DNA of 64,000 nucleotides from positions 1 to 64,000 of the IMG/VR virus record IMGVR_UViG_3300031992_000051. One strand, given 5' to 3'. Positions 1-64,000 of this stretch are shown here, in pieces. Origin of the DNA: a virus. Its lineage: Duplodnaviria; Caudoviricetes. Under the pieces are notes generated by a model. The model was given only the letters and a program-made list of their open reading frames with translations. It did not search any database and was not told the DNA's origin. Numbering within the stretch: position 1 is the first letter of the stretch; each line of letters starts with the position of its first letter. Both the position numbers and the translations under genes were made by a program.

Positions 1-151
1 CGCCGAGAAGCTGGTCGTCGACGGCTGGACGAAGAAGAAGGCCGACGAGGAGATCAAGAAGTGCCTCGAGCCCTTCATGAACGTCGGCGCGCCGAGCGTC
101 AGGTGGACGCAGAAGGCCGTGAAGCCGAAGGCCATCGACGGGGAGTTCTGA
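1..151 (+). CDS. 3' end of a truncated hypothetical protein (...KAIDGEF*)
   Basis: Frame 2 is open from base 2 to TGA 149-151 with typical codon usage; TGATG overlap with the next gene. Confidence 0.7.
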   Translation, partial: AEKLVVDGWTKKKADEEIKKCLEPFMNVGAPSVRWTQKAVKPKAIDGEF

Positions 152-522
152 TGACCGCGACGCTGACATTCATGCTGATGCTGCTCGCGCACCTCGTGGC
201 GGACTACACGCTGCAAGGATGGCTCGCGGACGGCAAGCAGAAGAAGTGGTGGCAGAAGTGCTTCGGGGGCGGGGTGCCCCCGAAGTACTCGCACGACTAC
301 GTGACGGCGCTCGTCTGCCATGCGCTCTACTGGTCGCTGGCGGTGTGCGCCCCGCTGTGGTGGTCGCCGCTGCTCGGGCCGGCCGTCATCGCGAATACGG
401 TGATCCACGCCTGGGTCGACGACCTGAAGGCGAACAAGATGAAGATCAACCTGACGCAGGACCAGCTGCTGCACTTGTTGCAGATAGTTGCGACCTTCGT
501 CGCGCTATGGAGTATGAAGTAA
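151..522 (+). CDS. DUF3307-like membrane protein
   Basis: LLAHLVADYTLQ...H...HAWVDDLK...DQLLH motifs with hydrophobic segments; start moved to ATG 151. Confidence 0.75.
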   Translation: MTATLTFMLMLLAHLVADYTLQGWLADGKQKKWWQKCFGGGVPPKYSHDYVTALVCHALYWSLAVCAPLWWSPLLGPAVIANTVIHAWVDDLKANKMKINLTQDQLLHLLQIVATFVALWSMK

Positions 523-839
523 TGCCGAACGAATACGAACTGATGCCGAAGTACGACGCCCGCAAGTCCTTCTACGGGAAGGCGCGGGTGCGCGTGGACG
601 ACGACGGGAACAGGTTCCTGATCAGCTACGGGACGCCCGTCATGTGGTGGGACGCGAAGACGAAGAACCTGCACAGGCTGATCGCGGGCTGGACGGACCC
701 GAACGGCAAGTACGTCACGTGGTCGAGCACCACGGGGCGCCATGTCACCGAGTTCTCCCGCCAGATGGCGGGCTGCGCCGCAGTCACGAAGAAGGAGTGG
801 GACAAGATGGAGGTCGAGGAGCTTCCGCACCCGCTGTGA
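522..839 (+). CDS. Conserved phage hypothetical protein
   Basis: TAATG overlap; pattern RKSFYGKA...LISYGTPV...WSSTTGRHV recalled from small phage proteins. Confidence 0.7.
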   Translation: MPNEYELMPKYDARKSFYGKARVRVDDDGNRFLISYGTPVMWWDAKTKNLHRLIAGWTDPNGKYVTWSSTTGRHVTEFSRQMAGCAAVTKKEWDKMEVEELPHPL

Positions 840-850
840 CAATCCATGTC

Positions 851-875
851 TCCCGGGGCCGGGTGGCCCCGGGGA
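851..875 (+). other. GC-rich stem-loop upstream of the SSB-like gene
   Basis: CCCGGGGCC-GGGT-GGCCCCGGG; no U-tract, so possibly an mRNA stabiliser or processing site. Confidence 0.45.
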
Positions 876-906
876 CCAAACACAAAGAGAAACCAAAGGA
901 AAGAAG

Positions 907-1902
907 ATGAACAAGAAAGCAAATGCCGCCGAGGCGGCGAACGTGAACGACAGCGAAGAGGTCGTGGACGCCAAGTCCACGCAGGTCGCGACGGTGGAAT
1001 CGACCGCCGTCTCGACGGAGGTGCGGGTGCAGGGGGTCCAGCTGGACTTCCCGTTCATCCGCATCGGCCAGGGCATGAGCCAGTGGCGCACCGCGGAGAC
1101 GAAGAACGGCAAGCCCGAGGAGGGCGCCTTCTACGTCGGCCGCTCGAAGGACCAGAACGTGAAGATCGCCGAGTCCGGCAAGGACGGCGGCATCTACGGC
1201 ATCATCCTCGACAAGGTCGACGGGTTCAAGGAGGACCGCCCGTACTCGCCCGGCAACAACGTGGCGCCCCGCCGCTGGATCGTCGGGCAGCAGGACGCGG
1301 ACGGCAAGCCCATGTCCGAGGAGGCGTGCCTCACGGCGGCCGCGGCGGAGGGCTTCTCCCTTGCGCTCAAGCCGACGGGCGAGGTGTGGCCCGATTCGGG
1401 ACGCCCGAAGATGCGGGCGAACCTGGGGCGGTTCTGCTACCTCCTCATGCTGGTGCCCGTCCCCGAGACCCTCGAGAGCGACGACCTGCGCGTCTACCCG
1501 ATCGGCGACCGCCTGTACACGACGGCGCGGATGGAGTTCGACAAGCAGTACTTCAAGTCGCTCGACCAGACGCTCGGGAACATCAAGTCCCGCGCCGACT
1601 TCGCGTTCATGCAGGAGCAGAAGAAGCTGCTGCGCGAGGGGAAGACCGACGCCGAGGGGTACAAGAAGGCGCTCGCCGGCCACCGCTGGTCGGTGAACGG
1701 CCTCGTGTGCCACATCTACTCCTGCGAGGCCACGAACAAGGCCGGCATCGCGTACACGACGCACGCCTTCGAGCGCGCGATGCGCGACGGGAAGCCCTGG
1801 GAGTTCACGGACGAGGAGAAGGCGGACTTCACCGCGTTCCTCATGTCGGCCAAGGCCGGAGCGGCCTCGATGGACGACGTGGAGGGCGACGGGGAGTTCT
1901 GA
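907..1902 (+). CDS. Putative phage single-stranded DNA-binding protein
   Basis: Located near PolA; N-terminal LDFPFIRIGQGMS...GAFY pattern; acidic tail ending in Phe (MDDVEGDGEF); AAGGA RBS before ATG 907. Confidence 0.6.
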   Translation: MNKKANAAEAANVNDSEEVVDAKSTQVATVESTAVSTEVRVQGVQLDFPFIRIGQGMSQWRTAETKNGKPEEGAFYVGRSKDQNVKIAESGKDGGIYGIILDKVDGFKEDRPYSPGNNVAPRRWIVGQQDADGKPMSEEACLTAAAAEGFSLALKPTGEVWPDSGRPKMRANLGRFCYLLMLVPVPETLESDDLRVYPIGDRLYTTARMEFDKQYFKSLDQTLGNIKSRADFAFMQEQKKLLREGKTDAEGYKKALAGHRWSVNGLVCHIYSCEATNKAGIAYTTHAFERAMRDGKPWEFTDEEKADFTAFLMSAKAGAASMDDVEGDGEF

Positions 1903-1926
1903 TCCCCTCGACGGCCTCCGCCCGGA

Positions 1927-1970
1927 CCCTCTCTATCCGAAAGGATAGAGGGGGTTTTATTTTTTCTTTT
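1927..1970 (+). terminator. Rho-independent terminator
   Basis: CCCTCTCTATCC-GAAA-GGATAGAGGGGG followed by a long T-rich tract. Confidence 0.85.
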
Positions 1971-1974
1971 TGCG

Positions 1975-2008
1975 CTTGACGCCGACGGCGGAGATATGAT
2001 ACAATACG
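1975..2008 (+). promoter_or_regulatory. Class I promoter, copy 1 (sigma70-like with extended -10)
   Basis: TTGACG-N18-TACAAT with TGn; matches the 34-bp motif CTTGACRCCG-N4-CGGNGATATGATACAATAYG. Confidence 0.85.
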
Positions 2009-2013
2009 CGCCC

Positions 2014-2475
2014 ATGAGGAAAGAAAAGATAGACGGAAAGACGGTCGTCGTCCACGAGCGGGGCGACGGCATACGGCGGAGGTTCCGGGAGAGCCTCGCC
2101 GACATCAGGTGGACGTACCCGAGGAAGGGCCTCGTCCACCATCCGAGGGAGTGGTTCCTCTCGCAGAGGCCGATGGCGCGCCCGGTGTTCGGGGTGTACG
2201 CGATGGCCTCCTTCGCCGAGGACATGCTGTGGCGGGCGAAGAACGCGAAGAAGGGTTCGAGGCCGACGGTCGAGGACGCGATGAGGTACTTCGCCGAGAC
2301 GAGGCGGGCCTTGCAGAACACGCTCTCGACGTACCGCATCGACAGGAGGCTGACGACGGCGCAGGCAAGGTCGCTGCGTCGCGTCGTCGGGCGCCTCGTC
2401 GAGGGCGCGAGGGAGCTCGTCGGAAAAATGAAGAAAGTCTCCGAGGCCCACTTGACACCGGCCCCGGTGATATGA
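2014..2475 (+). CDS. Basic hypothetical protein
   Basis: ORF directly downstream of the promoter. ATG 2014 chosen because ATG 1996 lies inside the promoter; the mRNA is probably near-leaderless. Confidence 0.65.
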   Translation: MRKEKIDGKTVVVHERGDGIRRRFRESLADIRWTYPRKGLVHHPREWFLSQRPMARPVFGVYAMASFAEDMLWRAKNAKKGSRPTVEDAMRYFAETRRALQNTLSTYRIDRRLTTAQARSLRRVVGRLVEGARELVGKMKKVSEAHLTPAPVI

Positions 2476-2484
2476 TACAATATG
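2451..2484 (+). promoter_or_regulatory. Class I promoter, copy 2
   Basis: CTTGACACCGGCCCCGGTGATATGATACAATATG. Confidence 0.85.
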
Positions 2485-2513
2485 CGGCGTTTTGCAAACA
2501 CAAGGAGACAACT

Positions 2514-2747
2514 ATGTCTGAAAAGAAAGCGCGTCACTTCCACGCGGGTAAACTTCGGAAGGAGATAGACGGCGTCGAGTACGTCGAGGTTGCCGAGAGC
2601 AAGGGCAAGGTGTTCGTGGCGGACACCGGCATGGTCCTTCGCAACGGAAAGTTGACGAAGGGGCACGACAATGGGCACGGCTATCGGATTCGCAAGGCTG
2701 GCGGCATGCGTTGGCGTTTCGCGAAGAAGGAGGACGCCAATGTTTGA
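2514..2747 (+). pseudogene. Internally deleted NUMOD4/HNH/NUMOD1-type homing endonuclease remnant (77 aa, frame intact)
   Basis: AAGGAG RBS. NUMOD4-like VEVAESKGKVFVADTGMV...DNGHGY is joined directly to a NUMOD1-like end RKAGGMRWRF, with no HNH core. Confidence 0.55.
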
Positions 2748-4830
2748 CGACTCAACATGCGTGTCCTGGGATTTTGAATCTTTCTATGCGTCCGATTATT
2801 CGCTCGCGAAGATGCCGACGTGGCAGTACTGCGCGGACGAGCGGTTCGACCCGTACCTTCTCGCGATCTGCGGACGGCAGATATTCGACGATGGGATCGT
2901 GGACGCGGAGAACGGCAAGACCGCGACGGTGTTTGACAAGAACGGCTCGATGTTCCGTCTGCTCGAGGACGGGCGGCAGCTGTTTGTCGGCCGCCCCGAG
3001 AACTTCAAGTTCTACGAGAACATGAAGGGACGCATCATCGCGATGCACAACGCAAGCTACGATGAAGTGGCGACGTTGGCCTGCATAAAGCGCGGTCTGA
3101 TACCGGCCGTCATAAAGGACGAGTGCAAGTTCGTTTGTACCGCCGACCTCTCCGCGTTCCTCATGGCCCCGCGCAATCTCAAGGGCGCGATGAAGGAGCT
3201 GTTCGGCAAGGAGATCTCGAAGGAGGTCCGCGCCGCGATGCTGAACCGCCACGACTACGACTTGACCCGTGAGGAGTACCACGCGCTCGTCGAATACGGT
3301 GGAAGCGATGCGGTCGAGTGTCTGGACATCTGGGGAACCTATGCTCACGAGTGGCCGTACCTCGAGCGCCGCGTCTCCGAGCTGAACCGCGAGTCGACGA
3401 TACGCGGCATCCGCCTCGACCTCGAGTACGTGAAGGCGTCGAAGAAGGAGCTGGAGCGATACCTCGCCGAGCTGACCGCCGACATCCCGTGGGCCCCGGA
3501 GAAGCCCGTGGGTTCGCTCGCGGCCCTTCGCCAGGCCGTGATCGCGCTTGGCATCGACCCGCCCGAGTCGTTCCGCAAGGACGACCCGCGCTTCCTGCGG
3601 TGGCTCGAGACGCACGACAACCTCCCGTTCATAAAGGCGAGGCAGAAGGCGGCGTCCGTCACCGTGAACCTCGCGCGCGTCAAGTCGATGCTCGACACGG
3701 TCGACCCCGACGGGCGCTCGCATCCGGCGTTCATGTACGGCGGCGCGCATACGCTTCGCTTCTCCGGCAGGGCCGAGAGCGGCGGGAACGTGAATCTGCT
3801 CAACTTGCCGCGCAAGCCCGTCATGCAGGGCGACGAGCACATCTTCGGCGGGAAGGGCGTCGACATCCGCGGCATGTACATCCCCGATCCCGGATGCAAG
3901 TTCGCGGTCTTCGACTACGCACAGATCGAGTCGAGGTTCGCCCTGTGGCTCGTGGACGACACGCACATGATGGAGGCCATGAAGACCGAGGGGAACCTGT
4001 ACGTTGCGAACGCCGTGCGCATGGGCTGGTGCAAGTCGGGCGACAAGATCAAGAAGACGAACCCCGACCTGTACCGCCTCGCGAAGTGCTGCGTGCTCGG
4101 CCTCGGCTACGGCATGGGGGCGGCGAAGTTCGTCGACTCGTGCAAGGCGCAGGGCCTCGACCTTCCGTCCATGCCGATCGAGAAGTGGCCGGAGATCGAC
4201 CGCCGCCTCACCTTCATCATCCGCAACGTCGCCCGCATCAAGGGAGACCCGTTCGCCGAGTGCAACAGGGCGCGCGTCGGACAGCTGCTCGAGTCGCTCC
4301 GCATCGTCACCGACTGGCGCAACGCGAACTCGAAGATCGTCGCGAAGTGGAGGGAGTACGAGGAGGTGTTCAAGCAGCGCATCGCCGCGGGCAAGGACAC
4401 GGTCGCCATCCGTCTCCCGGGCGGGCGCATCAAGCGGTACTTCCATCCGCACCTCTGCAAGGAGGAGACGATCGAGATCGACGAGAACGGCAAGGAACAT
4501 CCGTCCTTCCGCATCGCGATCAAGGCGACGGTCGTGCGCGGCAATCCCCCGGTGTTCCTGAACGGCGGAGCGATCATGGAGAACATCATCCAGAGCGCGT
4601 GCCGCGACATACTCATGAACGCCATCGTCGAGATCGCGGACACGCACCCGACGTGGAAGTACGTCTTCAACGTGTACGACGAGTGCATCTTCCAGATACC
4701 CGAGTCCGACATAGACGAGGCGCAGGTTGAGATACCCCGCATCATGACGCACGGCGACAGGATCAAGGACTGGACTGAGGGCCTTATGCTCGAGGTGGAA
4801 GGAGATATATGCGACCGCTACCACAAGTAG
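2740..4830 (+). CDS. DNA polymerase family A with 3'-5' exonuclease domain
   Basis: ExoI WDFES, ExoII HNASYD, ExoIII YGGSD; motif A DYAQIESR, motif B RLAKCCVLGLGYG, motif C VYDE; GGAGG RBS before ATG 2740. Confidence 0.95.
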   Translation: MFDDSTCVSWDFESFYASDYSLAKMPTWQYCADERFDPYLLAICGRQIFDDGIVDAENGKTATVFDKNGSMFRLLEDGRQLFVGRPENFKFYENMKGRIIAMHNASYDEVATLACIKRGLIPAVIKDECKFVCTADLSAFLMAPRNLKGAMKELFGKEISKEVRAAMLNRHDYDLTREEYHALVEYGGSDAVECLDIWGTYAHEWPYLERRVSELNRESTIRGIRLDLEYVKASKKELERYLAELTADIPWAPEKPVGSLAALRQAVIALGIDPPESFRKDDPRFLRWLETHDNLPFIKARQKAASVTVNLARVKSMLDTVDPDGRSHPAFMYGGAHTLRFSGRAESGGNVNLLNLPRKPVMQGDEHIFGGKGVDIRGMYIPDPGCKFAVFDYAQIESRFALWLVDDTHMMEAMKTEGNLYVANAVRMGWCKSGDKIKKTNPDLYRLAKCCVLGLGYGMGAAKFVDSCKAQGLDLPSMPIEKWPEIDRRLTFIIRNVARIKGDPFAECNRARVGQLLESLRIVTDWRNANSKIVAKWREYEEVFKQRIAAGKDTVAIRLPGGRIKRYFHPHLCKEETIEIDENGKEHPSFRIAIKATVVRGNPPVFLNGGAIMENIIQSACRDILMNAIVEIADTHPTWKYVFNVYDECIFQIPESDIDEAQVEIPRIMTHGDRIKDWTEGLMLEVEGDICDRYHK

Positions 4831-4844
4831 GCGAGAACCTCCCC

Positions 4845-5060
4845 ATGGTCATCAAGCCCGACCATCTTCGCAACGACCCGCCGGGATGCTTCGCCCGCCG
4901 CATCCTCCCGACCGTGGAGCAGGCCGCCGTCCTGCCGGCCGTGCCCGTCTTCGTGGTCGTGAACAACGGGGAAAAGGTGGTCAGCATCCCGGTCCACGAG
5001 GCCAAGTTCGACAGCGCCAACGGCGGCGCGCTGTTCATCGTCGCGGAGGTGGAGCCATGA
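4845..5060 (+). CDS. Hypothetical protein
   Basis: Fills the gap after the polymerase; ATGA overlap with the next ORF. Confidence 0.55.
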   Translation: MVIKPDHLRNDPPGCFARRILPTVEQAAVLPAVPVFVVVNNGEKVVSIPVHEAKFDSANGGALFIVAEVEP

Positions 5061-5242
5061 CACATGCCGAGTGCAAGTGGTTCAACATCGACTCGTGCGA
5101 ACGCGAGTTCGGCCCCGGGAACCCATGCAAGCGTGTCGACCCGAAGGGCCCGGCGTGCGGGCATTTCAAGAAGGCCACCGGTTTCGAGTGCATGGCGGTC
5201 CGGCCGCGTGACTGCGAGCTGTTGGTGGAGGGCAAGCGATGA
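5057..5242 (+). CDS. Small Cys-rich hypothetical protein
   Basis: GGAGG RBS, ATGA overlaps at both ends, six Cys in 61 aa. Confidence 0.6.
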   Translation: MTHAECKWFNIDSCEREFGPGNPCKRVDPKGPACGHFKKATGFECMAVRPRDCELLVEGKR

Positions 5243-7584
5243 AGTTCTTCTGTCTCCCCAACCTCGCCACGGACCACGTGTCCGTGAGCGAGGAGCCGTG
5301 GAAGGAGTTCCCGGTCGACGCCGCCGTGCTCGCCCTGCCAAAGGACGAGTATAAGAAGCGCTGGCTATCGCCGGACACGAAGCACTGCCTCGTGTCCCTG
5401 TGCGAGGGCCAGAACCCGGCGTACACCGTCTCGCAGGGCAACCAGTGCGCGATGATACACGGGTTCCTCGCCGACTACGACGGCGTGTTCACCCCGGACG
5501 TGATCGACGCCGCGAGGAAGAAACCGCCGTCCCGGTTCCTCCCGAGGTGGTGGAGCGTCTCGCAGTCCGGGGGCCTGCACCTCGTCTGGACGTTCGACCG
5601 CCCGATCGCGGTCGCCGGGAACGCCCACGCCTCCGAGCTCCTGCACGTCATCGCCGCGAAGATAAAGGCCGTCCGGTGGGGAGTCGGGTACGACCCCGAC
5701 TCCGAGAAGCCGACGCAGGTCATGGACGTCGGCCGCGAGTGGCACGAGTTCAGCGCGACGGGCCGGATCCCCACCGAGGAGATCATCGTGTGGGACGCGG
5801 ACCTCTTCAAGACCAAGGCGAAGAAGATGGTGGACGAGGTGGTCGACATCCCGTTCGACGTCGTCGCCGCCGAGATACGAAAGCGCGAGTGGCCGCACCC
5901 GGTCCCCGACCGGATCGAGATCGGCACACGCTGCGTCCGCTTCTGGGACGCGAGCGCCGACAACCACAGCGGCGCGCAGTTCACGAAGGACGGCATCCGC
6001 GTCTACACGCCGCACGACGGAGGCTGGGTCAGCTGGAAGCGCCTCCTCGGCGCCGAGTTCTGCGAGCAGTACACGGCGAAGTCGATGGCCCCGTTCTTCG
6101 AGGACACCTGGTACTGCCACACGAAGGACGAGTTCTGGCGCTTCTTCAGGAACGACACGCCCGTCCACTTCGAGAAGCGGACCGAGAAGGTGCTCCGGCG
6201 CGACCTCATCGCCGAGGCGAAGCTCGCGTCGAAGCCGGGGAAGGGCGAGGACATGTCGGAGCTCGACCGGGCCCTCTACACGATAACGAGGCGGAACGTG
6301 GTGGACGTGGTCGCCCCGGTCATCTACCGTCCTGCCGGGAAGATACGGGTGAGCGGGGTCGGGTCCGTTCTCAACACGTCGCTCATCACGGTCGTCAAGC
6401 CCGCGCCCCGGCTCGCGTTCGTCACGCCCGAGGACATGGAGAAGGTCGAGTGCCCCGAGCGCTTCAAGAAGGACCCGTCGCTCTGCGAGTGGGACAACCC
6501 GTTCGCCGTCTCCGGGTTCCCGCACATCCACCACTACATGACCGCGATGTTCATGCGCGGGCAGGAGCGGTACGACCAGTGGGCGGCCGAGGGCTTCCCG
6601 CTCCACCGTCCGAGCGACGGCCAGCCGTTCGAGCACCTCAAGGACCCGCAGCTCGTCCACCTCGTCTCGTGGCTCTCGCACTTCTACTGGAACGCGGCCA
6701 AGATGTCCGAGGTCCCCTCCCCCGGCACGGTGCTCATCCTTGCCGGGCCGACCGGGATAGGCAAGTCGTTCTTCGCGACGGAACTGCTGGGCCGTCTCAT
6801 GGGCGGCTGGGACTACGCCGACAAGATGTACCTCGAAGGGTCGAGGTTCAACTCCGAGACGGTGAAGAAGCCGGTCCACGTCATCGACGACAAGTTGGGA
6901 AGCAAGACGCACCGCGACCGCCTGAAGTTCACCGAGGCGCTCAAGGTCGTCGCGGCGAACGGGCGCGTCCGGTGCGAGGCGAAATTCGGCTCGGCGGTCG
7001 AGGGCCTCCCCTGGCCCGGCCGCGTCGTCATCCTCTCGAACGTGGACTCGCAGTCCCTGTCGGTCCTTCCCGACCTTGACATGTCGACGCGCGACAAGTT
7101 CACCATGCTGCGGCTCGGCGGGGCGAAGTACTCCTTCGGCACCACGGACGAGAACCAGGCGTGGCTCTCCGAGGAGCTCCCGGCGTTCGCGCGGTTCCTG
7201 CTCGGGTGGAAGATACCCGCCGAGATAAGGGACGAGCGCTTCGGCGTCAAGGCCGTCCAGCACTCCGACATGGCGCAGGCGTCCGCCGAGAACGGGCTCA
7301 CGCAGATTCTCGTCGACGTGCTCGACGCGTGCATCGAGGAGACGACGGGGACGAAGGACGACGCGGACAGGTCGGACGCCGAGGGCTTCGTCGTCGAGGG
7401 CCCGGCCGTCAAGGTGTTCAAGTGGATCAAGTCCGTGGACGACGCGCTCGCCCGCGAGGTGATCGACTCCCGGACGCTGCACCAGAACCTGCTGACGCTC
7501 CACAAGAGCGGCGGCTACAACATCAGGTACGACGAGCGGCTGCACCGCTGGTCGATACCGTACGTGCTGAGGAGGCAGAAGTGA
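5239..7584 (+). CDS. Primase-helicase (AEP/prim-pol-like N-terminus plus P-loop NTPase)
   Basis: N-terminal ADYD and SQSGGLHLVW primase motifs; Walker A GPTGIGKS, Walker B VIDD, sensor ILSN. Confidence 0.85.
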   Translation: MKFFCLPNLATDHVSVSEEPWKEFPVDAAVLALPKDEYKKRWLSPDTKHCLVSLCEGQNPAYTVSQGNQCAMIHGFLADYDGVFTPDVIDAARKKPPSRFLPRWWSVSQSGGLHLVWTFDRPIAVAGNAHASELLHVIAAKIKAVRWGVGYDPDSEKPTQVMDVGREWHEFSATGRIPTEEIIVWDADLFKTKAKKMVDEVVDIPFDVVAAEIRKREWPHPVPDRIEIGTRCVRFWDASADNHSGAQFTKDGIRVYTPHDGGWVSWKRLLGAEFCEQYTAKSMAPFFEDTWYCHTKDEFWRFFRNDTPVHFEKRTEKVLRRDLIAEAKLASKPGKGEDMSELDRALYTITRRNVVDVVAPVIYRPAGKIRVSGVGSVLNTSLITVVKPAPRLAFVTPEDMEKVECPERFKKDPSLCEWDNPFAVSGFPHIHHYMTAMFMRGQERYDQWAAEGFPLHRPSDGQPFEHLKDPQLVHLVSWLSHFYWNAAKMSEVPSPGTVLILAGPTGIGKSFFATELLGRLMGGWDYADKMYLEGSRFNSETVKKPVHVIDDKLGSKTHRDRLKFTEALKVVAANGRVRCEAKFGSAVEGLPWPGRVVILSNVDSQSLSVLPDLDMSTRDKFTMLRLGGAKYSFGTTDENQAWLSEELPAFARFLLGWKIPAEIRDERFGVKAVQHSDMAQASAENGLTQILVDVLDACIEETTGTKDDADRSDAEGFVVEGPAVKVFKWIKSVDDALAREVIDSRTLHQNLLTLHKSGGYNIRYDERLHRWSIPYVLRRQK

Positions 7585-7787
7585 CAACGAAATCAGACGG
7601 GCCGGAAACCGGTTCGGGCCCGATGTCGACTATGTCGAGGCGGTGCTGTTCCGTATGCGGCCGGGAAGCGGACGAGCTGCGTCCGGTTCGCGTCGAGATG
7701 CCCGGCGGGGGCGGCTACGTGTATGGATGCCACAGGTGTCCCGAAGTAATCGACATGCGGTCGCCCGGAGTGAGGGGGCAGAAATGA
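7581..7787 (+). CDS. Small Zn-ribbon-like protein
   Basis: GTGA overlap; CSVC...CHRC. Confidence 0.5.
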   Translation: MTTKSDGPETGSGPMSTMSRRCCSVCGREADELRPVRVEMPGGGGYVYGCHRCPEVIDMRSPGVRGQK

Positions 7788-7987
7788 CGAAGAAGGAAGT
7801 GGCGAAGCAGTGGCGCTCGCTTCTGTCGCGGGCGATACGCAGCCTGCCGGACATCGAGTACAGGTGCGCCGACGCGCACGAGGACTTCACGACGCAGGTC
7901 GAGCGCGACCACGAGGCCCCGGCCTTCCGCGGGGAGCTCGGGGCCCTCCACACCATAGAGCTCACCGCAGAGGAGGAGCCGTCATGA
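7784..7987 (+). CDS. Hypothetical protein
   Basis: ATGA overlaps and GAGG RBS. Confidence 0.55.
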   Translation: MTKKEVAKQWRSLLSRAIRSLPDIEYRCADAHEDFTTQVERDHEAPAFRGELGALHTIELTAEEEPS

Positions 7988-8133
7988 ACGAGGCGCAGGA
8001 GTGGGCGGCGTACGTCGCCCGGGTGAACGCGGTCGAGGCGGCGAAGGCCGCGTCGAAAAAATCTTCCGAAAATCCGACTTCGGCACTTGACGCCGAGGTC
8101 GGGGATATGATACAATACGGGGCAAAGGCATGA
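7984..8133 (+). CDS. Hypothetical protein overlapping a promoter
   Basis: GAGGAG RBS; ATGA overlaps at both ends. Confidence 0.45.
   Translation: MNEAQEWAAYVARVNAVEAAKAASKKSSENPTSALDAEVGDMIQYGAKA
8086..8119 (+). promoter_or_regulatory. Class I promoter, copy 3
   Basis: CTTGACGCCGAGGTCGGGGATATGATACAATACG, with upstream A-tracts. Confidence 0.85.
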
Positions 8134-8600
8134 AAGTGTTCATAGGCATAGATCCTGGAGCGAAAGGCAGCCTGGCCGTTTTGGCCGAGGCCGCCACGCC
8201 GCCCATGTACCACGTGGAGCTGGTCCCGTGGTCTGACGACCTTGTGCCGTACATCGAGGCCCTCAAGGCCAAGGAAGGGCCGGACTGGCAGGTGTCGTGC
8301 GCGCTCGAGCACGTCGGCGCGATGCCCGGCCAGGGCGTGACGAGCATGTTCAACTTCGGCAAGGTGTTCGGAGAGGTCATCGGGGTGTTGACGACGCTCA
8401 AGGTCCCCTTTGAACTCGTGCGCCCGCAGCGATGGCAAAAGGAGTTCGGGATTTCGGGCGACAAGTCCGAACACATCGCCGCGTGCAAACGGCTTTTCCC
8501 GTACGTTTCGCTGTTGCGGACGCCGCGATGCAAAAAAGATGACGACGGACATGCCGACGCTTTGCTGCTCGCGGAGTGGTCGAGGAGGCACCATGGATAA
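8130..8600 (+). CDS. RuvC-like Holliday junction resolvase
   Basis: IGIDPG, LEHVGAMPGQGVTSMFNFG, DGHADALLLA catalytic motifs. Confidence 0.9.
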   Translation: MKVFIGIDPGAKGSLAVLAEAATPPMYHVELVPWSDDLVPYIEALKAKEGPDWQVSCALEHVGAMPGQGVTSMFNFGKVFGEVIGVLTTLKVPFELVRPQRWQKEFGISGDKSEHIAACKRLFPYVSLLRTPRCKKDDDGHADALLLAEWSRRHHG

Positions 8601-9282
8601 CCCGAACGAGTCCATACTCCTCACGGAGCACGGCACCCCGATAGGCGAGGTCGTCGTGGCGGACAACGTGTCGCTCCCGCCCGCGCCGACCGAGGCGTCC
8701 GTCTCCGAGAACAGGGAGGCGCTCCTGAGGTCGACGGCGGCCGAGCTGACGGGCGATCCCGACGCCGACAAGGCCGTGGCCGAGCTCTACCCGTCGTACG
8801 CGGACGCCGAGAAGCGCAAGCTCGCCATGCTCTTCTACGTGACCCAGCGCCGCGCCATCAAGGACGTCGCCGGGGAGATCGGCGTCCCGGAGCGCACGGT
8901 CTCCATGTGGGCGTACACCTTCGGGTGGGACAGGCTCCTCAAGCAGGAGCTCGCCGCCCGGCAGGCGCAGAGCGTGATGGAGCTCGCGAAGGTGCGGGCC
9001 GAGAAGCGGACGCAGATCGTCGAGGAGCAGCTGCAACAGGCGCAGACGCTGCGGAACACGGCGATCGACAAGCTCAAGGAGGGCGAGACGAGCGTCAAGT
9101 CCGCGACCGAGGCATGGGCCGCCGCGGCCAAGGTCGAGCACACGCTCGTCGGCGTGTCGGAGGCGGGCACGGTCGCGAACCTCGACGGCGAGGACCCGGA
9201 GAAGAAAAAGACGGAGGGCAAGCAGCCCCTGGTCGCCGTGATAGTCGGCGGGGGCCTTCCGCCGATAAGGAGGCACGAATGA
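8593..9282 (+). CDS. HTH protein, probable terminase small subunit
   Basis: HTH AIKDVAGEIGVPERTVSMW...W, then a helical coiled-coil and a C-terminal beta-strand; GAGGAGG RBS. Confidence 0.55.
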   Translation: MDNPNESILLTEHGTPIGEVVVADNVSLPPAPTEASVSENREALLRSTAAELTGDPDADKAVAELYPSYADAEKRKLAMLFYVTQRRAIKDVAGEIGVPERTVSMWAYTFGWDRLLKQELAARQAQSVMELAKVRAEKRTQIVEEQLQQAQTLRNTAIDKLKEGETSVKSATEAWAAAAKVEHTLVGVSEAGTVANLDGEDPEKKKTEGKQPLVAVIVGGGLPPIRRHE

Positions 9283-9572
9283 GCAACCGGGACCCCCAGC
9301 AGGCCGGGATAACGAAGTACTGGCGTGCCGGCTACGACGACCGGTGCGTCCTCCGGCAGGTCACGAGGCAGACGAAGGAGCGCGTCGACGTCCTCCTGGA
9401 CGGGCTGTGGACCGTGATAAGCACGCGCCGCCGCACGAAGCTCGTGGGGTTCGGCGTGTTCGAGTGGAGGCCCTACCGCCGGCGCCTGCCGACGGGGGCG
9501 ATGATAGAGACGTGGCGGCTCGCGTTCAAGCCGGGCCGCTATCTCGAGAAGTACAACGGAGGTGCGAAGTGA
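9279..9572 (+). CDS. HU/IHF-like DNA-binding protein
   Basis: KLVGFGVF...R...LAFKPGRYL signature; AAGGAGG RBS. Confidence 0.75.
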   Translation: MSNRDPQQAGITKYWRAGYDDRCVLRQVTRQTKERVDVLLDGLWTVISTRRRTKLVGFGVFEWRPYRRRLPTGAMIETWRLAFKPGRYLEKYNGGAK

Positions 9573-9778
9573 AGACAATAGTGGCATGGGCCATCGGAAT
9601 CTGGACGCCGCTCCAGCTTGCGATGCTCGCGGTGAAGATGTGGGTGAGGACGGACTGGCACTGGGCCGTCGTCCTCATCCCGAGCGAAGCGCTGGGCGTG
9701 GCGATCGTCGTGGTCGTCCTGCTCTTCCTGTACGTGATATGGTCGCTGGGACGCGGCCGGGAAGGACTGAACGACTGA
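9569..9778 (+). CDS. Small two-TM membrane protein
   Basis: GTGA overlap; two hydrophobic stretches around WHWAVVLIP. Confidence 0.65.
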   Translation: MKTIVAWAIGIWTPLQLAMLAVKMWVRTDWHWAVVLIPSEALGVAIVVVVLLFLYVIWSLGRGREGLND

Positions 9779-10422
9779 TGGACATCGTGGACGAACTGAT
9801 GACGCCGGGGTGCCCGCAGTGCGCGGTGAAGCACCTGTCGGCCGCCCTGTACCACAGGGCGAAGACCCTTGCGCCGGTGATGCTTGCGCCGGATGAGTAC
9901 ATGGTGTGCGTATGCACCGCCTACATAAACCTCGTCGAGGTGAGGGCGGGCTACCTGTCGCACCTGTGGTACGCCGTGGGCGCGCTCGTCCGCGCCGAGG
10001 AGCACATGGCGCTCGTCATCGGGGGATGCGTCGCCCGGGAGGCGCGGCTCGTCCTCGAGGAGAGAGGGTACGAGGCCGTCGTCGACGCGCTGAAGCTGAT
10101 CGACGAAGGCATCGCGCCGAACCACGCCGACTGGGCGGCCGCGCACTTCGACGAGGCGATGCGCGAGCTCCCGGCGTTCGCGCACGAGATGCGGATGGAC
10201 GACCTGATCGGGTCCATCGAGCGCATACGCGAGGAGTATTTCATAACGGATCAAGAGGTCGCCGTCGCCACCTCCACAGAAGGCGCGGGGGAAGGAGGTG
10301 AAGAGGCGATGGCGACGAAGAAGGCAGCGAAGGCCAAGGTCGACCCGAAGGCCGCGCAGGCGGCGTGCAAGGGCGGCAAGGCCAAGAAGGCCGCGTGCAA
10401 GGGCGGCAAGTGCAAGAAGTAA
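9778..10422 (+). CDS. Hypothetical protein with CxxCxxKH motif and Lys-rich tail
   Basis: TGATG overlap; GCPQCAVKHLSAA; tail KKAAKAK...CKGGK. Confidence 0.7.
   Translation: MDIVDELMTPGCPQCAVKHLSAALYHRAKTLAPVMLAPDEYMVCVCTAYINLVEVRAGYLSHLWYAVGALVRAEEHMALVIGGCVAREARLVLEERGYEAVVDALKLIDEGIAPNHADWAAAHFDEAMRELPAFAHEMRMDDLIGSIERIREEYFITDQEVAVATSTEGAGEGGEEAMATKKAAKAKVDPKAAQAACKGGKAKKAACKGGKCKK
10309..10422 (+). CDS. Possible nested in-frame 37-aa basic peptide
   Basis: Perfect AAGGAGGTGA SD before the internal ATG 10309; product MATKKAAKAKVDPKAAQAACKGGKAKKAACKGGKCKK. Confidence 0.5.
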   Translation: MATKKAAKAKVDPKAAQAACKGGKAKKAACKGGKCKK

Positions 10423-10439
10423 TGCTTCTGCAAACGTGG

Positions 10440-10480
10440 CGTCCGGGCGGGGTTCCTACTCTGCCCGCCCGGACGTCTTC
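10440..10480 (+). terminator. Stem-loop, weak terminator or 3' stabiliser
   Basis: 12-bp perfect stem CGTCCGGGCGGG / CCCGCCCGGACG followed by TCTTC. Confidence 0.5.
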
Positions 10481-10509
10481 ACCAGAGTAGGAAACCAAGG
10501 AGAGTGACA

Positions 10510-10932
10510 ATGAGCAAGAAGAGCTGCAAGTGCAAGCTGATGGTGTTCGGGGAGCCATGCTACCTCGAGCACAAGCTCGACGACGTGGACAGGGCGACCG
10601 TGTCGAGGAAGTCCGCGATGTCGAAGCTGATCGTGTCGACGGTCAAGGGGCTGTCGACGAAGAAGGACAACATGTACGTGTACCGCGTCATGAAGACGAC
10701 GGGCAAGTTCGACGGGAAGCCCCGGACGAGCTATGTCGCCCACGTCGCGATGGGCCTCAACGGCCCCGGCCGGCAGGAGGACTACCTCGCCGCGATGCGG
10801 AGGCTCGTCACGTGCAAGACCGTGAAGATGAGGATCTTCGACGCGTGGATCGACGCGGCGGACGACATCGTGGACGTCCTCGTCGACTGCACCGACGCCG
10901 CGGACATGCTGAAGAAGGAGCCCGCGAAATGA
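10510..10932 (+). CDS. Hypothetical protein
   Basis: AAGGAG RBS; typical codon usage. Confidence 0.7.
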   Translation: MSKKSCKCKLMVFGEPCYLEHKLDDVDRATVSRKSAMSKLIVSTVKGLSTKKDNMYVYRVMKTTGKFDGKPRTSYVAHVAMGLNGPGRQEDYLAAMRRLVTCKTVKMRIFDAWIDAADDIVDVLVDCTDAADMLKKEPAK

Positions 10933-11309
10933 AGATGCAGGAGGTGATAGCGAAGCTGCGCGAGGAGGCACCGCTTCTCGACAAGTGCGCGAAGGACGTC
11001 GACGAGACGTTCCAGAAGGCGTGGGGCCTCTTCGACGACTTCCGCAGGGCGGAGTCCGAGGCGGGCCAGCGCCTCCTCGCGGACGCCGTGTGCTCCGCGC
11101 TCAACGAGTTCGCGGGCAAGTACCGCACGCTCCGGTGCTCGGTCGAGACCGTATGCCTGATGAACGCGGAGTACAGGGAGAAGCTCGGCCCGAGGAAGGC
11201 GACGCCGAAGGACGACCCGAGGCAGCAGGACCTCCCGGGGCTCGAGCCCTCGCCCGCCTCGCAGGCCGCCAGCGCCGGCGCCCGGATCGCCGGAGGGAGG
11301 CACGGATGA
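10929..11309 (+). CDS. Hypothetical helical protein
   Basis: ATGA overlaps; AAGGAG RBS. Confidence 0.65.
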   Translation: MKMQEVIAKLREEAPLLDKCAKDVDETFQKAWGLFDDFRRAESEAGQRLLADAVCSALNEFAGKYRTLRCSVETVCLMNAEYREKLGPRKATPKDDPRQQDLPGLEPSPASQAASAGARIAGGRHG

Positions 11310-11629
11310 CGGCGCAGGAAAAGCATCTATTGGACAACCCCGCCGGGGCGGAGGACGTCGTGAACCGTCCCAGCCACTACGCGCCCAACGGACGCGACTC
11401 CTTCATGCACATGAAGGACCAGATGGGGAAGGAGGCGTTCGACGGGTTCCTCCAGGGGAACGTGATCAAGTACGTCCAGCGCTACCAGTTCAAGGGCAAG
11501 CCGGTCGAGGACCTGGAGAAGGCGATGTTCTACCTCTTCCACCTGTACCTCGACAACGGCGGCGCGCAGGAGCGGATCGTGAAGACCGCGAACCACGCCT
11601 GGGAGCACTTCAAGCCGGAGGAGAAGTGA
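11306..11629 (+). CDS. DUF3310 / T7 gp1.7-like nucleotide kinase family protein
   Basis: DVVNRPSHY...GFLQGNVIKYVQRY..KG..EDLEKAMFYL. Confidence 0.85.
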   Translation: MTAQEKHLLDNPAGAEDVVNRPSHYAPNGRDSFMHMKDQMGKEAFDGFLQGNVIKYVQRYQFKGKPVEDLEKAMFYLFHLYLDNGGAQERIVKTANHAWEHFKPEEK

Positions 11630-12237
11630 TGGTCGACATCGAAGCGATCAAGGAACGGCTGCGCGCCCTGTACGGGCTCGCGTGGTTCACCGACGAGCAG
11701 TTCGACAAGCTCGCCAGGTATCTCGTGTTCGCCGGGGTCGCCATGCCCCTCCTCGAGAACTACAGCGGGTACATGATGTGCTACCTGAACGCACCGGCGT
11801 CGGCGGGCCACCACCTCGCCGTGAGGGGCGGGCTCGCCATCCACTCGATGAACGTGACCGACCGGCTCCTCCAGCTGACGGGCGACCTCAAGATCGCCTG
11901 GTCGGACTCGGGGTCGCCCTACGTCATCGGCATGTGCCACGACCTGTGCAAGATGCAGGCGTACGACTTCAAGGCCGACGGCAGGGAGATCATGAAGCTG
12001 CGCCCGATGTTCCCGGGGCACGGCACGCTCTCGGCGATGCTCGCCCCCGACTTCCTCGGGCACCCGGTCTCGTACGTCGAGCGGGTGTGCATCGTGTACC
12101 ACATGGGCGCGTGGCGCGTAGGCGAGGAGTACGACGTCCGCCATCTCGACGCCGCCGTCTCCGAGTTCCCGCTCGAGGTCATCGCGACGCACACGGCGGA
12201 CATGCTGGCGTCGCAGCACGACGAGGTGGGGAAGTGA
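11626..12237 (+). CDS. HD-domain phosphohydrolase
   Basis: APASAGHH...GGLAIHSMNV...HDLCK...GHG...HMG...HTADM. Confidence 0.85.
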   Translation: MMVDIEAIKERLRALYGLAWFTDEQFDKLARYLVFAGVAMPLLENYSGYMMCYLNAPASAGHHLAVRGGLAIHSMNVTDRLLQLTGDLKIAWSDSGSPYVIGMCHDLCKMQAYDFKADGREIMKLRPMFPGHGTLSAMLAPDFLGHPVSYVERVCIVYHMGAWRVGEEYDVRHLDAAVSEFPLEVIATHTADMLASQHDEVGK

Positions 12238-12455
12238 GCCCCGACGAGGTCATGCTCAAGAACGCGCGCAGCGGCAAGGACATCACGCCCGTCTGGGACG
12301 CGATGACGAGGCCGCTCACGCCGGAGGAGCAGGCGGCGTTCGGCCGCCAGCCCTCCATGTTCCGCCTGCCCGACCCGTGCCCGTTCGTGAAGCTCGGGCC
12401 GGGGCGGCGCGGGCGCGGAGTCGAGATAACGATAGGGATAAAGGGCACGTTCTGA
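12234..12455 (+). CDS. Hypothetical protein
   Basis: GTGA and TGATG overlaps. Confidence 0.5.
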   Translation: MSPDEVMLKNARSGKDITPVWDAMTRPLTPEEQAAFGRQPSMFRLPDPCPFVKLGPGRRGRGVEITIGIKGTF

Positions 12456-12628
12456 TGAACACCTACACGATAGAGTACGAAGAGTGCGGACGGGACTGCC
12501 TCGTCCCGCGCTTCGGAACGGTTTCATACGCCGCGAAGGACGCGCACGACGCCGTGCGCCAGTTCAGCGAAGAGTTCCCCGGAGCGGACATACGCGAGCT
12601 GCGGAGGGACCACGTGCATGGAACATGA
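12455..12628 (+). CDS. Hypothetical protein
   Basis: Coupled to neighbours by overlaps. Confidence 0.5.
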   Translation: MNTYTIEYEECGRDCLVPRFGTVSYAAKDAHDAVRQFSEEFPGADIRELRRDHVHGT

Positions 12629-12957
12629 AGCGAGACGGAGGACGATGTACCATGCCATGCAAGGATGGGGAAGAACCGATGCTGCCGGACGAGCTCGTGC
12701 CCAAGAGGCCGAGGGGTCGCCCGGTACGCGGGATGGAGAACGGCCTCGACCCGGTGCCGGGAGCGAGGAAGGACTCCGCGAAGTGCCGTGAGTGCCCGAA
12801 GTGGGACGGACGGCGGACGTGGTGCCCGATCCGGGCGGCATTGTGCAACGGCTGCTCCCCGGCGTGCAGGTATGGCACTGTCCTCATAAGGGCCAAGAGA
12901 TTGGCAGACAGGAGAAACAGAAGTTCATGTCGATCCTCTACAAGGAATACGGAGTAA
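12625..12957 (+). CDS. AT-hook plus Cys-rich putative DNA-binding protein
   Basis: KRPRGRP; CRECPKW...WC...CNGC..AC; start uncertain (12625 or 12652). Confidence 0.5.
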   Translation: MKRDGGRCTMPCKDGEEPMLPDELVPKRPRGRPVRGMENGLDPVPGARKDSAKCRECPKWDGRRTWCPIRAALCNGCSPACRYGTVLIRAKRLADRRNRSSCRSSTRNTE

Positions 12958-12961
12958 TCTG

Positions 12962-13153
12962 ATGGCCTGGAAGACGAAGATGCACACGCCGGAGTCGGCG
13001 AAGGGGATGTTCGACGGAAGGACGAAGGCGTCCCTCCGCGCCGAGCAGTCGAGGCTGCGGGCCAAGGAGACGAGGACCGCGGCGGAGCAGAAGCGGCTCA
13101 AGAGGGTGAACTTCGCGCTCCGGGCGAAGAACAGCTTCGGGAAGGCGAAGTAG
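12962..13153 (+). CDS. Small basic hypothetical protein
   Basis: GGAG RBS; Lys/Arg-rich 63 aa. Confidence 0.65.
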   Translation: MAWKTKMHTPESAKGMFDGRTKASLRAEQSRLRAKETRTAAEQKRLKRVNFALRAKNSFGKAK

Positions 13154-13429
13154 ATGTTCGTCAGACCGATCAAGAGGTTCGTCCTTCTCCTGGACGACCA
13201 GCCCGAGTACGTGGACGGCGGGGTCGTCGTCCGCAAGGACTTCGGGTGCGACCACATGGACTTCATCGTGGTCGCCGTCGGGGAGAGGGAGGACGCGGAC
13301 TTCGGGACCGGCGACCGGGTGGTCGTCCGCGACCCGAACGTCGGGCGTCGGGTGATGCTCGACGGGACCGTGTACAGGCTTGTGCGCGTGTCCGACATCA
13401 TAGCGATAATGGAGAGTTGTGAACAATGA
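13154..13429 (+). CDS. GroES-like co-chaperonin
   Basis: VRPI..FVLL...GGVV...VVAVG...GDRV...G..V.LDG..Y.LVR.SDIIAI matches the Cpn10 pattern; 91 aa. Confidence 0.75.
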   Translation: MFVRPIKRFVLLLDDQPEYVDGGVVVRKDFGCDHMDFIVVAVGEREDADFGTGDRVVVRDPNVGRRVMLDGTVYRLVRVSDIIAIMESCEQ

Positions 13430-14019
13430 ATGAACAGCCTGTAGACATCGTCGACGAGACGAAGTGGCGGGTGACGCTCGACCTCCGGGAAGGCCCCGGG
13501 GGCGCGGTCGCCGTGTACCCGAAGAAGGACGAGGACCCCAAGGCGGACCTCCTCGCCAGGTCCATCGCTCAGAACGCGGGCGACAAGCTCACAGAGTTCG
13601 GCGTGAAGGACGACGAGAGCCTGAAGGAGCTGCTGACGCGCACCATAAAGGGCGTCGACATCTACCACCTGTACAAGGCCGGCAGGTTCGAGCACTACGA
13701 CACGGTGGACGAGCTGATGGCGGCGCTGTACAAGGAGCCCAAGCCGGAGGAGGACCCGCGTGCGGTCGTCCCGCAGCCGGTCGATGACAACGTGAACCAT
13801 CCCCTCCGCTACACGAAGGGCGAAGTGGAGTGCATCGTCGCCATCGACTCGGCCGTCGTCGGCAAGCCGCCCGACGAGGCGGTGTGCGTGGCCAACATAT
13901 TCAGGTACCTGTGGAGGTACGAGGAGAAGGAGCCGGTGCGCTCGCTCGAGTCGGCCGAGTGGTACTTGAAGCGGCTGCTTGGGAAGGTGAGGGCTAGATT
14001 CGGGTCTCGTCCTTCTTGA
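13426..14019 (+). CDS. Protein with C-terminal divergent DUF3310 domain
   Basis: DNVNHPLRYT.G.VECI.AI...NIFRYLWRY..K...SLESAEWYL. Confidence 0.75.
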   Translation: MNEQPVDIVDETKWRVTLDLREGPGGAVAVYPKKDEDPKADLLARSIAQNAGDKLTEFGVKDDESLKELLTRTIKGVDIYHLYKAGRFEHYDTVDELMAALYKEPKPEEDPRAVVPQPVDDNVNHPLRYTKGEVECIVAIDSAVVGKPPDEAVCVANIFRYLWRYEEKEPVRSLESAEWYLKRLLGKVRARFGSRPS

Positions 14020-15040
14020 CCGGCTTGCCGATACGTCCGGCCTCGGACACCTTCGGACCCATCTCGGCGGCAGTCGTGATGGGTTTGTTTATCGCCCCGA
14101 ACATCCCGTCGCGGGTGTGCGTCCCGCCCTCCAGCCGGTTCTCGGGCTTGGCGGCGTGAAGGCCGTCGGAGATGTTGCCGGCCACTCCGTCCCTCGTGTG
14201 CGTCCCGCCCTCCAGCCGGTTCTCGGGCTTCTCGGCGTGCAGTCCTTCCTCTATCGTCCCCCTCCTGGGCTCGCGCTTCTGCTGGCGGTTCCCGCCCGTG
14301 CCGCCCGAGTCGGAGATGCCGACCGTGGCGCCGATGTGTATCGTGAGGCCGTCGGTCCCGTCCTCCTTCTCCCCCGGGGCCCCTCCGGTCACGCCGCCCG
14401 GGCGGTCGACGCCGTCCTCGCGGTCGCGCCTCTCCTCCGGCGTCTCCCCCGGCCTGGCCTCGTCCGTCCCGGCCTCTTCGCCCTTCTCCGCCTTCTTGAA
14501 GTCCTGGACGTCCTTCGAGTGGTCGACCTCTGTGCCGTCGCCGTTCAGGTCCTCCGGCTCCGCCGGCGTCTCCTTCTTCTCCTCCGTGTCGCCGCCCTTC
14601 TCCGCGGCCTGGACCCGCGTGCCGGAGTTTTCCTCCGGTTCCGGGAGGCCGGACTCGCGGGGCGGGGCCTTCCCGGCGGGCGGGATCGCGGCGACGATGT
14701 CGCGGAGGCGCTTCACGCACCTCTGCTCCCACTCGTTCTGCGGGGCCCCCGACTCCATCACGGCGTCCAGGAACTCCACGGCCTCCTGGAGCTGCTCGTC
14801 GGTCGGGTCCTTCACCGAGGTGTCGAGCGTACAGATGCGCGCGAGGATCGTGCGCCTGAGCTGCACCTCGTCATCGGCGTACGCGGTGTCCGAGAAGAAC
14901 CTGCGCTGCTTCTCGGTCGGCTCCGACACGGGGTCGAAGCCCATGTACTCCATGACGAGGCGGAAGCCCTCGTCGAAGGCCACGCACAGGGCGTCCTTCT
15001 TGTTGCGGAAGGTGGACGGGTTTATGACTATCCTCGCCAT
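13994..15040 (-). CDS. Hypothetical protein (globular N-terminus, disordered repeat-containing C-terminus)
   Basis: Last gene of the minus-strand block; overlaps the convergent + gene by 26 bp. Confidence 0.75.
   Translation of the reverse strand: MARIVINPSTFRNKKDALCVAFDEGFRLVMEYMGFDPVSEPTEKQRRFFSDTAYADDEVQLRRTILARICTLDTSVKDPTDEQLQEAVEFLDAVMESGAPQNEWEQRCVKRLRDIVAAIPPAGKAPPRESGLPEPEENSGTRVQAAEKGGDTEEKKETPAEPEDLNGDGTEVDHSKDVQDFKKAEKGEEAGTDEARPGETPEERRDREDGVDRPGGVTGGAPGEKEDGTDGLTIHIGATVGISDSGGTGGNRQQKREPRRGTIEEGLHAEKPENRLEGGTHTRDGVAGNISDGLHAAKPENRLEGGTHTRDGMFGAINKPITTAAEMGPKVSEAGRIGKPVKKDETRI
14105..14245 (-). repeat. Imperfect tandem repeat, 81-bp period (27 aa), about two copies
   Basis: GLHA.KPENRLEGGTHTRDG occurs twice; GTGTGCGTCCCGCCCTCCAGCCGGTTCTCGGGCTT at 14115 and 14196. 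Confidence 0.85.
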
Positions 15041-15041
15041 G

Positions 15042-15623
15042 TCAGTCGCACTCCATCGTACGCTTCATCGTGAACGTGCCCCACACCGCCGCCGTGTCGA
15101 CGACCGTGCAGGTGCCGAGTATGCGCGTCGGGCTCACGTGGCCGTAGGCGTAGCACCCGCAGCCGAGCTGCCCGGCGACGTAGCCGCGTATGCACTTCGC
15201 GCTCGACCCGCTTCCAGCGAGGGTCACTATGAGCGTGTTGTCCTCGCCGCCCGCGAGCGCGTAGCTCGGCTCCGCCTCGACCGACAGGAACACCGACGGC
15301 TTCTTGAAGACGCCCGTCCTGTTGTTCCCGACCGCGTGCCAGCCCCCGCCATCGACGACGGCCGCGTACTTCACGTACTGGCCGTTCGCCGTCTTGTGGG
15401 ACTTGTTCACCATGTCGAGGAACTCGACGGTCGGCTCGCCGCCGTCCCTGTCGTGCTTCACGACGACGCGCCCCTTTATCTTCTGCCTCCTGTACACGCG
15501 CTTCCCGAGGGACCGCGAGTTGTCCACGATGACCGGGACGTTCAGGCTCATCGTGAGGTTGTAGTGGGTCGTCCTCGCGAGGAGGGCGAGCGGGAGCAGG
15601 CAGAGCAGCATCAGCTTCTTCAT
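15042..15623 (-). CDS. Secreted protein with signal peptide (host-like moron)
   Basis: GGAGG RBS, ATGA overlap, signal peptide MKKLMLLCLLPLALLA, motif GQLGCGCYAYGHVSPTR. Confidence 0.75.
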   Translation of the reverse strand: MKKLMLLCLLPLALLARTTHYNLTMSLNVPVIVDNSRSLGKRVYRRQKIKGRVVVKHDRDGGEPTVEFLDMVNKSHKTANGQYVKYAAVVDGGGWHAVGNNRTGVFKKPSVFLSVEAEPSYALAGGEDNTLIVTLAGSGSSAKCIRGYVAGQLGCGCYAYGHVSPTRILGTCTVVDTAAVWGTFTMKRTMECD

Positions 15624-17311
15624 TGGTTCCTCCATTTCCTTATGGCGTCGTTGCGCCGCCACCCCTTGAACTTTCCGGGCTGCGCCTTCGGCTTCTCGTC
15701 GGCGTCGCCGCCCTTGGCGTCCTGCTGTAGCCCGATCTCCGCGCTCTGGCTACGGAACGCCGCACGGTCGGCGTCGGTCGCCCGGCGCATCCTGCCGCCT
15801 TCGTCGATCTTTCCGTTCACCATGACCGGTATTCTGCGCAGCCCGTCGTTGATCTCCTTCACGTCGCGGGACGGGGTCGGACGGGCGAGCGCCGCCGCGC
15901 CGTGATGCACCTCGTCCATATCGAGCGTGCTCTTCGCGCCGTCCGCGACGAGCTCCGCGAGGTCCTTGACGACGCCGAGGGTCTCCCTGGCTCGCCCGGC
16001 GAAGCCCTGTGAAGGCTCGTCGCTGCTCGCCGTCGGCTTGCCGCTCGCCGCCGGCTGCGTGGCGGGCGGCGTCCATTTGGGCGAGGTGAGCGACGCCATC
16101 GTCTGCTCCCACGCGCCGCCGGCGTACTTCGCGCGGCCCTTCTCGATGAGCTCGTCGTACCGCTTCTGGTTTCCCCCAGCTGGACGGTTGGCCTCGGCGA
16201 ACCGGTTGTACGCGTCGAGGAGCGCCGCGTCTCTTGCGTCGCTGTCGAGCGCACCGTTGAGGGCCTTCAGCGCCGACTCGTAGTGCGACGGATTCCCGAA
16301 TTTCCGGAGCGCGAGGTACTGCCTTTCGGCGGTGGCCTGGACGAGCTCCTTCCGCTTCTGCGCGAACGCCTCCAAGTATTCGGCCCCGTGCTCGCCCTCT
16401 CCGCCAGTGTCGCCGCCCTTGCTCGCCGCCTGCATCGGCTGTTCCTCGGCGGGCTCCTCGGGCGGCCGCTCCTCGTCCCCCATGTCGTAGTACCCGCCCG
16501 CCTCCGGGTTCTCCCGGAAGAACCGGAGATCCTCCGGCGTGTAGTCCCTCCTCTCGCTGACGACCGTGAAGCCGAAGATGGTCTTCGGCACCTTGTCCGT
16601 CGCGAGGACGTTGCGGGACATCTTGAACCGTCCGGGGTCGCCTGCTCTGTCCGCCTGCTGCGTCCTGATCTGCGCCGCCGGAAGCCGTTCGATCTCGCGG
16701 TTGTATCGCTCGAACTCGCGGAACAGCCTTTCGTGCTGTTCCCGCCGGGCGGCATCGCGCCGGTCCTGCTCCGCCTTTATCTTCGCGGGGTCGAGCCCGA
16801 GCGCGGTGAGCGGGATGCGCGTTCTCACCTTCCCGGCGTCGGGGTCCTCCTCGCGGCCGAGCACGACGCGGGCGACATCCGTCATCACCTGCGGTACGCC
16901 CTTGTACCGCCCGTTGATGTCGAACTTGTCGGTGACGGTCCCGTCCTTCACGGTGAAGCCTCCAATGGTCTGCGTGAGGTTGAACTGCGCGGCGTTGTCC
17001 GCGCCATCGGCGCGGCCCGCCGTGCGCCCGTGCATGCCCTCGACGGACTTGCCGAGCTCGCGCAGCGCGGCCCTCGAGAAGTGCTTTTCGTCGCGCACCT
17101 CCGGCTGGTAGTACTTGCCACCCCCGCTCGTCACGTTGGCGATTGTGGCGCGTGCCCCGACGAGGGCTGGGTTCACGACCGCGTCCGCCACCTTCGACAG
17201 GACCGGCACGTCCATGTTCGCCGTCTCCGCCGCCTGGCGCTCCATCCATGCAAGGCCGTAGTCGAGCACCTCGCCTGTCTCTCCGATGCGCTTCTTGAGG
17301 GCTTCAAGCAT
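15620..17311 (-). CDS. Modular hypothetical protein, putative virion/ejection protein
   Basis: Starts 1 nt after the giant gene stop (MLEALKKRIG), AAGGA RBS; 563 aa. Confidence 0.7.
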   Translation of the reverse strand: MLEALKKRIGETGEVLDYGLAWMERQAAETANMDVPVLSKVADAVVNPALVGARATIANVTSGGGKYYQPEVRDEKHFSRAALRELGKSVEGMHGRTAGRADGADNAAQFNLTQTIGGFTVKDGTVTDKFDINGRYKGVPQVMTDVARVVLGREEDPDAGKVRTRIPLTALGLDPAKIKAEQDRRDAARREQHERLFREFERYNREIERLPAAQIRTQQADRAGDPGRFKMSRNVLATDKVPKTIFGFTVVSERRDYTPEDLRFFRENPEAGGYYDMGDEERPPEEPAEEQPMQAASKGGDTGGEGEHGAEYLEAFAQKRKELVQATAERQYLALRKFGNPSHYESALKALNGALDSDARDAALLDAYNRFAEANRPAGGNQKRYDELIEKGRAKYAGGAWEQTMASLTSPKWTPPATQPAASGKPTASSDEPSQGFAGRARETLGVVKDLAELVADGAKSTLDMDEVHHGAAALARPTPSRDVKEINDGLRRIPVMVNGKIDEGGRMRRATDADRAAFRSQSAEIGLQQDAKGGDADEKPKAQPGKFKGWRRNDAIRKWRNQ

Positions 17312-17312
17312 G

Positions 17313-20300
17313 TCAGTAGTCCTTTCTCCTGACGGGCGGCTCGTACGTGCCGGCCATGCCCTGCTTCGTGAGGTCGCTCCAGAGCTCCCGGAGCTTCGGG
17401 TCGAGCTTGTGCCCGCGCTTCTCCACGCGTTCCTGGAGCGACTGCACGATCTTGCTGTGCTTGCGCCCGAGCCTGCGTGCGGCGCGGCAGAGCTTGCCGA
17501 CCCGGTACGGGTCGAAGTCCCCGTCCACCTTGTCGGGCAGCGCCTCGAGGAGGTCGTTGTACAGGCTCCCGACAAGGCCCTGCACGGCGGAGTCGACGAG
17601 CCGCACCGCGTCGTTGTGCGAGTTGCCGTTGAGCCTCGCTGTGCGGTAGAGGCTGACGAGCACGGGGTCGCGGTCGAGCGCCGCGACGCGGAACTTGAAG
17701 TCGGTCCTCGGCGGCTTGACCGCGAACTTCAGCCCGCCGCGCTCGTCGAACGCCCACCGCTTCAGCTCCTTCTTCATCTTCTCCTTGACGGTGTAGTCGC
17801 TTTCGCCCATCTGCACCGGACCGAACGCGGAGAGGACGCCCACGTCGCCCCTGTCCACGAAGCCGGACAGCGTGAACGGCAGGAACGCCTTGACCATGTT
17901 GGCCGTCGCGGAGTCGGGCGAGAGGGAGAGCCAGCGCTCCGCGGCGCCCATGTCGTTCCAGGGCAGCTCGCGGTCCATCCACGAGAGGTTCCTCCCGAAC
18001 ACGCCCTCGAGGATCCGCTGCGTCGGCATGGAGAGCTTCGAGAAGAACTGCCCCGGCGCGTCCTGGAACCAGCGGAAGAACTCCCAGCCCTGCTTGCCGA
18101 AGTGCATGTAGTACCGGCGGCCGTTGTCGAACGAGCCGTGCGTCCTGTTGGCCCTGTCGTCGCCCGTGTACATCGGGATCATCGCGCCGAGCGCGGGGTG
18201 GTCCTTCTTCCACTGGGCGACGGTCGGGAACCGCTGCGACATGGCGCGGAGGAGCGGCGTCAGGTCGAACGCCGTCCAGCACGCCTTGTCCTCGTTCTGG
18301 AACGTCCACGGCTTGTCGTCGTCATCGTCGCGGCCCATGGCGCGGGACAGCCCGTAGATGGCGAGCTGGAACAGCATCGGGATGCCGATCATCACGCCGC
18401 CGAACATGCGCGCCCAGCGGCCCACGATGTACTTGCGCTCCTCCGCCGTCATCGTGTGCCCGCCGAGGAGCAGGTCCTCGACGGCCCCGCCGCCTCCGGC
18501 CTCCCACGCGCCGCGCGTCCACTCCCACGAGAACATGAGCATGTTCATGAGCCCGCGGTTCATCGGGTGCGCCCACGCGTACTTGAGCGGGTCGATGCCG
18601 CCGATCTCGGCGTTGATGTAGCCGCTGTAGCGCTTGAGGTCGCGGACGGGGTCGAACGCCTTGCCCTGCCGCTCCGCCTCCTGGCGGAGCTTCATGCAGA
18701 TCTGCGCGGTCGTCGCGAGCTTCGTCGCGTTGAGGGCGTAGGTGAACGCCTTCTCGCCGGACTTGGTGAGGAGCGTCCTCATCACGGAGTCCATCCGCGC
18801 CGCGGCCTTCGCGCCGAACTTCCCGCGCACCATCTCCGTCAGCTGGCGGAGGTCGCGCTGCACGATGGCGCGCTGCGGCTCGAGCGGGTTGACGCGCGAG
18901 TCGGAGAGCTGGATGCCGAGGGCGGACGCCCAGCCGACGAGCTCCGACAGGAACGGGTCGTTGGAGTCCATCATCTTCACGACGTCCCGGAACCCGAGGA
19001 AGTCGTTGGTGATCCAGCCGTTCCCGCTGAACATCTTCTGGAGGGCGCTCGCGGCCTTCGCGTGCTTGCGGAGGAAGTCCGGCGCGAGGTTCGACCCCAG
19101 GGCCGCCACGGCGCCCACGGCCCCGATGGGCGACTCCCACTTCGTCGCGAGCGGGAAGAACATGGAGAACGAGACGGACAGCGACTTCGAGTACGCGAGC
19201 GCGCGGTGGATGACCGCCCGCTGCGCCGTCGACCCGAAGTTGCGCGACGACTGGAGGAGGTGCCTCGCGTAGCCGAGCGCGTAGCCCCCGGCCAGCACGT
19301 TCAGCTTGGAGTCCCTCGGGTCGCTCTGCGCCATGAACCCGGTGATGGACTTCGCGTCGATGTCCTCGCCGGCGATCTCGCCGAACGCGACGCCGCCGAT
19401 CGTCTTCTTCGTGGAGAACTCGTCGTGCAGCGTCTTGTAGATCTCGTGCGCGTTGGCGATCCCGGACTTGCCCTCGTCGTACTCGAGGCCGTTGGACTGC
19501 GCCCACCAGCGCGCGACCTGGCCCCACACGGCGTCGGGGACGCCGCCCGCCTCGGCCGCGAGGAGGTTGGGGTCGGCGTAGCACGTCGGCCTGCCCTGCG
19601 CGTCCGGGGCCATCAGCATGTTGACGAGCGTCGAGCGGAACGCGAGCGCGTTCGTGATGCCCTCCATCGCCGCGTGGACGGCGTGGCCGAGCTGCGCGTT
19701 CGCCGGGAGGACGCCGGACGTGCGGAACACCATCTCGTCGGTGGCGCCGACGCCGCCGGCCAGCGCCAGGTCCTGCTCGGCCTTCTCCTCGTACATGTCG
19801 ATCATCCGCGCGACGCTCGACATGCCGCCGACGCGCTCGGCGACGGGGTCGCCGTTCCCGGCCCACGCCGCCTCGACGAGGCGGTCGTACACGGCCTTCG
19901 TGACGTCGGCGCAGTCCGCGTCCGCGCGGAGGGCGAGACCGGTCTCCCGCGCGCGGGCCGAGCCCGGCGCGTAGTCCCCGCGCCCGATCCACGTGCGTAT
20001 CTGGTCGGCGGTGGCGTTCTCCATCCCGAACACCTTGGCGACGAGCCGGGCCTGGTCGTCGCTCATCTCCGTCGCCGGCTTGATGTTCCGCGACCGCTCG
20101 TACGCGGCCATGACGTTCTTGAATACCGTCTCCTCCGCCGTCATCTTCTCGGCCGGGGACTTCTCCGTGCCGCGCGCCTTGCGGTTCGCGTTGTACATGA
20201 AGACGCCGGAGCCGCGCATGAACGGGAGCGGGGTGCGGAAGTTGTTGAAGAACGCGCCGTCGCCGTCGGTGAGCCACGGGTTCGTCCGCACGTACGCGGC

Positions 20301-23300
20301 GACCTCGCGGTACAGCCTCATGACCGGCTCGACGCGGCCCTGCCGCGTGAGCCACTCCTCGCGCCGCCCGGCGGCGAGGAGCTTCTCCCTCGCCGACGAC
20401 GAGCGGAACGCGTCCTCGATCTCGTCGATGTCGAGGACGAGCGCGCCGGACTCGTACATCTTCCGCTTCGTCACCGGGTTATACTTCTCGTGCCCGACCG
20501 CGACGCCGGCCTTCTCGAGCTCGTTGAGCACGTAGTCGGTCGTCGCCTCGGAGCTGTCCTTCGTCGAGTCCATGCGCTTCGCGCGCTGGAGCGCGGAGAC
20601 CGCCGCCCGCACGAAGCGCTCGCGGACCGGGTCCACCATCTCCGCCCACTGCGGGTTCAGCCCGGCCTCGTCGACGCCGCCGAGCTGGAGGTCGAGCCGC
20701 CACAGCGCGCGGTCGAAGTCGGAGAACTCGCGGCCGGAGTCGCGGCGGGCCTTCACGTTCTCGCGGGAGTAGTACTCCTCGTCCGCCACGTCGTCCACGG
20801 AGAACCTGACCTTGTCGACACCCGTCACGACCCTGCGCCCGCCCTGCGCGAACACCTTGTCCGCCTTCAGCACGAGGTCGCACAGCCGGGCCTCGTTCTC
20901 GGTGAGCGCGATCTTCCGGCCCGTCGCCGGGTCCTTCGCGTCCCTCTGCCCGTGGACGACGCCGGACGCGTCGTACCGCACGAAGCGGTAGTAGGTGCCC
21001 CCGTCCTTGCGGCGGACGACGCCTGCGTCCATGCTGAACTTGCCCTGCACCTCCTCGACGGCGGCGAGGTACTGCCCCGGCAGCACGTCGAGGCCCATCA
21101 CGGCGGCGTTCCAGTTCTCCTCGAGGACAAGGCGGCGCATGTAGCCGGCGTGCCTGTTGTTCATGCCGCGCATGAACTCGCCCACGTCGACGTGGCCGAA
21201 CGTCTTGCGGACGGTGGACTCGAGCCAGGCGTCCATGTTGTTCGCGACGAAGTACGGCTGGTCGTAGAAGTCCGCGGCCTCTGCCCCGTGCTCGAGGAGC
21301 TGCCGGGCCTCGACGCCGAGGAGCGCCGCCGTCTGGTCGGGCGTGTTCGGGGCCGGGACGTCCGCCGCGAGCTCCGCGTTCGCGTCGCCCGGCTCGAAGC
21401 CGAGCTGGCGGTAGAACTTCATGCCGGCGAGCACCGTGTAGATCGCGTCGATCGTGCGGTGCGCCGCGTACTGGAAGTCGTCGTTGCCGTTCCCCTCCGC
21501 GTCCACGTGGTTCCCGTAGAGCGCGCGGTTCGCGTCGAACGACGGGTTGAGGCTCGTGCCCGCGTTCGCGAGCCTGTACCTCTCGCGGTCGCCGTTCGGG
21601 AGGAGGTTGCCGCCGACGAGCCCGGCCTCGAGGTCGTGCAGCGTCGCGCCGAGCGTCTCCTCGCGGAACGCCGGGTCCTCGCAGAGACGCGTCGGGTCGA
21701 GCGACTCGAGCTGGCGGGACGCGGCGAGGAACTTGTCGAGCGCCGCCTCGAACGACGTCCCCGCGTAGCGCGCCTTGAGCGCCAGGAGGTCGCGGGACAC
21801 CGCCTCGCCGATGGCGGCGGGCGTCTGCCCGCAGGCCGCCATGATGGCCCCGGCGAGCGTGGAGGACGTGGCGCGGAAGGGCTCCTGGGTCTCCCTCGTC
21901 CCGCCCCGGCGCAGGTTGATCGGGCCCTGCGCCCGGTCGCCGGACGGGGCCATGTTCATCTCGACGATGGCGCGGAAGGCGAGGTTCTCGAGCTCCTGGC
22001 CGGAGATGGACGCGGGGTCGATGCCCTGCTGCGCGGCGACCTGCCGCACGGCGTCCACCGCGGCGGCGCGCTCCATCCCGCGGAGGACCCGCTCGCGGTT
22101 CCGCCCGACGGCGGCGAGCACGTCGCGCGCCTCCGCGTCGAGGCCGTCGCGCCTGAACCTGTTGCGGACCGCCATGCCGACGGCGCGGGCGAGCGTGAGC
22201 TGCGGGGAGTACTGCCCGGACATGCGGTCCGGGATCACCGTGTCCAGCTCCTCCTCGATGCGCTCCTCGGGCGACATGTCCTCGACGTCGTACATGGACT
22301 CCCCGCCCTGCTGGGTGGCCTGCGTCGCGGGTGCCCATTTTGTGAGGAAGTCCCTGTACGTGCTGCGGAAGCGGGTGCCCCAATGGTTGCCGAGCTCCGC
22401 GTCGAAGTGACGCGCAAGGGCGGCGCCGGACGCGGCGAGTTGACGCTTGACGGCGTCCTTCACGCGCGCCTCGTCGAGGCCGTTCGCACGGAGCACATCG
22501 GCGTACCGGCGTGCATCGACCGTCAGCGCCTCGATGTCGGTCAGGAAGTCCGCCATGCGGTACAGTATTCCGTACGACCTGTCGTCATCGAGTTCCGAAT
22601 CCATAAGCTCGTTCATCATGAGCCCCTCACGGGACAGGAGCATGATGACGTTCTTCTCGGCGTCCGTCCGGCTGTCGAACACTTCGCGCGGGATCTTGCC
22701 GAGGCTGTCCCCAGGCTGCCATCCCGTAGCGTCGAGCGCCGGCATGATGCTTTCGAGGTCCGCCATCGTTCCCTGGAGCGTCTCGCCGTTCAGACGGTCG
22801 AACGCGTAGTCTCCGGTGTTGGCGGCTTCACGCACCTGCCAGGCTCCGAGCATGTTCTTCGCCGCACGGAGGAATCTCGCCTCGAGCGCCTGCACCGGGG
22901 CCTTCTCCGCCGGCGGGAGGTCGAACAGCTCGCCCTGCACGTACCTGTCGCCGAACAGCGCGTTCAGGTCCTCGCCGCCCGTGATGCCGTCCTCCGCCGC
23001 GACGGCGGACACGTCGACCTCCCCGTCGTCCACGGCGAGCGCGCCCTCCATGGCGGCCAGGGCGTCCAGGTTCTCCTGGTCGGCCTCGGTCGCGCTCGTC
23101 ATGGCATGGCCGGTAAGGACCATCGCGGCGAGCGGGTTCTCCTTCATCTCGCGCCCGTACATCGAGCTGACGACACCGGTTTTCGTGATCGCCTCCCACA
23201 GCGCCTTGACGGCATTGAGGAGCTTTTGGAAGATGTTGAGCGTCTTCTCGTCCTTCGGGACCATCCCCTCTTCGACAAACCGCCGGAAGTCCTCCGCCGC

Positions 23301-26300
23301 CTTCTCCTCGCTGAACCGGCCCTTCCTGTCGTGGAACGCGACCGCCAGGTGCGCCATGTCCTCCTCGGAGAACGTGCCGAGCTCTTTCATCATGCCGAAC
23401 ACGGCGTGGAAGTATTCGTGGAACACGACGTTCGGGTACTTCGCCTGCTCCTCGAGCCTGATCTCGCGGCAAAGGACGCCGAGCTGCTTCGGCTCGACCG
23501 CCCAGTCGGAGGTCATCTGCTCTGACGTGACGCCGACCGAGCGCCACCTGTTCAGGTACGCCTCGCGCCCCGCCGCGTCCATGGCCTTCAGCTCGGCGAA
23601 CACGTCCTCCGCCGTCAGCGTCCTGCCTTCGGCGTCGCCTCGGCGGTTGGCGTTCGAGCGCAGCCAGTTCCACGTGTTCTTCGCGATCTTCTCCGGGTCG
23701 GCCACGCCTTCGTTGATGTTCGCAAGCAGCGTCGGGATGTCGAGCACGCGGTCGACGAGCGTGACGCGGATCATCGTCTCCACGCCGTCGCGGTTCTGCC
23801 GCTCCGCCGCCGTCCCGCGCAGGCGCGCCCGGACGAACAGCTCGCGCCCGCCCCTGTACTCGACCTTCGCCCCGGCCCACTGCCCGAGGATCCCGTTGAG
23901 CTTCGCGGCGAGCTCGGCCATGTAGGGGTCCCGCTCCGGGACGTCCGGCTTCGCGGCCGTGGGGAGCGCGACGGGCACGGCCTCCTCGGCCTCGTCCCAC
24001 CCCTCGATCTCCGCGATGCGCCTGTCCGCCGCGGACGGCTTCGGGACGCCGCGCGCCAGCGACTCGAGCACGGTCCTGTAGAGTCCGTTGTTCCCGAAGA
24101 TGTCGATGTTGTACCGGCCCTCCGGGTTGCCCGTCTGCCACGCGCCCTGGTGGAGCGCGGCGCGGACGTCGCGCCACGTCTGCGACTGCCCGGGCTTCCT
24201 CTCGAACGCTATCGACTTCGCGAGCTCCGCCGCGTTGCGCAGGTGCAGCCTCTTCGCGAGCGCGTCGATCGCGGCCTCGTACTCCGCCCTGTCGTTGATG
24301 CGCCTCGCGGGCTTGCCCGTCCCGTCCCGCATGAGCTCCCGCTCGAGCCCGCGCTTCAGGGGCGAGAAGTCGACGCCCGTCACGGCGGCCATGAGCAGGC
24401 CGTGGTCGCGGTCGAGCCGCTCCAGCTCCGCCGCCCAGCGGGCGTAGGTGTCGCCCATCGCCGTGACGATGGAGGACGACCGGGAGTCCGGCACGCGGTC
24501 CGTGCGCTGCGTGAGCGCGGCGTACACTGGGAGTATCTGCCCGAGGAACGCGGACGGCTCGATCGCGCAGCCCTTGCCGAGCACCGGCTCGAGCGCGTCG
24601 AGCACCGCCTCCGCCTCGTCGATGAGCGTGTTCATCGTCGTGCGGGCGCGGCCTTGCAGGAAGGTGTAGTCGCGCGACTTGCGGAACGCCTCGAGGTTCT
24701 CCCGCGACATCGTGAACGTGAAGGGGGACTTCTCGCGGAGCCAGTCCTTGAAGGGCTCCGGGGTCTCCCCGTCGGCCCTCTTCCGCTCCTCGTACTTCCT
24801 GTACCGCTCGACGTCGTAGATGCCCCTGCGGTTCTTCGCGAGCGCGCCGTCGGAGTCGAGCTCGCGGCCCGTCACGGCCCTGTCGTACATCCGGCGCACC
24901 TCGGAGATCTGGCCCTCGGTGACGCCCTGGAACGCGAGCGTGATGCGCCCGAGCCCGCGCTCCGCGCGCTCCTCCGCGTCCTCGTCCCCGTAGTACGTCT
25001 CCGCGTCGTAGCCCCTCGGCCCGGAGTCCGGGCGCTCGGAGAACATCGCGAAGAGCGGGAGCTCGCGCTGTGCCGTCGAGATGTCGACGAGCCGGTACAT
25101 GAGCTCGAACATGTCCTCGACCCCGCGCCGCATGTCGAGTGCGCCGTTGTGCAGGCGCTTCCCCCGGACGACGGAGCCCGAGCCCTGCGCGAACGCCCGC
25201 AGCACGTCATAGATGTTGTGCGCGCCGATCTTCGACTTGCCGACCTGCCGTACGGACCGCATGGCGGCGAACGAGAGGCCCGTCATCTGCGCGGACGCCT
25301 CGGCGGCCATCCTGTCGGACGGCTGGATGCGCTGCGCCGCGATGAGCTTCGTCGCGAGGACGGCGTCCTCCGTCGTCTCCGCGCCCCCGCAGATCGCCGC
25401 CACGTTGTCCTCGAACGCGTCCACGCAGTCGCGCCCGTAGTCCGCAACGGACTGCGTGCCGCACATGCGGTACGCGAGCATCGTGGAGTCGTGCATCTCG
25501 TTGAGCCTGCGGAGCTGCGCCTCGGAGATTCCGAGGTCGGACGCGGGGATGGGGTTCCCCTTGCGGTCGAGCATGATCCGCTCCCATCCGCTTATGCAGG
25601 ACTCCGCGTCGCTCGTCGCGGACGGCGCGCCGGGGTCGGTCGTCGTGTAGTTGACGGCCTTGCCGAAAGCCTTGGCGTCGGCGAGCGCGGACACGGCGTC
25701 GTGCCACTCGAGCATCCGGACGGCCTCCTCGGCGCCGCCCTTCTCGTGCATGTAGAGGAGGTAGCCCCCGAGGACGCCGAAGCGCCGCGCGCCGCCCGTG
25801 GCGACCGCGTAGGCCAGGCTCTTGAGCGCGGCCTTCCCGACGCCGCGGCCCCTCTTCTGCTCCAGCTCCTCCGCCGCCTCCTGGAGGAGCTGCACGGTCC
25901 TGGCCCCGCCCGCCGGCGTGCCGGTGAAGCCCCAGCCGCCCTTCTCGGAGTACTCGAGCCCGAAGAACCTCTGGACGTCGCGGTTCGAGAGCTCCTCGCC
26001 CTCGCGCCCGAACGCCCTGCGTATCTCCTCCTGCATCGCGTAGTCGGCCTTGTCCGTCGCCCGCCTCATGTAGGAGCGGCTCCCGCCGTGGTTCACGTCC
26101 TTCGCGTACCTGACGAACGCGTCGATGAACTCGGAGTCGGTCTGCGGCAGCCGGCCCTTGTCCCCGCCGTGGACGATCATGTCGGCGACGATGGTGTCCA
26201 TCATGCCGGCGGTCACGCCGAGGCGCGAGCACACCTGCTCCTTGATGTCGTCGAACGTCATGTTCGAGAGGCCGTCGAGGTGGTACATGAAGTCGAGCCA

Positions 26301-29300
26301 CTGCCTCGCGGCCTCCGTCCCCTTCGCGCCCCGGAACAGCCGCTTGTCGAACACGCCGGACGCCCACGCGATGTGCAGCGCCCGCGCAAGCGACACGGCG
26401 ATGCCGCGGGCCTCGGCGGCGTTCTGCGCGCCGTCGCCGACCTCCGCCGCCGTGAGCGGGCGGCCGATGGTCTTCCCGGTCTTCGGGTCGAGCAGCTTCG
26501 GGCCGATGACGTCGGCGGCCTTCGTGACGCGGACGTCCCACGCGACGGACGCGCCGCCCTCGACGCCGGCCTTCTCGAGCGCCTTGGCGGTCGCGGTGAG
26601 CGCGGCCTTCGTGCCGCGGGCGACGGCGCCCCTGTTCGTCCCGCCCTCGACGTACTCGCCCGTGTAGAACGGGGACGAGCCGTCCGTGTTGTCCATGACG
26701 GGCAGGGCGCGCGACATGTCGAAGAGGCACTGCACGAACGAGTTGTTCGCCTGCATGAGGGTCGTGTCCTTCGGCTTCTTCTCGAAGAGCGCGGCCTTCT
26801 TGGTGCCCTTGATGTGCTCCTTGCGGTTGTCGGCGAGCTCGTCGAAGGACTTCGAGAGGTCGAGGAACCTGTCCGCGTCGCGGAGCTCCTTGCCCTTCCC
26901 GCGCGCGTCCGAGCCGAGCGACGGGGCCTCGAGCATGTACAGCTTCGTCTTGTCGCCGTCGTGGTCGCAGCCGAGGATCTTGAGGGTGAACGGGTCGGGG
27001 GCGACCATCGCGTCGTACCCGGCCTTCCACTCCGCGCCCTCGCCGGACTCGGTGCAGGGGAGCGCGGCGCGCACGGTCTGGAGCCACATCGACCCGTTGT
27101 AGGACGGCGTGCGCGGGAGGCCCATCATCGTGCCGCCGAGGTAGATGTGCGTCTCGCCCTTCTCGTCGTGCATGTTCTCGTACACGGCGGAGCGGTCGAA
27201 CGTGCGCTTGCCCCCCGCGTCGCGGACGAGCCCGGTGAAGAGGTCGTCGTAGGACACCTCGGCGTACCAGTTCGCGGAGCCCTCCGACTTCGTGCCGTCG
27301 GCGGCGCGGAGCGAGAACGTGCGCTTCCTCGCGTCCATGTAGTTGCCGTGGTGGTCCTTGAACACGGACGCGATGCGGCGGCGCAGGCCGTCGACCTGCA
27401 TGGCGAGGTCGGACTCCTCGCCCTCGGCGCGCATCTCGGCCTCGAGGTCGCGGAGCCGCGTGAAGATCGCGTCGAGCGCGGCGATCGTCTTCTCCGTCGC
27501 GGTCGTCCCGTCGAGCCTCTCGTACGTCAGCGAGTCGCCGAACAGGTCCTTGACGAACTCGTCGGAGCCGCCGAACACGGACTCGAGCTTCTCCTCGTCG
27601 AGGTAGAGCCCGTAGCGGAACGAGGCGTCCGTGCAGTTCACGGAGCACAGGGCCATGCGGCGGTGGGCGCGCATGAACTGGCGGTCCCTCTTCGGGATCG
27701 TCCGCGAGCCCTGCAAGGTGTCCTTGAACATCTGGGAGTCCGAGTGCGTCTTCGCCTCGCCGTTTTCAACCCATGAAAGGTTGGAGACGAGCGGCGCGTC
27801 GATGCCCTTCATCGGCACGTTCCGGAGGCTGCGCAGGTACGCCGCGAGCTCCTTGTTCATGATGTCCTTCATGAACCGGCCCGTCTCCGGCTCGCCGCGC
27901 GCGGCGGCGTTCTGCGCGTCCTCGGACCTGCCGCGCAGGGCGCGGTAGGTGTCGGGATGGTTCGCGACCCACGCGGAGAACGCGCCCCAGCGCGACACGA
28001 GGTCCTGGAGTGACTCGGCGGTCTGGGCGAGGTGCGTGAATATGCGCGTGCCCGCGGCCCCGTCCGCGTTCCACCCCTCCTCGACGACGCGGGAGAGCGC
28101 GAGCGAGTCGACCATGTGGTTGCGCGGGGTGCGCCCGTAGCGCGTCGAGCCCTTCTCGCGGGTGGACGCCCGGTGCGAGACGTTCGCCACGGTGAAGCCC
28201 ATGAGGTCGTTGTCGCGGTACGAGAGGCTGTACGTCCGGCCCGCGAGGCCCTCCACCGCGTCGAGCCTGGCCCCGTCGAGTATCTCGGAGAGCTTCTTGC
28301 TGCCGGACCGCTCCGGCATCGCGAGGTCCGTCCACTCGAACCTGCCCTCGGGGTTCGCCTCGTCGGCGAAGAGCGCGTCCAGCTCGTCGCCCTCGTAGGA
28401 GTCCTGGAGCGTCGCGCCGGAGTCGAGCTTCTCCTTGAGCTTCCCGAAGAACCACTCCATGAGCGGGACGGTCTCCTTCTCGCCCTTCGCGTTCGTGACC
28501 GCGACGCCCATCATCTTGGAGTTGGCGACGGCGAGCTTGATCGAGTCGAAGTCCGCGAGGAGCGACGTCGAGTCGCGGAAGTCGGACGAGCGCTGCTTGC
28601 GGATGAAGTCCATGAGCTTGCGCTTCGGGTCCCACGCGCCGAACTCGCCCTTGTCGTTCTCCTGGCCCATGCCGACGTTGAGCGACTTGAGGAGCGAGAG
28701 GTGCGCCCCGTACGTCCCGGAGTTCGACACGTTCATCGCGTGGAACTTGAGCGTGGAGGAATTGGGGTCCTTCGCGCAGCGCTTGAGCTGCTCGATCCCG
28801 TAGCCGGTGCCGAGCGTGGTGCCGAGCATCGACTCGTTGTCGCCGTCCGCGCTCCAGACGATGTTCACGCGGCACTCGCCCGTCTGCGCCGTGCCGTCGT
28901 CGTTCGTCGCGACGGAGCCGTCGGGGTTGTGCTTGAGGCCGATGAAGCCGACGCCGGGCGCCTCGAGCGAGGTCGTCGCCGAGCGCTTCGCGTCCACGCC
29001 GAGGAGGTCGAGCCCGACCCACGACGCGACCTCCTCCGCCGCCTTCTCGTACGACTTGCCCGCGAACTGCGAGCGGAGCGGCACGGAGAGGAGGATCGAC
29101 GACGAGTGGTCGCCGGAGAACACCGGCACGTAGAACGTGTTGTCGTCCTTGAGGCGCACGTTCCCGTCGGAGTCGTACGAGACGCGCTGCGCGACGGCGA
29201 GCGCGCCGTACTTGCGGCGGGCGTCCTCGATCGCCTTGTCCTGCGCCGCGCCCTTCGGCATGGCCACGGCCTTCGCGAGCTCGTTGCCCATGTCGTAGGC

Positions 29301-32300
29301 GGCCTCGCACCCGAGGTACGTCTCCTTCGAGTACGCGGACTTGGAGAGCGACTTCGCGACGATCCTGTCGCGGAGCGCCGTCGGCCAGCACATCTGCTGG
29401 CGGCATATCCCCAGGATGCGCCGCTTCTCCGCGTCGTCCAGCCTGGCGAACTGCGGGAAGAAGCGCTCGCACACCTTCTGGAACCCGCGCTCGTCGAGGC
29501 GGTCCATGAACACCTGGACGGCGGGCTCGACCCCGCGCAGCGTTATCGCGACGGACGACGCGGGCTGGTTCGTGCGCTCCGGGTCGGTCTCCGCCGTGAG
29601 GATGGTCTGCGGCATCACGGTCTCGAAGGCCCGGAACAGGGACGCGAGCTGGTCGGTGGTGCGGGAGGTGTTGGTCAGCCACGTCAGGCCGCCCTTCCTC
29701 GGGTCGCCGTGCGTGAACGTGAGGACCGCGGCGAGCTCCGCCTCGCGGCTCCCCGCCTTGCCGTTCCCCGCGAGGTCGGCCATCAGGCGCAGGCCGTTCG
29801 CGAGCGTCTGCACCAGGAACGGGGCCTCGCCGCCCTGCGACGTGAACTTGCTCTTGTACGACTTGAGGTCGCTCTCGCTGCGCTCGACGTGGGCCGACGC
29901 GGCGCGCGACGAGAGCACGGAGACGAGCGCGGAGTCGGCCCCGAAGTGCCGCTCGAACAGCTCGGCCATCGAGCCGTACAGGCTGTTGCCTCTGCGCTGG
30001 TGGAGCGGGTGCCCGCCCGAGAACCGGCCCTCCTTCGCCATCGCCTCCGCGTCCGCGAGGAGCGCGTCCGCCCTCTTCCGTATCTCCCCGGCGGTCATGC
30101 CGGAGAACTCGCGGAACGGCGCGGAGATCGCGGCGGTCGAAACGCGGGACGCGTTGCCCGTCCTCGGCTCGACCATGAAGACGACGCGCGACCCGGCGCG
30201 CCCGCCGGACGCGAGGCCGTCCGCGTTGAGGAACTGCGTCTTGAGGCGCACCGGCGACGACGGCGCGGCGGACGACACGAGGAGCGTCATCTGCCTGCGC
30301 GCGGCCTGCGGCATCGCGGCGAGGTAGCCGAGGAGCCACCCGGCCTTGCGGTTCAGCGGGTGGTCGCCCGCCATCAGGAGGTTGTACAGGTGCTCCCGCG
30401 TCTCGGGGAGGCCCTCCTCCGTCGTGAACCGGTTGAGCGTCTCCGCGAAGTACGCGTCGCGCACGGTGGCGGACGGCGCCTGGTTGGCGCGCGGGTTCAC
30501 GAGCCCGTCGACGAACTTGAGCGTCTCGTTCCCGGGGTCGAGGGCGAGCGAGCGCTCCACGGTGTTGCGCAGGTCGTCGAGGTAGCCCTGGAGCTGGCGT
30601 CCGGTGAGCGGGTTCACGAGCTGCGCGAACGCGAGGAAGTTCTGGAGCGCCTTCGACTGGAGCGCGGCGAGGGTCTTGTCGTTCCCGCGCTCGGAGCCGT
30701 CCGGCTCCGTCCCCTCCTCCACGTCGTCCTCGGCGAACGTCCACAGGTCCTCGAACTCGTCCTTGCGCGCCTTCTCGTCCATCTTCGCGTACGTGCCGAC
30801 GAAGCGCCCGAGGTCCACGTCGCGGATGCCGGGGACGAGCCTCTTCAGGAAGTCCGAGAACTCCTGCTCGTTGGCGTCCATGTTGCCGTTGTTCACGATG
30901 GCGCGGGCCATCTTGGCGAGCACGGGGACGAGCCCGCGTATCTCCGCGTCGGTGAGCTCCGTCCTGTCCTTCAGCACGACGGGCGCGGCCCTGCCGTCCG
31001 CGTCGGTCCGCGTGCCCTCGTCCCCAACGACCGAGCCGTCGCCTCCGACGAAGTAGTAGTCGTCCATCTCCACGGGCTCCTCGTCCTCCTCGTCCTCGAC
31101 GATGGCGTTCGCGCCGTCGAGCGGCTGCTCCTCGACGGGGGCGTTGTCGACCGCGGCCACGGACTCCAGAAGCTCGCGCTCGTCCTCGGCGTTGCGGAGC
31201 TCGTCCGCCGTCACCTCCGACGTGTCACCGCCCTCCACGGCGGCGTGGAGCTCGTCGACGCGGCGGTTCGCGGCGTCGAGCCGCTCGCGCACCGCCTGCT
31301 CCGCCTGCGAGACCGCGGGAGCCGCGGGCGCGGGGGCCGGGACGTCCGGCGCGGGCGTGTCGTCCGCCTCCGGCACGGCGTCCATGACCATGCGGAGCGC
31401 GTCCTCCTCCGCCGAGTCCTGCGGGACAGTCTGCTGCACGGTGTTGAGGATCGTCGTCGGCGAAGCGGGGGCCTGCGGCTGCGGCTGCTGTTGCTGCGGA
31501 CGGCTCGGTCTTTGACGCTGGCGCTGGAGACCCGACCGCATCGCGGCCGAGTCGGCCTCCGCCACGCGGGCCATGAACTCGTCCGCCGACAGCCCGCCGG
31601 GCCTCGCGCTCTGAATCGCGTCGCGCAGGGTGGGCGACCCCTGCGGGGCGAACATCGCGTAGAGGCGTGCAAGGCCGGTCGCGTTCTCCGTCCCGTTCCT
31701 GCGGTTCCGCTCGATGAGCGTGGCGTTCAGCCCGGCACCGCCGAACATCCTGTCCGCGACGGCGACGAACGCCTGGAACGACGGAAGGTTGCGGACGGCC
31801 TTGGCGATCTCCTTGCACGCGGGCCCGTAGTCGCCGAGCACGGACTTTATGTTTCCCGGCTGTTCCGTCTGGTAGAGGGCGAACGCGCGGATGAGGAGCG
31901 ACATCGTCGCGGGCGACGGACGGCGCACCGTCCCCTGCTCGTGGTCCACCGTCGCGGCGCGGAAGTCCGCGATGTTGCGCGCGAGCGCGGGGCCGCTGGC
32001 GGATTCCTGCGCGGCCTTCGCCACGCGGTTCACGCCGTCCATGAACTCGCGCACCGGCGCGTCGAACACGTCGGCGAGGAGCCTCCTGTTCCTCGCGTAC
32101 GCGTCGAGCGTGATGGCGGCGAGAAGGGACTGCTTGTAGTTCTGCGCGATGCCGTGGTCGATCGAGACGTACACGGCCCCCGCCTGGTGGCGGGCGCGGA
32201 ACGCGGCGAGCGAGATCGAGTACTTGCCCCGCAGGTCGGAGTTGAGCATCCCCACGGAGATGCCGGTGTCGGCGAACGGGACGCTCACGCCGCTCCTGCG

Positions 32301-35300
32301 GAGGAGGTCGTCGGCGAGCTTCGCGTAGCCGCGGGTCTCGTCGTTGCGCCTGTAGTACGCGGCCTGCGCCCGCTCCATGAGCGCGCGGGCGCGGGCCATC
32401 GCCGCCGCGTCGTCGGCGCGCTCGCCCTCCTTCAGGTAGAGCTTCACGGCGTTGTCGCCGCTCTGGCGGGAGTTCCTCTCGAAGAGGTCGGACAGCGCCT
32501 TCTCCTCGGCGCGCACGCGGTCGGCGGCGTCGGGGTTGTTGTACGTCGCCGCGCCCTCGCGGAAGAGCGGGTCCTTGTAGTTCACGTCCTCGCCGGCGGC
32601 GCGCTCCATCATGCCCTTGTACTGGCGCATGAGGCCGAGCGAGCGGAGCATCGTCTGCGCGCTGTCGGACTGGAGGACCTTGGCGTGGGTGAAGACGACG
32701 CGGGGCGTCACGGGGGACCAGTCCATCGCGGCCATCTTCGCGTCGAGGTCCGCCTCGTCGGTGGCGACCTGGCTCCTGCCCTCGGCGTCGCGGTACGTCC
32801 ACCTCCCGTCGGCGCGCCTGCGCGCGGACACGTAGTCCGTCCACGGCGAGGCGGCCGGGTCGCCCTCGGCGAGCGCGCCCTCCCTGGAGTACGTGCGGAC
32901 GTTGGGGTCCCCGAGCGCCTTCGACAGGACGGCGAGCTCGACGATCTCGCGGTTGCGGCGGTCGAGGTCCTCCTCGGTGCCGTCGTACTGGAAGTTGAGG
33001 TCGCGGGCGATGTTCTCGAGCGTGACCGGGTCGGCGCTCGCGACGTTGGCCTGCGCGGCGGCCACGGAGTCCGCGGTGATCTGGCCGTCCGGGAGGGTGG
33101 CGGCGACGAGCTCGTCGAGCCACTCCTGCCTCGTGCCGGGGCCGCCGAGCTGGTCCTCGACCGGCTTGTCGCCGTCGAGCTCCTGCGCCTCGAGGACGCC
33201 CCTCATGCCGGGGATGCGCCGCATGACGGCGGCGACGACGGCCTGCTCCTCCGTCGGGAGGTTCTTCGGGATGTCGATGACGTCCACGACCGGGTTCGCG
33301 TCGTCGCGGGTGCGGTTGAACACGATGCGCCCGCTCTCCAGGCTCCCGCTCGCGAGGGTCTCGTACAGGCTCACGGCCATGCGGTTGCGCAGGCTCGTCA
33401 CGGCGGGGCGGTTCGCCTCGAGGAACGAGTCGAGGGACTGCCGCGCCCCGTTCGCGTCGACGAACTCGCGGGTGCGCTCGTCGAACTTGAGCCCGCGCGA
33501 GCGGGCGACCTCGGCGGTCGCCGCGTCCATCAGCTCCTCGTTGGAGAACATGCGGGCCTGGTGCGCGGCGAGCGACTCGGCCATGAGCCTCCGGGCGACC
33601 GGGTCGAACCGGGCGAGGGCGCGCTCGTGCGCCGCGTCCATGTCGGCCTGGAACGTGTGGCCCTGCTCTGACGTCTCGTACCCGGCGCGGGCCGACCTCG
33701 CCTGCTGGTCGCGCCGCAGCTCCTCCTTGAAGATCCTCTCGTACCCCTGGCGGAGCGCGGTCTGGATTCCCTGCGGGAGCCCGCGGTCCACGCCCGTCCA
33801 CTCCGCCGGGTTCGCGGAGAGTATGCTGGCGTCACCCGTCGCGAGCGCCGCGCCGACCTTGACGGCCCAGTGGGCGATCTTGCGGAACGCGCCGCTCGTC
33901 TCGTCCTTCGTGCGGCTGTCGAGCTTGTAGAGCACCTGCCCCATCTTGGCGGCGCGGGACGTGAGCACCTTGCCCGCCGAGAGCGCCTGCCGGGCCTGCT
34001 GGTTCGTCGCGGCGATCTTGCGGTTGTACTCCTCGTCCGGCAGCTCCGCGTCCTCCGCCGTGAGCGGCGCGACGTTCACGAGGTGGCTGTAGCCGGTCTT
34101 CTCCTCGGCGGTGAGCGACGACAGGTACCGCTCGTGCCGCTCGTTCATGCGGCGGACGGCCTTCTCCGTGCGGGCGATCTCCTCGTCGATGGGCGCGAGG
34201 TTCTCCGCGTCCCACTGGTCGGAGGCGTCCGCCGGGCGCTGCGCCGCGACCTCGGCCCTGCGCTGCACGGCGGCGTCGTGCTTCGCCTGCTCCGCCCTCA
34301 CGGCCTTCGCGTGGCCGACGAGGTAGTCGCCGTAGCGCCACTGGCCGACCGCGCCGTGGCGCGTGCCGTCGAGGTACAGCGCGGCGGTGTCGCGGAACTC
34401 CGTGTACTCGTTCCCGCCGCCGATGGCGCGCAGGGCGCGCATCGCGCCGGCGCGGGCGACCATCGGGAACGCGAAGCCCGCCGCCTCGGCGGTGAGCTGG
34501 CCCCAGTCCGTGAACGTCTTGCGGATGCGCCCGAGCTTCGCCCCGAGGCTCTGGTCCTTCTCGCCGTTGAGCCCGAACAGCTCGGTCGCGACGTCGCTGT
34601 AGCGCTCCTCGAGCATCTCGCCTATGACGCCGTCGTAGCCCATCCTCTCGAAGAGGCGGGAGGCCGTCTCCGGGCCGACCTTGTGGCGGGACATGAAGTC
34701 GGCCGCCACGTACTGCGCGTACGAGCGCAGCTTCATGTTCTCGACCCCCGTGTCGTACGCCTCGCGGACCGCGCCCTTCACGAACTTGCCCACGTCGCCG
34801 CCGATGGCCTCGGCGACCTCGCGGGACAGCCCCGGCTGCACCGCGCCCTCGCGGATCGTCGCCTGGAGCGCCGCCGTATTCCTCGCGTCGAGCCCGAAGT
34901 CCTTCTTCAGCTTGGCGAGGACCGCGGTCGTCTGGGTCTCCAGCGTGTTGGCGCGGACGTCGTCGGGGCTGCCCATCACCTTGCGGACGAACCGATTGAT
35001 GATTCCGCCGGCTTCGGCCCCCCGGCCCTCTTCCATGATCCCGTCGAGGACGGTGCCGGTGATCTCCCCGGCCTCGTTCTTCGTGAGCTTCGCCGTGGCG
35101 ACCCTCATGCCGCCCGCGACGCGGGACGTGGGCGCGGCGAGCTTCGGCGCGAACTTCAGGACGCCCGCGCGCCCGAGGCTCTTGAAGCCCCGGCCCGTGT
35201 TCTCGGAGACGTACTCGAGGAAGTCGAGGCCCATGGAGATCGCGTGCGCCTTCTCCATGAGGTCCCGGTCCCCGTTGAGCGCGGCGGCCGACGTGAGCGA

Positions 35301-36599
35301 GAGCTCGGCCTGGCTCGCCGTGCCGCCCATCAGCCTGTCCACCGGGTACATCACGCCCTGCCGGGCGAGGTACATCTCGGCGCCCCGCAGCGGGGCCTCG
35401 ACGAAGAACGTGGTGAGCGCGTCGTTGAGCGCCCGGCCCGCCGTCGACCTGTCAGTGAAGAGGACGGTGGACGCCTCCGTGCCCCACGACCCCGCGTCGA
35501 GGAGGCCCCTGGACGCGCCGTCGCCGAGCGACTTGCCGAGGGCGCGGAAGGCGTTCCCGACCCTGCCGCCGGCGCTCCGCTTCAACGCGGCGGACACGGC
35601 CTGCTCGGCGCGGGCCTCCGCCGTCTTGCGGACGAGCCCGGCGCCCCACCGCTCCGACCCAGTGAGGAGCGCGTTCTCCTCGGACAGCATGGACTTCTCG
35701 ATCGTGTCGGCGACGGACTTCACCATGTCCCGGCGGAGCGCGGAGCTCCCGCGCACGGTGGACGCGGCGGCGCGGAGCCCCGCCCGCGTGCCGGCCGTCT
35801 CCGCCGCCTCCGACGCCACGGTCTTCACGACCGCCTTCACGACGTCGTCGGCGGTCTCGTCGGCGAGTATCTTGGTCGTGCGGGCGAGCCCGACGTGCGA
35901 CAGCGCCCTCGCCGCCCCCGTCTTCGACAGGAGGTTCACGGCGCCCTTGCGCGCCGCGCCGAGCGCCTTGCCCGTGATGCCGAACTCGAACATGAACGAC
36001 GGGGCGTCCGCGACGATCTCGCCGACGGTGTGCCCCCACGTGGCGTTCTCCTGGCGCTGCTGCTCGGCGAGGTACAGGCGGGCGGCGATGGCCTCGTCGT
36101 CCGACACGGCCTCGCCCCTGCCGATCTTCCTGAACGTGTCCAGCGCGGTCTTGCCGGCCTGCCACTCCCCGCCCACCTTGGCGACCGTCGTCATGTACGG
36201 GACGAAGTTCCTCCACGACATGTCGCCGATGGCGCTCCAGAAGTCCTCGCGCTCCCCGCGCCGGTTCGCCTCCATCGTCCTGATGAGCTGGCGGCCCTGC
36301 TCGGTCTTCTCGAGCTGCTCGCGGGACATGGTCTTGCCGAACACGTTGGCGGACTTCACGTAGTAGAAGTCGTACCCGCAGTTGTTCATCTTGCCCCATT
36401 CCACGGTGTGCGCGCCGGTGGGGTCGGTGTCGAGCTGCATGAAGCTCTCGGCCTTCCCTATCTTCACCGCCGTGGGGTCGGCGGGGTCGGAGAACTTCAC
36501 GGGGCCGGAAGCCTTCGGCTCCGGGTCCTCCATGGTGGCCGGGGGCGCCGCCACGGGGGTGCGCTGTGCCGTCGGGTCGTAGGGAGTGAAAGATGCCAT
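17313..36599 (-). CDS. Giant 6428-aa polyvalent protein: putative virion-packaged single-chain two-barrel RNA polymerase plus zincin-like metalloprotease domain
   Basis: GLPRTPS (R3163) followed by PFTLKILGCDHDGDK (D3212-D3216); HEYFH at residue 4394 followed by EEKAAE; own promoter and AAGGAG RBS; located at the end of the structural module. Confidence 0.75.
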   Translation of the reverse strand: MASFTPYDPTAQRTPVAAPPATMEDPEPKASGPVKFSDPADPTAVKIGKAESFMQLDTDPTGAHTVEWGKMNNCGYDFYYVKSANVFGKTMSREQLEKTEQGRQLIRTMEANRRGEREDFWSAIGDMSWRNFVPYMTTVAKVGGEWQAGKTALDTFRKIGRGEAVSDDEAIAARLYLAEQQRQENATWGHTVGEIVADAPSFMFEFGITGKALGAARKGAVNLLSKTGAARALSHVGLARTTKILADETADDVVKAVVKTVASEAAETAGTRAGLRAAASTVRGSSALRRDMVKSVADTIEKSMLSEENALLTGSERWGAGLVRKTAEARAEQAVSAALKRSAGGRVGNAFRALGKSLGDGASRGLLDAGSWGTEASTVLFTDRSTAGRALNDALTTFFVEAPLRGAEMYLARQGVMYPVDRLMGGTASQAELSLTSAAALNGDRDLMEKAHAISMGLDFLEYVSENTGRGFKSLGRAGVLKFAPKLAAPTSRVAGGMRVATAKLTKNEAGEITGTVLDGIMEEGRGAEAGGIINRFVRKVMGSPDDVRANTLETQTTAVLAKLKKDFGLDARNTAALQATIREGAVQPGLSREVAEAIGGDVGKFVKGAVREAYDTGVENMKLRSYAQYVAADFMSRHKVGPETASRLFERMGYDGVIGEMLEERYSDVATELFGLNGEKDQSLGAKLGRIRKTFTDWGQLTAEAAGFAFPMVARAGAMRALRAIGGGNEYTEFRDTAALYLDGTRHGAVGQWRYGDYLVGHAKAVRAEQAKHDAAVQRRAEVAAQRPADASDQWDAENLAPIDEEIARTEKAVRRMNERHERYLSSLTAEEKTGYSHLVNVAPLTAEDAELPDEEYNRKIAATNQQARQALSAGKVLTSRAAKMGQVLYKLDSRTKDETSGAFRKIAHWAVKVGAALATGDASILSANPAEWTGVDRGLPQGIQTALRQGYERIFKEELRRDQQARSARAGYETSEQGHTFQADMDAAHERALARFDPVARRLMAESLAAHQARMFSNEELMDAATAEVARSRGLKFDERTREFVDANGARQSLDSFLEANRPAVTSLRNRMAVSLYETLASGSLESGRIVFNRTRDDANPVVDVIDIPKNLPTEEQAVVAAVMRRIPGMRGVLEAQELDGDKPVEDQLGGPGTRQEWLDELVAATLPDGQITADSVAAAQANVASADPVTLENIARDLNFQYDGTEEDLDRRNREIVELAVLSKALGDPNVRTYSREGALAEGDPAASPWTDYVSARRRADGRWTYRDAEGRSQVATDEADLDAKMAAMDWSPVTPRVVFTHAKVLQSDSAQTMLRSLGLMRQYKGMMERAAGEDVNYKDPLFREGAATYNNPDAADRVRAEEKALSDLFERNSRQSGDNAVKLYLKEGERADDAAAMARARALMERAQAAYYRRNDETRGYAKLADDLLRRSGVSVPFADTGISVGMLNSDLRGKYSISLAAFRARHQAGAVYVSIDHGIAQNYKQSLLAAITLDAYARNRRLLADVFDAPVREFMDGVNRVAKAAQESASGPALARNIADFRAATVDHEQGTVRRPSPATMSLLIRAFALYQTEQPGNIKSVLGDYGPACKEIAKAVRNLPSFQAFVAVADRMFGGAGLNATLIERNRRNGTENATGLARLYAMFAPQGSPTLRDAIQSARPGGLSADEFMARVAEADSAAMRSGLQRQRQRPSRPQQQQPQPQAPASPTTILNTVQQTVPQDSAEEDALRMVMDAVPEADDTPAPDVPAPAPAAPAVSQAEQAVRERLDAANRRVDELHAAVEGGDTSEVTADELRNAEDERELLESVAAVDNAPVEEQPLDGANAIVEDEEDEEPVEMDDYYFVGGDGSVVGDEGTRTDADGRAAPVVLKDRTELTDAEIRGLVPVLAKMARAIVNNGNMDANEQEFSDFLKRLVPGIRDVDLGRFVGTYAKMDEKARKDEFEDLWTFAEDDVEEGTEPDGSERGNDKTLAALQSKALQNFLAFAQLVNPLTGRQLQGYLDDLRNTVERSLALDPGNETLKFVDGLVNPRANQAPSATVRDAYFAETLNRFTTEEGLPETREHLYNLLMAGDHPLNRKAGWLLGYLAAMPQAARRQMTLLVSSAAPSSPVRLKTQFLNADGLASGGRAGSRVVFMVEPRTGNASRVSTAAISAPFREFSGMTAGEIRKRADALLADAEAMAKEGRFSGGHPLHQRRGNSLYGSMAELFERHFGADSALVSVLSSRAASAHVERSESDLKSYKSKFTSQGGEAPFLVQTLANGLRLMADLAGNGKAGSREAELAAVLTFTHGDPRKGGLTWLTNTSRTTDQLASLFRAFETVMPQTILTAETDPERTNQPASSVAITLRGVEPAVQVFMDRLDERGFQKVCERFFPQFARLDDAEKRRILGICRQQMCWPTALRDRIVAKSLSKSAYSKETYLGCEAAYDMGNELAKAVAMPKGAAQDKAIEDARRKYGALAVAQRVSYDSDGNVRLKDDNTFYVPVFSGDHSSSILLSVPLRSQFAGKSYEKAAEEVASWVGLDLLGVDAKRSATTSLEAPGVGFIGLKHNPDGSVATNDDGTAQTGECRVNIVWSADGDNESMLGTTLGTGYGIEQLKRCAKDPNSSTLKFHAMNVSNSGTYGAHLSLLKSLNVGMGQENDKGEFGAWDPKRKLMDFIRKQRSSDFRDSTSLLADFDSIKLAVANSKMMGVAVTNAKGEKETVPLMEWFFGKLKEKLDSGATLQDSYEGDELDALFADEANPEGRFEWTDLAMPERSGSKKLSEILDGARLDAVEGLAGRTYSLSYRDNDLMGFTVANVSHRASTREKGSTRYGRTPRNHMVDSLALSRVVEEGWNADGAAGTRIFTHLAQTAESLQDLVSRWGAFSAWVANHPDTYRALRGRSEDAQNAAARGEPETGRFMKDIMNKELAAYLRSLRNVPMKGIDAPLVSNLSWVENGEAKTHSDSQMFKDTLQGSRTIPKRDRQFMRAHRRMALCSVNCTDASFRYGLYLDEEKLESVFGGSDEFVKDLFGDSLTYERLDGTTATEKTIAALDAIFTRLRDLEAEMRAEGEESDLAMQVDGLRRRIASVFKDHHGNYMDARKRTFSLRAADGTKSEGSANWYAEVSYDDLFTGLVRDAGGKRTFDRSAVYENMHDEKGETHIYLGGTMMGLPRTPSYNGSMWLQTVRAALPCTESGEGAEWKAGYDAMVAPDPFTLKILGCDHDGDKTKLYMLEAPSLGSDARGKGKELRDADRFLDLSKSFDELADNRKEHIKGTKKAALFEKKPKDTTLMQANNSFVQCLFDMSRALPVMDNTDGSSPFYTGEYVEGGTNRGAVARGTKAALTATAKALEKAGVEGGASVAWDVRVTKAADVIGPKLLDPKTGKTIGRPLTAAEVGDGAQNAAEARGIAVSLARALHIAWASGVFDKRLFRGAKGTEAARQWLDFMYHLDGLSNMTFDDIKEQVCSRLGVTAGMMDTIVADMIVHGGDKGRLPQTDSEFIDAFVRYAKDVNHGGSRSYMRRATDKADYAMQEEIRRAFGREGEELSNRDVQRFFGLEYSEKGGWGFTGTPAGGARTVQLLQEAAEELEQKRGRGVGKAALKSLAYAVATGGARRFGVLGGYLLYMHEKGGAEEAVRMLEWHDAVSALADAKAFGKAVNYTTTDPGAPSATSDAESCISGWERIMLDRKGNPIPASDLGISEAQLRRLNEMHDSTMLAYRMCGTQSVADYGRDCVDAFEDNVAAICGGAETTEDAVLATKLIAAQRIQPSDRMAAEASAQMTGLSFAAMRSVRQVGKSKIGAHNIYDVLRAFAQGSGSVVRGKRLHNGALDMRRGVEDMFELMYRLVDISTAQRELPLFAMFSERPDSGPRGYDAETYYGDEDAEERAERGLGRITLAFQGVTEGQISEVRRMYDRAVTGRELDSDGALAKNRRGIYDVERYRKYEERKRADGETPEPFKDWLREKSPFTFTMSRENLEAFRKSRDYTFLQGRARTTMNTLIDEAEAVLDALEPVLGKGCAIEPSAFLGQILPVYAALTQRTDRVPDSRSSSIVTAMGDTYARWAAELERLDRDHGLLMAAVTGVDFSPLKRGLERELMRDGTGKPARRINDRAEYEAAIDALAKRLHLRNAAELAKSIAFERKPGQSQTWRDVRAALHQGAWQTGNPEGRYNIDIFGNNGLYRTVLESLARGVPKPSAADRRIAEIEGWDEAEEAVPVALPTAAKPDVPERDPYMAELAAKLNGILGQWAGAKVEYRGGRELFVRARLRGTAAERQNRDGVETMIRVTLVDRVLDIPTLLANINEGVADPEKIAKNTWNWLRSNANRRGDAEGRTLTAEDVFAELKAMDAAGREAYLNRWRSVGVTSEQMTSDWAVEPKQLGVLCREIRLEEQAKYPNVVFHEYFHAVFGMMKELGTFSEEDMAHLAVAFHDRKGRFSEEKAAEDFRRFVEEGMVPKDEKTLNIFQKLLNAVKALWEAITKTGVVSSMYGREMKENPLAAMVLTGHAMTSATEADQENLDALAAMEGALAVDDGEVDVSAVAAEDGITGGEDLNALFGDRYVQGELFDLPPAEKAPVQALEARFLRAAKNMLGAWQVREAANTGDYAFDRLNGETLQGTMADLESIMPALDATGWQPGDSLGKIPREVFDSRTDAEKNVIMLLSREGLMMNELMDSELDDDRSYGILYRMADFLTDIEALTVDARRYADVLRANGLDEARVKDAVKRQLAASGAALARHFDAELGNHWGTRFRSTYRDFLTKWAPATQATQQGGESMYDVEDMSPEERIEEELDTVIPDRMSGQYSPQLTLARAVGMAVRNRFRRDGLDAEARDVLAAVGRNRERVLRGMERAAAVDAVRQVAAQQGIDPASISGQELENLAFRAIVEMNMAPSGDRAQGPINLRRGGTRETQEPFRATSSTLAGAIMAACGQTPAAIGEAVSRDLLALKARYAGTSFEAALDKFLAASRQLESLDPTRLCEDPAFREETLGATLHDLEAGLVGGNLLPNGDRERYRLANAGTSLNPSFDANRALYGNHVDAEGNGNDDFQYAAHRTIDAIYTVLAGMKFYRQLGFEPGDANAELAADVPAPNTPDQTAALLGVEARQLLEHGAEAADFYDQPYFVANNMDAWLESTVRKTFGHVDVGEFMRGMNNRHAGYMRRLVLEENWNAAVMGLDVLPGQYLAAVEEVQGKFSMDAGVVRRKDGGTYYRFVRYDASGVVHGQRDAKDPATGRKIALTENEARLCDLVLKADKVFAQGGRRVVTGVDKVRFSVDDVADEEYYSRENVKARRDSGREFSDFDRALWRLDLQLGGVDEAGLNPQWAEMVDPVRERFVRAAVSALQRAKRMDSTKDSSEATTDYVLNELEKAGVAVGHEKYNPVTKRKMYESGALVLDIDEIEDAFRSSSAREKLLAAGRREEWLTRQGRVEPVMRLYREVAAYVRTNPWLTDGDGAFFNNFRTPLPFMRGSGVFMYNANRKARGTEKSPAEKMTAEETVFKNVMAAYERSRNIKPATEMSDDQARLVAKVFGMENATADQIRTWIGRGDYAPGSARARETGLALRADADCADVTKAVYDRLVEAAWAGNGDPVAERVGGMSSVARMIDMYEEKAEQDLALAGGVGATDEMVFRTSGVLPANAQLGHAVHAAMEGITNALAFRSTLVNMLMAPDAQGRPTCYADPNLLAAEAGGVPDAVWGQVARWWAQSNGLEYDEGKSGIANAHEIYKTLHDEFSTKKTIGGVAFGEIAGEDIDAKSITGFMAQSDPRDSKLNVLAGGYALGYARHLLQSSRNFGSTAQRAVIHRALAYSKSLSVSFSMFFPLATKWESPIGAVGAVAALGSNLAPDFLRKHAKAASALQKMFSGNGWITNDFLGFRDVVKMMDSNDPFLSELVGWASALGIQLSDSRVNPLEPQRAIVQRDLRQLTEMVRGKFGAKAAARMDSVMRTLLTKSGEKAFTYALNATKLATTAQICMKLRQEAERQGKAFDPVRDLKRYSGYINAEIGGIDPLKYAWAHPMNRGLMNMLMFSWEWTRGAWEAGGGGAVEDLLLGGHTMTAEERKYIVGRWARMFGGVMIGIPMLFQLAIYGLSRAMGRDDDDDKPWTFQNEDKACWTAFDLTPLLRAMSQRFPTVAQWKKDHPALGAMIPMYTGDDRANRTHGSFDNGRRYYMHFGKQGWEFFRWFQDAPGQFFSKLSMPTQRILEGVFGRNLSWMDRELPWNDMGAAERWLSLSPDSATANMVKAFLPFTLSGFVDRGDVGVLSAFGPVQMGESDYTVKEKMKKELKRWAFDERGGLKFAVKPPRTDFKFRVAALDRDPVLVSLYRTARLNGNSHNDAVRLVDSAVQGLVGSLYNDLLEALPDKVDGDFDPYRVGKLCRAARRLGRKHSKIVQSLQERVEKRGHKLDPKLRELWSDLTKQGMAGTYEPPVRRKDY

Positions 36600-36625
36600 C
36601 GGGTGCTCCTTTGAGAACGCCCGAT

Positions 36626-36654
36626 ATTATACCACACCGAAGCTGTCGCGGCAA
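36626..36654 (-). promoter_or_regulatory. Class II promoter (sigma70 consensus, extended -10) for the giant gene
   Basis: TTGCCG-N17-TATAAT with TGg. Confidence 0.8.
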
Positions 36655-36659
36655 GGCGG

Positions 36660-38771
36660 TTAGTCGAGCTGGCTCTCCGGCTCCTTGCCCGCGTTCTTTA
36701 TCCGCTGCCGGGCGGCGTAGTCCGCCTTGGCGGCCTCGCGCTTCAGGCGGGCCGTGAGCATCTGCTGGACCTGGGTCCACAGGGCGCGGTTCGAGAGGAA
36801 CGTGCCCTCCGGGAGGACGTCCTTGCCTTCGTCGTCGAGGGGGATCGACGCCTTGTCGCGGTTCCCCTGGGCGTAGCCGACGACCTTGGCGGGCTTGCCC
36901 TCCGCGTCGGTCCCGTCCTTGAGCGTGAGGTACACGCCCTGCGACTCCGCGTTGTCGAACACGAACGACGGGTCGATCCCGCGGGAGAGGTTCTGCGCGG
37001 CGAGGCTCGACGCGGACGAGACGATCATGCGGGCCTGCGCGTCCGGGATGCCGTCGGACAGGAGGCTGTCGCGGAGCTTCGCCCGGCGCTCGCCGAACTG
37101 GAGGTCCATCGCGACGTTGCCGCTGTACCACGAGCGGAGCGAGGCTATCGTCGGATCGTTCGCGTCGGAGCCCGGCGAGAAGGCGAGGGTCGCTATCAGC
37201 TCCTCGACGTTCACCTGGCCACCGTTCATGAAGCCCTGCGAGAGGACGTCGCCGTTCGGGGCGGTCGCCCCGAAGAGCGCGGCCTGCGCGACCGCCTGCG
37301 CGGCGAGCTCGCGGCCCGGGCCATAGAACGAGCGGGAGAGCTTCCTCGCGAGGCCGTCCACCAGCTTCGCCGGGTCGGCCATGGCGGCGTCGGGGTAGAG
37401 CTGGCCCTTCGCCATCGCGGGCGTGAGCTCGCGGAGGAGGTAGCCGTGGATCGTGTCGGCCATCCCGTCGGCCTCGGGGCAGAGGGACCTCGCGCCGGTG
37501 CGGCGGTCGACGCCCTTCATGTAGTCCTCGGCCCGGCCGGAGAGCTGCGCGTCGATGCGCTGGGGGCTGCGCCCGCCGGTGATCCGCCCGAGCATGTCAG
37601 AGCGGAGGCGCCGCACGCCCTCCACGATGTTGTCGGAGGGCTGCTCCATGTCGAGGAGCGCGTTGCGGACGAACCCGCCGAGCGCGGCGTTCACGTCGTA
37701 GCCCGCGTTGCGGCAGTCGGAGAGGATGTCGGAGCCCTGCGCCTTCGAGTACGCGACGACGTCCATGACGTCGAGGAGCGAGCGCTTGAGGCGCGGGTCG
37801 CGGAGGTCGACGGGCGTGCGGTCGTCGAGCCCCTCGAGCGTCATCTTGAGCGCGGGGAGGAGCGTCGCGTCGAACATGCGCCGCTGGTCGTCGGTGATCT
37901 CGGCGGGGCGGCGGACGCCGTCCCTGCCGACCTGCGGGTCGCCCTGGAAGGTCGAGGCGACGAGGTCGTTGTACCCGCCCACCACGTCGGAGGCGAGCTG
38001 CTTGCCCGTGACCCCCGTCTTGCCGGAGTAGTCCTCGGCGAAGTCGAGGAGCGTGCGGAAGGTGTGCGCGGCGCACCCGGACGTCTGGTGCGTGTCGCGG
38101 ATGTAGTCCATGAACCGCTGCGCGCCGTCGCCGAACGCGCCGTCCACGCGCTCCTTGTTGTTCGCGTAGTCCTCGGCGAGCTCGATGAGCTGGAGCCGGT
38201 TCGCGACCGGCACGCCGCTGTGCGAGCTGCGCAGGAGCGGGTCCATGACGGACTTGATGACCTTGTCGTTCTTGAGGTAGAGGTCGGTCGCGTTCGAGCC
38301 GAAGCCGAAGCTCGAGAGCTCCTCGGACTTGCCCGCGAGGAACGGGCTGCCATCGGCGAGCGCCTGGCCGATCGTCGTCTTCGTTCCGTCGGACAGGACG
38401 ACCTCGCGCTGGTTGAACGCCCCGCCGAGGATGGCCCTCGCCCTCGCACCGATCTGGTTGGACATCGGGCCGTAGCCGTCGCCCTGCATCTGCGCCATCG
38501 TGCTCAGGCCGTCCCAGTTGAGGCGGATGCTCTCGCGCAGCTTGTCGTAGTCCTCCTTCGCGGCGGCGAAGTCGCCGTTGGCGAGGAGGTTCGCGACCTT
38601 GTCGACGTGGGTCTGCTCGAAGTTCCACGCGAGGCCGGCCACGGACTCGCCCGGCTTCTCGAACACGTCGCGGGTGAGGTCGGACTCCGCCTGGCGCCAC
38701 GAATAGCGCCCCGGCTCCATCTGCTCGCTGTATCGGGACGTCACGTCCCCGTTGAAGATGTCGTTGGCCAT
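36660..38771 (-). CDS. Hypothetical helical protein, putative internal virion protein
   Basis: 703 aa, AAGGAG RBS, located between the adaptor and the giant gene. Confidence 0.7.
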   Translation of the reverse strand: MANDIFNGDVTSRYSEQMEPGRYSWRQAESDLTRDVFEKPGESVAGLAWNFEQTHVDKVANLLANGDFAAAKEDYDKLRESIRLNWDGLSTMAQMQGDGYGPMSNQIGARARAILGGAFNQREVVLSDGTKTTIGQALADGSPFLAGKSEELSSFGFGSNATDLYLKNDKVIKSVMDPLLRSSHSGVPVANRLQLIELAEDYANNKERVDGAFGDGAQRFMDYIRDTHQTSGCAAHTFRTLLDFAEDYSGKTGVTGKQLASDVVGGYNDLVASTFQGDPQVGRDGVRRPAEITDDQRRMFDATLLPALKMTLEGLDDRTPVDLRDPRLKRSLLDVMDVVAYSKAQGSDILSDCRNAGYDVNAALGGFVRNALLDMEQPSDNIVEGVRRLRSDMLGRITGGRSPQRIDAQLSGRAEDYMKGVDRRTGARSLCPEADGMADTIHGYLLRELTPAMAKGQLYPDAAMADPAKLVDGLARKLSRSFYGPGRELAAQAVAQAALFGATAPNGDVLSQGFMNGGQVNVEELIATLAFSPGSDANDPTIASLRSWYSGNVAMDLQFGERRAKLRDSLLSDGIPDAQARMIVSSASSLAAQNLSRGIDPSFVFDNAESQGVYLTLKDGTDAEGKPAKVVGYAQGNRDKASIPLDDEGKDVLPEGTFLSNRALWTQVQQMLTARLKREAAKADYAARQRIKNAGKEPESQLD

Positions 38772-38780
38772 GTCGTCTCC

Positions 38781-39215
38781 TTATCCGAGGTAGAACCGCT
38801 CCTCGAGGGCGAGCATGGGGGACGTGTCGCCCTGCTCCGCGTCGAACTCCATGCGGCCCAGCTCCTCCGGGCTGACCCGCGACCACGCCTCCTTCGAGGC
38901 CCTGCGGTAGCGCTCGCGGCGCGTCTCCTCCTCCTGCACCTCGAGGCGCGCGGCCTCGTGCTCCATCGCCATCGCGGCGTCGGAGTGGTCGTCCATCATC
39001 TGCATGACGATGGCCTCGGGCGGCAGCATCGCTATCGCCCCGTCCCCGTCGTCCATCATCGCCCCGAGTATGCCGGGGCGGGACGCGGCGGCGGTCGCCA
39101 TGTCGAACATGTCCTCGAACGAGTACTGCCCGAGCGTCCCGTCGGACATGCCGCCGAGGTACGCGCCGGCACCGGCGGTCGCGAGCACGTCTTCCTGCGT
39201 CGGCTCTGCCGTCAT
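38781..39215 (-). CDS. Acidic Met-rich hypothetical protein
   Basis: GAGG RBS; ATGA overlap. Confidence 0.65.
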   Translation of the reverse strand: MTAEPTQEDVLATAGAGAYLGGMSDGTLGQYSFEDMFDMATAAASRPGILGAMMDDGDGAIAMLPPEAIVMQMMDDHSDAAMAMEHEAARLEVQEEETRRERYRRASKEAWSRVSPEELGRMEFDAEQGDTSPMLALEERFYLG

Positions 39216-40807
39216 GCGACACCTCTCATTCTCTTCTGGTTCTGCGCAACAGCCGCGTCAAAGGTCTTCTGGTCGCCGAACACAATCGTCCCGCCGCCGG
39301 CGTAGCGTCCGCCCGCGGACTTGCGGGACTCCTCGCGCTTCATGCCCGTGACGAGCTCGAACGATCCGGCGTCGAGGCTTCCGGCGTTCCTCATCACCTC
39401 GTCGGTCCTCCCGGCCGCCGCAAGCTGGGCGTCCTGCTGCCGCCTGGCCACGTTCATCTCCGTTCCACCCACGCGGTCGCCGACCTGCGGGCCCCGCTTC
39501 ACGGGAGAGGTGCGGTCGACGATGGCGCCGTGTCCGTACAGCTCCAGTCCGTGCTTCGACGTCAGGAACTGCTGGGCGTTCGCGTCGTTCCTCGTGACCC
39601 ACGTCGTAGAGCGTCCGTTCGAGCCGCCGACCGCGGCGATGGCGTTCTTGCCGGAGCCGATGACGATCCTCGCCTCGACGCCAGTGCGAGCCGCGGAGTT
39701 GCGGACCGCCTCGGCGGCAGCCTGCTCGAGCTCCCGGTTGGTGAGCGACGAGTTTTCAGGCCGGGCGTCCCGGTCATAACCCCCGGCGGACCGCGCGTCA
39801 ATACGGCGCTGCATACTCGCATCGGCCTTCTTCTTCTGCTCGTCGGCCTGCTTCTGGCGCGCCTCCTCCTGCTGCTTCAGCATCGTCTCGCGGCGCTGCT
39901 GGAAGTCGAGACGGGACTGCTCGCGGAGCTTCTCCTGGCCGAACTGCTGCCACTGGCGGTCGTACTGCTTGACGGCCTGGCCCCACGCTCCCTCCGCCTT
40001 GCGGCGCATGGCGTCGTAGCCCGCGTCGCCGGGGTTGAGCCCTTCCATGCGGGAGTTGATGAAGTTCTCGCGGAACTCGGCGGACAGGTAGCCGCCGGCG
40101 TACCGGGACGAGCGCCCACGGTTGTCGCGGCCGAAGAAGTCGGACGCGCCGAAGCGCTGCTTGGCGTCCTTGCTCGTGTCCTGGGGCATCCAGTCCAGCG
40201 CGACGTTCCCCTCGCGCGAAGTGGACGACGCCCCGCCGCGTCCGCCGGGCGCGCCGTCTCCGTTGAGGAGACGGTCGATCTCGGCCGCATACGGCGAGCG
40301 CGTCGTCTCCGACGTGCTCCTGCTCTGCCACGAGCCGACCGTCCTCGCCCTGCGCCCGTTGAAGGTGGTCGTGAACCGCGCCTTGCCGAAGCCGCTCTTC
40401 GACTGCTGCCTGCGCCAGTCGCGGTCGAGTTCCTCGAGGCGCTGGATCTTCTTCTGCCGGTTCCACTCGTCGCGGTCGCGCACGAAGCGGCGCTCGTCCT
40501 TCTCCTCGATCCTGTCCTGCGTGACGACGCGCGTCCCGCCGACGCGCTGCGGGTCGGCGACGCGGGGGCTCTCGGGAAGCCTCGCGGTGGCGTCGGCGTC
40601 GTTCTGGGCGAGGACCTTCTGCTTGCCGTCCTTGTCGGCGGAAGCCTGCCGCGCCGCGGGCTTGGTGGCCTTCTTCGCCGCCTCCGCGTCGTCCTGGGCC
40701 TTCTTGTCCGCGGCGAGCTGCTTGCCCCTCTGCTGGGCGAGCCTGTCGATCGCGCGGCCCTCGGGCTTCTCCTCGTCTTTACGCCGCTGGTTCTGCCGCG
40801 TCGCCAT
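39212..40807 (-). CDS. Charged coiled-coil protein, putative internal virion protein
   Basis: GAGGAGG RBS; rich in Q/R/E/K. Confidence 0.7.
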   Translation of the reverse strand: MATRQNQRRKDEEKPEGRAIDRLAQQRGKQLAADKKAQDDAEAAKKATKPAARQASADKDGKQKVLAQNDADATARLPESPRVADPQRVGGTRVVTQDRIEEKDERRFVRDRDEWNRQKKIQRLEELDRDWRRQQSKSGFGKARFTTTFNGRRARTVGSWQSRSTSETTRSPYAAEIDRLLNGDGAPGGRGGASSTSREGNVALDWMPQDTSKDAKQRFGASDFFGRDNRGRSSRYAGGYLSAEFRENFINSRMEGLNPGDAGYDAMRRKAEGAWGQAVKQYDRQWQQFGQEKLREQSRLDFQQRRETMLKQQEEARQKQADEQKKKADASMQRRIDARSAGGYDRDARPENSSLTNRELEQAAAEAVRNSAARTGVEARIVIGSGKNAIAAVGGSNGRSTTWVTRNDANAQQFLTSKHGLELYGHGAIVDRTSPVKRGPQVGDRVGGTEMNVARRQQDAQLAAAGRTDEVMRNAGSLDAGSFELVTGMKREESRKSAGGRYAGGGTIVFGDQKTFDAAVAQNQKRMRGVA

Positions 40808-43067
40808 CGGGCACCTCCTCTTCCTTCGTTCCGGTCAGCGCCTTGTACTCGCTGGTGGCGGAGTCCGCTATCGACTTGCCGAACGCCTCGCGGTCGAACA
40901 GCACGCGGTCCCTGTCGGACATCTCGCCCCACGCGGCGTTGAAGTCGGCATAGCCCTGCTTCGCGCCCGCGGCGAGGTCGGACTTCGTGTCCACGTCGTA
41001 GTCGCGCCCGGTGAGCGCGAGGTACGCGTAGTTCCTGTTCATGTTGGAAGCCTTCGCGGCGGCGTCGGACTTGAGCATCATGCCGAGGCGCTTCTCGTAC
41101 TCCCTGTCCTGGCTCCTGCTGACCTCCTGCATGTAAGCCTCGACCGCCTGCTCGCGCGTCATGCCCGACTCCTGGAGCCGCAACAGGCGCTTGTCCACGT
41201 GACGGTTCTGCCCGCCTTGCACGGCCATCTGCCGCACGGCCTCTATCTTCTGGTCCTTCAGCTCGCCGAGGTGCTTCACGGCGGTGATGAACCCGACCGC
41301 GTCCGTCTGGGCGTTCGCGGCGAAGCCGAGGGCGTCCCTGCCGAGAGCCGCATTGCCTATGCTCTTCACCTTATCCTTGTTCGCGGGGTCGAAGGACATG
41401 AAGTACGCGGCGATGCCCTGCGCGCGGTTGATCTGCATCTGTGTGGCCATGCGCTGCTTCGCGAGGATGTGGGAGATGTCGTTGCCGTTCCTGTCGCGGA
41501 TGACCTCGCCGGTGTCCGGGTTGAGCCCCGCGAGATAGCGCTCGTTCCACTGCTTCGAGCGCTCCTCGTGCGAGCGCCCGTCCTGCTCCCAGCCGTACTT
41601 GTCCTGGCCGAAGATGCCGAACGTGAGGTTGCGGACCGTTCCACGAGTCACCTCGCCCCAGTACTCCTTCGACGTGACGACGCTGCCGAGCGTGGGGTTG
41701 CGGTAGTCGACCACGTGCTCGACGCCCTTGTCGTCCCGCACGGTCTCGGTGCGGTTGACCCTGCCGAGGTCCTCCCACATGCCGCCCTTGCCGAAAAACC
41801 CGGTGTAGCCCATCTTCTTGGCGTCAGCGCTCGCCTCCGCCCAGTTGAGCCCCGCGTCGATCCACGCGCCCATCGCGAACCCGCTGGCGAGGCCGGTCGC
41901 GTTCGTGAGGCCGGTGACGATCTTGCCCATCTTCCCGGACCCGGCGACGAGCTTGCCCGCCGCCTCAATCTTGTTGAGCCCGCCCGCGATCATCTTGCCG
42001 GGAAGCCGAAATCCGCCCCAGTTGGTGACGGCCCTCTTCACGGTCCCGGTCACGAGCCCCCCGCCCTTCTTGACCGCGCCTTCGGCGATGAGCCCGGCAC
42101 GGCGGATCGCGGCGGCGGTCTTCGGGGAAGTCTTGGCGAGCTCGCCCACGCGCGCCGCGATCTCGGCACGAGATGCAAAAAGTCCAAGGCCCTTCTTGGC
42201 CGCCGTTTCGGCGGTCGTGGCGGCGACGTTCTCGACGGCGGAGCCCGCGAGGGGCTTTCCGACCGACGACATCTTCGCCATGGCGCGCTGGAAGAAGGTG
42301 GCCTTCGGCCCGGCCTGCTCCATGGTCCTCGCCGCGCCTTCGGCGAACCTGCGGGAAATCTCATCGATGGCCTTGCGCGCGGCGCGGATGACGTTCTGCT
42401 CCGCCGCCCTCGTCGAGGCCACGGCCCTGTTGGCGTTGGCCTCGATCGCCCGCGCCGTCCTGCTGGCAGCAGACATGGCCTCCTTCGCCTCGCGGGCGGG
42501 CGCCTGCACGCGAAGACGCTTCAGCTCGTTCAGCGAGCGGCCCTGCGCGATCCTCGCGTTGTTCTCGGCGATCTCCGCCGCCCGCACGGGGTTCAGCTGC
42601 GGGTTCTGCGGGATGCCCGGAGCCCGCGAACGGGAGAAGATTCCGTTCCGGGAAGCGGCCGTCCTCGCGTCGGCGGCGCGCTGCCCCGCGGCGCGGGCGT
42701 CCATCGCCCGGCGCTGGACGGCGCTTTCCATCTGGGACGTGCGGTTCCTCGCGGCGCGCAGCTCGTTCTCGTACGCGTTGCGCATGGCCTGGTCGGCTCG
42801 GCCCGTGATGCGCTCGACGCGCTGGTGCCCACGGCGGCGGATGGCGTCAAGGCGATTGTTCTGCCACTGCACCATCTGGCCGCCCTCGGCGACGGCGGCC
42901 TCGCGCGCGGCGACGACGTCCCTCATGGCGCGCTCGTGCGCGGCCATGCGCTTGAGGCCCTGCTCGGCGGCGTTCCTGACGCCGCGCCGGGCGGCCTGCG
43001 CCCCCGTGTTCCCCACGGCCTGCGCGACCACCTGCCTCGTCTTGTAATGGTTCTCGTTCTTCGCCAC
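40779..43067 (-). CDS. Ala/Arg-rich protein, putative ejection protein
   Basis: GTG start with GGGAG RBS; basic helical N-terminus and a central Gly/Ala-rich membrane-like segment. Confidence 0.65.
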   Translation of the reverse strand: MAKNENHYKTRQVVAQAVGNTGAQAARRGVRNAAEQGLKRMAAHERAMRDVVAAREAAVAEGGQMVQWQNNRLDAIRRRGHQRVERITGRADQAMRNAYENELRAARNRTSQMESAVQRRAMDARAAGQRAADARTAASRNGIFSRSRAPGIPQNPQLNPVRAAEIAENNARIAQGRSLNELKRLRVQAPAREAKEAMSAASRTARAIEANANRAVASTRAAEQNVIRAARKAIDEISRRFAEGAARTMEQAGPKATFFQRAMAKMSSVGKPLAGSAVENVAATTAETAAKKGLGLFASRAEIAARVGELAKTSPKTAAAIRRAGLIAEGAVKKGGGLVTGTVKRAVTNWGGFRLPGKMIAGGLNKIEAAGKLVAGSGKMGKIVTGLTNATGLASGFAMGAWIDAGLNWAEASADAKKMGYTGFFGKGGMWEDLGRVNRTETVRDDKGVEHVVDYRNPTLGSVVTSKEYWGEVTRGTVRNLTFGIFGQDKYGWEQDGRSHEERSKQWNERYLAGLNPDTGEVIRDRNGNDISHILAKQRMATQMQINRAQGIAAYFMSFDPANKDKVKSIGNAALGRDALGFAANAQTDAVGFITAVKHLGELKDQKIEAVRQMAVQGGQNRHVDKRLLRLQESGMTREQAVEAYMQEVSRSQDREYEKRLGMMLKSDAAAKASNMNRNYAYLALTGRDYDVDTKSDLAAGAKQGYADFNAAWGEMSDRDRVLFDREAFGKSIADSATSEYKALTGTKEEEVPDGDAAEPAA

Positions 43068-43077
43068 GGCAAGCTCC

Positions 43078-44046
43078 CTAGATGTTCACGGCCTCCATGG
43101 AGACCTCGCCGGGCGAACCCGGGAAAAGGCTGTTCACTATGACCGGGGTCTGCACGGTCGCCTCGGTCGTCTCGCGGGCCTTGAGCCAGTTCATCGCGAG
43201 GGAGTGCATCTTCTGCGCCGCCTCGATCTCGCCCGACTTCGTGTACCACGCGGCCTGCATCATCCACTCGATCGGCTCGAGCGAGTCGAACGGGAGGATG
43301 TCGGTGTCGTGGATGAGCGGAAGCGGGTCGAGCCTCACCTCGACGAGGAGGTCGACGCCGACGCGCGGCATCATGTTCTGGATCTCGTAGCGGTGGAAGC
43401 GCGGCGCCGCCACCGCCGGGTGGTACTGGGCGACCTTCACGCGGTTCCCGTCCGCGTCCAGCGCGTAGAGGTTCGTGTAGTCGCTCGCGCAGGCGTCGTC
43501 CACCGCCACGCCCACGACGTCCTGGAACTCGTCGTCGCCCGCCTCCGCGGACGCGACGTCCGTGGCGGACGTGGCCACGGGGACCGAAACGGTCTTCAGC
43601 TCGCCGTTCGCGAGCAGCCCGGTCACGGACAGCTCCGGCGCGTCCTCCGCGCCCGACGAGACGGCGAAGAGCCTGAACGGGCCCTTCGGTGAAATCATGA
43701 GGGGATGGTAGCCCCTGTCTACGATGTTGGCGTTCGGTATGCGCGAGAACCCGGGCGGGGGCGTCCTTATGTCGCCCGGCCCCGAGTGCAGGAACTCGAA
43801 GTCCTGCCCGCGGACCGACACCGGCCTCCCTCCGACGCACGCCCGCACGAGGCCGGCGCAGCCCTGCGGGAGAGCGAACGAGGGCTGCGCCGAGAAAATG
43901 CGCAGGACCTTCCGCAGGCACTCCCACCCCGTCAGCCCCGCAAGCGCCTGGATGGCGTCGTTGATGCCGTCCGCCACGTTGTCCGCGCCGTAGGCATGGG
44001 ACGTGGTGGAGAGCTTGCGTATGGCCTGGCCGAGGGTGTACTGCAT
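43078..44046 (-). CDS. Putative head-tail adaptor / tail tubular protein
   Basis: Directly after the capsid gene; begins MQYTLGQAI...GINDAIQAL; start moved to ATG 44046. Confidence 0.55.
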   Translation of the reverse strand: MQYTLGQAIRKLSTTSHAYGADNVADGINDAIQALAGLTGWECLRKVLRIFSAQPSFALPQGCAGLVRACVGGRPVSVRGQDFEFLHSGPGDIRTPPPGFSRIPNANIVDRGYHPLMISPKGPFRLFAVSSGAEDAPELSVTGLLANGELKTVSVPVATSATDVASAEAGDDEFQDVVGVAVDDACASDYTNLYALDADGNRVKVAQYHPAVAAPRFHRYEIQNMMPRVGVDLLVEVRLDPLPLIHDTDILPFDSLEPIEWMMQAAWYTKSGEIEAAQKMHSLAMNWLKARETTEATVQTPVIVNSLFPGSPGEVSMEAVNI

Positions 44047-44063
44047 CTGCGGAAAGTCCTTGT

Positions 44064-44097
44064 GGGCGGCAGGACCCCGTACGGGGCCCCGCCGCCC
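44064..44097 (-). terminator. Strong hairpin immediately after the capsid stop
   Basis: Minus-strand RNA GGGCGGCGGGGCCCCG-UA-CGGGGUCCUGCCGCCC; no U-tract. Confidence 0.55.
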
Positions 44098-44102
44098 GCT
44101 CC

Positions 44103-46085
44103 TTACGACACGGACACCGCCGCGCCCGCGCCGACCTGCTTGCCGGCCGTGGCGGAGGCGTTGCTCGTGAGCTGGATCGTCGCGGTCTTGCCGGACGGAC
44201 GCGCGAGGACGACGCCCTTGAAGGTCACGCCCACGCTCGCCGTGGAGTCCGCGATGGTCAGCACGTCGCCGACGTCCGCGAGGAGGTTGTCGACGAACTT
44301 TACGCCGAGCACGTCGCCCACGCTCGGCACCGAGGAGTCGGTCGTGGCGAGGATGCCCTCGGCGAGGGTCGTCGTGGTCTTCGCGGCCGTGTTCACGTTC
44401 GTGTTCTGCGCCGGGCAGAGCGAAGGCAGCGCCTGGATGCAGCGGCGGTACAGGAACGAGATCGTGTGGAACACGTGCGGCTCGGGCTTCGGGACGATCT
44501 CGAAGAGACCGTAGAAGTTGCCGATGTTGCCCAGCGGGTTCACCTCGCGGTCGATGATGTTCATCCAGCCCCACGAGCCGTTCAGTCCCGGGACGGGGCC
44601 GAACTTCGTGCCGGAGCCGAGCGACGCGACCGAGGGCACGAACTGGTTCGTGAACACCTGGTTCATGAAGATCGGCGCGATGGCGAGCTCGGCCTTGTAG
44701 TACTCGGGGTTGTCCTCGGGGATCGGGGAGCCGTCGACGCCCACGCGGGTCGGCGAGGCGATGAGCGGGTCGACCGCGACGGCGATGTACGCCTGCTTGC
44801 CGACGAGTTCCGGCGCGAGCCCGCCGAGCTGCGTGTTCGTGTCGGACGAATACGTGATCTTGGCGATGATCTTGAACCGGAGCTGGTTGCCGTCGTTCGT
44901 GATGAGCCACTTGCGGAACGTCGAGGGCGCGAAGTCGTAGCCCTTGATGAGCGCCTGCGGGTTGCCCTCGATCCAGTACTTGCGCTCCTCCTCGTTGCCG
45001 CGGATGTAGCGCTCCACGTCGTCGTGGCTGACCGCCAGCGCGAAGATCGGGTCTCCGCCGGCGTTCGTGACGGCCGCGCGGGGGCAGCGGATCTTGAGGG
45101 ACTCGCGGACCTGGTCGAGCACGTCGAAGTTCAGCGGCTCGATGTCCACCGACGCGTCGATCACGATGAACGCCTTGCCGCCGATCTCCGCCTTGATCGC
45201 GGCGGTGATGTTGCCGGACGTCGTGTCGATGGCCGAGGAGTCGATGAACGGGTTGTACCAGTAGCGGGCGGACCCGGTGCCGTCGAACTCGGAGCTCATG
45301 ACGTACGAGCGGCCGAACGCGACGGACTGGTAGATGAACATGTCGCGGTTCCACACTTCCTGCATCTGGATGCCGTACTCGGAGCCGGTCGTCAGGATCC
45401 AGGAGAGCTGCTGCATCGCCTGGGTGAAGAACTTGAACATGTCGAGGCAGATGGGGTCGGAGCCCCACGCGGCCTTCTTGCCCGACCAGGAGAGGGCCTC
45501 CCAGCCGTACTTGTACGTCTCGTACGGGAGCGCCGCGCACGGGTTGTTCGTGGTGCTCGGGACGGGGTTGATGTCCCTCCACTGCGAGAGGCCCGCGTAC
45601 TTCATCAGGCCGCCGCGGTAGATGCGCGTCTCGTGCGTGACGCCGTTGAACAGCGTGTACGCGCCGCGCGGGATGCGGTCGTGCCACCAGCGGGGCTGGT
45701 CGAGGACCGAGATCTGGATCATCGGGTCGAAGTGCTGCGCCAGCTCCATCATCAGCTGGTTGTAGCCCGCGTTGTTCGCGGTGCCCGGGGCGATGTTCGC
45801 GTTGCGCGGAGTCGCGACGGGACCGGGGTACGCGGAGCCGCGGCCGGCGTTGTTGACGTTGAACGGGCGGAGCATGTCCGTGCTCGGGATCGCGTTGTTG
45901 GAACGGATGAGCGTGGGATCGCCCTTGAACGAACCGATGCCCGCGTTGAGCAGGTTCGTGGTGATCGTGGTGCCCGCCGTGAGGGCCGAGCCCGCGGCGT
46001 TCTGCGTGCCGGCGGGGATGACCGTGACGGGGGCGGCGTTTCCGCCGGGGGCGGAGAGGCCAGCAGGTACAAATTCGTTTGCCAT
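44103..46085 (-). CDS. Putative major capsid protein with N- and C-terminal extensions
   Basis: Gene order portal-scaffold-this gene; dedicated promoter, flanking hairpins and strongly biased codons; GAGG RBS before MANEFVP. Confidence 0.7.
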   Translation of the reverse strand: MANEFVPAGLSAPGGNAAPVTVIPAGTQNAAGSALTAGTTITTNLLNAGIGSFKGDPTLIRSNNAIPSTDMLRPFNVNNAGRGSAYPGPVATPRNANIAPGTANNAGYNQLMMELAQHFDPMIQISVLDQPRWWHDRIPRGAYTLFNGVTHETRIYRGGLMKYAGLSQWRDINPVPSTTNNPCAALPYETYKYGWEALSWSGKKAAWGSDPICLDMFKFFTQAMQQLSWILTTGSEYGIQMQEVWNRDMFIYQSVAFGRSYVMSSEFDGTGSARYWYNPFIDSSAIDTTSGNITAAIKAEIGGKAFIVIDASVDIEPLNFDVLDQVRESLKIRCPRAAVTNAGGDPIFALAVSHDDVERYIRGNEEERKYWIEGNPQALIKGYDFAPSTFRKWLITNDGNQLRFKIIAKITYSSDTNTQLGGLAPELVGKQAYIAVAVDPLIASPTRVGVDGSPIPEDNPEYYKAELAIAPIFMNQVFTNQFVPSVASLGSGTKFGPVPGLNGSWGWMNIIDREVNPLGNIGNFYGLFEIVPKPEPHVFHTISFLYRRCIQALPSLCPAQNTNVNTAAKTTTTLAEGILATTDSSVPSVGDVLGVKFVDNLLADVGDVLTIADSTASVGVTFKGVVLARPSGKTATIQLTSNASATAGKQVGAGAAVSVS

Positions 46086-46226
46086 TGTCTTTTCCTCTTG
46101 GTTAGGAGACTTGGGGGTGAACTTTGGTTGGCCGCGCACCATGCGCGCCTACCGCGCCGACCGGGCTGCCGGAATAGACCCGAAAAGCCTCTCCACGGGA
46201 AAAGAGAGTTTTACGCCGTTGCCCAT

Positions 46227-46256
46227 ATTATACCACAACCCGCCTGCGGGGCGCAA
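46227..46256 (-). promoter_or_regulatory. Class II promoter for the capsid gene
   Basis: TTGCGC-N18-TATAAT with TGg. Confidence 0.8.
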
Positions 46257-46274
46257 GCGGGTTGCGGCGGGGCC

Positions 46275-47648
46275 TCACTGGAGGCCGTACTTCGCGGCCG
46301 TTTCGGAGACGAGGCGCCCCGCGGCCTCGAGCGGATTGGCGTCCTGCGGCTGCTCCTGCTTCGGGGGAGCCGGCGGAGGCGGCGGGGGCTGCGCGCCGGA
46401 GAAGTACGGGGCGACCGGCGGGGAGGCTAGGCGCGTGTGGCCCTGGAGCTTCCCCTGCAACTCGATGACGAGGTTCTGAAGGGCCTCGATCTGGGCGTAC
46501 GCGAACGGCGCGACGAGCGCGCCCTCCACCGCGGCGGCGGCGAGCTGGTCGTCCGACGCCTGCGAATACCACGCCTTCACGTTGGCCTCCTGGGCCTGCC
46601 TGTACTTGTCGAACGCGGGGTCGTTCCAGAACGTGACGACCTTCGACACGCGGTCGAAGCCGGTGTCGCACAGCTCCTGGCGGCGCTGCGCGGTCATCAC
46701 GGCGGTCTCCTTCCCCGTGACCTGCTCCAGCCCCGCCTGGGTCTGGCGCCACTCGCTGAGGGCCTGGTCGCGCTGGTTGAAGAGGCCGGTGGCCTCCTGC
46801 CACTTGTAGATGGCCATGCCCTGCACGGCGTTCGGCAGCTGCGCGAGCAGCGTCGGCACGTCGTCCACGGAGTTCGCGTTCAGCACGTCGTTCGCGAGGG
46901 CCGCCGCGTCCTCCGGCTTGAGGCCGTTGCGCTCGAACTCCTGCGCGAGCTGGTCGCGTATCTCGAGGACGGGGCGGTCGTACTTCTCGCGGAACGCCGG
47001 GGAGCGCTCGAGGTCGAGCTTCCCGATCTGGTCCTCGAGGTCCTTGGCCCTCGTCTCCCCGTCGAGGAGCTGCTTCTCGAACGCCGCCTTCTCCTCGAGG
47101 AACTTCGCCTTCTCGGCCGCCGCGGCCTCGAGCCGCTGCTTCAGCTGCTCGGCGAGCTGGCGGTACTGGCGGGCCTCCGCCCTCGACGCGGCGAACGCGT
47201 GCCCGATGCCGGACTTGTCGTTGTCGTCCTGCGGGAGCTGGATCTGCTGCTCCTGCGGGATGTCGGGAATGGGGGCGTCCTGCTGGACGGGCTGCTGCCC
47301 GGAGTACCGGTCGGCGAGCGACTGCGGCTGGGGCGGGGGAGGCGGGGGAGGCTGCGCCGCCGGAGCCGGGGCCGGAGCCGGGGCCGGGGCGGGCGGCTGC
47401 GCCACCGGAGCCGGGGCCGGAGCCGGGGCCGGAGCCGGGGCCGGAGCCGGGGCCAGCGGCTGCGGCGGAGGGGCGACGGGAGCCGGGGGCTGGGCCACCT
47501 GGGGCTCGTCGACCCCGCCGGTCGCGGGGTTCGCGTACTTGCCGAGCAGCCCCGCGACGATGTCCTGCGCGGCATTGCCCGACCTGGCGGCAGCGGCGAC
47601 CTCCGGGGAGGGCGTGTGCTGGCCGGGTTCGTTTATCTGTTCTGCCAT
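46275..47648 (-). CDS. Putative capsid scaffolding protein
   Basis: Pro/Ala-rich disordered N-terminus and long coiled-coil, directly upstream of the capsid gene. Confidence 0.7.
   Translation of the reverse strand: MAEQINEPGQHTPSPEVAAAARSGNAAQDIVAGLLGKYANPATGGVDEPQVAQPPAPVAPPPQPLAPAPAPAPAPAPAPAPVAQPPAPAPAPAPAPAAQPPPPPPPQPQSLADRYSGQQPVQQDAPIPDIPQEQQIQLPQDDNDKSGIGHAFAASRAEARQYRQLAEQLKQRLEAAAAEKAKFLEEKAAFEKQLLDGETRAKDLEDQIGKLDLERSPAFREKYDRPVLEIRDQLAQEFERNGLKPEDAAALANDVLNANSVDDVPTLLAQLPNAVQGMAIYKWQEATGLFNQRDQALSEWRQTQAGLEQVTGKETAVMTAQRRQELCDTGFDRVSKVVTFWNDPAFDKYRQAQEANVKAWYSQASDDQLAAAAVEGALVAPFAYAQIEALQNLVIELQGKLQGHTRLASPPVAPYFSGAQPPPPPPAPPKQEQPQDANPLEAAGRLVSETAAKYGLQ
47359..47454 (-). repeat. 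(GCCGGAGCCGGG)n repeat encoding (Ala-Pro)n linkers
   Basis: Two runs of 12-bp units. Confidence 0.85.
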
Positions 47649-47662
47649 GTCAAATCCTCATT

Positions 47663-48049
47663 TCACGTGTGGTCCCCGGCGAGCATGTCCTGCACCGAGG
47701 TCTCGTAATTTTCTTCCGGGAGGCTTCTCGAAGATGAATCAATTCCCGTGAACAGCTCCGGGAAGACGACCGACGGGTCGTCCATGAGCTGCGCCGCGAG
47801 GTTCAGCCCCGAGGTCACTCCGTACTGCACCGCCGTCTCCTTCACGTCGAGCGAGAGGGGCCCGTTCACCGCGAGGTCGCGGACGGCCGAGAGGACGAGC
47901 TTCGTCATCGGGTCGTCCGCCCACTTGCGGAACGTGTCCAGCATCTCGGCGCGCGAGAGGTGGCGGCGCAGCGCGAGGACGCCGGACGCGGGGGCGGCGA
48001 GGCCCTCGTGCCCGGACATCGGGACCCGGATCGCTCCGGGTGCCGTCAT
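47663..48049 (-). CDS. Hypothetical protein between portal and scaffold
   Basis: ATGA overlap; GAGG RBS. Confidence 0.65.
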   Translation of the reverse strand: MTAPGAIRVPMSGHEGLAAPASGVLALRRHLSRAEMLDTFRKWADDPMTKLVLSAVRDLAVNGPLSLDVKETAVQYGVTSGLNLAAQLMDDPSVVFPELFTGIDSSSRSLPEENYETSVQDMLAGDHT

Positions 48050-48444
48050 GCCTCTCCCCCCTCGGACGGGCTGCCGTCGGGCGGGCTGCCGGCCGGGACG
48101 CCGCCGTCGGGCAGCGTGTTGCCCGCGTCGGCGGGCTTCTCGGGCACGGTGAGGCGGTACGCGATCTCCGCGCGCTTCATCTGGACGGCCGCGAGCTCGC
48201 CGTCGATCTGCGACAGCTGGCCCATGATGCTGTGCCTCGCGAGGTTCAGCTGCGCCTCGCGCAGGCCCACCTCGGCGAAGGCGCGGCGCGCCTCGTCCTC
48301 GGTCATCGGAGTCTCCAGCCTCTTGCGGAACTCCTCCTCCGCGGCCTTGAGTCGCTGCTGCTCCTCGAACCGCGCCTTCATCTCCTCGGCCGCCTTCGCC
48401 TTGATTCCGGCTATCTCGGCCTCCCTGTTCTTCGCTTCGCCCAT
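48046..48444 (-). CDS. Hypothetical coiled-coil protein
   Basis: AAGGAG RBS. Confidence 0.7.
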   Translation of the reverse strand: MGEAKNREAEIAGIKAKAAEEMKARFEEQQRLKAAEEEFRKRLETPMTEDEARRAFAEVGLREAQLNLARHSIMGQLSQIDGELAAVQMKRAEIAYRLTVPEKPADAGNTLPDGGVPAGSPPDGSPSEGGEA

Positions 48445-48460
48445 TTTCGCTCTCCTTGCT

Positions 48461-50983
48461 TTACAGGCTCATGAACTCGCCAGCGTCCGGTTCTTCGCCA
48501 GCGATGTCGGCGGGGGACGTCTGGCTGAAGCCCGTCGCCTGCTGGACCGCGTTCATCCGCTGGACGGCGGAGGCGGCGTTCGCCTTCGCCTGCACCATGC
48601 GGTCTTGCGCGGAAATCTTCGCGTCCGTCTCGCGGTTGCGGCGCTCCTCGTCGCCGGCCGCCTTCCGGTCCTCGATCTCGGCCTGGCGGCCGCGCGTCTC
48701 GGACTCGAGGCCGAGCTTGTGCATGTCCACCTCGTGCTGGAGGTCGGCCTTGTACTTGTCGATCTCGGCCTTCTTGTCGGCCTTGTACGCCTCCTTGCGG
48801 AAGTCGTTCTCGTCGGCGCGGCGCTGGAGCTCCTCCATCTCCCGCTCCTGCTTCTCGCGCTCGGCCTGCTCGACGCGCTCCTGCGTGGCGACGGCGAGGT
48901 TGAGGGACTTGACGGTCGGGCGCAGGTCGCGGAGCATCTTCTGCACCTGCTTGGTCTGCCCCTGCATACCGATCTGCATCCCGCCGATGGCGAGGTGCTC
49001 CTGGATGTGCTGCGAGCAGGCGACGAGCGTCTGCAACAGGCCGCGGGGGTCCTCGATCTGCTTCGCCTCCTCCTCGGAAGGCTGGCTGTCGGGGCGCGCG
49101 CCGACCGCGTCCACGATCTCCTGGAGGAGCCTCGCGTGGACGGGGATGTGGCTCCAGTGCAGCTGGTCCTGGCCGACCATCGTCTCCTTGCCTTCGCGGA
49201 ACATGTTGTTCTCGAGGACGGCGAGGGACGCCGCGTCGGACGGCTGCTGGTCGCGGCTGTTCTCCGGGATGTAGCGGTCCGCGGCCTGCTGGCCCATCCG
49301 GAGCTGCACGATGTCCCGGGTGGCGTTGCGGCGGCCGGTCTCGTCGAGGTTCCCGCCGAAGGCGCCGAGGACCTCCGAGAGGACGCCGACCTTGCCCTCG
49401 CTGCCGAGGACGAGGTCGCGGCACGTGACGACCGTGAACGACTGGGGGATCTCCGCGATCACCTCCTGGGTGACGCCGCGGCGGGCGCACCTCTCGAGGA
49501 ACACGCCGATCTCCGGGAAGTCCGCGGTGAGGACGGGGTCGTTCGACACGGCGAGCCGGACGAACCGCTTGAACGTCTCGCGGAACACCTTGTCGAGCAC
49601 CGCGAGCTTCTGCACGAACAGGGCCTCCTCCTTGTGCGAGCGGAGGCGCTGCTGAAGCTCGACCTCGGCCTTCGTCTGCCGGTCGGAGCCCTGGAAGGTC
49701 TTGACGCCCGTGGTGCCGACGGGGCCCTTGTCCGCGCCCGTCACGGAGTTGATCCCGATGTTGTCGAGGAGCTGCTTGACCTGCGCGAGCTGCTGGAAGT
49801 TCGGGGACACCTGGCTCTGCGCCGGGGTGAACTCCTGCGGGATGAAGGTGTACGGCCCCTGCTCGTTGATGGTGAGGTTCGACTGCGTGCCGGCCGTCTT
49901 CTGCGTGAGGACGAACGTGGACGCGCGGAACGCGACGTCGACCATCTGGCAGGTGAAGCGGTTGTTGAGCGCCTCGATCGGGAAGAGGAACGACGCGAGG
50001 CCCCGGACGGCGCGGGCGTACTTGCAGTTCACGCTGTACGGGAACCACAGGAGGCACTCGTCCATCGTGGCGTACGCGCCCGTCTTGCGGAAGAGGAAGT
50101 CCTTCTGCTCCGACGCCGGCATCATGATGTGGGTGATGGAGCGCGGGAAGGACATCTCGCGGACGAACGCGTGGATGACCTTCAGCTCGTCGAACTGGTG
50201 CTCCTCCTGGTAGCGGTTCTGCCGCCAGAGCGAGAGGCCCTGCTCCGCGACGGACGTGCCGTTCTCGACCCCGGGCTGGGCCGCGGTCTCCTGGCTGTTC
50301 GCGAACACGTCCACGAGCCAGCGCTCGAGCGCCTTCACGTCCCACCCCTCCTGCTCGGCGACCTCGCGGTTGTCGAGGAGGTAGAAGATGTACGACGCCT
50401 GGAGCGTGGACTCGAACATGAAGAGGTCGTGGTTCGACGATATGACGGATCCGTTCCCGACGAAGCGCAGCTGCCCGCGCTCGAGCGCGATGGGATTGTA
50501 GTCGATGGAGTCCGGCCACGTGATCGGCCCGAGCCCGTACAGGTCCGCCTCCGTGTGCATCATGGAGAGCGCGGGGATCACCTTCCCCGTCTCGCGGATC
50601 GTGTTCGAGAACTCCTCCGCGACGACGCGGGCGATGCGCTCGGCGTCGGGGCCCGCGAGCTCGCGCGCGAGCGGGCGGAGCTCCACGAGGTTCGCCGTGT
50701 CGGACGAGAGGCGGAGGAGCGCGTCGGCGCGGTTGTCGATGACGCCCTTCAGCCCGAGGAAGTTGACGTTCGCGATGTTCTTGAGGCCGCAGTTCCGGAG
50801 CTGCTCCGGGTTGTACGGGAGGTTGCCCTCGTACATGTTCCGGAGCGTGACCCGGCGCTTCGCCTCGGGCAGGTCCTCCTCCGTCAGCTTGTCGTACACG
50901 GCGCGGAGCGCGACCGGGTCGCTGAAGCGGCTCTTCGCGGGCTTCGGCGTCTGCTTCTCGACGACGTTGAATCCCTGTATCAT
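48461..50983 (-). CDS. Putative portal protein
   Basis: 840 aa; YEGNLPY...NVNF N-terminal pattern, DLYGLG, C-terminal coiled-coil barrel; upstream of scaffold and capsid; GGAGG RBS. Confidence 0.7.
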   Translation of the reverse strand: MIQGFNVVEKQTPKPAKSRFSDPVALRAVYDKLTEEDLPEAKRRVTLRNMYEGNLPYNPEQLRNCGLKNIANVNFLGLKGVIDNRADALLRLSSDTANLVELRPLARELAGPDAERIARVVAEEFSNTIRETGKVIPALSMMHTEADLYGLGPITWPDSIDYNPIALERGQLRFVGNGSVISSNHDLFMFESTLQASYIFYLLDNREVAEQEGWDVKALERWLVDVFANSQETAAQPGVENGTSVAEQGLSLWRQNRYQEEHQFDELKVIHAFVREMSFPRSITHIMMPASEQKDFLFRKTGAYATMDECLLWFPYSVNCKYARAVRGLASFLFPIEALNNRFTCQMVDVAFRASTFVLTQKTAGTQSNLTINEQGPYTFIPQEFTPAQSQVSPNFQQLAQVKQLLDNIGINSVTGADKGPVGTTGVKTFQGSDRQTKAEVELQQRLRSHKEEALFVQKLAVLDKVFRETFKRFVRLAVSNDPVLTADFPEIGVFLERCARRGVTQEVIAEIPQSFTVVTCRDLVLGSEGKVGVLSEVLGAFGGNLDETGRRNATRDIVQLRMGQQAADRYIPENSRDQQPSDAASLAVLENNMFREGKETMVGQDQLHWSHIPVHARLLQEIVDAVGARPDSQPSEEEAKQIEDPRGLLQTLVACSQHIQEHLAIGGMQIGMQGQTKQVQKMLRDLRPTVKSLNLAVATQERVEQAEREKQEREMEELQRRADENDFRKEAYKADKKAEIDKYKADLQHEVDMHKLGLESETRGRQAEIEDRKAAGDEERRNRETDAKISAQDRMVQAKANAASAVQRMNAVQQATGFSQTSPADIAGEEPDAGEFMSL

Positions 50984-51522
50984 TGCTTTTTCCTCCAGCA
51001 GCCGTCGGGGACGCCGCTCCACTCGGGGAGCTCGGACGCCTCGACGGCGGTGACTACGGACTCGAAGGTGGCGGCGGCCCGGCAGATGCCGGACAGGTCG
51101 TCGTCCGGGATGCGGCGCCTGCGGCCCTGGAACCGCTCGGCGATCCACTGGAGGTTCCCCGTGCAGGTGAGGCACACGTTCCGGTCGTGCTGCCTGCACT
51201 GGCGGCACACCGCGAGCCGGCGGACCATCTCGTCGTACGGGACGATGTTCTTCTGGAAGTACGGGACCGCGTTGGTCCGGGCCTCCTTCATCGTGAACGT
51301 CTTGCGCCCGCCCTCCGTGCAGTACCAGTCCGGCATGTCGGGGCACATGTACACGGCGACGGCGTCCTCGGGGACGGCCCTCACGCCGTGCCTCTCGAAA
51401 AGCGCCGTGACGAGGCCACGCATCGTGAACCAGTCGCGGGCCTCCACCCTCTCGCCGTTCAGCTCGAAGTAGAACTTGCCGCCGGGCGGCGGGCACATGA
51501 CGGACTTGAACCTCGCGCTCAC
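50980..51522 (-). CDS. Cys-rich hypothetical protein
   Basis: GTGA/ATGA overlaps; PPPGG...RRLAVCRQC...CLTC...PDGCW. Confidence 0.7.
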   Translation of the reverse strand: MSARFKSVMCPPPGGKFYFELNGERVEARDWFTMRGLVTALFERHGVRAVPEDAVAVYMCPDMPDWYCTEGGRKTFTMKEARTNAVPYFQKNIVPYDEMVRRLAVCRQCRQHDRNVCLTCTGNLQWIAERFQGRRRRIPDDDLSGICRAAATFESVVTAVEASELPEWSGVPDGCWRKKQ

Positions 51523-52019
51523 CTCTTCCCCACCTTCCTCGAAACCGTGACCGCGGTCTTCTTCTGCGTCTGGAACCCCGACTTCTTCAGGATGTCCTCG
51601 GCCGCCTTGACGGCCTCCTCCCGCACGGGCGTCTCGTGGCCCAGCGGCATCGGGGCCTCCTCGCGGACGGGTTCGACCCTCGCGTCGGACGGCGGAGGGA
51701 GCGGCGACACCCCGTTGCGCATGTGCATGAAATAGAGGTACTCCTCGCGGGACGTCGGGACGTGCGGGTTGAATCCCCCCATCGCCCAGACCTTGCCGTT
51801 CTCGTCCGTCACGTGCTTCAGCACCTTCCCCGTCCAGAAGCACATCGTCGGGGCCGTGCCGGGCGCGTGCGGCGACACGGGCGAGTACGTCTCCGGCGCG
51901 AAGAACTGCGGGGGCTTCCCCGACCTCACGCGCATGAACGTCTCCACGGGCTCGTCCGTGTAGGGGTTGACGATCCCCTGGAACGCCTTGCCGTTGCACT
52001 TGTACGTCTGCTGGAACAT
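51519..52019 (-). CDS. Hypothetical protein
   Basis: GGAG RBS; typical codon usage. Confidence 0.7.
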   Translation of the reverse strand: MFQQTYKCNGKAFQGIVNPYTDEPVETFMRVRSGKPPQFFAPETYSPVSPHAPGTAPTMCFWTGKVLKHVTDENGKVWAMGGFNPHVPTSREEYLYFMHMRNGVSPLPPPSDARVEPVREEAPMPLGHETPVREEAVKAAEDILKKSGFQTQKKTAVTVSRKVGKR

Positions 52020-52028
52020 TCCGCTCTC

Positions 52029-52445
52029 CTAGTTGTACAGGGGGATGGTCGGCGCGAGCCGCCCGTCCCACTTCAGTTTTCCGTTCTCGAACTCGTAGAG
52101 GACGATCGAGGCCGCGGCGGTGTTGTCCGCGTTCTTCGACACCTCGGCGGTGAACCCGCCCTCGCCGTCCGCCTTCACGTGGACGTACACCGTGGCGGAG
52201 CCGCTGATCGCCCCGAGCGTCGTGGCCTCCACGTCGACCTTCACGAGACCGCAGTACACCCAGCCCTCGCCGACCTTCCATCCATCGGTCTTGCTCTTCG
52301 AGAGGGCGAACAGCGCGGCGTGGCTCCCGGCCACGTCCGCGTCGAACTTCACTCCGGTGTCTCCGGCCGAGAAGGACGGAGTCATCATCGTGGGGGTCGA
52401 GCCGAAGCCCGGCGTCACTGGCGATACCATCAGACCGTCGGCCAC
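52029..52445 (-). CDS. Hypothetical beta-rich protein
   Basis: GGAGGT RBS; GTG start 1 nt after the upstream stop. Confidence 0.65.
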   Translation of the reverse strand: MADGLMVSPVTPGFGSTPTMMTPSFSAGDTGVKFDADVAGSHAALFALSKSKTDGWKVGEGWVYCGLVKVDVEATTLGAISGSATVYVHVKADGEGGFTAEVSKNADNTAAASIVLYEFENGKLKWDGRLAPTIPLYN

Positions 52446-52446
52446 G

Positions 52447-55400
52447 TCACACCTCCCACTCTATGTCCTCGGCCTGGTTGCCGGTCACCTCGACGTACTC
52501 GATGCTCGTCTTCGCACGCTGCACGAGGCGGAGGTGGACGGAGCCGGACGAGGGGATGACCTGGCACGACGTGCCCTCGATGAGCTTCTTATTCTGGATA
52601 TACGCGAGGACGGCGCTGTGCCAACCGCGCCCCATGATCTCCTTTATGTCGCGGGACACCGTCACCTGGCGGTAGCCCGTCACGGCGCCGGTCTCGTTGT
52701 CGAACACCGGGGTCATGTTGCACGACACGAGCGTGTAATCCCACTCGGCCTGCAAGGTCCAGTCATTAGCCTTGTCGACGTCCTTGCCGCCACTCGACAC
52801 GTCCCAGTGGAACATCGCGGAGTACTGGCCGTCATAGAGGCCGTACTGGTTCAGGACACACGATGGGGTGAACGACGCGGCGGAGGGCGCGTTGGTCGCG
52901 AGCCCGATGAGCCCAGTAGACTGGCACTTGGCGTCGAAGTACTGCTGCGCCGCGTCGCGGACGGCGTTGCGCTCCGTGATCGTCGCGTTCCTGAAATAGA
53001 ACGTCTTGCCCTCGACGAACTGCGTGCTGACCTCGTCGTCCCACGCCCGGTGGATCGGCGTGACCTTCGTCACCACCTCGTCGGCGGAACCGCCACGGTT
53101 GTAGTTGATCTGCTTGCCCATCGTGAGCAGGCCGTGCGATCCGCCCGTGAGCTCATCGAGCGCCGTCACGTCAGGCGACGACTTGTTGGCATCGGTCCGC
53201 ACCTCCGTCTTGCGGAAGTGGTCGGCCTCGAAGTTGATCCTCGCGTCGGGGACATTCTTCTCCGTCGTCGTGCGCGTCACCGTCTTCGCGAAGCCGTAGT
53301 CGTCGAGCTCCGAGGTCTTGGTGTGGTAGTAGCCCGTGCCCTTGGAGACGACGCCGGGATCGGTCTTGTCGACCTCGCCCTCGCTCATCTCCACCTCGTC
53401 GTTCACGGTCGAGTAGAGGTCCTGCGACCAGTAGGCGGAGTCCTCCTTCGCGGAGGCCTGTAGCTCCACCTTCGTGAAGTCGGTCGTGCCGCCGGGGTTG
53501 TACGAGTGGCTCTGGCTGCACCCGACGTTCGACTCGCCGGGGTCCTGCGCGGTCGTGGTGACGTTGCGGTCGACGGTCGTCGTGATGAGCCCGCGCCTCG
53601 TGCGGCGGTACTCGACGCGCGCCTGCTGCACGGCCTTCTCGGTCGTGGTGCGCGTCACCGTCTTCACGAAGCCGTAGTCGTCGAGCGTCGAGTCCTTGAT
53701 GACGGTCGTGCCGTCGGCGCGCGTCGGGGCGTTGTCGTCCACCTCGCCCGTCGACATGACGACCGCGTCGTCCACGTCCTCGAACTTCGTGCGCGCGTGG
53801 TGCGCGGCGTCCTTCTTCGAGGAGGCGGTGGGCTCCGTCACGGTGAGGTTGTAGCGCCCGCCCGGCGTCATCTCGTCGGACTGCGTGCAGCCGACGGCGG
53901 TCTCGCCGGGGTCGGCGGCGGTCGTCGCGGTGTTGCGCGTCACGGTCGTCTTGATGAGGCCGCGCGCCGTGCGGCGGTACGTGTGGCTCGCCACCTGCTC
54001 GGTCTCGGTCGTCGTGCGCTTCACCTTGCGGACGAAACCGTACTCGTCCATCTGCTCGTCGACCGTGCCGTAGCTGCCGTTCCCGGCCTCGGCGTGCTCG
54101 CTCGAGAGGGACGTCGCCATCGACACCACGTCGTCCGTGTGCTCGAACACGGTCTTCGCGCAGCGGCGGGAGTCGGGGTTGGAGCTCGCGGTGACGGTGA
54201 CGGTCGTGAGGTTGTACCTCCCGCTCGGCGTCTTCTCGTGGGACTTCGACTCGCCGGGGTGCCCCGTGCCGGGGTCGGTCGCGGCGGTCGTGACGTTGCG
54301 GTCGACGCGCGTCGTGACGAGCCCGCGCGTGGTGCGGCGGTACGAGAGCTGCGCCTCCGTCACCGGCTTCTCGGTCGTGGTGCGCTCGACGATCTTCGTG
54401 AAGCCGTACTCGTCGGTGTCGGCGGTCTTCGTCTGGTACGTGCCCGCGCCCGCGTCGGGGGCGGCCGCGTGGAAGCTGCTCGGTATTCCCTCGTCCGTCA
54501 TCGTGACGGCGTCGTCCACCTCCTCGAAGATGGTCTTCGCGCACCTCGCGGAGTCGGGCGTCGCGGAGGCCTCGACCTCCGTGACGGTGAGGTTGTAGAG
54601 CCCGCCAGGCGTCACCTCGTGCGCCTGCGTCTCGCCGATGCGCACGGGCTTCACGGCGGCAGTGGACGTGTTGCGGGTGACGGTCGTCGTGATCGTCCCG
54701 CGCAGGGTCTTGCGGTAGGTCTTCCCCGCCTCGTGCTCGTTCTCCTTCGTGGTCGTCTCGGTTCGCGTGACAGAGCCGTTCCTGTTCAGCTCGGAGGACT
54801 TCTCGTAGACGTAGCCGCCGCCCGCCGCCCTGACGTGCGCGGTCGGGTCGACCGTGCCTGCCGGGTCGGTCGTCGACTTCGAGTCGACGTGCGAGAACAC
54901 GTCGGAGCGGCACGTGGCGCGGATGTCGAGCGCGCCCGTCGTGCGGTCCACCTCGACCACCGTGACGTCGTAGAGCCCGCCGGGCGTCCGCTTGTTGACT
55001 ATGGTCTTGCCGATGTTGGCGATCGCGAACGCGGGCGCGGAGCCCGCGGCCGACGCTGGCTGGTTGCGGTCGGTCTTCGTGTGGGTCACGCCGTCGAGCG
55101 AGACCTCCCACCGCTCCTCCGCCTTCTCGACGCCCTTCTCCTGCTCGACGGTGAGGGTCTGCGTGACCGCGCCCTCCTCGTCCATGTCGGTGTCACGGGA
55201 GACGATCTTGCCGCCGACCCCGCCGCCCTCGACGTGGTCGTCGTCCTCCGGCATCGTCGCGCCGCCCGTCGTCTTCGAGTCGACGTGGGAGAAGAGGTCC
55301 TCCTTGCAGCGGTCGCCCGCGACGACCGGATCGGTCCTGTCGAACGTGGTGACGGTGTTGTTGTAGAGCCCGCCCGGCGTCTTCTCGTACCGGGCCGCGC

Positions 55401-56481
55401 CCCCGACCTCCACGTCGGTCGTGCTGACGGGCGCGGACTGGTTGGTGTTGACGACGGTGGTGCGCTTGCCCTTGCGGCCCACGCGCACCTCGACGGAAGA
55501 CTGGCTCACCGGGCGCTCGACCTTCACCTTGCGCTGCACGGTGAAGGTGCCGTCCGGCTGGAGCTGCGAATCATAGTCGCGAATGACACCGCCGGAGGCG
55601 TCGGGCGCGATGCCGAGCGGCACGACCGCGCCGGTCGCCGCCTCCTCGTGCTGGCCCTCGTACTGCGTGTGGGTGGACGAGTCGCGGACGGTCGCGGCCT
55701 TGTTGGACTCCCTCACGACCTGGAACTTGAGCGTGCAGTCGGCGTTCTCGAGGAGGCCCTCGATCCGCACCGACGTGCCGCCGGACGTGCCGGCCGCGGG
55801 GATGTCGAGGAGCGCTCCCGTCTGGTCGACGTACCGTCCCGACGAGTCGGTGTACACGTTGTCCCACAGCTCGTGCGTGACGATCTTCGTCGCGTCGTCC
55901 TGCACGGTTGTCTCGGGGACGTGCTGCGTGAGCGCGACGCGCTTCACGACCTGGTAGTCGAACGTCCCGTCCTCCTTGCGGTTGACGGCGGCGATCGCGT
56001 AAGTGACGCCCTGCCCGCCTTCGGGGATGTCCTCGATGTCGCCCGCGTCCCACACGTAGTCGGTCTCGACCGTCTCCGAGCAGGAGCTCGACGACCCGAG
56101 CTTGTACGCGTCCTTGTTGTCGAACTCGACGAGGTCCTGGATGAGGGTGTACGTCGCGTCCGGCCTCACCGCGCCGACGGCGGCGGCCTGCGCGTCGCGC
56201 TGCCACAGGGTGAGGGTCGGGCGGTACGCGGTCTCGAAGTCGACGCCGTTCGCGATGACGCCGGTGTACGGGGCCTGCTCGAGGAGGAAGTCGATGGCGG
56301 GCTTCACGAACGCCCACGGCACGCCCTCGAGGAACCGGCGTATGCGCGTCGGTATCTCCTTGCGCGTCCCGTCCTTCCTCAGCCGCAGGCGCTTCGAGAG
56401 CACCTGCAAGCGCCACCTGTCCTTGGCGGAGGTGATCCAGGCCCTGGCCTGTTCGAGCTTTATGGAATCACGAGACTTCAT
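52447..56481 (-). CDS. Large Thr-rich repeat protein, putative tail/virion protein
   Basis: About seven repeats carrying TPGG.Y(N/D) and D.YGF.K.V.RTTTE; start set downstream of the promoter (ATG 56481, alternative 56496). Confidence 0.75.
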   Translation of the reverse strand: MKSRDSIKLEQARAWITSAKDRWRLQVLSKRLRLRKDGTRKEIPTRIRRFLEGVPWAFVKPAIDFLLEQAPYTGVIANGVDFETAYRPTLTLWQRDAQAAAVGAVRPDATYTLIQDLVEFDNKDAYKLGSSSSCSETVETDYVWDAGDIEDIPEGGQGVTYAIAAVNRKEDGTFDYQVVKRVALTQHVPETTVQDDATKIVTHELWDNVYTDSSGRYVDQTGALLDIPAAGTSGGTSVRIEGLLENADCTLKFQVVRESNKAATVRDSSTHTQYEGQHEEAATGAVVPLGIAPDASGGVIRDYDSQLQPDGTFTVQRKVKVERPVSQSSVEVRVGRKGKRTTVVNTNQSAPVSTTDVEVGGAARYEKTPGGLYNNTVTTFDRTDPVVAGDRCKEDLFSHVDSKTTGGATMPEDDDHVEGGGVGGKIVSRDTDMDEEGAVTQTLTVEQEKGVEKAEERWEVSLDGVTHTKTDRNQPASAAGSAPAFAIANIGKTIVNKRTPGGLYDVTVVEVDRTTGALDIRATCRSDVFSHVDSKSTTDPAGTVDPTAHVRAAGGGYVYEKSSELNRNGSVTRTETTTKENEHEAGKTYRKTLRGTITTTVTRNTSTAAVKPVRIGETQAHEVTPGGLYNLTVTEVEASATPDSARCAKTIFEEVDDAVTMTDEGIPSSFHAAAPDAGAGTYQTKTADTDEYGFTKIVERTTTEKPVTEAQLSYRRTTRGLVTTRVDRNVTTAATDPGTGHPGESKSHEKTPSGRYNLTTVTVTASSNPDSRRCAKTVFEHTDDVVSMATSLSSEHAEAGNGSYGTVDEQMDEYGFVRKVKRTTTETEQVASHTYRRTARGLIKTTVTRNTATTAADPGETAVGCTQSDEMTPGGRYNLTVTEPTASSKKDAAHHARTKFEDVDDAVVMSTGEVDDNAPTRADGTTVIKDSTLDDYGFVKTVTRTTTEKAVQQARVEYRRTRRGLITTTVDRNVTTTAQDPGESNVGCSQSHSYNPGGTTDFTKVELQASAKEDSAYWSQDLYSTVNDEVEMSEGEVDKTDPGVVSKGTGYYHTKTSELDDYGFAKTVTRTTTEKNVPDARINFEADHFRKTEVRTDANKSSPDVTALDELTGGSHGLLTMGKQINYNRGGSADEVVTKVTPIHRAWDDEVSTQFVEGKTFYFRNATITERNAVRDAAQQYFDAKCQSTGLIGLATNAPSAASFTPSCVLNQYGLYDGQYSAMFHWDVSSGGKDVDKANDWTLQAEWDYTLVSCNMTPVFDNETGAVTGYRQVTVSRDIKEIMGRGWHSAVLAYIQNKKLIEGTSCQVIPSSGSVHLRLVQRAKTSIEYVEVTGNQAEDIEWEV

Positions 56482-56497
56482 GGGGGAAAACGCCATA

Positions 56498-56526
56498 ATT
56501 ATACCATATCGAGACGTGCGGGTCAA
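56498..56526 (-). promoter_or_regulatory. Class II promoter
   Basis: TTGACC-N17-TATAAT with TGg. Confidence 0.85.
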
Positions 56527-58352
56527 TCGCGGCAGGCGTAGCCCTCGTCCTCGGGGAACCCGCCCGCCCACGTCTCCTCGGCCGGCACGGAGATCAGGGG
56601 CTTCACGGGCTGGACGGAGACGAGGGCCTGCGGCTCCATGACGGGCATCGAGCCGAACGGGGAGACGCCGAGGCGCTCCTTGACGATGAGCGCCGCGAGC
56701 GCGCACGCGTCGCACTCGTCCGGAGACTTCTTGAACCGGACCTTGAATACCTTCTTCTCCTCGAGCCGGAGCGGGGAGACGACCGCGCCCGTCGCGCCCC
56801 TCGTCGCGAACCGCCGGGTCGTGAGCGCCCGCAGCGCCTCGAGCGGGAGCCCGCGCACCATCCCCGCCTTGCAGAAGTCGGCGAGGACGCACCACGCCTC
56901 CGTGCCCCTGTCGTACACGACGTCCTTCGCGGGGCGCGGGTCGTTGGCCCGCATCGGGGTGTCGGACGCCCTCACCGAGTTGTTCACGCCGAGGCAGTCG
57001 GCGCCCGCGTAGATGAGGAGGTCGTCGGCGAGGCCCTGGTTCGCGGACGAGTCGACGGCCGTGTTGTAGAACGACGCCTCGTAGGGCTTGCGCATGATGT
57101 CGATCACCTGGTCGCGCATCTGCTGGACGGGCGGGCGCGGGTCGGTCGCGTGGATCTGTAGCCGCTGGAGCCCGTTCGTGAAGTCGAGGTAGGGGCGCCC
57201 CACCACGTCCCGGCGGAGGAAGCACCTCGCGCGGACGGCCCCGTCGCCTCCCTCCGACCACGCGGGGTCGATGCCGGCCGCGACCGCGACGATCGGGTCG
57301 GGCGAGTAGAGGTCGACCGTGTCGGTCACGTGGTTCTGGGCGGCGGTGCGGACGTCGAGCACCGTCGGGACGTTCGAGCCGGACGGGACGGGGAAGCCCC
57401 GCACCATCTGCCAGTAGACGGGCGCGTCCTCGTTCCCGTCGCAGTCGGCGAGGTTCGCGTCCACGACCTCCTTCGTTATGAGGAACGGGAACTCCTTCGA
57501 GGTCTCCGGCTTCACCACCGTTATGCACTTGAGGCCGTCGTGGTGCCGGACCAGGAACCCGCGCGTCGACGTCCAGAGCCCGGTGTTCACGTCCACCGAC
57601 GCGGCGCCGCCAGGCGGCACGCAGTACTGGCACGACTCGTCCTCCCACGACGCCGGGTTCGCGAGGGCGAAGAACCGGAAGTCCTCCGCGCCCACGCGGA
57701 GGTTCTGCATCGCCTTCTTAATGTTGTCGTGGTGGGTGATGGTCGCGAGCTCGTCGATGACAAGGCGGACGTACCGCGCGTGCGCGCCCTGCAACTTGCC
57801 GGAGTCCTCGCTGTCGTTCACGGCGACGCCGACGATCCCGGCCTTCTCGCCGATCGACTCGGGCGAGTCGTCCGCGTCGTCGTTCAGGATCGCGTAGCCG
57901 GACTTGGAGAACTTGCCCGGGACGGCGAGCCCGAGCTTGTTGCGGCGGAGCGCCGCGAAGTACGTGACGACCGCGTTCCACGACCGGGACTTGAGGGACT
58001 GCTTGTCCGTCGAGCCGAGGCGGATCACCGTGTCGAACGGGTCGGTGATCCAGTCGAGGAGCATCAGGAGGCCGTAGTCGTTCGACTTGCCGCACGAGGC
58101 GCACCCCCACGTGATGCAGCCCTTCTCGGCCATCACCCAGTCGTGGAAGTGCTCCTCCGTCCAGGGCGGGACCTTGAAGTACTGCTCGGGTATGAGGGCC
58201 TTCGCGGCGTCGAGCATGGGGACCCAGGGGTCCTTGAACTCGACGCCGTACTGCGCCTTGAACTGCCGCCACTTCTTCGCGACCGTGAGGTCGATGAAGG
58301 CGTCGTGCATCTCGGCGGGCCAGTCGACCCCGTGTCTCCACTTGTACGTCAC
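56523..58352 (-). CDS. terL: Terminase large subunit
   Basis: Walker A GCASCGKS, Walker B LVIDE, ALANP coupling motif, nuclease GIDPAWSEGGD and KSPDECDA; GTGA overlap start. Confidence 0.9.
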   Translation of the reverse strand: MTYKWRHGVDWPAEMHDAFIDLTVAKKWRQFKAQYGVEFKDPWVPMLDAAKALIPEQYFKVPPWTEEHFHDWVMAEKGCITWGCASCGKSNDYGLLMLLDWITDPFDTVIRLGSTDKQSLKSRSWNAVVTYFAALRRNKLGLAVPGKFSKSGYAILNDDADDSPESIGEKAGIVGVAVNDSEDSGKLQGAHARYVRLVIDELATITHHDNIKKAMQNLRVGAEDFRFFALANPASWEDESCQYCVPPGGAASVDVNTGLWTSTRGFLVRHHDGLKCITVVKPETSKEFPFLITKEVVDANLADCDGNEDAPVYWQMVRGFPVPSGSNVPTVLDVRTAAQNHVTDTVDLYSPDPIVAVAAGIDPAWSEGGDGAVRARCFLRRDVVGRPYLDFTNGLQRLQIHATDPRPPVQQMRDQVIDIMRKPYEASFYNTAVDSSANQGLADDLLIYAGADCLGVNNSVRASDTPMRANDPRPAKDVVYDRGTEAWCVLADFCKAGMVRGLPLEALRALTTRRFATRGATGAVVSPLRLEEKKVFKVRFKKSPDECDACALAALIVKERLGVSPFGSMPVMEPQALVSVQPVKPLISVPAEETWAGGFPEDEGYACRD

Positions 58353-58690
58353 GGGACCTTCTTGAGCCCCCTGATGATCGCCTCCGCGATCTCGCCCGCG
58401 GCCTCGCCGCCCGCCACGATGATCTGCGTGTGGTTCGTGGAGACGTCGGAGTTGAGGTCGTTGAGCGCGAGGGAGACGACGTTCGTGCCGATGGTGACGC
58501 CGAGCGACCCGAACGACGTCCATACGCCGTACGAGTAGTAGCTCGCGTCCCACCCGCCCTCGACGATGCAGACGACGTTCGTCTGCCCCGGCGGGACGTA
58601 CACGACGGGGTCGTGCTTGTGGACCGAGATGGAGCGGCAGCCAAGCGCGAGCAGGGCCGCCGCCACGCACCCGAACACGACGCGCTTCAT
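58349..58690 (-). CDS. Lipoprotein (possible spanin component or exclusion protein)
   Basis: Lipobox MKRVVFGCVAAALLALGC. Confidence 0.7.
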   Translation of the reverse strand: MKRVVFGCVAAALLALGCRSISVHKHDPVVYVPPGQTNVVCIVEGGWDASYYSYGVWTSFGSLGVTIGTNVVSLALNDLNSDVSTNHTQIIVAGGEAAGEIAEAIIRGLKKVP

Positions 58691-59028
58691 CAGTCGAGCT
58701 CCAGGTCGAACCACTTCTCGAGGTAGTGCTTGAGGCCCTTCCAGCCGATGCCGAAGAGCGAGAAGCCGTTCCAGAGGAGGCTCACGCCCACCCCGCTCTG
58801 CTTCGGGACCCACTTGTCGACGGTCGCCCCGAACACGGCGTTGAGGTTCTGCTCCTCCGTCGCGTCGACGTTCCCGTCCTTGAACGAAGCGATCCACGTC
58901 TGGCCGATGGCCGCGACGTCGCCTCCGACTTCGAGGGCCACCTTAGTGTTCTTGTCCTCGAAGCTCTTCTTCGCCGCCTTCTTGACGAGGGCCGCGTAGA
59001 TCTTCTTGATGATGTCGTTGCTGTTCAT
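58690..59028 (-). CDS. Hypothetical protein with amphipathic C-terminus
   Basis: AAGGAG RBS, downstream of a promoter. Confidence 0.7.
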   Translation of the reverse strand: MNSNDIIKKIYAALVKKAAKKSFEDKNTKVALEVGGDVAAIGQTWIASFKDGNVDATEEQNLNAVFGATVDKWVPKQSGVGVSLLWNGFSLFGIGWKGLKHYLEKWFDLELD

Positions 59029-59049
59029 AGGATTCTCCTTTGCGCGTCT

Positions 59050-59058
59050 ATTATACCA
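59050..59058 (-). promoter_or_regulatory. Class II extended -10 promoter (no good -35)
   Basis: TGGTATAAT in the intergenic gap. Confidence 0.65.
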
Positions 59059-59061
59059 AAA

Positions 59062-62000
59062 TCACGGGGCCACGTACACCACGCCGCCCATCGTCGAGCA
59101 GATGGCGCACCCGGACGGGACGCCCCACGGGTAGTTCGGCATGTCCCGGATGTCCTTCGGGGACTTGTCGATGTAGAGGGCCTCCAGCTTCTCCTGCGCG
59201 TCCTCGAAGCCCTTGAAGGTGAAGCAGTCCTTGCCGATGGAGTACACCCACGGCGGCACGGCGACGGAGTTCGCCTTCACGGCGACGGGCAGGGCCTTCA
59301 CATTCGCGAAGGCATACATCACACGGCTGGGAGCATCGGCCGTGTCTCCGGCGAGCTGGGGTACGGTCGCCTGAAACCAGAACCGCTGCTGCGCCTCCTG
59401 GTCCATGCGCCTCTCCGCGGTCAGCCAACTCCAGATGCTGAACTCACATTCGGGCGCGTTCGCGGCGGAGGAGACGGGGACATCGAACATCTGGTACGTG
59501 GCGGTCCACGTCCCTGTATTGCGGTCGAACGCAAGCCGCAGCGCCTCGGCGCCGAGCACCATGTCGTACCAGACGTCAGACACGAACGCCGTCGTCGACG
59601 CTTGCAGCTGCTGGAACGCGTACTTCATGGCGTCGTACGGCGGGCACGACACGTAGCCCCGAGTGTAATGCAGACTCACGTACGACGAGTCCGCAGCCAA
59701 GTTCGTCACGGTGAACGTCATCGTGAGCGCGCCGACCTTCAGCGTCGCGACGTTGCCCTGCACGCCCAGAACCTCAACCGGGCCGGAGAGCCCGGACGTG
59801 CTCCCGAACGACGGGGCGTCGGCCCCGTAGGGGAAATCGTAGCCGGACGTGGAGATCGTCACGTCTCCATTCAGGCTCGCCGTGGCCGCATGGTCGGAGT
59901 CGAGCGCCAGCGACGGGACGAGGACGCCGTTCACCGTCGTGTACGTCACGTTGAGGAGGATGTAGTCGGTATCGTCCCAGTTCACGTACAGCTTGAGGGA
60001 TTCGGGGATGTAGTCATTGTCCCCGTCGATCTCCTGCACGTAGAACTTCGACGAGCCGCACAGGTCGTCTATCGCGTCCCTGTACGCGTCCACGGTGGGC
60101 GACGACCACCCGGCGAGCCCCGGAACAGGGACCGTGTACTGAAGCGAGTGCGTGAACGGTACGCCCGCGAAGCACCGGACCGGGAACTGCGTGACGCCGA
60201 ACGGGATCCAGTCGAGGGAACCCAGCCCGGTGCAGCCCTCGAAGCACGACGCGCCGACCGAATTGAGGAGCGGGACGGCGGAGTACTTCGTCGTCGCCTC
60301 GGCGACGGGGTAGCCAGGCCACACGCTGCCGAGGTCGGTCACGGCTACACCGGTGATCATCGCCGTGGCCCCGGTGACAGTATTGCCGCTCACCGCGCGG
60401 TCGACCTTCACGCTCACGAGCGTCTCGAACCTCCGGCCCTCCGTCTCGAGGACGAGTCTCACGTACCCGTCTGTGGATATGGACACAGGGGAGAAGCCTG
60501 TCTCATCCGGCCGGCTTCTCGCGGGAGCGACGGCCTCCGGGTCCCAGGACTCCGAAGGCGCGTACTCGTCGGGATCGTACGAACGCAACGCCACAAGCGT
60601 ACTGTCCGACGTCCCGTCGTACGAGTAGATATACCCACCTGTCCTGGACTGTTCACAGGACACGCTCGCCAGCGCCGCAGCATAGTCGGAAGCCGAAGAC
60701 GGAGTGACCGGCACCCCATGCGCGTCCAGCTTGGGAGGCCCAGACGTGCTTGGGTCGTCCTTGACCCGCACAATAAAATCGAGATCATCGGCAAGATGGA
60801 ACGCTATGGTGAAATCCATGCCGGACGAACGCGGGTAGGAGCTAGTATAGACATCATAGTCGGACAGCGCGTCCCGTACCCTCTGCACAGCCGTCGCAGA
60901 CGACGAAGCCTCCAGCTCTGCCGTAAACGCAGAGTCCGACAGACTCGTGTCTCCCTCAAAGCACGACGCCCCAAAGTGCGTGACGGCGCGAGCGGATGTG
61001 AAAGCGGCGAGAGGCGGATAGCTCGTCACCAGATCTTCCGCCGACCGTTCGCCTGACGCCCTCCACAGCTCCTTGCACAATATGGGTGCCGCGGAGTACA
61101 GCTCGGGCCACTTGTCCTCCACCGCGCACTTCACGTCGGCAAGCGCCACCGCGCCGGCGAACGCGTACGAGCCGAAGGAAGAGACTCCGCGCGGCACGCC
61201 GCCGGCCGTCGCCAGGCTCTCGCATCCGCGGAAAGCCTGTGACGAGACGAACGGAACCTTCGACGGAAACCCCGTCAGCGCCGTAAGCGGTGTGTTCATG
61301 AACGCTCCCGCCCCGACGGTGCGCACGTGGCTGAACGGAGAAAGCGATGCCACGGCGGTATTGGCGAAGCAGAACGGCGGGACGTCCTCGATAAGAAACG
61401 GGTAAGCGGTCGGGGCCAGGTACGAACACCCGTCAAAGCAGTGCGCGGACAGCATCGAGGCCGGCGTCACCATGTTCAGGTCGTGCAGCGCCGACAGCGC
61501 GGCGCCGCCGTCGGTCAGCTTCGACAGCACGTACGTCTCCAGCGAGGAGATGTCCATGTCGTCGCAGAAATACGGCGTTATGCTCCCGCCGTTCACCTTG
61601 GACACCAGCGCGGCGGCCACGTAGACCATGAACCGCATGAAGTTGATCGCCTGCCCCTCCTTCGTCGGCGAAGGCTGGTACTGCCGCCGGTCGAGGCTCG
61701 CGTTCACGACTATGTGCCCGTTGCGCTGCACCTCTGCCGAGACCGCCTTCATCTTCGCGTCCTCGATCCTTATGGTGTACACGATCTTGAGGGTGGTCGA
61801 GCCGCCATTGGCAGTCTTGGTCACCTCCTTGACCACATTGCCGTCCACGTTCAACGGGATGTCATAGAACACCACGTCGTCGTTCACGCCAGGACAGCAC
61901 ATCCAGAGATTGCACAGCGTAGACGTTTGGCCCGGCAGCTGAATACCGACGACCGTGTGCCTAGCACCGTTGCTGGCATAAGGATGCGACGCGTCAAGAA

Positions 62001-64000
62001 CCTCGGTCAGTTCGCCGGTGAACACGACGAACCCGTCGGGGGCCATCTTCGACGCCGTCTCCACGACGCCCGCCATGACCATCAGCTCCGCGCTGTAGTA
62101 GAAGAAGCCGTCACCGGTGGAGCGAAGCTCCCACATCCCGCCTTCGTCCTGGCAGAACTGCGTGTACACGTCGTAGCCCACGATCGAATCCATGTCAGCG
62201 ACGGTGACGTCATACAGGAAGCCGAGCAGATTGTGCATCACCCCGCTGGACGAGGACGACATGCGCGACAGCCCCTCAAGCTCCAGCCTGTCGCATAGCG
62301 CGACCAGGCCCCCGATGTCCTGGAGGTGGCCGATCGCCGGGGGGTTGGCTCGATTGTTGAAAAACACCCACTGCTGCTGGGAAACTTCCGTCCCGCACCC
62401 GGCAAAACACCACTCGCCGAACTTCGGGTACTCCGCCACGACCGGGTCGCCGTCGTTGAAGTGCGTGGACGCATCGACCACATGGACGTCTAGGTCGGGC
62501 AGGCTGTCGAGATTCTTCATTCCCGTGCAGTACGCGAAGCAATAGTCTCCCATCTCCATCAGCTTCGGCGGAAGCGGCGGGAGCTCGGCGAGCGCGCCGC
62601 ACCCCTGGAAGCACCGCGCCGGGAGCTTCGTCACGGTGTCTGCCCATCCCGACATGTCGACGTCGTAGAGACCGCACCACCTCGTCCTCCTCACGATGAT
62701 CGGCGGCGTCTCCGTCTCGTCCAGCTCGAACCAGTCGTGCGGCGCGCGGAAGCAGTCCATGAACGCGCCCTCCTTCAGCTCGACGTTGGCAGGGAGCCCG
62801 GCGAGCGAGTCGAGGCCGGAGCACCCGGAGAACGCATAGGGCTCGACATGCAGCGTGTCCGTCAGGCCGGTGAGGTCCGGGAGCGCGCGTATCATCCTGT
62901 CCCCCGTGAAGCACCCTCCCGGAATCTCCAGGCGCGTCATCCCGGGAACCACGTCCTCGAATCGCGAGATGTCGTGAAGGCCCCACTCTGTCGAAACCTT
63001 CTCCGGCGGGGTCTCCGCCGGGTGATCCTCGCCGTAGCTGCCTCTGAAGCACCGCTCGCCGATAGAGGTGAGAGACGTCGGAAGACCCGCAAGCGACGGC
63101 AAAAGGTCACACGCGTCGTAGCACTCCTTCCCCATGTATTCCAGCGTGGACGGAAGCCCGGAAAGGGACGCGACGGGCGTCCTCGCGAAACACCTGTCGT
63201 CCGCCCGTTCCAGTCCGGCGGGCGTCCCCGCCATGGAGACGAGCGACGAGCAGTCCTCGAAGCACGACTCGCCGAACACGGTGATCCCGCTCCCGGCCCC
63301 ACAGTTCGGCGAAGCGAGGGACGCGCACCTGTAGAAGCACCCCTTCGGCAACTCCGTGACCGCCGTCGACGCGAGGGCCGTGATGTCCGAGAGCGACGTG
63401 CATCTCGCGAAGCAGTACGGGAGGAGCTCCTCCAGCGTGGACGGGACGCCCGACAGCGTCCGGAGGGACGAACACCCGTCGAAGCACTTCTCGCCGAACG
63501 TCGTCGCGGCGGAGAACCCGCCCTGTAGCGAGAGGAGCGACGCGCACCGGTAGAAGCTCCTCTCGGCGCACGGGTCGAAGGCGGACATGCCGTCTATCGT
63601 GCGGAGCGACGTGCAGCGGGCGAACGCCGCGACGCCGGACGACGTCACCTTCGCGAGGAACCTCGGGGCGAACTCGCGGATGCCGTAGCACCCCTCGAAG
63701 CAGCTCTCGCCGAGCGAGAGCCCGGATCCGTAGTAGAGCGGCTCGAACCTCGGGCCGAGCCTCCCGCAGTCGAGGAACGCCCGCGCGCCCAGCGCGGCCG
63801 CCGTCGAGTTGATCGCCTTCACCTCGAGGAGCTTCGACGCGATGTCGTTCGAGTCGTCGGGGTTCGCGAGCGCGACGGCCGTGAACACGTCGTCGGCGAC
63901 GACGTCCACGGTCCCGGCGAGGTTCGTCTGGAAGTAGTACTTCGTGGACGAGCCGGGGAGCGACGTGCGCGGCCCGCCCCCGTACGTGGCGTACGGCTGC
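59062..64000 (-). CDS. Large BspA-type leucine-rich repeat (LRR_5-like) protein, 5' truncated
   Basis: Many repeats of the form FGEKCFDGCSSLRTLSGVPSTL. The frame stays open from 63909 to the window end, so the protein exceeds 1645 aa. Confidence 0.85.
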   Translation of the reverse strand, partial: QPYATYGGGPRTSLPGSSTKYYFQTNLAGTVDVVADDVFTAVALANPDDSNDIASKLLEVKAINSTAAALGARAFLDCGRLGPRFEPLYYGSGLSLGESCFEGCYGIREFAPRFLAKVTSSGVAAFARCTSLRTIDGMSAFDPCAERSFYRCASLLSLQGGFSAATTFGEKCFDGCSSLRTLSGVPSTLEELLPYCFARCTSLSDITALASTAVTELPKGCFYRCASLASPNCGAGSGITVFGESCFEDCSSLVSMAGTPAGLERADDRCFARTPVASLSGLPSTLEYMGKECYDACDLLPSLAGLPTSLTSIGERCFRGSYGEDHPAETPPEKVSTEWGLHDISRFEDVVPGMTRLEIPGGCFTGDRMIRALPDLTGLTDTLHVEPYAFSGCSGLDSLAGLPANVELKEGAFMDCFRAPHDWFELDETETPPIIVRRTRWCGLYDVDMSGWADTVTKLPARCFQGCGALAELPPLPPKLMEMGDYCFAYCTGMKNLDSLPDLDVHVVDASTHFNDGDPVVAEYPKFGEWCFAGCGTEVSQQQWVFFNNRANPPAIGHLQDIGGLVALCDRLELEGLSRMSSSSSGVMHNLLGFLYDVTVADMDSIVGYDVYTQFCQDEGGMWELRSTGDGFFYYSAELMVMAGVVETASKMAPDGFVVFTGELTEVLDASHPYASNGARHTVVGIQLPGQTSTLCNLWMCCPGVNDDVVFYDIPLNVDGNVVKEVTKTANGGSTTLKIVYTIRIEDAKMKAVSAEVQRNGHIVVNASLDRRQYQPSPTKEGQAINFMRFMVYVAAALVSKVNGGSITPYFCDDMDISSLETYVLSKLTDGGAALSALHDLNMVTPASMLSAHCFDGCSYLAPTAYPFLIEDVPPFCFANTAVASLSPFSHVRTVGAGAFMNTPLTALTGFPSKVPFVSSQAFRGCESLATAGGVPRGVSSFGSYAFAGAVALADVKCAVEDKWPELYSAAPILCKELWRASGERSAEDLVTSYPPLAAFTSARAVTHFGASCFEGDTSLSDSAFTAELEASSSATAVQRVRDALSDYDVYTSSYPRSSGMDFTIAFHLADDLDFIVRVKDDPSTSGPPKLDAHGVPVTPSSASDYAAALASVSCEQSRTGGYIYSYDGTSDSTLVALRSYDPDEYAPSESWDPEAVAPARSRPDETGFSPVSISTDGYVRLVLETEGRRFETLVSVKVDRAVSGNTVTGATAMITGVAVTDLGSVWPGYPVAEATTKYSAVPLLNSVGASCFEGCTGLGSLDWIPFGVTQFPVRCFAGVPFTHSLQYTVPVPGLAGWSSPTVDAYRDAIDDLCGSSKFYVQEIDGDNDYIPESLKLYVNWDDTDYILLNVTYTTVNGVLVPSLALDSDHAATASLNGDVTISTSGYDFPYGADAPSFGSTSGLSGPVEVLGVQGNVATLKVGALTMTFTVTNLAADSSYVSLHYTRGYVSCPPYDAMKYAFQQLQASTTAFVSDVWYDMVLGAEALRLAFDRNTGTWTATYQMFDVPVSSAANAPECEFSIWSWLTAERRMDQEAQQRFWFQATVPQLAGDTADAPSRVMYAFANVKALPVAVKANSVAVPPWVYSIGKDCFTFKGFEDAQEKLEALYIDKSPKDIRDMPNYPWGVPSGCAICSTMGGVVYVAP

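Follow-up and report, generated by a model that had tools for sequence, protein, structure and literature searches.

Single-chain two-barrel virion RNA polymerases (RNAPs) are, to our knowledge, known experimentally only from a few phage groups, the crAss-like and the P23-45-like phages, and they are invisible to standard annotation. The virion RNAPs (vRNAPs) of crAss-like phages, which enter the host together with the phage DNA, are defined by the catalytic loop DFD[IV]D, with Ile or Val in place of Gly; in gp66 of phage phi14:2, a 2,180-aa protein, this loop reads DFDID. In our alignment of seven crAss-family RNAPs the corresponding blocks are R-I-P-T and G-S-D-F-D-I-D-K, with three invariant lysines upstream. 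Described phages already include very long RNAP fusions: crAssphage LMMB (~4,070 aa; MT006214.1, 29550-41762) and Flavobacterium phage Fpv2 (~4,400 aa; KU599878.1, 34343-47548, annotated 'structural protein') have very long single ORFs with a gp66-type polymerase. [quoted passage not shown] Among eukaryotic polymerases, Neurospora QDE-1 and plant RDR2 (PDB 2J7N, 7Y7P, 7W84) have a single-chain two-barrel architecture and keep Gly in their DxDGD loop, and the first barrel of QDE-1 (DPBB1) has one catalytic Asp and several Lys (PMC9508822).

The locus described here lies in a window of 64,000 nucleotides at the start of a record that is 95,687 bp long and whose ends overlap by 118 bp. IMG/VR classes this record as a virus with direct terminal repeats, and CheckV assigns it a completeness of 100%. 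The window holds a giant ORF (Table 1) whose third-position GC marks it as clearly coding, and all the motifs that an earlier sequence-only reading had attributed to a divergent virion RNAP lie in frame within it. Its product is collinear over the full length with a family of very long proteins: a word-indexed search returned 81 family proteins of 4,200-7,500 aa and a full HMMER scan of 1.84 billion cluster representatives returned 55 family representatives, and known RNAPs were absent from the results of both. The family is without annotation, no member being named, and it comes mostly from contigs of ~90-100 kb. Pfam and PHROG scans of the whole ORF gave nothing meaningful, a profile search of the polymerase region against PDB sequences gave nothing at E<=10, and tblastn of the same region against INPHARED (50,697 GenBank phage records) gave no match.

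Table 1. Features of the giant ORF and of the surrounding genome (window coordinates unless marked; aa numbering of the giant protein).
Feature	Residues	Position	Strand	Remarks
Giant ORF	6,428 aa	17313..36599	minus	single uninterrupted frame; third-position GC 0.98
Two-barrel RNA polymerase core	aa 2485-3550	25950..29147	minus	predicted structure
Beta-like double-psi barrel (DPBB-B)	aa 2574-2810	28170..28880	minus	invariant K2618, H2620, K2638, D2683, D2685, K2688
D-F-D-S-I-K loop in DPBB-B	D2683, D2685, K2688	28536..28553	minus	invariant
Helical clamp-/connector-like segment between barrels	aa 2828-2926	27822..28118	minus	model secondary structure; putative function
Beta'-like double-psi barrel (DPBB-A)	aa 2929-3224	26928..27815	minus	helical insertion ~aa 3002-3089
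GLPRTPS	aa 3160-3166	27102-27122	minus	R3163, P3165, S3166 invariant; T3164 99%; counterpart of beta' N-R-x-P-T-L-H
GCDHDGDK	aa 3210-3217	26949-26972	minus	in frame in giant ORF
Predicted catalytic loop D-H-D-G-D	D3212, D3214, D3216	26952..26966	minus	three Asp and Gly invariant among homologues
Candidate bridge helix	aa 3381-3414 (34 residues)	26358..26459	minus	R3398, V3402 invariant; H3409 98%
Candidate trigger-loop region	aa 3428-3480	26160..26318	minus	near-invariant D-G-L-S-N-x-T-F-D-D-I-K-E-Q; putative
HEYFH (HExxH) zincin-like motif	aa 4394-4398	23406..23420	minus	'YHEYFH' in family majority consensus
TM-like segment	aa 6066-6084	18348..18404	minus	only strongly hydrophobic stretch in giant protein
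BspA-type LRR protein	1,615 aa	59062-63909	minus	PF13306 E 1.5e-47; weak matches to two PHROGs without known function
Papain-family (C1) peptidase, late arm	234 aa	genome 70824-71528	minus	Pfam E 2.6e-4; PHROG 'peptidase' E 7e-10
CTTGAC-R-CCG-N4-CGG, three copies		1975-1991, 2451-2467, 8086-8102	plus	replication arm; -35-like hexamer then small palindrome

In the polymerase region an R-T-P-S element stands 49 aa ahead of the Asp loop, and TLKFH, LLKS and DFDSIK are found upstream at aa 2616, 2636 and 2683 (Lys codons at 28746, 28686 and 28536). In beta' subunits the sequences to compare are N-R-x-P-T-L-H and 'HP-8 residues-DFDGD', and the spacing 'DP-8 residues-DHDGD' found here is the same. 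Conservation was determined on an alignment of 96 homologue sequences of this region, with identities down to ~27%. R3163, P3165, S3166, R3177, D3212, D3214, G3215 and D3216, together with K2618, K2638, D2683, D2685 and K2688, are conserved in 100% of them, T3164 and H2620 in 99%, and the loop reads D-[HN]-D-G-D throughout; the Asp triad and the R-x-P, whose conservation the sequence-only reading had asked about, are thus invariant in metagenomic homologues. Beyond these, at least 95% of the sequences share K2538, R2539, A2805, N2806, H2809, N2827 and D2831, then R2995, D3119, F3134 and D3135, and finally R3398, H3409, D3450, D3451 and K3453. The loop carries His at its second position, as the same reading had noted, but this is no novelty in itself: in a supplementary table of PMC10770324 the word DHDGD occurs 14 times, among others for RNAPs of the Erwinia jumbo phage RisingSun, which is phiKZ-like. 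A literature look-up of the word DHDGD returns mostly the 3xFLAG tag.

The polymerase region (aa 2485-3550) was modelled with AlphaFold2 without templates from a 26-sequence alignment, and the model obtained has a mean pLDDT of 84.5 and a pTM of 0.87. [quoted passage not shown] Minimal DPBB domains align to model residues 441-742, as do the Rpb1/beta' barrels, so that the barrel with the Asp loop corresponds to aa ~2929-3224; the DPBB comparators on this barrel include 7dvc (a designed 87-residue chain; 82 residues aligned, rmsd 2.5 Å), VAT-N and NSF-N. A second model (aa 2574-2929, pLDDT 82.7) was searched alone for structural matches, and its residues 1-237 match a designed DPBB over 83 of 86 residues as well as other DPBB-fold domains, which places the three lysines and the D-F-D-S-I-K loop inside a beta-like barrel. 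The lysine-bearing barrel that had been postulated ~550-600 aa upstream is thereby recovered at the domain level; K2618, K2638, D2683, D2685 and K2688 are placed in it by alignment ranges, not pairwise with Rpb2 K979/K987 or QDE-1 D709/K743/K767. By analogy with the single Asp and several Lys of QDE-1 DPBB1, the D-F-D-S-I-K loop is a candidate for a fourth acidic ligand and a product- or NTP-binding lysine.

The order of the barrels is collinear with gp66, and on this ground we reject a reversed order. Past the Asp loop, a 34-residue helix begins at +169 aa, one residue further on than the gp66 bridge helix (+168), and lies inside the collinear gp66 alignment range, which reaches residues 1662-1676 (ranges only, not residue pairs); in its offset, the conserved block of the candidate trigger-loop region nearly matches the trigger loop of gp66 (gp66 1598-1636). 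When Foldseek was run with the whole model, as the sequence-only reading had proposed, gp66 ranked first, at an E of 0.079 that is not significant by itself; a sub-model gave nothing useful. In the further structural comparison the best 18 matches were two-barrel RNAPs without exception: behind gp66 come QDE-1 (Z 8.5, second), maize RDR2 (ZmRDR2; Z 8.2, third) and P74-26 gp62 (Z 7.8), then 13 beta'-type largest subunits or fragments (cellular, plastid, poxvirus, ASFV, phiKZ and AR9 RNAPs), and next P23-45 gp96, at a Z of only 5.4. Provided that the training set of the AlphaFold2 ptm weights closed before the structure of gp66 came out in 2020, the best match is not a memorised template. With QDE-1 and RDR2 the protein shares the single-chain two-barrel architecture and the Gly of the loop, and their DPBB1 aligns to aa 2574-2810. 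Fold, domain order and catalytic-residue invariance are supported at the level of prediction and conservation: the predicted two-barrel polymerase fold is very probably genuine, and the polymerase is probably catalytically competent.

The genome has a GC content of 67% (65-71% in its relatives). Its plus-strand arms carry genes for a family A DNA polymerase, a D5-like NTPase and an SF2 helicase, and a minus-strand arm of ~14-77.6 kb carries the BspA-type LRR and fibre-like genes and the C1 peptidase; the giant gene is near the distal end of this late arm, convergent with the replication arm. In ~25 other ORFs, PHROG and Pfam scans annotated only the family A DNA polymerase, helicases, the D5-like NTPase, the C1 peptidase and the BspA-type LRR protein, and none of the scanned ORFs was recognised as a classical endolysin. 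Among the late genes, these scans, which are sequence methods, recognised no terminase, portal or capsid; phi14:2 TerL, portal and MCP gave nothing at E<=10 against the 95.7-kb genome, and the Pfam TerL models PF03237 and PF03354 gave no match to it. For a record called 100% complete, the structural module is, as judged by such searches, unusually divergent, and the virion context therefore rests on the IMG/VR classification, the fibre-like genes and the layout. The BspA-type LRR protein probably serves as a receptor-binding fibre. For two late proteins, ESM Atlas look-ups returned only vague phage fibre-like neighbours and a Verrucomicrobiota lead, and we relied on neither. Two relatives (91 kb and 77 kb) belong to MAGs that carry the labels Anaeromicropila and Lentisphaeraceae; they are probably phage contigs swept into these bins and thus unreliable as host evidence.

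Sigma-70-like promoter words stand ahead of the replication genes, which means that the host RNAP may transcribe the genome at least in part. Three or more matches to the CTTGAC-R-CCG-N4-CGG word occurred in 7 of 100 shuffles, which is moderate support only.

Although gp66 is the nearest structure to the present polymerase, the two proteins share ~11% identity and no profile-level similarity was detected between them: hhalign of the 96-sequence family profile, against gp66 and against the 7-member crAss RNAP profile, gave a probability of <1%. In a local profile alignment the two Asp loops fall into register (P 0.007), the sole region that aligns locally, and a sub-alignment of barrel B with the crAss RNAPs reached a P of 0.16; there was no PHROG match to gp66-family proteins. 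The LMMB and Fpv2 giants can be recognised as gp66 relatives by tblastn, whereas the present family cannot. The loop also differs, having the canonical Gly here and in all homologues where gp66 has Ile and crAss vRNAPs in general Ile or Val, and the spacer between the barrels is larger than in gp66. The polymerase, which in gp66 forms a 2,180-aa protein of its own and in gp96 is N-terminal, is here embedded in the middle of the 6,428-aa chain. The three upstream invariant lysines, on the other hand, come in similar order and spacing in both families, and the genome resembles the 100-kb genome of phi14:2 in size, in its convergent arms and in a polymerase gene that ends the late arm, with g065-g067 in the equivalent position.

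The sequence-only reading had held that this phage does not look crAss-like. By sequence this stands, in the PHROG, hhalign and hallmark searches: a 67% GC genome in which no similarity to crAss capsid, portal or terminase was detected differs from those of crAss-like phages. The nearest structure, however, is that of a crAss-like vRNAP, and genome size and layout resemble phi14:2. Since there is no detectable sequence relation to gp66 and the fourth loop position is Gly, not Ile or Val, the polymerase region forms a family of its own, to which the crAss enzyme is the closest in structure. What is new is this family, the central position of the polymerase in a 6.4-kaa chain and the host-range context; the kind of protein was already known.

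Elsewhere in the giant protein, the polymerase blocks are among the best-conserved parts and are exceeded only by the C-terminal 700 aa. This most conserved part (window 17700-19800, aa ~5600-6300; mean identity 0.44-0.63) contains the TM-like segment. The HEYFH motif, at which Pfam gave no match, lies ~850 aa downstream of the polymerase core and, from its sequence, may belong to a zincin that serves self-processing or acts on the cell wall or membrane. Where gp96 has metallopeptidase and TM parts, the present protein has this HExxH motif and one TM-like segment, both downstream of the polymerase. Seven homologues have additional Pfam domains that the present copy lacks, namely PF08902, an AAA_30/UvrD_C_2 helicase set, PF08719, PF18760 and PF00929 (RNase_T), which suggests swappable enzyme cargo. 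These variable domains recall the 'polyvalent' injected proteins. The crAss-like RNAP protein cr126_1 is annotated with DUF1768, which we take to be the same Pfam family as PF08719.

We consider it likely that aa ~2485-3550 form a single-chain two-barrel RNA polymerase and that the giant protein is packaged and ejected with the DNA, the polymerase transcribing the first phage genes. The beta-like barrel, the helical clamp or connector, the beta'-like barrel, the bridge helix and the trigger-loop region would follow one another in this order; D3212, D3214 and D3216 would hold the catalytic Mg2+. As in gp66, QDE-1 and cellular RNAPs, the RNA 3' end and the incoming NTP would be held by R3163-T-P-S together with K2618, K2638, D2683/D2685 and K2688 of the other barrel. 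Packaged in the capsid, the protein would enter the host together with the DNA, where its polymerase module would transcribe the first genes independently of the host RNAP, and the flanking modules (~2,480 aa on the N-terminal side, the zincin-like motif and the highly conserved C-terminal part with its TM-like segment) could serve ejection, membrane passage, processing or counter-defence. Polymerase activity and use of a DNA template we infer by analogy with gp66, and packaging with its early-gene role from several observations: (i) the late-arm position and extreme size of the gene, together with the gp66 precedent, (ii) the fused RNAP giants of LMMB and Fpv2, the latter annotated as structural, (iii) the joining of an RNAP to metallopeptidase and TM parts in gp96, (iv) an HExxH motif that belongs to the family consensus and, further downstream, the one TM-like segment, and (v) the variable exonuclease, helicase, PF08719 and PF18760 domains of the homologues. 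To delivery in the virion, argued by analogy, we give a modest preference. More speculatively, an injected RNAP for the earliest genes and the host RNAP later would amount to a phi14:2-like division of labour, which fits the three sigma-70-like words.

What speaks against this explanation is the absence of a sequence-level link to any RNAP in the Pfam, PHROG, PDB profile and hhalign searches, to which come the non-significant Foldseek match, the failure of the sequence searches to recognise a capsid, portal or terminase gene, and the sigma-70-like words ahead of the replication genes. The lack of a sequence link could also be expected of a structural or ejection protein with a mere relic of the polymerase fold, or with chance motifs, and a D-x-D-G-D word is indeed expected ~0.2 times in a protein of this size and composition, in which two other DxDxD words also occur; the word alone is weak, non-significant evidence. 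The conservation, however, goes far beyond chance: every catalytic-type residue is invariant among homologues as distant as 27-40% identity, the Asp triad is lost in 0 of 96, the polymerase blocks rank with the best-conserved parts of the protein, and two independent barrels and the bridge-helix geometry match real polymerases. We consider a relic or chance motifs very improbable, and reject both the chance motif and the inactive relic on account of the residue invariance.

An active two-barrel polymerase could also have another specificity, such as RNA-dependent RNA synthesis in the manner of QDE-1 and RDR2, priming, or DNA synthesis as in PolD. We hold this to be improbable; in its favour, QDE-1 and ZmRDR2 are the second and third best structural matches, and QDE-1 accepts both DNA and RNA templates (PMC9508822). 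It is likewise unlikely, if less so, that an active RNAP is made after infection and stays out of the particle, with a role in middle or late transcription like that of P23-45 gp64 or the phiKZ nvRNAP. A 6,428-aa fusion encoded in the late arm would be an odd form for a soluble intracellular enzyme, its closest relative by structure is a virion protein, as are the fused giants known so far, and the sigma-70-like promoters of the replication arm suggest that later gene classes use the host RNAP, as in phi14:2.

With this family, the structural neighbourhood of the crAss vRNAP comes to include high-GC phages without recognisable crAss hallmark genes, and a canonical DxDGD version becomes available for comparison with the self-inhibited DFDID loop of gp66. 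One sixth of one of the longest phage proteins on record also receives a concrete, predicted function, and the remaining ~5,300 residues would, if the protein is injected, be candidates for ejection machinery and anti-defence cargo. Tentatively, these ~95-kb ruminant-gut phages of 65-71% GC might represent a deep sister lineage of the crAss-like phages, in which the whole crAss 'transcription block', the polymerase with its giant companions, was fused into one injected protein of ~6,400 aa and the polymerase kept an ancestral Gly in its DxDGD loop. If so, the polymerase would be an evolutionary link from the crAss vRNAPs to the QDE-1/RDR polymerases of eukaryotic RNA interference.

Although Pfam, PHROGs, the PDB (by sequence) and GenBank phages lack this family, near-identical DNA is present in ruminant metagenomes. 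Of the 31-mers sampled from the polymerase region, more than two thirds recur in metagenomes of sheep, bovine, goat and rumen origin from over a dozen studies, and long DNA contigs from one cow run and one goat run cover the giant gene at ~98% identity. Contigs from two RNA libraries span most of the giant gene; DNA carry-over is possible there, and we do not claim expression. In a bovine-gut contig, the stretch at window 22330-23085 (aa ~4500-4760), the least conserved linker of the protein, is replaced by a longer unrelated sequence, the rest being ~98% identical.
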